A stretch of 20,000 bases of DNA, from NCBI GenBank assembly GCA_000934665.2, contig JYFJ02000400.1, positions 118,008-138,007 of the forward strand. Direction: 5' to 3'. How positions within the stretch are numbered: the stretch's first letter is position 1; each line of letters opens with the position of its first letter. The stretch is from Catajapyx aquilonaris. Its lineage: Eukaryota. The notes beneath the pieces are model-generated. The model ran no database searches. It worked only from the letters and a program-made list of their open reading frames with translations, and was not told the origin of the DNA. The translations under genes were made by a program, and so were the position numbers. Of the stretch, positions 1 through 20,000 are shown piece after piece.

Positions 1-292
1 GGCAAAGAGATGCTTCACATGTACGCTTCGTTGAGGGGGATAGCCGGTGAGGATAAGCGAGTCCAGGAGGTGAGGAGGTGGGTGAGGGACCTGGGCTTGC
101 AAGAGCACAAGTCCAAGCCTTGCGGGACCTACTCCGGTGGGAACCAGAGGAAGCTGAGCACCGCCATTGCCCTCATTGGTGACCCCAAAGTGGTCTTCCT
201 GGACGAGCCCACCAGCGGAGTTGACCCCGCAGCCAGGAGGAACCTCTGGAAGGTCCTGGCTCAGATCAAGTCCACCGGACAGGTGGTCATAC
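1..292 (+). CDS. ABCA3: ABCA-subfamily ABC transporter (ABCA3-like), NBD2 exon, 5' part; the gene begins upstream of the window
   Basis: Frame 1 reads GKEMLHMYASLRG...YSGGNQRKLSTAIALIGDPKVVFLDEPTSGVDPAARRNLW, i.e. the ABCA NBD2 signature, Walker B and D-loop. The exon is cut after GTC ATA C by the insertion at 293. The subfamily is clear; exact orthology is not. Confidence 0.93.
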
Positions 293-770
293 TGTAACGG
301 TATACCCGTTACCCCACTTGTCCTCCCTTCTTACAATGCACCCTGCCTAAAACAGCCCATCTTACATACCACCCTGGAATATCCATCCTATCCCCTATTT
401 ATTGCCCTCCACCTTTCAGTCCAATTCCTGCCCCTACCTCCCATAAAAACCCTCCTTCAGTGAATGACACCCTGTTTGTCCAACTACCCAACGAGACCAT
501 CCTCTCTTGACCTCGCCACCCTCCTTCTTCTTGACCACCCTCTTGCTTTCCCCTGCCTTTTTGAAGCAGTCTGGATAGCAACCTCCTCCAGATGACACCC
601 ATATTCCTCCTCCTGCACCTACAACATCCCCCGTACATCCTCCCTCGATCTACATTGTAATTGTTTATCTTGCCTCAATACATCAGTTATTCCATTACTA
701 TTGACTCCCCTTATTCATTCCTCACACCCCCGTGACACTTCCCTCCTGACTTGACGTAATAAGTGTTACA
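293..770. mobile_element. 478-bp insertion, probable solo LTR (Gypsy-like), inside the ABCA exon
   Basis: Starts TGTAAC (293), ends GTTACA (770), flanked by the 4-bp direct repeat ATAC (289-292, 771-774). Removing it plus one TSD copy restores VVILTSHS. No coding capacity. An AATAAA lies on the minus strand at 398-403. Confidence 0.8.
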
Positions 771-774
771 ATAC

Positions 775-787
775 TCACCTCGCACAG
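775..787 (+). CDS. ABCA3: ABCA NBD2 exon, 3' remainder after the insertion (L-T-S-H, the H-loop)
   Basis: C|TC ACC TCG CAC AG|gtactg completes ILTSH(S). The donor GT at 788 joins in phase 2 to the acceptor before 876 (AG+C = Ser). Confidence 0.85.
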
Positions 788-875
788 GTACTGTGAGATC
801 ACTTATACGAGGAGAGGAGACATCCTGCTGTACTATTACATGTACCAAACTCATCCCATACCACGCGTGTTCTAG

Positions 876-1104
876 CATGGACGAATGCGAAGCTCTGTGT
901 TCTCGACTGGCCATTATGGTCAACGGCCAGTTCCAGTGCTTGGGAGGACCTCAGCACATTAAGTCCAAGTTTGGAAGAGGCTTCAGCGTGGTGCTGAAAC
1001 TGAGGCAAGGCAGTGACGTTGCCAATCAGGAAGAAGAAGTGTCGGCTCTGAAAAGTCGAGTCGAGTCTACGCTTGCGCCTTGTGTCCTGATGGACGAGCA
1101 TCAG
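876..1104 (+). CDS. ABCA3: ABCA exon (end of NBD2, start of regulatory domain)
   Basis: Acceptor tctag| at 874-875. Reads (S)[42 protein letters not shown]...LMDEHQ. Donor gtaaca at 1105. Confidence 0.93.
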
Positions 1105-1911
1105 GTAACATAAGCACGATGATAATAATATCACTGTGTAGGGATTTCTGGTAAACAGAGAGTGCTAAATTAGGAAATACTCGTTAAGAGCAGAGTTTGC
1201 AAAATCATCGAGTTTGATTTGTTTACTCTTGTTCAAGTCTGCCTCAAAGTCATTGAGATATGTACCGGTATATCGATTAACCCCATGCTTCAAGTCCATA
1301 TACCTGAAGTCGAGGTTGCCATCTCGGTCGTTGCCATGACAGTTCTGGGAAAGACAGCGTAGATCACACCACGGTCCAAATGGTGTTTGTTTGGGTGCTT
1401 GTTGCTTGTACTTGGCAGAATTGAGGGCTTTTGGTCGTTAATTTGGTAATTATTTAAGGAAACTAAGTTCTAAATCGAAATCATATAGTGCGGTTACCCG
1501 CCTGTACCTTGACCTTGGCGGATAGAGTGAACCCGGAAAACCGGAACTGGCAGGCGACCGGAAGTTGATAATGAAACCTATACAGTATTTTGACACGCTG
1601 TAGCCGAAAAGCGGCTTGTTGAATAATTGCTGAATATAATCGCCCAAGGAACTTGCTGTTCCAGCAAAGCCCCATTGCCAAAGCCTCATTTTAAACTTTT
1701 TGCCACATTTCCCACAATTATTTCCCGGAACTGTCATGGCCGGAGGACTTTCATTCGATTCAAGATGTCCGCCGGTTGAGCATTTGTCTCAATGTTTTTG
1801 GTCTGTTTGCTTGTTTCATATACTGTATATACAGTACAATCTGATCTGATCTTGCTGATAACATTGCCTTGTTTTCGGTTGCATTGTATGCATTATTTTC
1901 TTTCTTTCTAG

Positions 1912-2070
1912 GGTCTACTGCAATATCATGTCACTAATACAACGTTGTCTTGGACTTTCCTCTTCCGAACCATGGAAAACTTGAAAAATGAGGTCGATCT
2001 GGTGGAAGACTACGCTATCAGCGAGACTACTTTGGAGCAAGTATTTCTCTCCTTCTCCAAACAGTTGTAG
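1912..2070 (+). CDS. ABCA3: ABCA terminal coding exon
   Basis: Polypyrimidine tract plus ctag| at 1910-1911, phase 0. Reads GLLQYHVTNTTLSWTFLFRTMENLKNEVDLVEDYAISETTLEQVFLSFSKQL*, containing the ABCA C-terminal DY.IS.TTLEQVF motif. Stop TAG at 2068-2070. Confidence 0.93.
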   Translation, partial: GLLQYHVTNTTLSWTFLFRTMENLKNEVDLVEDYAISETTLEQVFLSFSKQL

Positions 2071-2263
2071 AAAACAAGAGTGAAGATTTTTTTTCCACGT
2101 CCGTGAAGAGAAAAGTTAACAAAATTGGACCAAAACTGATGGGAAAGAAACCAAGAGCTTCTGACAGCTGCATACCATCTTTCGGCTTTAAAATCATGTT
2201 TGGGTGTGTCATATCGGGCACAGGGTAGACTACTTGATCTGGGAGCCACAGTAGCCTACTGTA

Positions 2264-2269
2264 AATAAA
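2264..2269 (+). promoter_or_regulatory. Candidate polyadenylation signal of the ABCA gene
   Basis: First AATAAA, about 195 nt after the stop codon. Confidence 0.4.
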
Positions 2270-2407
2270 CTCTGATAATTATTTATGACCGATTTTAGCT
2301 AAAATTATGAAACGTTTAATGGGCCATTCAATTAATATCGTGTAAGTATTTAACAGAATAACAATTCTCCAACATGTTTTGTGCTTTTTATACGATTGGT
2401 ATGTGTA

Positions 2408-2836
<429 letters not shown>

Positions 2837-4945
2837 GGTATGTGCATATTTATTGCATAGTGTGTTGTTGGACTCAAGAATCTCGATTTTATGAATATTT
2901 GAGCCTGTGAACGAGCGCTGTTCGTCATGCTGAACAATAATTCCACCGCTACACTCTAGGCGTCACATAATAATAATTTAGTATGAGTCCACTATAAAAG
3001 TCAGGCCACGATAACTTTCAATTGACGCCATCAGGTGCTGAACACACCCCTGGAACCTCCCATTTTCCAAGTTTCCATGGAGATGACCTCACAATGAGTT
3101 TTTCAGGAATGTAGAAGTTTTCCTGAGCCTCATGAGTAGGCCTATTAATTATTGTGCGGCAACGAACAGAGGAGGAAATAATTCAAAATAGAAAAAAACA
3201 ACATAGTGTATTTCAACAAGAACATATTGATATCCCTGCAAGAGTGGTGAAAGTCTCCAATTGCTACGTGTTCTGTACAATCATGTATTGTACAAATCCT
3301 ACTGTGCGTAATAATGAGAGGAATCATTATTTCCAATGCCAATGTAGCAATTTACATTTTTCCTGGTGTGTTTTGTGCTGCATGACAAAATCCCTGTAAC
3401 ACTGGATATCCATAATATAGGACAAGAACCAGGTTTCTTTTAGCTTCATCTGGTGCATTGTATTATGTGGCAAGGATTTTGTATGAACAATTTGGAATCG
3501 AGTAATAATTGACTGAATCTGGGCATGAGAGACATAAGAAGATTTTAAAAGTCAACTAAATGTCACAAACACTTTCACCCAATCAGACACGTTTTGTATA
3601 AGTGACACAAAACTGCACGATATCGTATATGACACACTGGATATCCTCAATTGTGGCAAAATACAGGCCAAAGCATGACTTTGTGGAATAATAACAATCT
3701 AAGTGACAAATATGTGTGTGTGTCACTACAGCATACGTTTAGTGTTTTCTGCGGCATAATATTGTGTCCTTCTACTTTTATTTTCTTGTCTTACTGTCAC
3801 GAACACGTTTAACAAGGACCTGGCCGACACCATGTTACACAGTTTTGTTGTGTAAGACTCTCTTTGTGCATATAGCCTACTGTAAGCAACGGTAGGGTAC
3901 TTATGAAGTTTTCACATTTTTTGACTTGTTATTTCAGGGGCATGTGTAACTGACGGCATATAAGTAAGGAACCATAACATACCTGTGCGCAAATTAATAA
4001 GCACACTTTAATTGTATTTTGCTATTGTATTATGCGAATTCACGATACTTGTCCCACATTGCCAGGATTGTATTGCACATATCAGTACAGGATGGTGACC
4101 AAGACACATGACCTAATACCGTAATTATCTTACGCGGAGGAAAGCTATTCTTATACAAGTAAATCAGCATAAGCAACTTTTGTATGTTTTTTGAAGTACT
4201 GTATGCATATGTGCAGAATGTCATGTGTTTCAACCCTACAACCAGCATTTGGTGCTAAATAATCAGTTACAGCTGCTTGTTCTGTCAGATACACATCTTA
4301 CAGAATGTTCCATATACACTTCACTTGAAAAGGCCATTACTTCGGTTACTCGGTTTCGGAAATCCCATGACTTTCTGAATAGAGAAATCCTCTCTTCTGC
4401 AGAACATCACTCCGGAAGTTTGTCAGTTTCCAAATGGTAAAATCCTGTACTTTTTTCCCATTATTTCAGTGTTCATTGCTGAAGGTTCGAAATAAAAATT
4501 CCCTCCAAGCGGACCGTGATTGTACGAAACGTTTCCAAGAAGTACGGCAGAGGGAAAACAGCCCAACGTGTATTTCGTAACCTGTAAATCGACGTTCATG
4601 CAGGAACCATGTGAGCAATCTAGTCATTAGAAGAGAAAAAGGTCCATTGCTTTCTTGAGAGCTATTGCATGATGGATGAGTTAACAACTCTAATGAGAAC
4701 CACCAGTTGCATACTGTTTAAATCAATTGGTAAAGGTCTTACGTGTACGCCTGCTTTGTTTCACTACTTTCAGTGTTTAGTCCCCAACTACGGTAGACTT
4801 TTAGAGGAGCTCGTCAAATCCTCGGCAAAGTGAGGGTCATACCATCCAATTCTAAAGGACCAAAGAGAATATTAAGCCCGACATAAAACCTCCCCAGGAA
4901 GAAGTTGGCAGAATAAGCCTTTGGCAGTTACAGGTATATATAGCC

Positions 4946-4967
4946 TATATATATATATATATATATA
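4946..4967. repeat. (TA)n microsatellite
   Basis: Directly visible. Confidence 0.9.
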
Positions 4968-5366
4968 TTTTTAACAGGTATATTCGCATCCACAATATTC
5001 CTTATTCTTGGACGCCTCTTGCCTGCTGAAACATTTTCTTCCACAAAACAGGTTCATGCCACGTTATAGCCCCATTATCATAGATTCATTTGGCATGAAT
5101 TTCAAAATGAGATCTCACAGGTCAGAAAATGAAATGTGACCGGCTTTTTCCGATTCCAGATCACTGTGCGCCGCCGGTGGGGGTGCTGTCGTTGCGCTGA
5201 CCTCACCTGCTACGTACGATTGTGGGTGGCGGTTGCCGTCCTGCATGGGGCCACTGGAGCAGCAGGAGCAGCAGCAGTGATGAAGCATGAAGGAGCTTTT
5301 GATGACCAGCAGCTGCAGCCCACCGATTGACCAGCAGTTCCTCTTTTCCTTTCCTCTTCCCCCTCC

Positions 5367-6076
5367 ACTAACAAGGGAACGGTCAGGGTCGAGAACCTCC
5401 GATTTGGTTGAAACTGGCTTGAGGGGTCATTTATGCGCGATAGACACAGTGGTGAAAGTGTTATCTCGCAACGTCCAGCCGTTTCCGAGATATGAGCGAC
5501 AGAAACATCCGAATTTTGGCCGCGCGCATTTGCCGGGAGCCTCTCTGCCAGCTCCAAATCCCTTCTACCTTGATTCCCCCCGCCCCCTTTACCCACTCTT
5601 CGATCCCACACCACCATCCCCCACTCCCCCACCAACATTTTCGTTTTCCATAGTTTCTTTGCTCCGGTATTTATTATGAGTTTTCCCATTACCCATTACC
5701 CAATTTTAGGTATAGAAGCTCTTTCTTCGCAGTTGACAGAAGCGAAAGAAAGCAGCTTGATGGTCTCATAAAATACCGGAGCAAAGAAACTATGGAAAAC
5801 GAAAATGTTGGTGGGGGAGTGGGGGTTGGTGGTGTGGGATCGAAAAGTGGGTAAAGGGAGCGGGGGGAATCAAGGTAGAAGGGATTTGGAGCTGGCAGAG
5901 CGGCTCCCGGCAAATGCGCGCGGCCAAAATTTGGATGTTTCTGTCGCTCATATCTGGGAAACGGCTGGACGTTGCGAGCTAACACTTTCACCACTGTGTC
6001 TATCGCACATGAATGACCCCTCAAGCCAGTTTCAACCAAATCGGAGATTCTCGACCCTGACCGTTCCCTTGTCAGT
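5367..6076. mobile_element. Foldback/MITE-like element with ~310-bp inverted arms
   Basis: 5367-5680 is the reverse complement of 5765-6076, with about ten substitutions and a 2-nt indel; 84-bp spacer. The mirror-image ORFs in the track (5287+/5689-, 5210-/5805+) reflect this symmetry. Confidence 0.85.
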
Positions 6077-7282
6077 TTGGGACCTGGAAGGTCCAAATAC
6101 CAGTGCTCAAGGAACCCACCTAGTTTTCTTGGTATGAGCTAGCTAGGGGCGGACCCGGGGTCGTCACACTCTTCATCATCCAGGATTCACATCATGCGTT
6201 TCAATCATCAAAAGGTCTGGATATAAAGGCAACAATAAATTGAGTCGACGGAAATAATATTATTGACTTTATTGTCGTTTATGCCACACAAGCACGTGGT
6301 TATATATTCGTTATAGAAGATAGACTTTCAGACTTTTCCTCTTTAAAAAAAACAAACGAAAAAGTCCTATATGGAAAGGCTCTGTCCATCGTTGGACAGA
6401 CGTAGGCTATCGGCGCTGGTATATTTTAATTGCCTTCTCTCTCTTTTTGTTGATGTTTTTATAGGCTACTGTGATAATTTCTTGAAACAGCAGAGAAGCA
6501 AGTTTTTTTTGCAAGATTGTAAGCATCCAAGCTGAATGCTGTTATCAAGTGGATTATTAACAACAATGTTGGAGCTTGATAATTAAATTGTTGGCAAAAA
6601 TACTCATAATCTTTATTTGTGGACGTAAAAGAACCTGTTGACAAATTTCAGGTGGTCCTGTTGTGTGTCTGCTCAAGATTGCATGCGTCAGGTTAGTGGC
6701 AGTCATTATTATTTTCCATTCTTCTATTCAACCTCACGAGTACAACAAAGCATGAAACCTTTGCATTGTCCCGAGTAATATTTTATGAGTCTGTAGGCCT
6801 ACTTGTATGTCACATTAGACTGTTGGAGCCTTCAAGGTTGAAGTCCGGTACCAGTTGCTTAACATTTAATCAGGGATCAGAAGTGTGTAATTAATGGGTA
6901 AGTTGAATAATGTGGCAAGTGCATGTCTTTGAATGAGATTCAGTTAGACTAGATTGATAAAAATTGCCAGATCGTTTGGTACAAGAACGAGAATCAACGC
7001 CCTGGGTGACACCCGCCTTCTGCCCTTCACAGGTAATGACAAACTTTGACTTATTGTTTGCAATTAGCCTACTACACAATGGCATATATCGAGTGTAGGC
7101 CCTATATGGGTTCAAATTTTATGAACGAACTTCCGACTGGAACTGTCTTTTGCCACTATAGCAAAATACCGTTTACCAACCTCTTGTGAAATACTGCGGA
7201 TAAGTGACTTTCCATGCTTGTTGTTACCTCAGGTGGCGATATGCTGGCAAAAAGAAACATTGACACAAATACACCATGGAAA

Positions 7283-7304
7283 TAGTCGTCACATGTGACG
7301 ACTA
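7283..7304. repeat. Perfect 22-bp palindrome
   Basis: TAGTCGTCACATGTGACGACTA is its own reverse complement. Confidence 0.9.
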
Positions 7305-8603
7305 AGATTTATTGATCAGTTTAATAGCCGTGCAATTTCAGATGCACAAAGACTGTGGTACTCCTCAATGATAATTATTATAAGTTAGTCTTATTTTCCT
7401 GGTCCAGAAATTCTTATTTGTCGACGAAACACCTTGCAATACAATGTGACACGTATGGCCAGCCCTGCTCACACCCCACTCCCCACACGGTACATCTGAC
7501 CAAACCCTGCCCATATAGATATTAAATATCTATGACCCTGACTGACACATCGCATTGCTTAGCCCTCATAAAAATAATGTCTGTAAACGAGCCGTGAAAA
7601 ATATAAATCGGGTCGGGAAAACATCAATAACTCACTCAGAATAATGTGATGGATATATCTAACCCCAACACTGTGCCAGATAGCTCCTAATGGATCGTTA
7701 GGAGCCCTTTTAAAGTGTGCTAACGATTTGTAAGTAGCTATCGAATAGGTCATTTTGTTGGTGCAATGACGCATAAGAGTGTGTAAAATCAGAAAATATT
7801 TATGACGTAGGACACTGCGCGTTTGTGAATTCAAAAGTGCAATTAGATAAAATATATTGGCCAAAAATAACCTTACTATTGTTCTAAACTCATATCTCGA
7901 GAGTGGATGGAGCCGTGTATATATACGTAATTATAGGTAACGCCCTTGGACGAGTATGGGGTATGTGGCTGGCAGAGTGAGACCCAGTGCAAAGGGCGTA
8001 AATTTCCGAAGTGAAGGTGCCACCTCTTGGATCTTTCGGCACCAAGTGCTCCACATATTGATGGCCATAAGTCACCATTATTCTGGTGGCAGTACTTTGC
8101 TGAAACCCGCACTTCTCCTCTGGCTACGGCGCAGTTTGCAAGTGTGGCGTATGCCTCCCGATAACAGTGCCTCCCGATAACCGTCAAGCAGAGTCCTGCG
8201 CCAAGTGAACCGAGCAAATGGGGGTGACTTTAGATGAGATAGAAAGGTTACTTCATGGGGCAGAAGAACGTATAGCAAATAGGATGAAGGTAGAAATGAC
8301 GAGACTACTACAGTCATGTGTAGATTTAGGCCTACCTGTACAGAAATTGTTGCACAGGTATGGTGTCCTTTGCATCTCTTTATGTTCTTAATTTTTGAAG
8401 TTGTCCTTTTGCACACTGACGTTGTGATTTATTCTCCCTACAGTTTTAGCTATATAGGGAGAAATGTCTTGGTGTGTGTGTGTGTTGTGTGGTTTTCCTT
8501 CGCTGTCATATGTTCAAAGCAGGCCTATAAATTGTTGAAGATTTTGCACTTCCCGCATTTTTTTTATCCCACTTTTTGAGAATCTCCCTCCCCCAATGTA
8601 TCT

Positions 8604-8730
8604 CCACCTTGCCGGGGTGGTGGGGCTTGCGTTTTCCCATGATCCTGAAGAGCTATGCCGGCGGTAGCTTCTTCTATTGGTAGGGCCACCCAAGCAGGAC
8701 AGGTCTTTGGGGTATAGGAGACAGACTAAG
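8604..8730 (+). mobile_element. 5' untranslated segment of an RTE-clade non-LTR retrotransposon (or of an RTE-related SINE), isolated fragment
   Basis: Ordered motifs CCTTG..GTGG..GGGGCTTGCGT..ATGA..GAGCTATGCCG..AGGGCCACCCAAG..GGACAGGTC..AGACTAA match the RTE/BovB-type 5' region as I recall it (not database-checked). No ORF follows. Confidence 0.6.
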
Positions 8731-8973
8731 ATAAGACTAAGAGAGATACCAGTCTTTCCTCTCTTCTTTTTTCCTATTCGTTTCTCTATCCATCTGCCAC
8801 ACCGTTATGTATTCTGAGATAACCACATTGCCATAGTTTCTTGGCTCTTTATTACGCAAACTCACCAGAATTTTTACACCCTTCCAGTGCCTACATTTGC
8901 AACATACATACCACAAGTGCTGCTGTGTAACAGTAATAACTACTGTCCGTCGCCATTGCAGACCCCTCAACTG

Positions 8974-9514
8974 GTAAGTACTTTTTAACATATTTAGATT
9001 TACAAGCTCTAAAAGGACCAAAAGCAATTGGTCTCATAGTTTCTTATTGTGATTCTGATTTTTTTTAAAGCCAGCAAAATAATAATGAAAAATCTAGGCC
9101 ACACATAACACTTCCATTTTTGTATTGGAAAAATTTCCTTGTTTAGGCTGCTGGCATAATTATCCACCAATTCAGATAAATGTCTAAAATTTAATTCTCT
9201 ACTATTTGGAATTTATTGGACCGACCAAGCCATTAAGGCCCAACAGCCCATTCACTCAACATTTACAACAAAATTAATACAGAACAAAACATCAACTTGG
9301 CATGCCAGAAGCATTTTCAATGGGCAGAATTGCTGAAAGGAGTGTAAGCTTGGCCAGTTGGCCTAATATTTCCTTACTGTGACTTTAATTTTTAATATGA
9401 AGATATAATGGAAAGACCTCCATTTTATGTTTCTGTATGATAAACTTAAAGACTGCTGGCATAATGTAAAATCCACTCATGCAGATAAACTCTTATACAC
9501 TTTAGTTCTCACAG
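8974..9514 (+). other. Probable 5'-UTR intron of the LRR gene
   Basis: Consensus donor CTG|GTAAGT at 8974 and acceptor tttagttctcacAG at 9513-9514, 25 nt upstream of the gccATG at 9540. Confidence 0.5.
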
Positions 9515-9539
9515 GGGTTATCCCCCCCTGTCCCTAGCC

Positions 9540-11054
9540 ATGCCAAGAAGGAAACAGCCTCAAAGCCTGAGGCTCATGAGCCTGAGCTGCCTGACCAGCG
9601 CTGTGCTACAAGCCTGCAAGAGGAGCAATGGCCACAATTAGGATGGGATTAGTCAATTTGTCCATGGCATACCCAGGGTGTTTGCAAGCGAATTCGTATT
9701 GAAGACACTCAAGTTGTACTCAGAGGTAGAAGACAACAACTACAGCATTAGGGAAGCATTGCATCCTAAATGCACCAAGATAACAGCAGAGGATGGAAAG
9801 GGACTTGTGACACTTCCATCACATTGTTACAGCCAGTTGTTCACCAATCTTCATGTTATGAATGAGCTGCAAGTTTTTAACACATACTACGAAGGGACGG
9901 ACAGAACCACTAACAATGTGTTAAGATCTCTTCCATATGCAAACCTGCCCAATCTCCGTGAAGTTTGCATAATACTGCTTTCACGCACCCAGCACCTGGA
10001 GCAGTTGGCTGAGCATTGCCCACTCCTGGAGGATGTGACGATTGACGATGCCCTCCTGACACATGATCTTCGAATTCTCTCAACCTGCAGCCACCTTAAA
10101 AAAATTGATGTTGTTTTCCTTCAGCCTGATGTTGCCATCCACCTGCTTGAGAACCTGCCCAGCCTGGAATGTTTGAGCATTGACCACGTGACCGAAGTGT
10201 TGCCACTCTGCACAAGGATATATCCCTTGAAAAGATTTGCTTCATACATGATACCGATGGACTCCACTCACTTACCAAGGCTCTTGTCACACTTTCCTCA
10301 TCTTGTAGAGCTGAATCTGAGCATGGCCAGTGGCACAGATCCAAGCCCAATTAACAATCTCCTAGGTCTTAAACGCTTACAAATAAGAGGAGGTACAGCT
10401 TCCAGTCTTGTCTGCCTGATAGAATCGTGCATGGGTCGTCTGTCAGAGTTGCATTTGATCAATGTCACCAACCTTACTATTTTGTTCTCACTACAGTTGA
10501 ACATTCATGGCCCATCAAAGCTCAAATCCCTGGAAATTTCAGGATGCACTGGAATTAACCTGGCCACCATTGGTGAATTATTTCCATACATAGAGTCTCT
10601 TGAGTTATATGGCAATGGATTTATTCATCTTGCTCCTTGCCAAATGATGGTGAGATCTGCTTTTCAATCACTTGAACGATTGAAGATAACTGAGAGGGTG
10701 CCAATGGATCAAGCCAAATATCTGTTGTCAGCATCCAGCCACACATTAAAGATTCTTAATATTCATAACTTCTCCAAAATTTCGATTGCATGGGATCTGC
10801 TGTCTGGAGTTAGACTGAATAAGGAGTTACGTGAAATCTTCATAACGGACAGGGAGATGACAAAAGATATAATTCCAAAGATTTTGGCTGTATGCGGAGA
10901 TAACCTGGCAAGGGCAATGGCTCATGGTAATAATTTGGAATTGTCAGAAGATGAAGTTTGTGCATTGGAAAGTCAGTTGCAACCATATGACATGGTTTTT
11001 GAAATCTGGAGGCGGTATGGATTGTGGTATATGCATAAGGATAACCATGACTAA
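9540..11054 (+). pseudogene. Leucine-rich-repeat protein with N-terminal BC-box/Cul2-box (PRAME/ZYG11-like CRL2 receptor architecture), single coding exon, 504 codons with one internal TAG
   Basis: GCCATG at 9540 reads MPRRKQPQSLRLMSLSCL...GHN*DGISQFVHGIPRVFASEFV, in frame with the 458-aa track ORF (GTG start at 9678). TAG is at 9639-9641. Repeated RNI-like LRR units: LPNLREVCI, CPLLEDVTI, CSHLKKIDV, LPSLECLSI, FPHLVELNL, LLGLKRLQI, KLKSLEI, FQSLERLKI. Confidence 0.75.
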
Positions 11055-11228
11055 CTTTTCAATGCATGGACTTCATCCTCCGACATTATTTTCCAGATAG
11101 TTAGACGAGTGACATCATATGATTTATCTCTTCTACGCTTCATAAAAGCTATAAAAAGTTATCAGGTATATTATTCAGTTGTCTGTAAGGTTTCTTCATT
11201 TCATTTATTGTATAATTATGTTGCCTTG

Positions 11229-11577
11229 GGGAGGTATGGTGGCCGAGATGGTAACGTCTCGGCTTGCTGAGTGAAAGGCCCCAGGTTCGATCCCCGCCTG
11301 GGGAACTTCCTTTCACCTGCGTCGGGAGGGTCTCTGACCTGCACCAAGGAGGTGTCTGGCAACCTAACCTCCTGGGGAACAGCACATGGCCCAAAGGTTT
11401 CATGACAATGCACCTGCACAAGTGTCCCCTCCCCAAAAATCCCCTTTCTTACCCAATCTCCTTGTTTCCCTGCTGCACCGGAGTGAAGCTAGAAAAATCG
11501 AGGAAAAAATGATAATGTACCACCCCCCTATATAGAACCCGCGAGGGTCATCACGGGGTAAAATACTGTATTTAAAA
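11229..11577 (+). mobile_element. Full-length tRNA-derived SINE (family B)
   Basis: Starts (G)GGGAGG, with A-box TGGCCGAGATGG (11240-11251), B-box GGTTCGATCCC (11284-11294), 3' hairpin ACCC-GCGA-GGGT and an A-rich end. 15-bp TSD aattatgtt(g/a)ccttg at 11214-11228 and 11578-11592. Confidence 0.85.
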
Positions 11578-13989
11578 AATTATGTTACCTTGACATTTGT
11601 GTTCTTTAATTGCAGTGCTCAGGTTAAAATTCCAAATTCAGTTTCCGCAGGAAAGTGTGCCAATTGCAATTTTGTATTTAATATAATTTACTACATTTGT
11701 AATTGTGTTTGTTCCAAGAGTAAACAGAGATCTGGAATATGTGTAATCTCATTCTAAAGTTTAAATGACATAGCTTGGATTTACAGATGCAATTGTTGCT
11801 CCTATTTGTAGTACGTCTCTGGCTGGCAGCTAGAGTAGGACAAGAGTAGGAGTAAAAAGTATACGGGAATTCAGGTGTGAGAAATGTTGATAAAGAATAT
11901 TTGAAAACGGTTATTAGAACATAAGCATTTCATTTTTATAAACCCACTTAAAATATTCGTGTAATGACACTACGTTGAGATGTATGCTATTTTGTGGTGT
12001 TCTAAAATGAATTTTCCAAACATACTGACACATAGTAGTGCAGTACCTGGGTGGTGTAAATGGAGCCAATATTAACAGATCAATAAAAAAAACAGTGGTT
12101 ATTGTGGCCTTCGGCCCCCAATCTTTCCGCTGTTCTAATCCAGGTCAAGCAATTTATAATTCTTTTCAGACAGGCCCCAAAAATAAGGACAAGTTAATGT
12201 CCTTCTTGGGTTGGCGCAGTGGTCAAAAGTAGGACTGTCCTTCCTAATAAAGGAGGACTTCTGGCCATCTTACCAGGCAGGCACATGAGACGAACGATGA
12301 GGAAGCTAAATTAGCCACAATTTATTCACCATGAGCCGTCAACACATCTGCTCAAGTCATCAAACATTTAAGAACTTGTTGTCCTCAATGATTTTTATTT
12401 GCATTCACAAAAATGGTTGGTCTGAACACCATCACCTGAAGTACGCATAATTAAGTCACAGCAAAATAATACAAACAGGATGTTGCCACCTGAAATTACA
12501 ACTCGAACTCTTTCCATTATTATAACACTATTCCAGGGGGTTCCCAGGGGGTGACGGACACGCCAGCGATTGCACAGGCGAGTGTTAATCCCATGTTTGT
12601 TATCTTAAGACAGGCAAAAAGGTTCATCATATTTATTTATCTTATACACAAAAATGAGGGATTGGTATAGCACAAAAAATTGATTACTCCCTCACAACTA
12701 ACATTATACTATCTAGGTTCTACACTACTAAAACAAGGGAAGGTCAGGCTAACCTGCTAGAGGCGAAGCAAGACGGTGGAGCAGGCCAGCAATCAAGAGC
12801 CCACTTCCCCTTGCACTTCCCATTGGTGACTTGACAGGAAATACGAAAGGAATAAACTTTTCTCCCACCCTGTCACCATTGTACTGAGAAGTCTCTCTTT
12901 TCATAGATCCTGTCATTAATGTCACCTTCCGAATCATCTGATCCAAAATTCTGCTGGGCACATGCTGGGGACTGGCGCAGAAGACTGAGACATACAGAGG
13001 TGCTGACACTGACAACACTGATGGAGATGTAGAAGACAGTCCTTAAAGGAAGCTGCAGAGGATGACACTGATGTGATTGCTAAGCTCACAAGTGGAGAAG
13101 GAGCAGCTGATTCAGAGCCCAGGGGTAGCTAGCTGATCATGAGGAATCAGATTATCAAGCAGATGCTGGTAACATTGATGTGATTTCAGACTCCAAAGTG
13201 GGGTAGCAGCAGCGCATACTAATTAATGCATTATAATTATTTGTACTGTAGGTTGAATAGGACTAGGGGGCTTCAGGGCCGCACGCACAGTCTGCTATAT
13301 ATTTTGACCAACCTGTGAATTATTGGGCACCTTGATTCAAGCCACACAAAAATTACATCTCCATGGGAAAAATTTGCAATAACTAAAACCACCCCAATAC
13401 TTGGAACACACTGTATATGTAATGATTGTCCAAAATCTTATGTCTTATAGTTCAGGTTGACATCACCATTGTTGTCATTACTAAGTCAATCATAATAACA
13501 ATGGAAAGAAAGGTCATCATCATCATCATCATCATCGCAACATTTCTGTAACAAAGTAGAATGCGTTCTATTATTAAATTATATCAAAATTCGGTATATA
13601 TTAATGTACTAGCAGGATACCCGGCGTTGCTCGGGTTATGAAATACTTTTCCATAGGAGTGACTCATTGATTTGGTAGTAACCTTTGCAATAATTATGGC
13701 TATACAAATACAATGTTGGCATACCAGTGACATGGAGCTTATTGCATGTGCATGAAGTCCAAACAACACACTGCGGATGTCAGATTGTAAGAGAGTACAC
13801 AATTATACACCTACAAAATCCAGCAAAAGTATGTAATGGAAAATTGAAGGTTGTGGAGTAAATGTAGAAGTAAATGTAGAATGTAGAAGCTCCAGCATGG
13901 CAGAGCTTACAATCTGACATCCATTGTGTGTTTTTTCGACTTGATTCACATGCAATATTTGGTATGGCCATCCAATTACGTTCATAATT

Positions 13990-14834
13990 GCATAGATGAA
14001 GCGTGTTGTCTCGAAGCTTCAACACAATATTCCTCTTATTACCATGCTCCTGACCACTCATGCTCACAGCAATCTCATTGCAAGAAGGTTGATTGAATCG
14101 ACCACGATGCTCGCCTTGTGGTCGCTTGTCTGTATATCTATGACCAAGTCATATTCCAGAGGAGGAGGACTCTCAAGTGCAAGTTTGAAGCTCTTGACAT
14201 GAGTGGAATGGATCATCTCCTGAAGTTGCAGTATGATGTGGAGGCATGTGCCGTTTAAGTAGGTGCAATGGTATTCCGCCTGCTGTTGCATGTTCCCCAC
14301 GAAGTAAAGTTGCAGAAACCGCGGACTCTGATTTTCTGAAGGAAGGAGTGATCCCATGCGATGGTAAATGTGGCCTTGCACTTTGAATGTGGGCATGAAG
14401 TTCCCCTCTCTAACAACGTTGGCCCCAAAAGATGTCATCTGGAAGGTCAAATTGTAATTTCTGATGGTCTTCAGGAAATGTTTTGAATCAGGTGATGTGC
14501 CTATAAGAAGAGCATTTTAAGTAGCTGTGGAGGCTCAGCCAGTAGAGGAAGGCTAACCTTTCCAATGGAGCAACAGATCGGTTTTGTTTCACCCTTCCAC
14601 TTCTTTGCCTGACAGTGTTGGCATACCTCTGACATAGATCCAATTGCAACAACACCTCCAGAAGAATAGTTCATGTCTGCTGAGTAGTGGAAAGCGGCAT
14701 GCAGGAGGTGGGTTGATGAAAATGGAGCTAATCTCCGACTGATGGCCGCTGTTTCTCATAGAGTGGAGACATGCTTGGTGTTCTTCCTCAGTCTCTTGGT
14801 CCCTCACCCTTAGCCGAACTCTGCGTGTATCCAA
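13990..14834 (-). pseudogene. Frameshifted N-terminal fragment of Helitron RepHel protein
   Basis: Across frames: ETEEEHQACL; IGSMSEVCQHCQAKKWKGETKPICCSIGKVSLPLLAEPP (Zn finger); SKHFLKTIRNYNLTFQMTSFGA...FMPTFKVQGHIYHRMGSLLP...PRFLQLYF; DKRPQGEHRGRFNQPSCNEIAV...RNIVLKLRDN. Ends before the HUH Rep motifs and the PIF1 helicase. Confidence 0.9.
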
Positions 14835-14889
14835 TGTGCTTCTGCCAATGCTGCTATGTTTTTAGGCCCATGTTAAAGTCGGTGGGGTG

Positions 14890-15111
14890 TTGAGAATGTG
14901 GAGATCCAAACGTTACAAAGTGAAAAAACAAACAAATGCAAAAAAGATTGAAAACTGCATGACACATACCTACGTAGACCACATTATACCACACCTTAAA
15001 CACGTTAAACCACATCCCATAACGACTTTTGAATATACATTGAGAATGTGGAGGTCCAAATTTTACAAAGGGGGAAAAACAAATATAAGCAAAACGATTG
15101 AAAACTACATG
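14890..15111. repeat. Diverged ~72-bp direct repeat pair (14890-14961, 15040-15111) inside the Helitron
   Basis: Both copies read TTGAGAATGTGGAG.TCCAAA..TTACAAAG...GATTGAAAACT.CATG; period 150 bp. Confidence 0.8.
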
Positions 15112-15586
15112 TCACAGAACGTAACACAGTTCGGAACAGGAGAATTCCGACAAAAACCACATGACACAGTACGTAGAGGAAAAGGTATGATATGGCAGGA
15201 AAAGTACGCCAAGAATATTCCGACCGGGCTGCCTGAAGAAACAACCCAAAACCGCCTATCCTTACATACAGCGCATTTGTATACCACCAGCTGGAACCCT
15301 GGGCCTGCCCCGAGGCCGTAGCTGGACCGTGCCACCGTGTCTAGGGGGATAAACATGGAATAAGATACCATCAGGATAGCAAGATATGGAACTCTTTGAA
15401 TATTATGAACAAAACGTCATCATCACCCAATTACACCAGTAGTCTCGTAACCAAGGCAACAGTGTGTAATAAATTAAATAGGAACAATAAAGTATGCAGC
15501 CAATGTGAGTGCAAAGACACTGACCAAAGTACAGCCACCACGTAGAAATGTAATGACACTGAGGGGCTGGAGGATGTGGTGGCAGG

Positions 15587-15622
15587 GGGAGGGAGGGAGG
15601 GAGGGAGGGAGGGAGGGAGGGG
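15587..15622 (+). repeat. (GGGA)n tract, G-quadruplex capable
   Basis: Directly visible. Confidence 0.9.
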
Positions 15623-16550
15623 AGGAGAAGAGGGAAGGATATATGGTTTCCAGGGCAACTGAACAGCATTATTAGAACACAGGGGGCCAACATCCAAAGT
15701 TCTTTGCGCCTCCTGTGGCCAAGGAAGACCTCGGAGGTTAATTCCAATGTGCTTATGAAATTTCCAGTAAAAAACCACCCCTAATGATACTCCTGGGGCA
15801 TATGTGGAGGCCTCCGCATGGATTTGCATAGCGGACAAAAGACAGACAGAGAGACAGAGAGACAGACATACGTCGAGAAATATGTATTAGATTCAGTGAG
15901 ATACGACTTTATTTCACAGCGGTAATTTTTGTTTTTATGCAACAACATGCACATTTCAAAAAATAATATCTGGAAAACGCCATTTTTAATATGAAATATT
16001 TTTGTATCTCTTATTATAAAGCGGAAGGTTTGCACATACGGTATGTTTTCATAATTTTATGTCACCCCTATTTAAGCCACTTCCCAGTTACGGAGAACGT
16101 TGAAGTTTCTCATACCCATGTCTTACCTTTCCGTGATCCCGGCAAAAGTCCAAGAAGGGCATTTTTTTGAGTCGAAGGGCGGTTTTCAGCAGGTTGAAGA
16201 CGTATTCACGTCAAACCCTGCGGCTTGTACGTATATATTTATTTATTTATTTGGTCCTATTTTGCCCGGGAACTCTTGAGAACTGGTCAGGAGGAAAATT
16301 GCTGTGAGTAGTACCATATGTCTCATACAGATGGCTCATTCTCGCTCTCTGCACATTGCACACTACTGATCACAGCGGACAAACAGACGCACTGACCTAA
16401 ACCAATTCTCTTTTTTAATTTTTTTTAAACAATTTCTAGTCCTTCATTTTGTACTCGTCAACACTCCAGGATTGTATATGAGCGCTTCCTGCACATAGTC
16501 TCACAACAACGCTGCGTCGTAGTTTTTTTTGTTCTTGTTCTTGTTGTTGT

Positions 16551-16677
16551 TATAGATGGGTCGGTGAACGAACGCAAGCGGGTGGCCAATTTTATTACAG
16601 GAATTACATTACAAACTGCATTCCGACCTGTAATAAAATTGGCCATCTGCTTGCGTTCGTTCACCGACCCATCTATA
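16551..16677. mobile_element. 127-bp hairpin MITE-like element
   Basis: 51-bp arms (16551-16601 / 16627-16677) with 2 differences and a 25-nt loop; TA on both outer edges. Confidence 0.75.
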
Positions 16678-16814
16678 GAACAATGCTCTCAGGTCGACGA
16701 ATATTTCAATACTTTGTTATAGCCTTCATAAAAAGTATGAGGTTGTGTGTCCGAAACCAGGAGAGAGACTATTCCTTAAGAGAGCAATAATTTTTTGAAG
16801 GTGAACACAATTAA

Positions 16815-18001
16815 ATGAAAATCAAAATATTGTCAAAATATTGTAGCAAGTCATTATAGCCCATCATGCAGCGATGGCGCTCTTTCTTTACAATAAGTAC
16901 ATGTAAGAATCATGTGAGTATCGAGGTAGAGCATTGGTCTAGTGGCTAAGCCGCTCTCTTCGTAACATGAGGGTTTTAGGATCGGATCCCGAAGAAAGAC
17001 GCCGTTTCTTTTTATCGCTTATGGACCCTTTCTCGCTGTTACTTTATCTCACATTTCGCATTTATTTCTCCTTGAAGTGCATCTGTAAATAGACATTCTG
17101 GCGGGGGTGGAAAGGGGGGGGGGATATGTAAGAGGATAGATGTGAAAGAGACAGGAAGGTGGCCAAGCCTACACGAAAATATTTTCCTATCTAAAACCGC
17201 GTCGACGATCTGCGCATCTCCACCCACAGCAGACGCCGGTGGGGATTTATTATTTTATTAATCCATAGAGCAATGCCACGAAACAGTGACGCCGAATGTC
17301 CATCCTGATGATCCCAAGGAGGTGACACGATGACCACCCGCTTACGTCACACTCATACTGATACCAGCTCTGCATTTGGCTATAGGGTAGAGGGGCGAGA
17401 GGGGCATACGAGAGATATACCGTATATCTATGTACTGTGCTCTGTACAGTCTCATTTCGAAATATCCGACAGATGGAGTCCAAGGTAGGACCTGGCTCCA
17501 TACCAAAAACCTAATATTAGGGCCTTTTAGGTCAAAGGTCAGCCTGCAAAAAACTATGCAAAATGCCCTAAATATTGTGCTGCTTCATTTGCATGTGCCG
17601 GTGAGTGGATTGGACCTATAGTTTAAACACTGGGACTGAATATTAGGGGGGCTCATAGGTTTGAGAATGGAACTCCCGGGTATAAGACAAATGTAGTCAC
17701 AATGGGGTGCGTAGGATGGGGGCTGCCGGGCCGGGATGGACAACAACACAACAAGCGAAGCCATTAAATAAAATTTTCTGACTTTTTCCGTCGGAAAAAA
17801 GGGAGAGGAAGGGGGGGTGGAGAGGGAGAGGGAGGGGGAGGGGGGAGAAAACCTTTTTGCGTTTATTAAGCCACTAGACCAATGCTCTACCTCGATACTC
17901 ACATGATTCTTACATGTACTTATTGTAAAGAAAGAGCGCCATCGCTGCAAGATGGGCTATAATGACTTGCTACAATATTTTGACATTATTTTGATTTTCA
18001 T
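16815..18001. repeat. 133-bp inverted repeat pair (16815-16947 / 17869-18001)
   Basis: Arms are reverse complements with 2 mismatches; spacer about 920 bp. Confidence 0.9.
16923..17012 (+). mobile_element. Degenerate tRNA-derived head (SINE or pseudo-tRNA)
   Basis: A-box TGGTCTAGTGG, decayed B-box GGATCGGATCC, then a T-run. Confidence 0.4.
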
Positions 18002-19848
18002 ATAAATAGCGTTGTTCACTTGATTTCATAACCCGAGCAACGCCGGGTATCCTGCTATCTCTTGATAATTACGTTCTAATCAAAATTCTCTCTCATGGAT
18101 ATTAATCCAAACTGGTGATCAATACCTATCAACACAGTGACTTTATTTAGAAGTTACTGCATTATACACAAAAAAAAATCCCGCAATTTGCTAGTGCTAG
18201 TTGCAATTCACTATTTTTGAAGCCATTGTATGTGCGCGAATGTCACACAGCGTAATAAATATGCGATGTAAACTGTCCGAAAAGTTAATTCAAAAAAGCA
18301 ACAAGCTGTGCAAACACAACGAAATTTTGCTGCTGAATGGGGTAGAGTAGATTGGTAAATCGATTTATTGGATGAAATAATCGTTATATTAATGCTTGTT
18401 TACTCAAATATGGACTATGTCGGTGCCTATATTGATTCATACTTTGGCTCGCTTGCATACCAAGCCCGGTATATGCAACCTACTTGTATAGTAACAGGCC
18501 AGGTCATGCTGAGGTGTGCACCCAGGCATTTGACCATAAAGATAGAGCATATTTTGGGGTGGGTGGGGGGGTTGATCCAACCCAACCCCCCCTATCCAGC
18601 CCTATGAGCAGCCAGGTACTCCCTGGTGCAGCTCCATCTTTCTCATCTTGATCTCCAAAGAAGGCGGACGTGCGTGCTTCTCGCCAGGTCTACAGACAAC
18701 TGCCGTGGACCGAAGATTGATGTCTCATCCTCCGTCAAGTGGGGTCAAGTTGGACATCGGGTTAAGCCACGCATACCTAGCACTATAGACAGCCCTGGAA
18801 TGCATGAATGGTGAGTACAGCAGCGATTAAAAATCCGTCGTTTACAGGTTTACATCACGCAGCAATTAAGGGTCGGTTGTACCAGGTCAGATAATATCGG
18901 ATTATTGCCTACTCAAATCTGTATTTGGTACGAAAAACATTGCCCTAAATGTCCTAAACTGTCAAATAATTTGTTCAGGCAAGAATCTGAGTTAACAGAC
19001 ATGGTGCAGCAAGAACAGTGGAAGCAAAAAAAAAAAAAGCAATGAGCAGTAAAACCAATAATTGCTTGCGACTAGCTCCATTAGAAATACTGGACTTGTG
19101 CAATAAAATGGGGCTCGACGAATGACACTTGACCTTGGCGCATTGCAATGTAGGTATGCCATTGAATGGCATAACTGCTGGTCTGTTAAATGGCCCAAAA
19201 TGGAATTAAAGTGGTTCATGTAAAGATGTTGAAAAAAGTGCAGTCGTTGACTATGCCGAAAGAGATGACTTCCTAGCACCCATCAGTCAAATTGCCTCAA
19301 TCCTGCCTAGTGTCCACAATGTAATGGGAATTAAAAGAAAAACCACTAGAAAATTGCGATTAAATTGCCATATTTGCTTTGACCTTATGCTACCCCTAAG
19401 GCACTAACAGTAAGTAGGCCATTTTACGCCAAAGATGATCACCGACATGTAATGGCGGCGGTTGGTAAATTTGCATTGTTACCTGGCGCTGGCGTTAGCT
19501 ACAATCATGTTGGTACAGATTTTGATAAGCTGAATTGTTGGCCATTTAGAAAATAAGTCCTATATTGCTACATTTGACAAATTTAATTCCCTTCAAAATG
19601 GCTCTTTGCAAATAGCAATATTTCATAATTATATTCAATATCACTATAATATTTTATCCTGATACTCTGTTTGGGGACATTTAAAGTTGAATCTATTGTT
19701 GGCTGATGGGCTGAGTTGAACATAGGACAGTTCTTTTGCAGACATTCGTAATAATTATGAAATTATGATATAATTATTATATCAAAAGTTGTACTAGAGT
19801 AATTGTGGTTTGACATGTTTTACAAAATGCTTTATTTTATGCATGCAG

Positions 19849-20000
19849 GTGCAGCCTTGAGGTTATGGTCTGACAGCCGACAGGTCTACATTACCATGCT
19901 GCTGCCGCCGCCTTCACAGCCCTCAGCAAGCATCACCAGCATCCTCTACAATGACTACATGATCATTGGTCTTTCATCGCAGCATCTCGATGGTCTTCGG
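19849..20000 (+). other. Possible exon of an unidentified transcript running off the window
   Basis: Acceptor-like ttttatgcatgcag| at 19848, a GC shift, and one frame open to the edge (AALRLWSDSRQVYITMLLPPPSQ...). A consensus donor G|GTGAGT lies upstream at 18811. No recognisable homology. Confidence 0.25.

What the first reader, a model, noticed from the sequence alone, without database searches (positions are those of the whole stretch)
289..787. Solo-LTR-like insertion splits the ABCA exon just before the catalytic H-loop histidine
Seen: a 478-bp TGTAAC...GTTACA element with an exact ATAC TSD sits inside codon Leu of VVIL|TSHS and creates an immediate TAA (295-297). The stranded 13-nt exon remainder (775-787) keeps its donor, and the other exons are intact. 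Known: TG...CA ends with a 4-bp TSD are typical of Gypsy LTRs, and the H-loop His is required for ABC ATP hydrolysis. Inference: a recent insertion followed by LTR-LTR recombination, giving a null or hypomorphic allele unless splicing rescues it.
Basis: partly seen in the sequence, partly recalled or inferred. Interest (0 to 1): 0.8.

Follow-up and report, generated by a model that had tools for sequence, protein, structure and literature searches.

The report
Retrotransposon LTR inserted in ABCA exon
A 478-base long terminal repeat from a retrotransposon sits inside a coding exon of an ABCA-type transporter gene and stops its reading frame just before a catalytic histidine; this is a clean but ordinary gene-breaking insertion.

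Summary
ATAC (289-292) is followed by TGTAAC...GTTACA (293-770), then ATAC again (771-774). There is an in-frame TAA at 295-297, and a 13-nt exon remainder (775-787) keeps its GT donor. Solved ABCA structures and 7 relatives leave only T-S-H-S/T-S-H between the two coding blocks, so this is an insertion into a continuous exon.

Public contigs of the same organism support an LTR. A contig of exactly 478 nt (293-770) has about 6-9 times the depth of the exact-match flank contig. Other copies run on into different flanks. One flank starts with 14 of the 18 letters of the tRNA-Lys1,2 primer-binding site. Purine-rich tracts precede the left end.

The uninterrupted exon exists in DNA contigs of close relatives of this gene copy, and in two intron-less contigs of a second sample. 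This excludes an old intron. The LTR lies in the gene's sense orientation.

Four points remain open:
- whether the copy is truly solo or an assembly collapse;
- whether an empty allele of this very locus coexists;
- which LTR superfamily it belongs to;
- what happens to the transcript.

This is an ordinary, young transposon disruption of one member of a multi-copy ABCA3-like family.

The parts
1..292 (+). Upstream part of the interrupted ABCA exon (nucleotide-binding domain 2: signature YSGGNQRKLS, Walker B VVFLDEPTSGVD, ends ...GQVVI + CT of Leu)
   Evidence: Translation. It aligns to ABCA4 2029-2125, ABCA1 and ABCA3 1494-1590. Pfam ABC_tran E 8.1e-09.
289..292 (+). Target-site duplication, left copy (ATAC)
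293..770 (+). 478-nt LTR in sense orientation. Ends are TGTAAC / GTTACA. It is pyrimidine-rich on this strand (C182 T143 A105 G48).
   Evidence: Contigs of exactly 478 nt cover 293-770 at depth 405 and 359, against 45-59 for the exact flank contig. Other copies run into other flanks.
295..297 (+). In-frame TAA created by the element's first bases
771..774 (+). Target-site duplication, right copy (ATAC)
775..787 (+). Stranded 13-nt exon remainder (completes Leu, then Thr-Ser-His, then AG of Ser), followed by its GT donor at 788
   Evidence: The same letters continue the uninterrupted exon in other contigs (loose ends behind 293).
788..875 (+). 88-nt intron (GTACTG...TCTAG)
   Evidence: Two contigs of run X5 join the exon across it (tables 5 and 5c). 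tblastn blocks.
876..1104 (+). Next ABCA exon (S)[17 protein letters not shown]...DEHQ, open
1105..1911 (+). Last intron (GTAACA...TTTCTAG); holds another repeat near 1400-1500
   Evidence: depth and loose ends
1912..2070 (+). Last ABCA exon (GLLQYHV...FSKQL) with stop TAG at 2068-2070
   Evidence: Pfam R1_ABCA1 E 4.1e-06.

Best explanation
A young LTR retrotransposon integrated into the exon that encodes the end of nucleotide-binding domain 2 of an ABCA3-like transporter gene. Integration duplicated the 4-nt target ATAC. The element lies in the same orientation as the gene.

In the assembly only one 478-nt LTR remains. The usual way to reach that state is recombination between the two LTRs of a full element (inferred, not shown).

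The element's first bases put a TAA straight after ...VVIL. A read-through transcript would therefore encode a protein without the H-loop histidine and the last ~130 residues. It would carry a premature stop ahead of two exon junctions, or end inside the LTR (inferred).

The gene copy is most likely a null. It is one of several closely related ABCA copies, so the organism probably tolerates the loss (inferred).
For: Shown here:
1. Anatomy: TG..CA ends, a 6-nt inverted repeat and an exact 4-nt duplication. This combination is unique among 19510 places tested in the window.
2. Continuous exon: solved ABCA1/3/4/7 chains and 7 of 7 relatives laid on the window are continuous across the site, with only T-S-H(-S) between the blocks. 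116 of 120 relatives carry T-S-H-x-M-D/E-E in one piece.
3. Repeat with these exact ends: in runs X2 and X3 one contig of exactly 478 nt covers 293-770 at depth 404.8 and 359.2. In X1 two contigs (293-597 and 568-770) have depths 363.8 and 488. The contig that matches the right flank from 771 on with 0-1 other letters has depth 58.7, 45.5 and 51.5, a rough ratio of 6-9 (table 8).
4. Other copies elsewhere: 2, 3 and 3 contigs (X1, X2, X3) leave the window at 771 with differing letters. The consensus in X2 and X3 reads AA + TGGCGCCCAACGTG... (table 7). That 14-mer is the first 14 letters of the 18-nt tRNA-Lys1,2 primer-binding site printed in PMC1084362 (passage) and of the foamy-virus site in PMC3386198 (passage).
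5. Left-end context: contigs that enter at 293 end in purine-rich tracts...GAAATAAAAGAAGG (X3, 2 contigs) and ...TTAGGGGGAGT (X5, 1 contig).
6. Orientation: a primer site after the right end and purine tracts before the left end give the + orientation.
7. Empty site: 3 contigs in X2 and 2 in X3 run past 293 with CACCTCGCACAGGTAC. Two X5 contigs join 293 to 874 through CACCTCGCAC or CACATCGCAC, so the 88-nt intron is also gone. A contig joining 288 to 771 (skips 482) is in X1 and X3 at depth 14.1 and 16.5 (tables 5, 5c, 7).
8. Youth: the window's copy differs from the multi-copy contig at 3 of 478 places (565, 567, 577), and the duplication is exact (table 3).
9. Ends: they fit the LTR short-inverted-repeat consensus TGTTRNR..YNYAACA at 6 of 7 positions each (PMC3601003, passages).
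Against: - No listed contig bridges either junction (292/293 or 770/771). Contigs break at the repeat's ends, so the filled site itself rests on the assembly.
- X1-X3 are one sample, which may be the assembly's own source, so they are not independent of it.
- Only 30-letter loose-end consensus strings of the other copies were seen. No gag-pol was seen and no full element.
- The sense strand of the LTR has no TATA[AT]A and no AATAAA. It has only CATAAA at 442, AATACA at 677 and AATAAG at 758.
- Contig depth is a rough proxy for copy number, and the tool warns against reading summed depth that way.
- No RNA of this gene copy was available, so the null status is inference.
Confidence: 0.8

Rival explanations
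1. The locus really holds a full-length LTR retrotransposon (LTR - internal part - LTR). The short-read assembler collapsed the two identical LTRs into one, so the 'solo' LTR is an assembly product. The gene is broken either way.
For: The LTR is a near-identical multi-copy repeat at which every contig breaks, which is the situation in which assemblers collapse. Contigs with a primer-binding-site-like continuation exist in the same sample (table 7), and nothing assigns them to another locus.
Against: Nothing in the outputs speaks directly against it. The window copy has 3 private letters (565, 567, 577) against the multi-copy contig. This shows only that the assembler used locus-specific reads for part of it.
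Confidence: 0.2
2. The LTR behaves as a new intron (introner-like). The GTAAC at the element's second base serves as donor. It pairs either with the AG at 762-763, which adds 12 nt (V-T-I-L), or with the natural acceptor at 874-875, which removes 12 nt (T-S-H-S). The message stays in frame and the copy is hypomorphic rather than null.
For: Both joins keep the frame. The cryptic donor ACT|GTAACG shares GTAAC with the gene's real donor CAG|GTAACA at 1105. Solo LTRs that work as introns are described for a Copia family in Panicum virgatum (PMC12130899, passages).
Against: The donor lacks the exonic AG. The acceptor ...GACGTAATAAG|T has a purine-rich last stretch and A at -3, unlike the two real acceptors ...GTTCTAG and ...TTTCTAG. 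The second join deletes the H-loop histidine. No contig shows either join.
Confidence: 0.08
3. A non-autonomous cut-and-paste DNA transposon with integrase-like ends (Ginger-type or another family with 4-nt duplications), not an LTR.
For: TGTNR ends and 4-nt duplications are shared by Ginger1 elements and Gypsy LTRs (PMC2836005, passages).
Against: Ginger1 has 40-270-nt terminal inverted repeats and CCGG/CCGT/ACGG targets. Ginger2 has 6-nt RTATAY targets. Here the inverted ends are 6 nt and the duplication is ATAC. Other copies are followed by a tRNA-Lys primer-site-like 14-mer and preceded by purine tracts, which a DNA transposon does not need.
Confidence: 0.03
4. An ordinary old spliceosomal intron at this position, or a pure mis-join of the assembly with no insertion in any animal.
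For: Only that no contig bridging the junctions was listed.
Against: No register of exact removal has GT..AG or AT..AC ends. Close relatives of the gene in the same sample are uninterrupted in DNA. A mis-join would not produce a complete repeat unit with TG..CA ends flanked by an exact 4-nt duplication. The exact-match right-flank contig starts precisely at 771 in all three runs of the sample (table 8).
Confidence: 0.02

Closest known systems
Solo LTRs of Ty3/Gypsy-type (Metaviridae) LTR retrotransposons
   Same: TG..CA ends with short inverted repeats close to TGTTRNR..YNYAACA, and a 4-nt target duplication. It is multi-copy and near-identical. Other copies sit next to a tRNA-Lys-type primer site and purine tracts. 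Size is a few hundred bases.
   Different: No internal gag-pol was seen, so the superfamily is not established. That 4-nt duplications and Lys primers are common in Gypsy-type elements is recalled, not tested. There is no canonical TATA box or AATAAA on the sense strand.
Ginger1 / Ginger2 DNA transposons (PMC2836005)
   Same: TGTNR termini; Ginger1 makes 4-nt duplications.
   Different: Ginger1 needs 40-270-nt inverted ends and CCGG-type targets. Ginger2 needs 6-nt RTATAY targets. Here there are 6-nt inverted ends, an ATAC duplication and primer-site context in other copies.
Introners derived from LTR elements, including solo LTRs (PMC12130899)
   Same: A solo LTR inside coding sequence, with a GT near its start and an AG near its end. 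Both conceivable joins are in frame.
   Different: Introners are defined by many copies that are spliced as introns. Here there is one copy in a gene, weak sites, no splicing evidence, and neither join restores the original message.
Transposon or retrotransposon disruptions of insect genes such as ABC transporters, known from Bt-resistance work
   Same: A mobile element knocks out a membrane-protein gene in an invertebrate. The listing holds papers on ABCA2 and Cry2Ab and on retrotransposon-mediated disruption (titles and abstract starts only).
   Different: The organism here is unnamed. The gene is ABCA3-like, one of several copies, and no phenotype is known. The link is an analogy only.

Membership tests
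LTR of an LTR retrotransposon | 5'-TG...CA-3' ends forming short inverted repeats | tested here: met
   TGTAAC...GTTACA, 6 nt inverted. 6 of 7 positions at each end fit TGTTRNR/YNYAACA.
LTR of an LTR retrotransposon | Flanked by a 4-6-nt target-site duplication | tested here: met
   ATAC at 289-292 and 771-774. The uninterrupted sequence with one ATAC exists in other contigs.
LTR of an LTR retrotransposon | Repeated in the genome with the same ends and different flanks | tested here: met
   A 478-nt contig equals 293-770 at about 6-9 times the flank contig's depth. 2-3 contigs per run leave at 771 with unlike letters, and others enter at 293.
LTR of an LTR retrotransposon | In full copies: primer-binding site complementary to a tRNA 3' end just after the 5' LTR | tested here: met
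   Loose-end consensus behind 771 in X2 and X3 is AA + 14 letters, equal to the start of the tRNA-Lys1,2 site. It is a consensus of 3 contigs with agreement 0.68, so not every copy has it.
LTR of an LTR retrotransposon | In full copies: polypurine tract just before the 3' LTR | tested here: met
   ...GAAATAAAAGAAGG (X3, 2 contigs) and ...TTAGGGGGAGT (X5, 1 contig) directly before 293. These are short strings only.
LTR of an LTR retrotransposon | Promoter (TATA) and polyadenylation signal (AATAAA) inside the LTR | tested here: inconclusive
   No TATA[AT]A or AATAAA on the sense strand. Only variants are present: CATAAA 442, AATACA 677, AATAAG 758.
LTR of an LTR retrotransposon | Internal gag-pol genes in full copies | not testable with these tools
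Ty3/Gypsy superfamily | Reverse transcriptase before integrase in pol; placement of the RT in a tree | not testable with these tools
   No internal sequence is available.
Ginger1 DNA transposon | Terminal inverted repeats of about 40-270 nt | tested here: not met
   Inverted ends stop after 6 nt. Criterion from PMC2836005.
Ginger1 DNA transposon | Target duplication CCGG or CCGT/ACGG | tested here: not met
   The duplication is ATAC.
Spliceosomal intron (old, shared) | GT..AG or AT..AC ends that remove it exactly | tested here: not met
   The five registers of a 482-nt removal start and end TG..AC, CT..TA, AC..AT, TA..AA, AT..CA (read; AT..CA printed).
Spliceosomal intron (old, shared) | Present at the same place in related genes | tested here: not met
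   DNA contigs of close relatives in the same sample are uninterrupted. The relatives' proteins are continuous, which says nothing about their introns.
Introner | Spliced from the message; many copies serving as introns | not tested
   No RNA of this copy and no genome. Only in-frame arithmetic and site comparison were done.
ABCA subfamily transporter, nucleotide-binding domain 2 | Signature, Walker B and H-loop motifs, and the C-terminal regulatory domain, in ABCA order | tested here: met
   Best solved matches are ABCA4, ABCA1, ABCA3 and ABCA7 second domains, E 6e-46 to 1e-40. The next exon matches ABCA3 1595-1666. R1_ABCA1 is in the last exon. The H-loop is split by the insertion.

The most novel reading that the evidence does not exclude
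The sense-oriented LTR is caught at the moment of becoming an intron in an animal gene. Its own GTAAC at base 2 is used as donor. The message then stays in frame, either with four extra residues that re-create the hydrophobic strand before T-S-H-S, or without the H-loop. This would be a segregating, splice-rescued exonic LTR insertion.
Probability: 0.08. Interest if true: 0.6.

Novelty: new member of a known kind. Interest (0 to 1): 0.3.

Why it matters
For the species, this marks one ABCA3-like gene copy as probably dead. It also shows that an LTR retrotransposon family has been active recently: the copies are near-identical, the target duplication is exact, and the LTR is also present in a second sample's intron-less contigs.

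For annotation, it warns that a gene model here will be truncated or will invent an intron.

More generally it is a textbook-clean example of an exonic LTR insertion, with the empty site documented. It is useful as a marker locus if the insertion is polymorphic, but it is not a new kind of biology.

Tried and rejected
- Whole-genome search for copies: no genome is held.
- Other copies in the window: none. The primer-site 14-mer is absent from the window even with 3 mismatches.
- Earlier notes of this scan: none by sequence or by genome.
- Rfam found 0 matches and there are no tRNA genes in the window.
- Protein database, longer and near lengths: the best relatives are 50-71% identical. None is from the same species, so no annotated model or allele could be compared.
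- No RNA holder was listed by the look-up of sequencing runs. Run X5 has kind '?'. I infer it is RNA-derived only because two of its contigs lack the 88-nt intron.
- No X5 contig matches this gene copy's exons closely. The listed ones have 7-14 other letters over 147-293. This says nothing about expression of this copy.
- The X5 LTR contig ends at 714, but contig ends cannot show an RNA end, so I draw nothing from it.
- Whether the 288-to-771 contig (depth 14-17) is the empty allele of this locus or a paralogue could not be decided. Its 25-letter side is what a bubble against the filled form would give. Close paralogues share the junction letters as well.
- The sigma-70 promoter and terminator scan found nothing and does not apply to a eukaryote.
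- Pfam on 7 other open frames of the window gave only a sub-threshold LRR match.
- My guess from reading that 14064-14516 (-) is Helitron-like got no Pfam support, so I dropped it.

Full report
**What is in the sequence**

The window opens inside a coding exon. Read from base 1, the frame gives GKEML...YSGGNQRKLS...VVFLDEPTSGVD...GQVVIL and then stops at TAA 295-297.

The stop belongs to a 478-nt stretch, 293-770. It starts TGTAAC, ends GTTACA, and is flanked on both sides by ATAC (289-292 and 771-774). Behind it lie 13 nt (775-787) and a GT.

The direct repeat is 4 nt, plus one further matching base that I read as chance. The inverted ends stop at 6 nt. At this spacing the combination occurs once among 19510 places in the window.

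**It interrupts a continuous exon**

- The block 1-294 aligns to the second nucleotide-binding domain of solved ABCA4 (2029-2125, E 6e-46), ABCA1, ABCA3 (1494-1590) and ABCA7.
- The block 877-1104 aligns to ABCA3 1595-1666 and ABCA4 from 2130.
- Four residues are missing between the blocks. The 13-nt remainder, plus the first base of the next exon, encodes exactly Leu(completed)-Thr-Ser-His-Ser.
- Seven of seven relatives laid on the window by tblastn show the same picture, with three residues (T-S-H) between their blocks. They also locate an open last exon at 1912-2061. The stop is at 2068-2070.
- Of 120 relatives from the protein search, 116 carry T-S-H-x-M-D/E-E in one piece.
- Pfam sees ABC_tran in the first block and the ABCA1-like C-terminal regulatory domain in the last exon.

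**It is an LTR**

No genome is held for the window, so I used public runs. Five runs hold the stretch. X1-X4 are one sample of one study (kind 'DNA?'). X5 is a second sample of a second study (kind '?'). I laid X1, X2, X3 and X5 (4 of the 5) on window 1-1500 at 80% likeness.

- In X2 and X3 a contig of exactly 478 nt covers 293-770, with 3 other letters, at depth 404.8 and 359.2.
- In X1 two contigs (293-597 and 568-770) have depths 363.8 and 488.
- The contig that matches the right flank from 771 on, with 0-1 other letters, has depth 58.7, 45.5 and 51.5.
- The intron stretch 1151-1350 lies at 34-51.

I use single contigs' own depth. The tool warns that summed depth is no copy number, so the ratio is rough.

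Independently of depth, other copies run into other flanks:
- 2, 3 and 3 contigs (X1, X2, X3) leave at 771 with unlike letters.
- In X2 and X3 their consensus reads AA followed by a 14-mer.
- That 14-mer is the start of the 18-nt primer-binding site for tRNA-Lys1,2, as printed in PMC1084362 (passage), and of the foamy-virus site quoted in PMC3386198 (passage).
- Contigs entering at 293 end in purine-rich tracts (X3, 2 contigs; X5, 1 contig).

A primer site after the right end and purine tracts before the left end are the hallmarks of 5' and 3' LTRs of full elements. They also give the orientation: the LTR lies in the same sense as the gene.

The ends fit the general LTR consensus TGTTRNR..YNYAACA at 6 of 7 positions each (PMC3601003, passages).

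Ginger DNA transposons share TGTNR ends. However, they need 40-270-nt inverted ends with CCGG-type targets, or 6-nt RTATAY targets (PMC2836005, passages). Neither is met.

**It is an insertion, not an intron**

None of the five registers that remove exactly 482 nt has GT..AG or AT..AC ends (read; one search prints AT..CA).

The uninterrupted sequence exists:
- 3 contigs in X2 and 2 in X3 run past 293 with CACCTCGCACAGGTAC. This is the exon remainder plus its donor, in what are DNA-like runs.
- The listed example is a 163-nt contig at depth 80-84, with 14 other letters over 147-293. It is a close paralogue or a divergent haplotype.
- In X5, two contigs join 293 to 874 through CACCTCGCAC or CACATCGCAC. 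They have the uninterrupted exon and also lack the 88-nt intron, which is why I take X5 to be RNA-derived (inference).
- A contig joining 288 to 771 is present in X1 and X3 (2 of the 3 runs of that sample) at depth 14.1 and 16.5.
- Another variant (288 to 775 with four other letters between) is in X2 and X3 (tables 5, 5c, 7, 8).

The 25-letter side of the 288-771 contig is what an empty allele forming a bubble against the filled one would give. Close paralogues share the junction letters too. Whether the insertion is heterozygous in that sample therefore stays open.

**Age and copy context**

The window's LTR differs from the multi-copy contig at 3 of 478 places (565, 567, 577), and the duplication is exact (table 3). 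The insertion is young.

The LTR is also in X5 (a 506-nt contig, 4 other letters over 293-714), so the family exists in a second sample.

A shorter form of the LTR (skip 431 to 499) is seen in X2 and X3.

The ABCA exons are covered by many variant contigs (up to 7 contigs with another letter at one place). This gene is therefore one of several close copies (table 3).

**What it does to the gene (inferred)**

Translation stops after ...VVIL. This removes the H-loop histidine and about 130 C-terminal residues.

The stop lies ahead of two exon junctions, and a sense-oriented LTR may also end transcripts. On the sense strand I found no canonical TATA or AATAAA, only variants.

Two cryptic splice outcomes are conceivable, and both are in frame:
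- donor at 294 with the AG at 762-763, which adds 12 nt (four residues);
- donor at 294 with the natural acceptor at 874-875, which removes 12 nt and loses T-S-H-S.

The donor ACT|GTAACG shares GTAAC with the gene's real donor at 1105 but lacks the exonic AG. The inner acceptor is poor. No contig shows either join.

Solo LTRs that serve as introns have been described in a plant (PMC12130899, passages), so this bolder reading has precedent. It has no support here.

**What stays open**

- No listed contig bridges 292/293 or 770/771, so the filled site rests on the assembly. The DNA runs may be its own source.
- A collapsed full-length element cannot be excluded.
- The superfamily is untested because no internal sequence was seen. 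That 4-nt duplications and Lys primers are typical of Gypsy-type elements is recalled.
- The protein searches found no close relative (best 50-71% identity), so no annotated model could be compared.

**Verdict**

It is a young LTR insertion that most likely kills one member of a multi-copy ABCA3-like family. This is ordinary biology, cleanly documented.

Noticed in passing
window 1400-1500 (inside the last ABCA intron): Another repeat. Summed depth jumps to 470-690 at 1401-1450, against 34-51 just before. 8-13 contigs carry other letters at 1436-1449, and loose ends occur at 1450 and 1485 in all three runs of the sample.
   Followed up: no
window 1-292 and 876-1104: The ABCA exons are covered by many variant contigs at 80-95% likeness (up to 7 contigs with another letter at one place, for example 219 and 915). 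This suggests a multi-copy ABCA3-like gene family or a very polymorphic sample (table 3).
   Followed up: partly
window 431-499: Some copies of the LTR lack 67 nt (joint 431 to 499, depth 12.8-19.7, in X2 and X3), giving a shorter LTR variant (table 5).
   Followed up: no
window 5367-6076: Large inverted repeat: two 306-nt arms, 96% complementary, 98 nt apart. Both arms carry long open frames that mirror each other, with no Pfam match.
   Followed up: partly
window 16811-18005: A 1195-nt unit bounded by 137-nt inverted repeats, 98% complementary. It looks like a non-autonomous DNA transposon. No clear target duplication shows in the flanks printed.
   Followed up: partly
window 16551-16677: Near-perfect palindrome: 51-nt arms, 96% complementary, 25 nt apart, ends TATAG...CTATA. 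It is MITE-like.
   Followed up: no
window 13610-13644 and 18023-18057: Two perfect 35-nt copies in inverted orientation, 4.4 kb apart. They are probably ends of one repeat family.
   Followed up: no
window 9642-11054 (+): A 470-codon uninterrupted open frame with only a sub-threshold leucine-rich-repeat match (PF25019, E 0.00099, 19.5 bits against a cutoff of 27).
   Followed up: partly
window 2408-2507: (ATT)n switching to (AAT)n, a palindromic trinucleotide microsatellite of about 100 nt.
   Followed up: no

Follow-up and report, generated by a model that had tools for sequence, protein, structure and literature searches.

Transposons lodged in exons are reportedly spliced from the message through cryptic sites in several organisms, as in the Ds and dSpm alleles of maize, the 412 element in the vermilion gene of Drosophila and Tc1 in C. 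elegans. Introners are transposons whose insertion gives rise to an intron (PMC9860276; PMC12130899), and introner families carrying one or both splice sites have been described (PMC9860276). One introner family of Aureococcus adds 12 bp, and four residues, to the product (PMC9860276). Approximately 82% of the classified introner families derive from cut-and-paste DNA transposons and approximately 12% from LTR elements, and solo-LTR introns are described in Panicum virgatum (PMC12130899). In the same source an introner family is defined by at least four similar introns in different paralogy groups, by similarity that reaches the intron edges and by checked splicing; its main text names no arthropod host, and its supplementary datasets may list more hosts (PMC12130899).

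The ends of an element are informative about its class. Ends of the form TGTNR mark the LTRs of Gypsy elements, and they are also found in the Ginger DNA transposons, which make 4-bp duplications, carry inverted repeats of 40-270 bp and insert at CCGG/CCGT or RTATAY targets (PMC2836005).

The window analyzed here (the whole stretch of 20,000 nucleotides) contains a 478-nt insertion within a coding exon of an ABCA lipid-transporter gene, which the first-pass annotation had read as a candidate transposon-born intron. The evidence presented below indicates that a mobile element did insert here, into an exon that had been continuous, and the account of the locus that we consider probable is that a young, probably segregating, gene-sense LTR-like insertion truncates one of several ABCA paralogues.

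A mobile element in an exon of an ABCA transporter gene

The gene enters the window at its left edge and ends at position 2070. Its parts were assigned as follows.

1 to 292, + strand: partial coding exon of an ABCA-type ABC transporter (open frame 1 to 297), extending beyond the left edge of the window
775 to 787, + strand: rest of the interrupted exon, with the end of a Leu codon, T-S-H (including the H-loop His) and two bases of a Ser codon
788 to 875, + strand: authentic 88-nt GT..AG intron, donor CAG/GTACTG, spanned by two contigs of run X5 (joint 293 to 874, 10 letters between, side 78)
876 to 1104, + strand: next coding exon, (S)...MDEHQ, an open frame continuous with the ...TSHSMEE motif of homologues
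1105 to 1911, + strand: putative 807-nt GT..AG intron, donor CAG/GTAACA, acceptor tract with 14 of 16 pyrimidines
1912 to 2070, + strand: last coding exon, ABCA1-like C-terminal R1 regulatory domain, with the TAG stop at 2068-2070

The first of these exons encodes part of the second nucleotide-binding domain, with the signature, Walker B and the D-loop; the exon extends as far as GQVVI and one base of the Leu codon that follows. It is open in frame 1 from base 1, and the frame ends in ...GQVVIL at a TAA stop (295-297). Pfam recognized ABC_tran in this exon (E 8.1e-09) and R1_ABCA1 in the last coding exon (1912-2067, E 4.5e-06). The exon was 61-66% identical to ABCA3-like proteins of insects, and the nearest proteins in the search were ABCA3-like proteins of insects and bivalves, with 48-66% identity among the ten best matches. 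When longer and similar-length proteins were searched with the transporter exon, no match exceeded 71% identity. The order of the domains, an ABC ATPase domain followed by an ABCA1-like C-terminal R1 domain, together with the closeness to ABCA proteins, places the gene in the ABCA subfamily. The remainder of the gene in the window was intact, with open exons and canonical splice sites, a state which fits a very young null allele and a still-functional spliced allele alike.

Two repeats were observed in and beside this gene. Inside the putative 807-nt intron lies a very high-copy repeat at approximately 1464-1617 (core approximately 1508-1551), whose depth in the DNA contigs was 5700-7600 at 1464-1540 and 1900-2500 at 1541-1617, compared with approximately 40-50 for single-copy sequence. 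Many different flanks start at 1508-1511 and 1543-1551, and the repeat is possibly a conserved core, belonging to a SINE or a miniature element. Just 3' of the transporter stop codon, at 2408-2507, a perfect (TAT)10.7 run is immediately followed by a (TAA)23.3 run.

The insertion was analyzed with Logan contigs from runs X1-X3, three DNA runs that share one sample, and from run X5 of another study; the contigs were compared with positions 1-2300 of the window. The element and its duplicated target were delimited as follows.

289 to 292, unstranded: left copy of the target-site duplication, ATAC, as read in the window
293 to 770, + strand: 478-nt multi-copy element, TGTAAC...GTTACA, found as a separate contig with exactly these ends, in the same sense as the gene
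771 to 774, unstranded: right copy of the target-site duplication, ATAC; in each of X1, X2 and X3 a flank contig has 771 as its first base

Base 293 and base 775 are both T, which may be a coincidence or a fifth duplicated base. The element was recovered as one 478-nt contig in X1 (depth 359) and X2 (depth 405) and as two pieces in X3 (depths 364 and 488), and the single-copy contigs beside it (771-904, 1009-1426, 1517-1972 and 1984-2300) had depths of 38-59. The depth of the unit is 7-10 times that of the flanking contigs, which indicates approximately 7-10 copies. In the DNA contigs the family was sharply bounded at T293 and A770, and the start of the flank contig at exactly 771 suggests a branch point there. 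There was no second copy of the element within the 20-kb window, and a search of metagenome contigs with the exact 23-nt element end gave 0 matches. Highly similar family copies in the same genome, which belong to the definition of introners, were represented by the multi-copy contig and by a further copy with another flank in X5. The copy in the window differed from the majority sequence of its family at 3 of the 478 positions (565, 567 and 577), and the insertion is most likely young.

The uninterrupted site was present in the same DNA sample. A 55-nt contig joined 288 directly to 771, skipping 482 nt, with 5 ambiguous letters at the joint and 25 letters on either side. Its depth was 16.5 in X1 and 14.1 in X3, and X2 was without it. 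A stretch that is multi-copy, sharply bounded at 293 and 770, flanked by a target-site duplication and missing from an empty-site form in the DNA is a mobile element inserted into an exon that was once continuous, as the earlier annotation had supposed.

Several features of the element point to an LTR. It begins with TG and finishes with CA, has the TGTNR pattern and has short inverted tips (TGTAAC at 293-298 and GTTACA at 765-770), as expected of a Gypsy solo LTR; the same holds for a duplication within the 4-6 bp range (ATAC) and for an empty site that has a single copy of it (joint 288 to 771). A 506-nt contig of X5 carried a copy of the element (293-714, with 4 differences) behind 84 other letters, and of the last 20 of these foreign letters 15 were purines, like the polypurine tract that precedes a 3' LTR. 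The motif scan added one further candidate feature.

677 to 682, + strand: AATACA, which may act as a variant polyadenylation signal for the LTR; the X5 contig with the element copy ends at 714, approximately 30 nt on

Any role of this hexamer in polyadenylation is tentative at best. From the one copy, its ends and the one foreign flank in one run, we infer that the element is likely the solo LTR of a Gypsy-type retrotransposon that lies in the gene sense and belongs to an expressed family. Beyond the purine-rich 84-nt flank of the single X5 copy, no interior sequence and no full-length relative with gag-pol was seen in the contigs.

A non-autonomous cut-and-paste DNA transposon, for instance a miniature Ginger-like element, would also have a 4-bp duplication, a TGTAA terminus and short inverted ends. 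Ginger elements do have TGTNR ends and make duplications of 4 bp (PMC2836005), and transposons of the cut-and-paste kind predominate among the classified introner families (PMC12130899). However, the inverted ends of the present element amount to 6 nt that are perfect at the tips, within a 9-nt pair at 89% identity that is the longest terminal pair, whereas the inverted repeats of Ginger run to tens or hundreds of bases; the duplicated ATAC is neither of the targets used by Ginger (PMC2836005). The composition is also strongly asymmetric between the strands, with 182 C and 48 G among 478 bases (C 38%, G 10%), which is ill-suited to a foldback miniature element, and the X5 copy stands behind a purine-rich run, as a 3' LTR would. 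We consider a DNA transposon unlikely on these grounds, and the solo LTR remains the preferred identification.

Two other classes were considered and rejected on the basis of the sequence and the features of these families: a SINE, because the element has sharp TG..CA ends and has neither a tail nor a tRNA-like head, and a Helitron, because a duplication is present and TC..CTRR ends are not.

Further repeats and reading frames were recorded elsewhere in the window. An inverted repeat at 5367-5680/5765-6076 has 314-nt arms that are 95.9% identical and 84 nt apart, is foldback-like and has long stop-free frames on both arms; the one arm reading frame that was scanned (5689-6138, - strand) had no Pfam match. 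A second inverted pair (16811-16947/17869-18005; 137 nt, 97.8% identity, approximately 920 nt apart) may represent the ends of another mobile element. A stop-free, intronless frame of 470 residues (9642-11054, + strand) gave a sub-threshold Pfam match to leucine-rich repeats (E 0.00099, 19.5 bits with a cut-off of 27). Five neighbouring open reading frames had no match in Pfam, and Rfam had no family in the window.

The empty site, the paralogues and their messages

The interrupted gene has a small number of close ABCA paralogues. There were at least three other forms of the exon at 90% identity or more, two of them in the X1-X3 DNA sample and one, with 7 differences, in X5. One exon version in the DNA sample had 14 differences in 147-293 and a depth of 80-84, and another, at a depth of 12-17, read GTAT at the insertion site (V-V-V-F-T-S-H-S). 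The ten differences listed in 177-256 included seven at third positions, two synonymous CTG-to-TTG changes at first positions and two that change a residue (229 and 250). Differences that are mostly silent are as expected for functional paralogues.

This abundance of related exons raises the question of whether the occupied and the empty form belong to two paralogues of recent origin rather than being alleles, or whether the join itself is an artefact of assembly. In that event the interrupted copy would be an inconsequential pseudogene, a duplicate that no longer works. The close exon forms just described are in accord with such a reading, as are the exon bins, which stood at 2-10 times single-copy depth, and the window's differences from all of the contigs at 915 and at 565, 567 and 577. 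But the shape of the empty-site contig speaks against separate loci. A contig of 25, 5 and 25 letters appears to be the expected output of a k=31 graph for an empty site with flanks identical to those of the occupied form. Its depth of 14-16.5 is close to half of the single-copy 38-52, as for a heterozygote, and contigs broke at 293 and 771 in an independent assembly, which argues against an artefact of the window's own assembly. We read the near-half depth of the empty site as coexistence of the occupied and empty forms in the sample, most simply as alleles. The paralogue or artefact reading is therefore regarded as improbable, and the insertion is probably still segregating, with both forms in one DNA sample.

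The positions that are private to the window are of two kinds. At 915 it has T where all of the DNA contigs have A, a synonymous change at a third position, and the differences at 565, 567 and 577 are clustered within the element. The runs and the window may derive from different individuals, or these may be private changes.

The record of run X5 is silent on whether RNA or DNA was sequenced. The run was taken as RNA-like because its contigs join across the 88-nt intron, because it had depth in 14 of the 30 bins and because the repeat at 1464-1540, so abundant in the DNA, had a depth of only 6.5. Two X5 contigs joined 293 to 874 through 10 exon letters, which are letters of 775-787, and thus correspond to normal messages that read VILTSHSMDE. 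These contigs come from uninterrupted copies, with 14 and 7 differences to the window over 147 positions; a further X5 contig had 15 differences over 20-176. Paralogues of the gene are expressed normally. The window's own version of the exon was absent among the X5 pieces listed. No X5 contig covered 771-847 and none of the joints listed was 293^764 or 293^876; contigs drop rare forms, so that this result speaks neither for nor against splicing.

Candidate splice signals and the probable fate of the interrupted allele

The proposal that the element can be removed as an intron depends on three short features.

294 to 295, + strand: candidate 5' splice site GT, at bases 2 and 3 of the element, context ACT/GTAACG; no junction observed
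762 to 763, + strand: candidate 3' splice site AG, 7 nt short of the element's right end, context ATAAG/T; no junction observed
295 to 297, + strand: in-frame TAA, met at once if the element is retained, at which the open frame 1 to 297 ends

The arithmetic of the first-pass annotation held up. The donor GT, the acceptor AG and the branch-like words CTGAC (746-750) and TTGAC (751-755), 9-14 nt before the AG, are all where it had placed them. A script confirmed that removal of 294-763 (470 nt), together with the authentic 88-nt intron at 788-875, leaves a stop-free frame that reads ...GQVVILVTILTSHSMDE... and retains the H-loop with four additional residues. The additional 12 nt consist of 7 from the element and 5 from the duplicated site, and they encode VTIL. 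The sequence likewise bears out the second claim, that removal of 294-875 (582 nt) is in frame: CT is joined to C-ATG to give GQVVIL-MDE, 12 nt shorter than the uninterrupted form, and TSHS is deleted. Only one other in-frame pair was found near the insert by script, with its GT at 270. Six cuts of 482 nt are possible (starts 289-294), and the one at 294 alone opens with GT but closes with CT; in agreement with the earlier statement, no GT..AG pair restores the exact empty-site sequence. The acceptor had been called weak, as an AAG, and it does have A at -3. The stretch before it, which the annotation had called pyrimidine-rich, has 9 pyrimidines among the 16 bases upstream, a poor tract that is equalled or bettered at 36% of the AGs in the window.

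The strength of these sites was then compared with chance. Of its nine positions, the donor ACT/GTAACG agrees with the U1 consensus at 4. On a crude frequency matrix that serves only as a yardstick it scored -2.41, the two authentic donors of the gene scored 0.35 and 2.94, and on the same yardstick 28% of the 1115 GTs in the window scored as well or better. The AG at 762-763 would, as an acceptor, define an exon of 24 nt. When 2000 shuffled versions of the element were placed at this site, 46% offered at least one in-frame, stop-free GT..AG pair; for 2000 pieces of 478 nt taken at random from the window, the share was 72%. The reversed element had 8 in-frame, stop-free pairs at this site. The proposed splice sites and their in-frame pair are at chance level. 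Furthermore, the GT at 294 is present because a TGTNR terminus supplies it as its second and third bases; in the one genic copy, GT falls on bases 2-3 of the element and AG 7 nt inside its right end.

The predicted products were compared with ABCA homologues of at least 1000 residues, 119 of 120 of which fit the motif pattern used to measure how many residues separate the Walker B/D-loop motif from the H-loop. This spacer was 23 residues in 116 of the 119, 22 in two and 21 in one. It is 23 in the empty-site form and would be 27 in the proposed spliced form, a spacing found in none of the 119 (0/119). The form without TSHS has lost the H-loop histidine, which ABC ATPases need for hydrolysis. 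An ordinary old intron was also considered as an explanation of the stretch and was rejected, because the exon is continuous in the 119 matched homologues and in the empty-site form of the DNA.

If the element were nevertheless a nascent intron, the spliceosome would remove it from GT 294 to AG 763, adding VTIL, or to AG 875, without TSHS, so that the allele would be partly functional and could become a fixed intron. Both pairs are in frame and stop-free, branch-like words lie 9-14 nt before the AG, and the remaining gene is intact. Precedents exist in the introners that add 12 nt and four residues (PMC9860276) and in the solo-LTR introners (PMC12130899), and these make both an LTR origin and a +4 product compatible with a working intron. 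On the other side are the poor donor, the acceptor with its A at -3, its thin tract and its 24-nt exon, the frequency with which such a pair arises in random inserts, a spacing that the homologues do not have and an alternative form without the catalytic histidine. In addition, a sense LTR carries its own signals for ending transcripts. Taken together, these points make a nascent intron distinctly unlikely. More specifically, that a polymorphic solo LTR is already being spliced from the ABCA message through its TGTNR GT, yielding the +4 or the H-loop-less isoform and representing an LTR-born intron at the segregating stage, is less likely still.

The explanation that we favor is that of a disabling insertion. 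A Gypsy-type solo LTR of a family of approximately 7-10 copies would have integrated in the same sense as the gene, with a 4-bp ATAC duplication, into an exon of an ABCA3-like transporter gene, the one encoding the strand that leads to the H-loop in the second ATP-binding domain. The insertion would be recent and still segregating, in a gene that is one of a few close paralogues which themselves appear to be expressed normally. The default outcome for the occupied allele would be loss of function, since a retained element would lead directly to the TAA at 295-297, and an LTR in the gene sense could end transcripts early. Transcripts of the occupied allele would be subject to retention, early polyadenylation and decay. 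The GT at 294 would be a by-product of the TGTNR terminus that integrase requires, and the AG at 762-763 a chance dinucleotide, so that splicing through this pair would be possible but inefficient at best.

Comparison with introners, spliced insertion alleles and solo LTRs

On present evidence this locus is an ordinary young transposon insertion, most likely disabling one copy of a multi-copy transporter gene. Were it spliced, it would be a rare view of an animal gene gaining an intron with the empty allele still present, and its source would be an LTR, which is less common than a DNA transposon among classified introner families (approximately 12% compared with 82%; PMC12130899). It is also a cautionary case. 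A GT at the second base is inherent to TGTNR-ended elements, and an in-frame GT..AG pair will be found around an exonic insert approximately half of the time by chance.

The description of the element as an intron or introner-like sequence in the first-pass annotation found no support, given splice sites at chance level, a +4 spacing seen in 0 of 119 homologues and the resemblance to a solo LTR of an expressed family. Like introners, it is a multi-copy element with a target-site duplication in a coding exon and a GT at its own edge, and the predicted product would gain 12 nt and four residues, as in the Aureococcus family (PMC9860276). Unlike introners, it is represented here by one copy in one gene, its sites are at chance level and its acceptor lies inside the element behind a poor tract. 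Because multi-copy status was the only introner-family feature found, the element is not filed as an introner.

The insertion alleles of maize, Drosophila and C. elegans offer a second comparison. Their spliced products were reportedly proven by cDNA, whereas those of the present allele are predictions. In each case, as here, there is said to be a single exonic insertion allele with a chance GT and AG, the removal of which is imprecise and gives an in-frame, altered message.

The closest match is with Gypsy-type (Ty3-like) solo LTRs. The assignment differs from the usual one in that it was drawn from one copy and one foreign flank, rather than from paired LTRs, a primer-binding site or gag-pol. 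In other respects the element has the characteristics of this class: its TG...CA ends are of the TGTNR form (PMC2836005), its target duplication is 4 bp, it is a few hundred bases long and exceeds single-copy DNA in copy number, and its family is represented in an RNA-like run, where a purine-rich tract stands directly ahead of the element.
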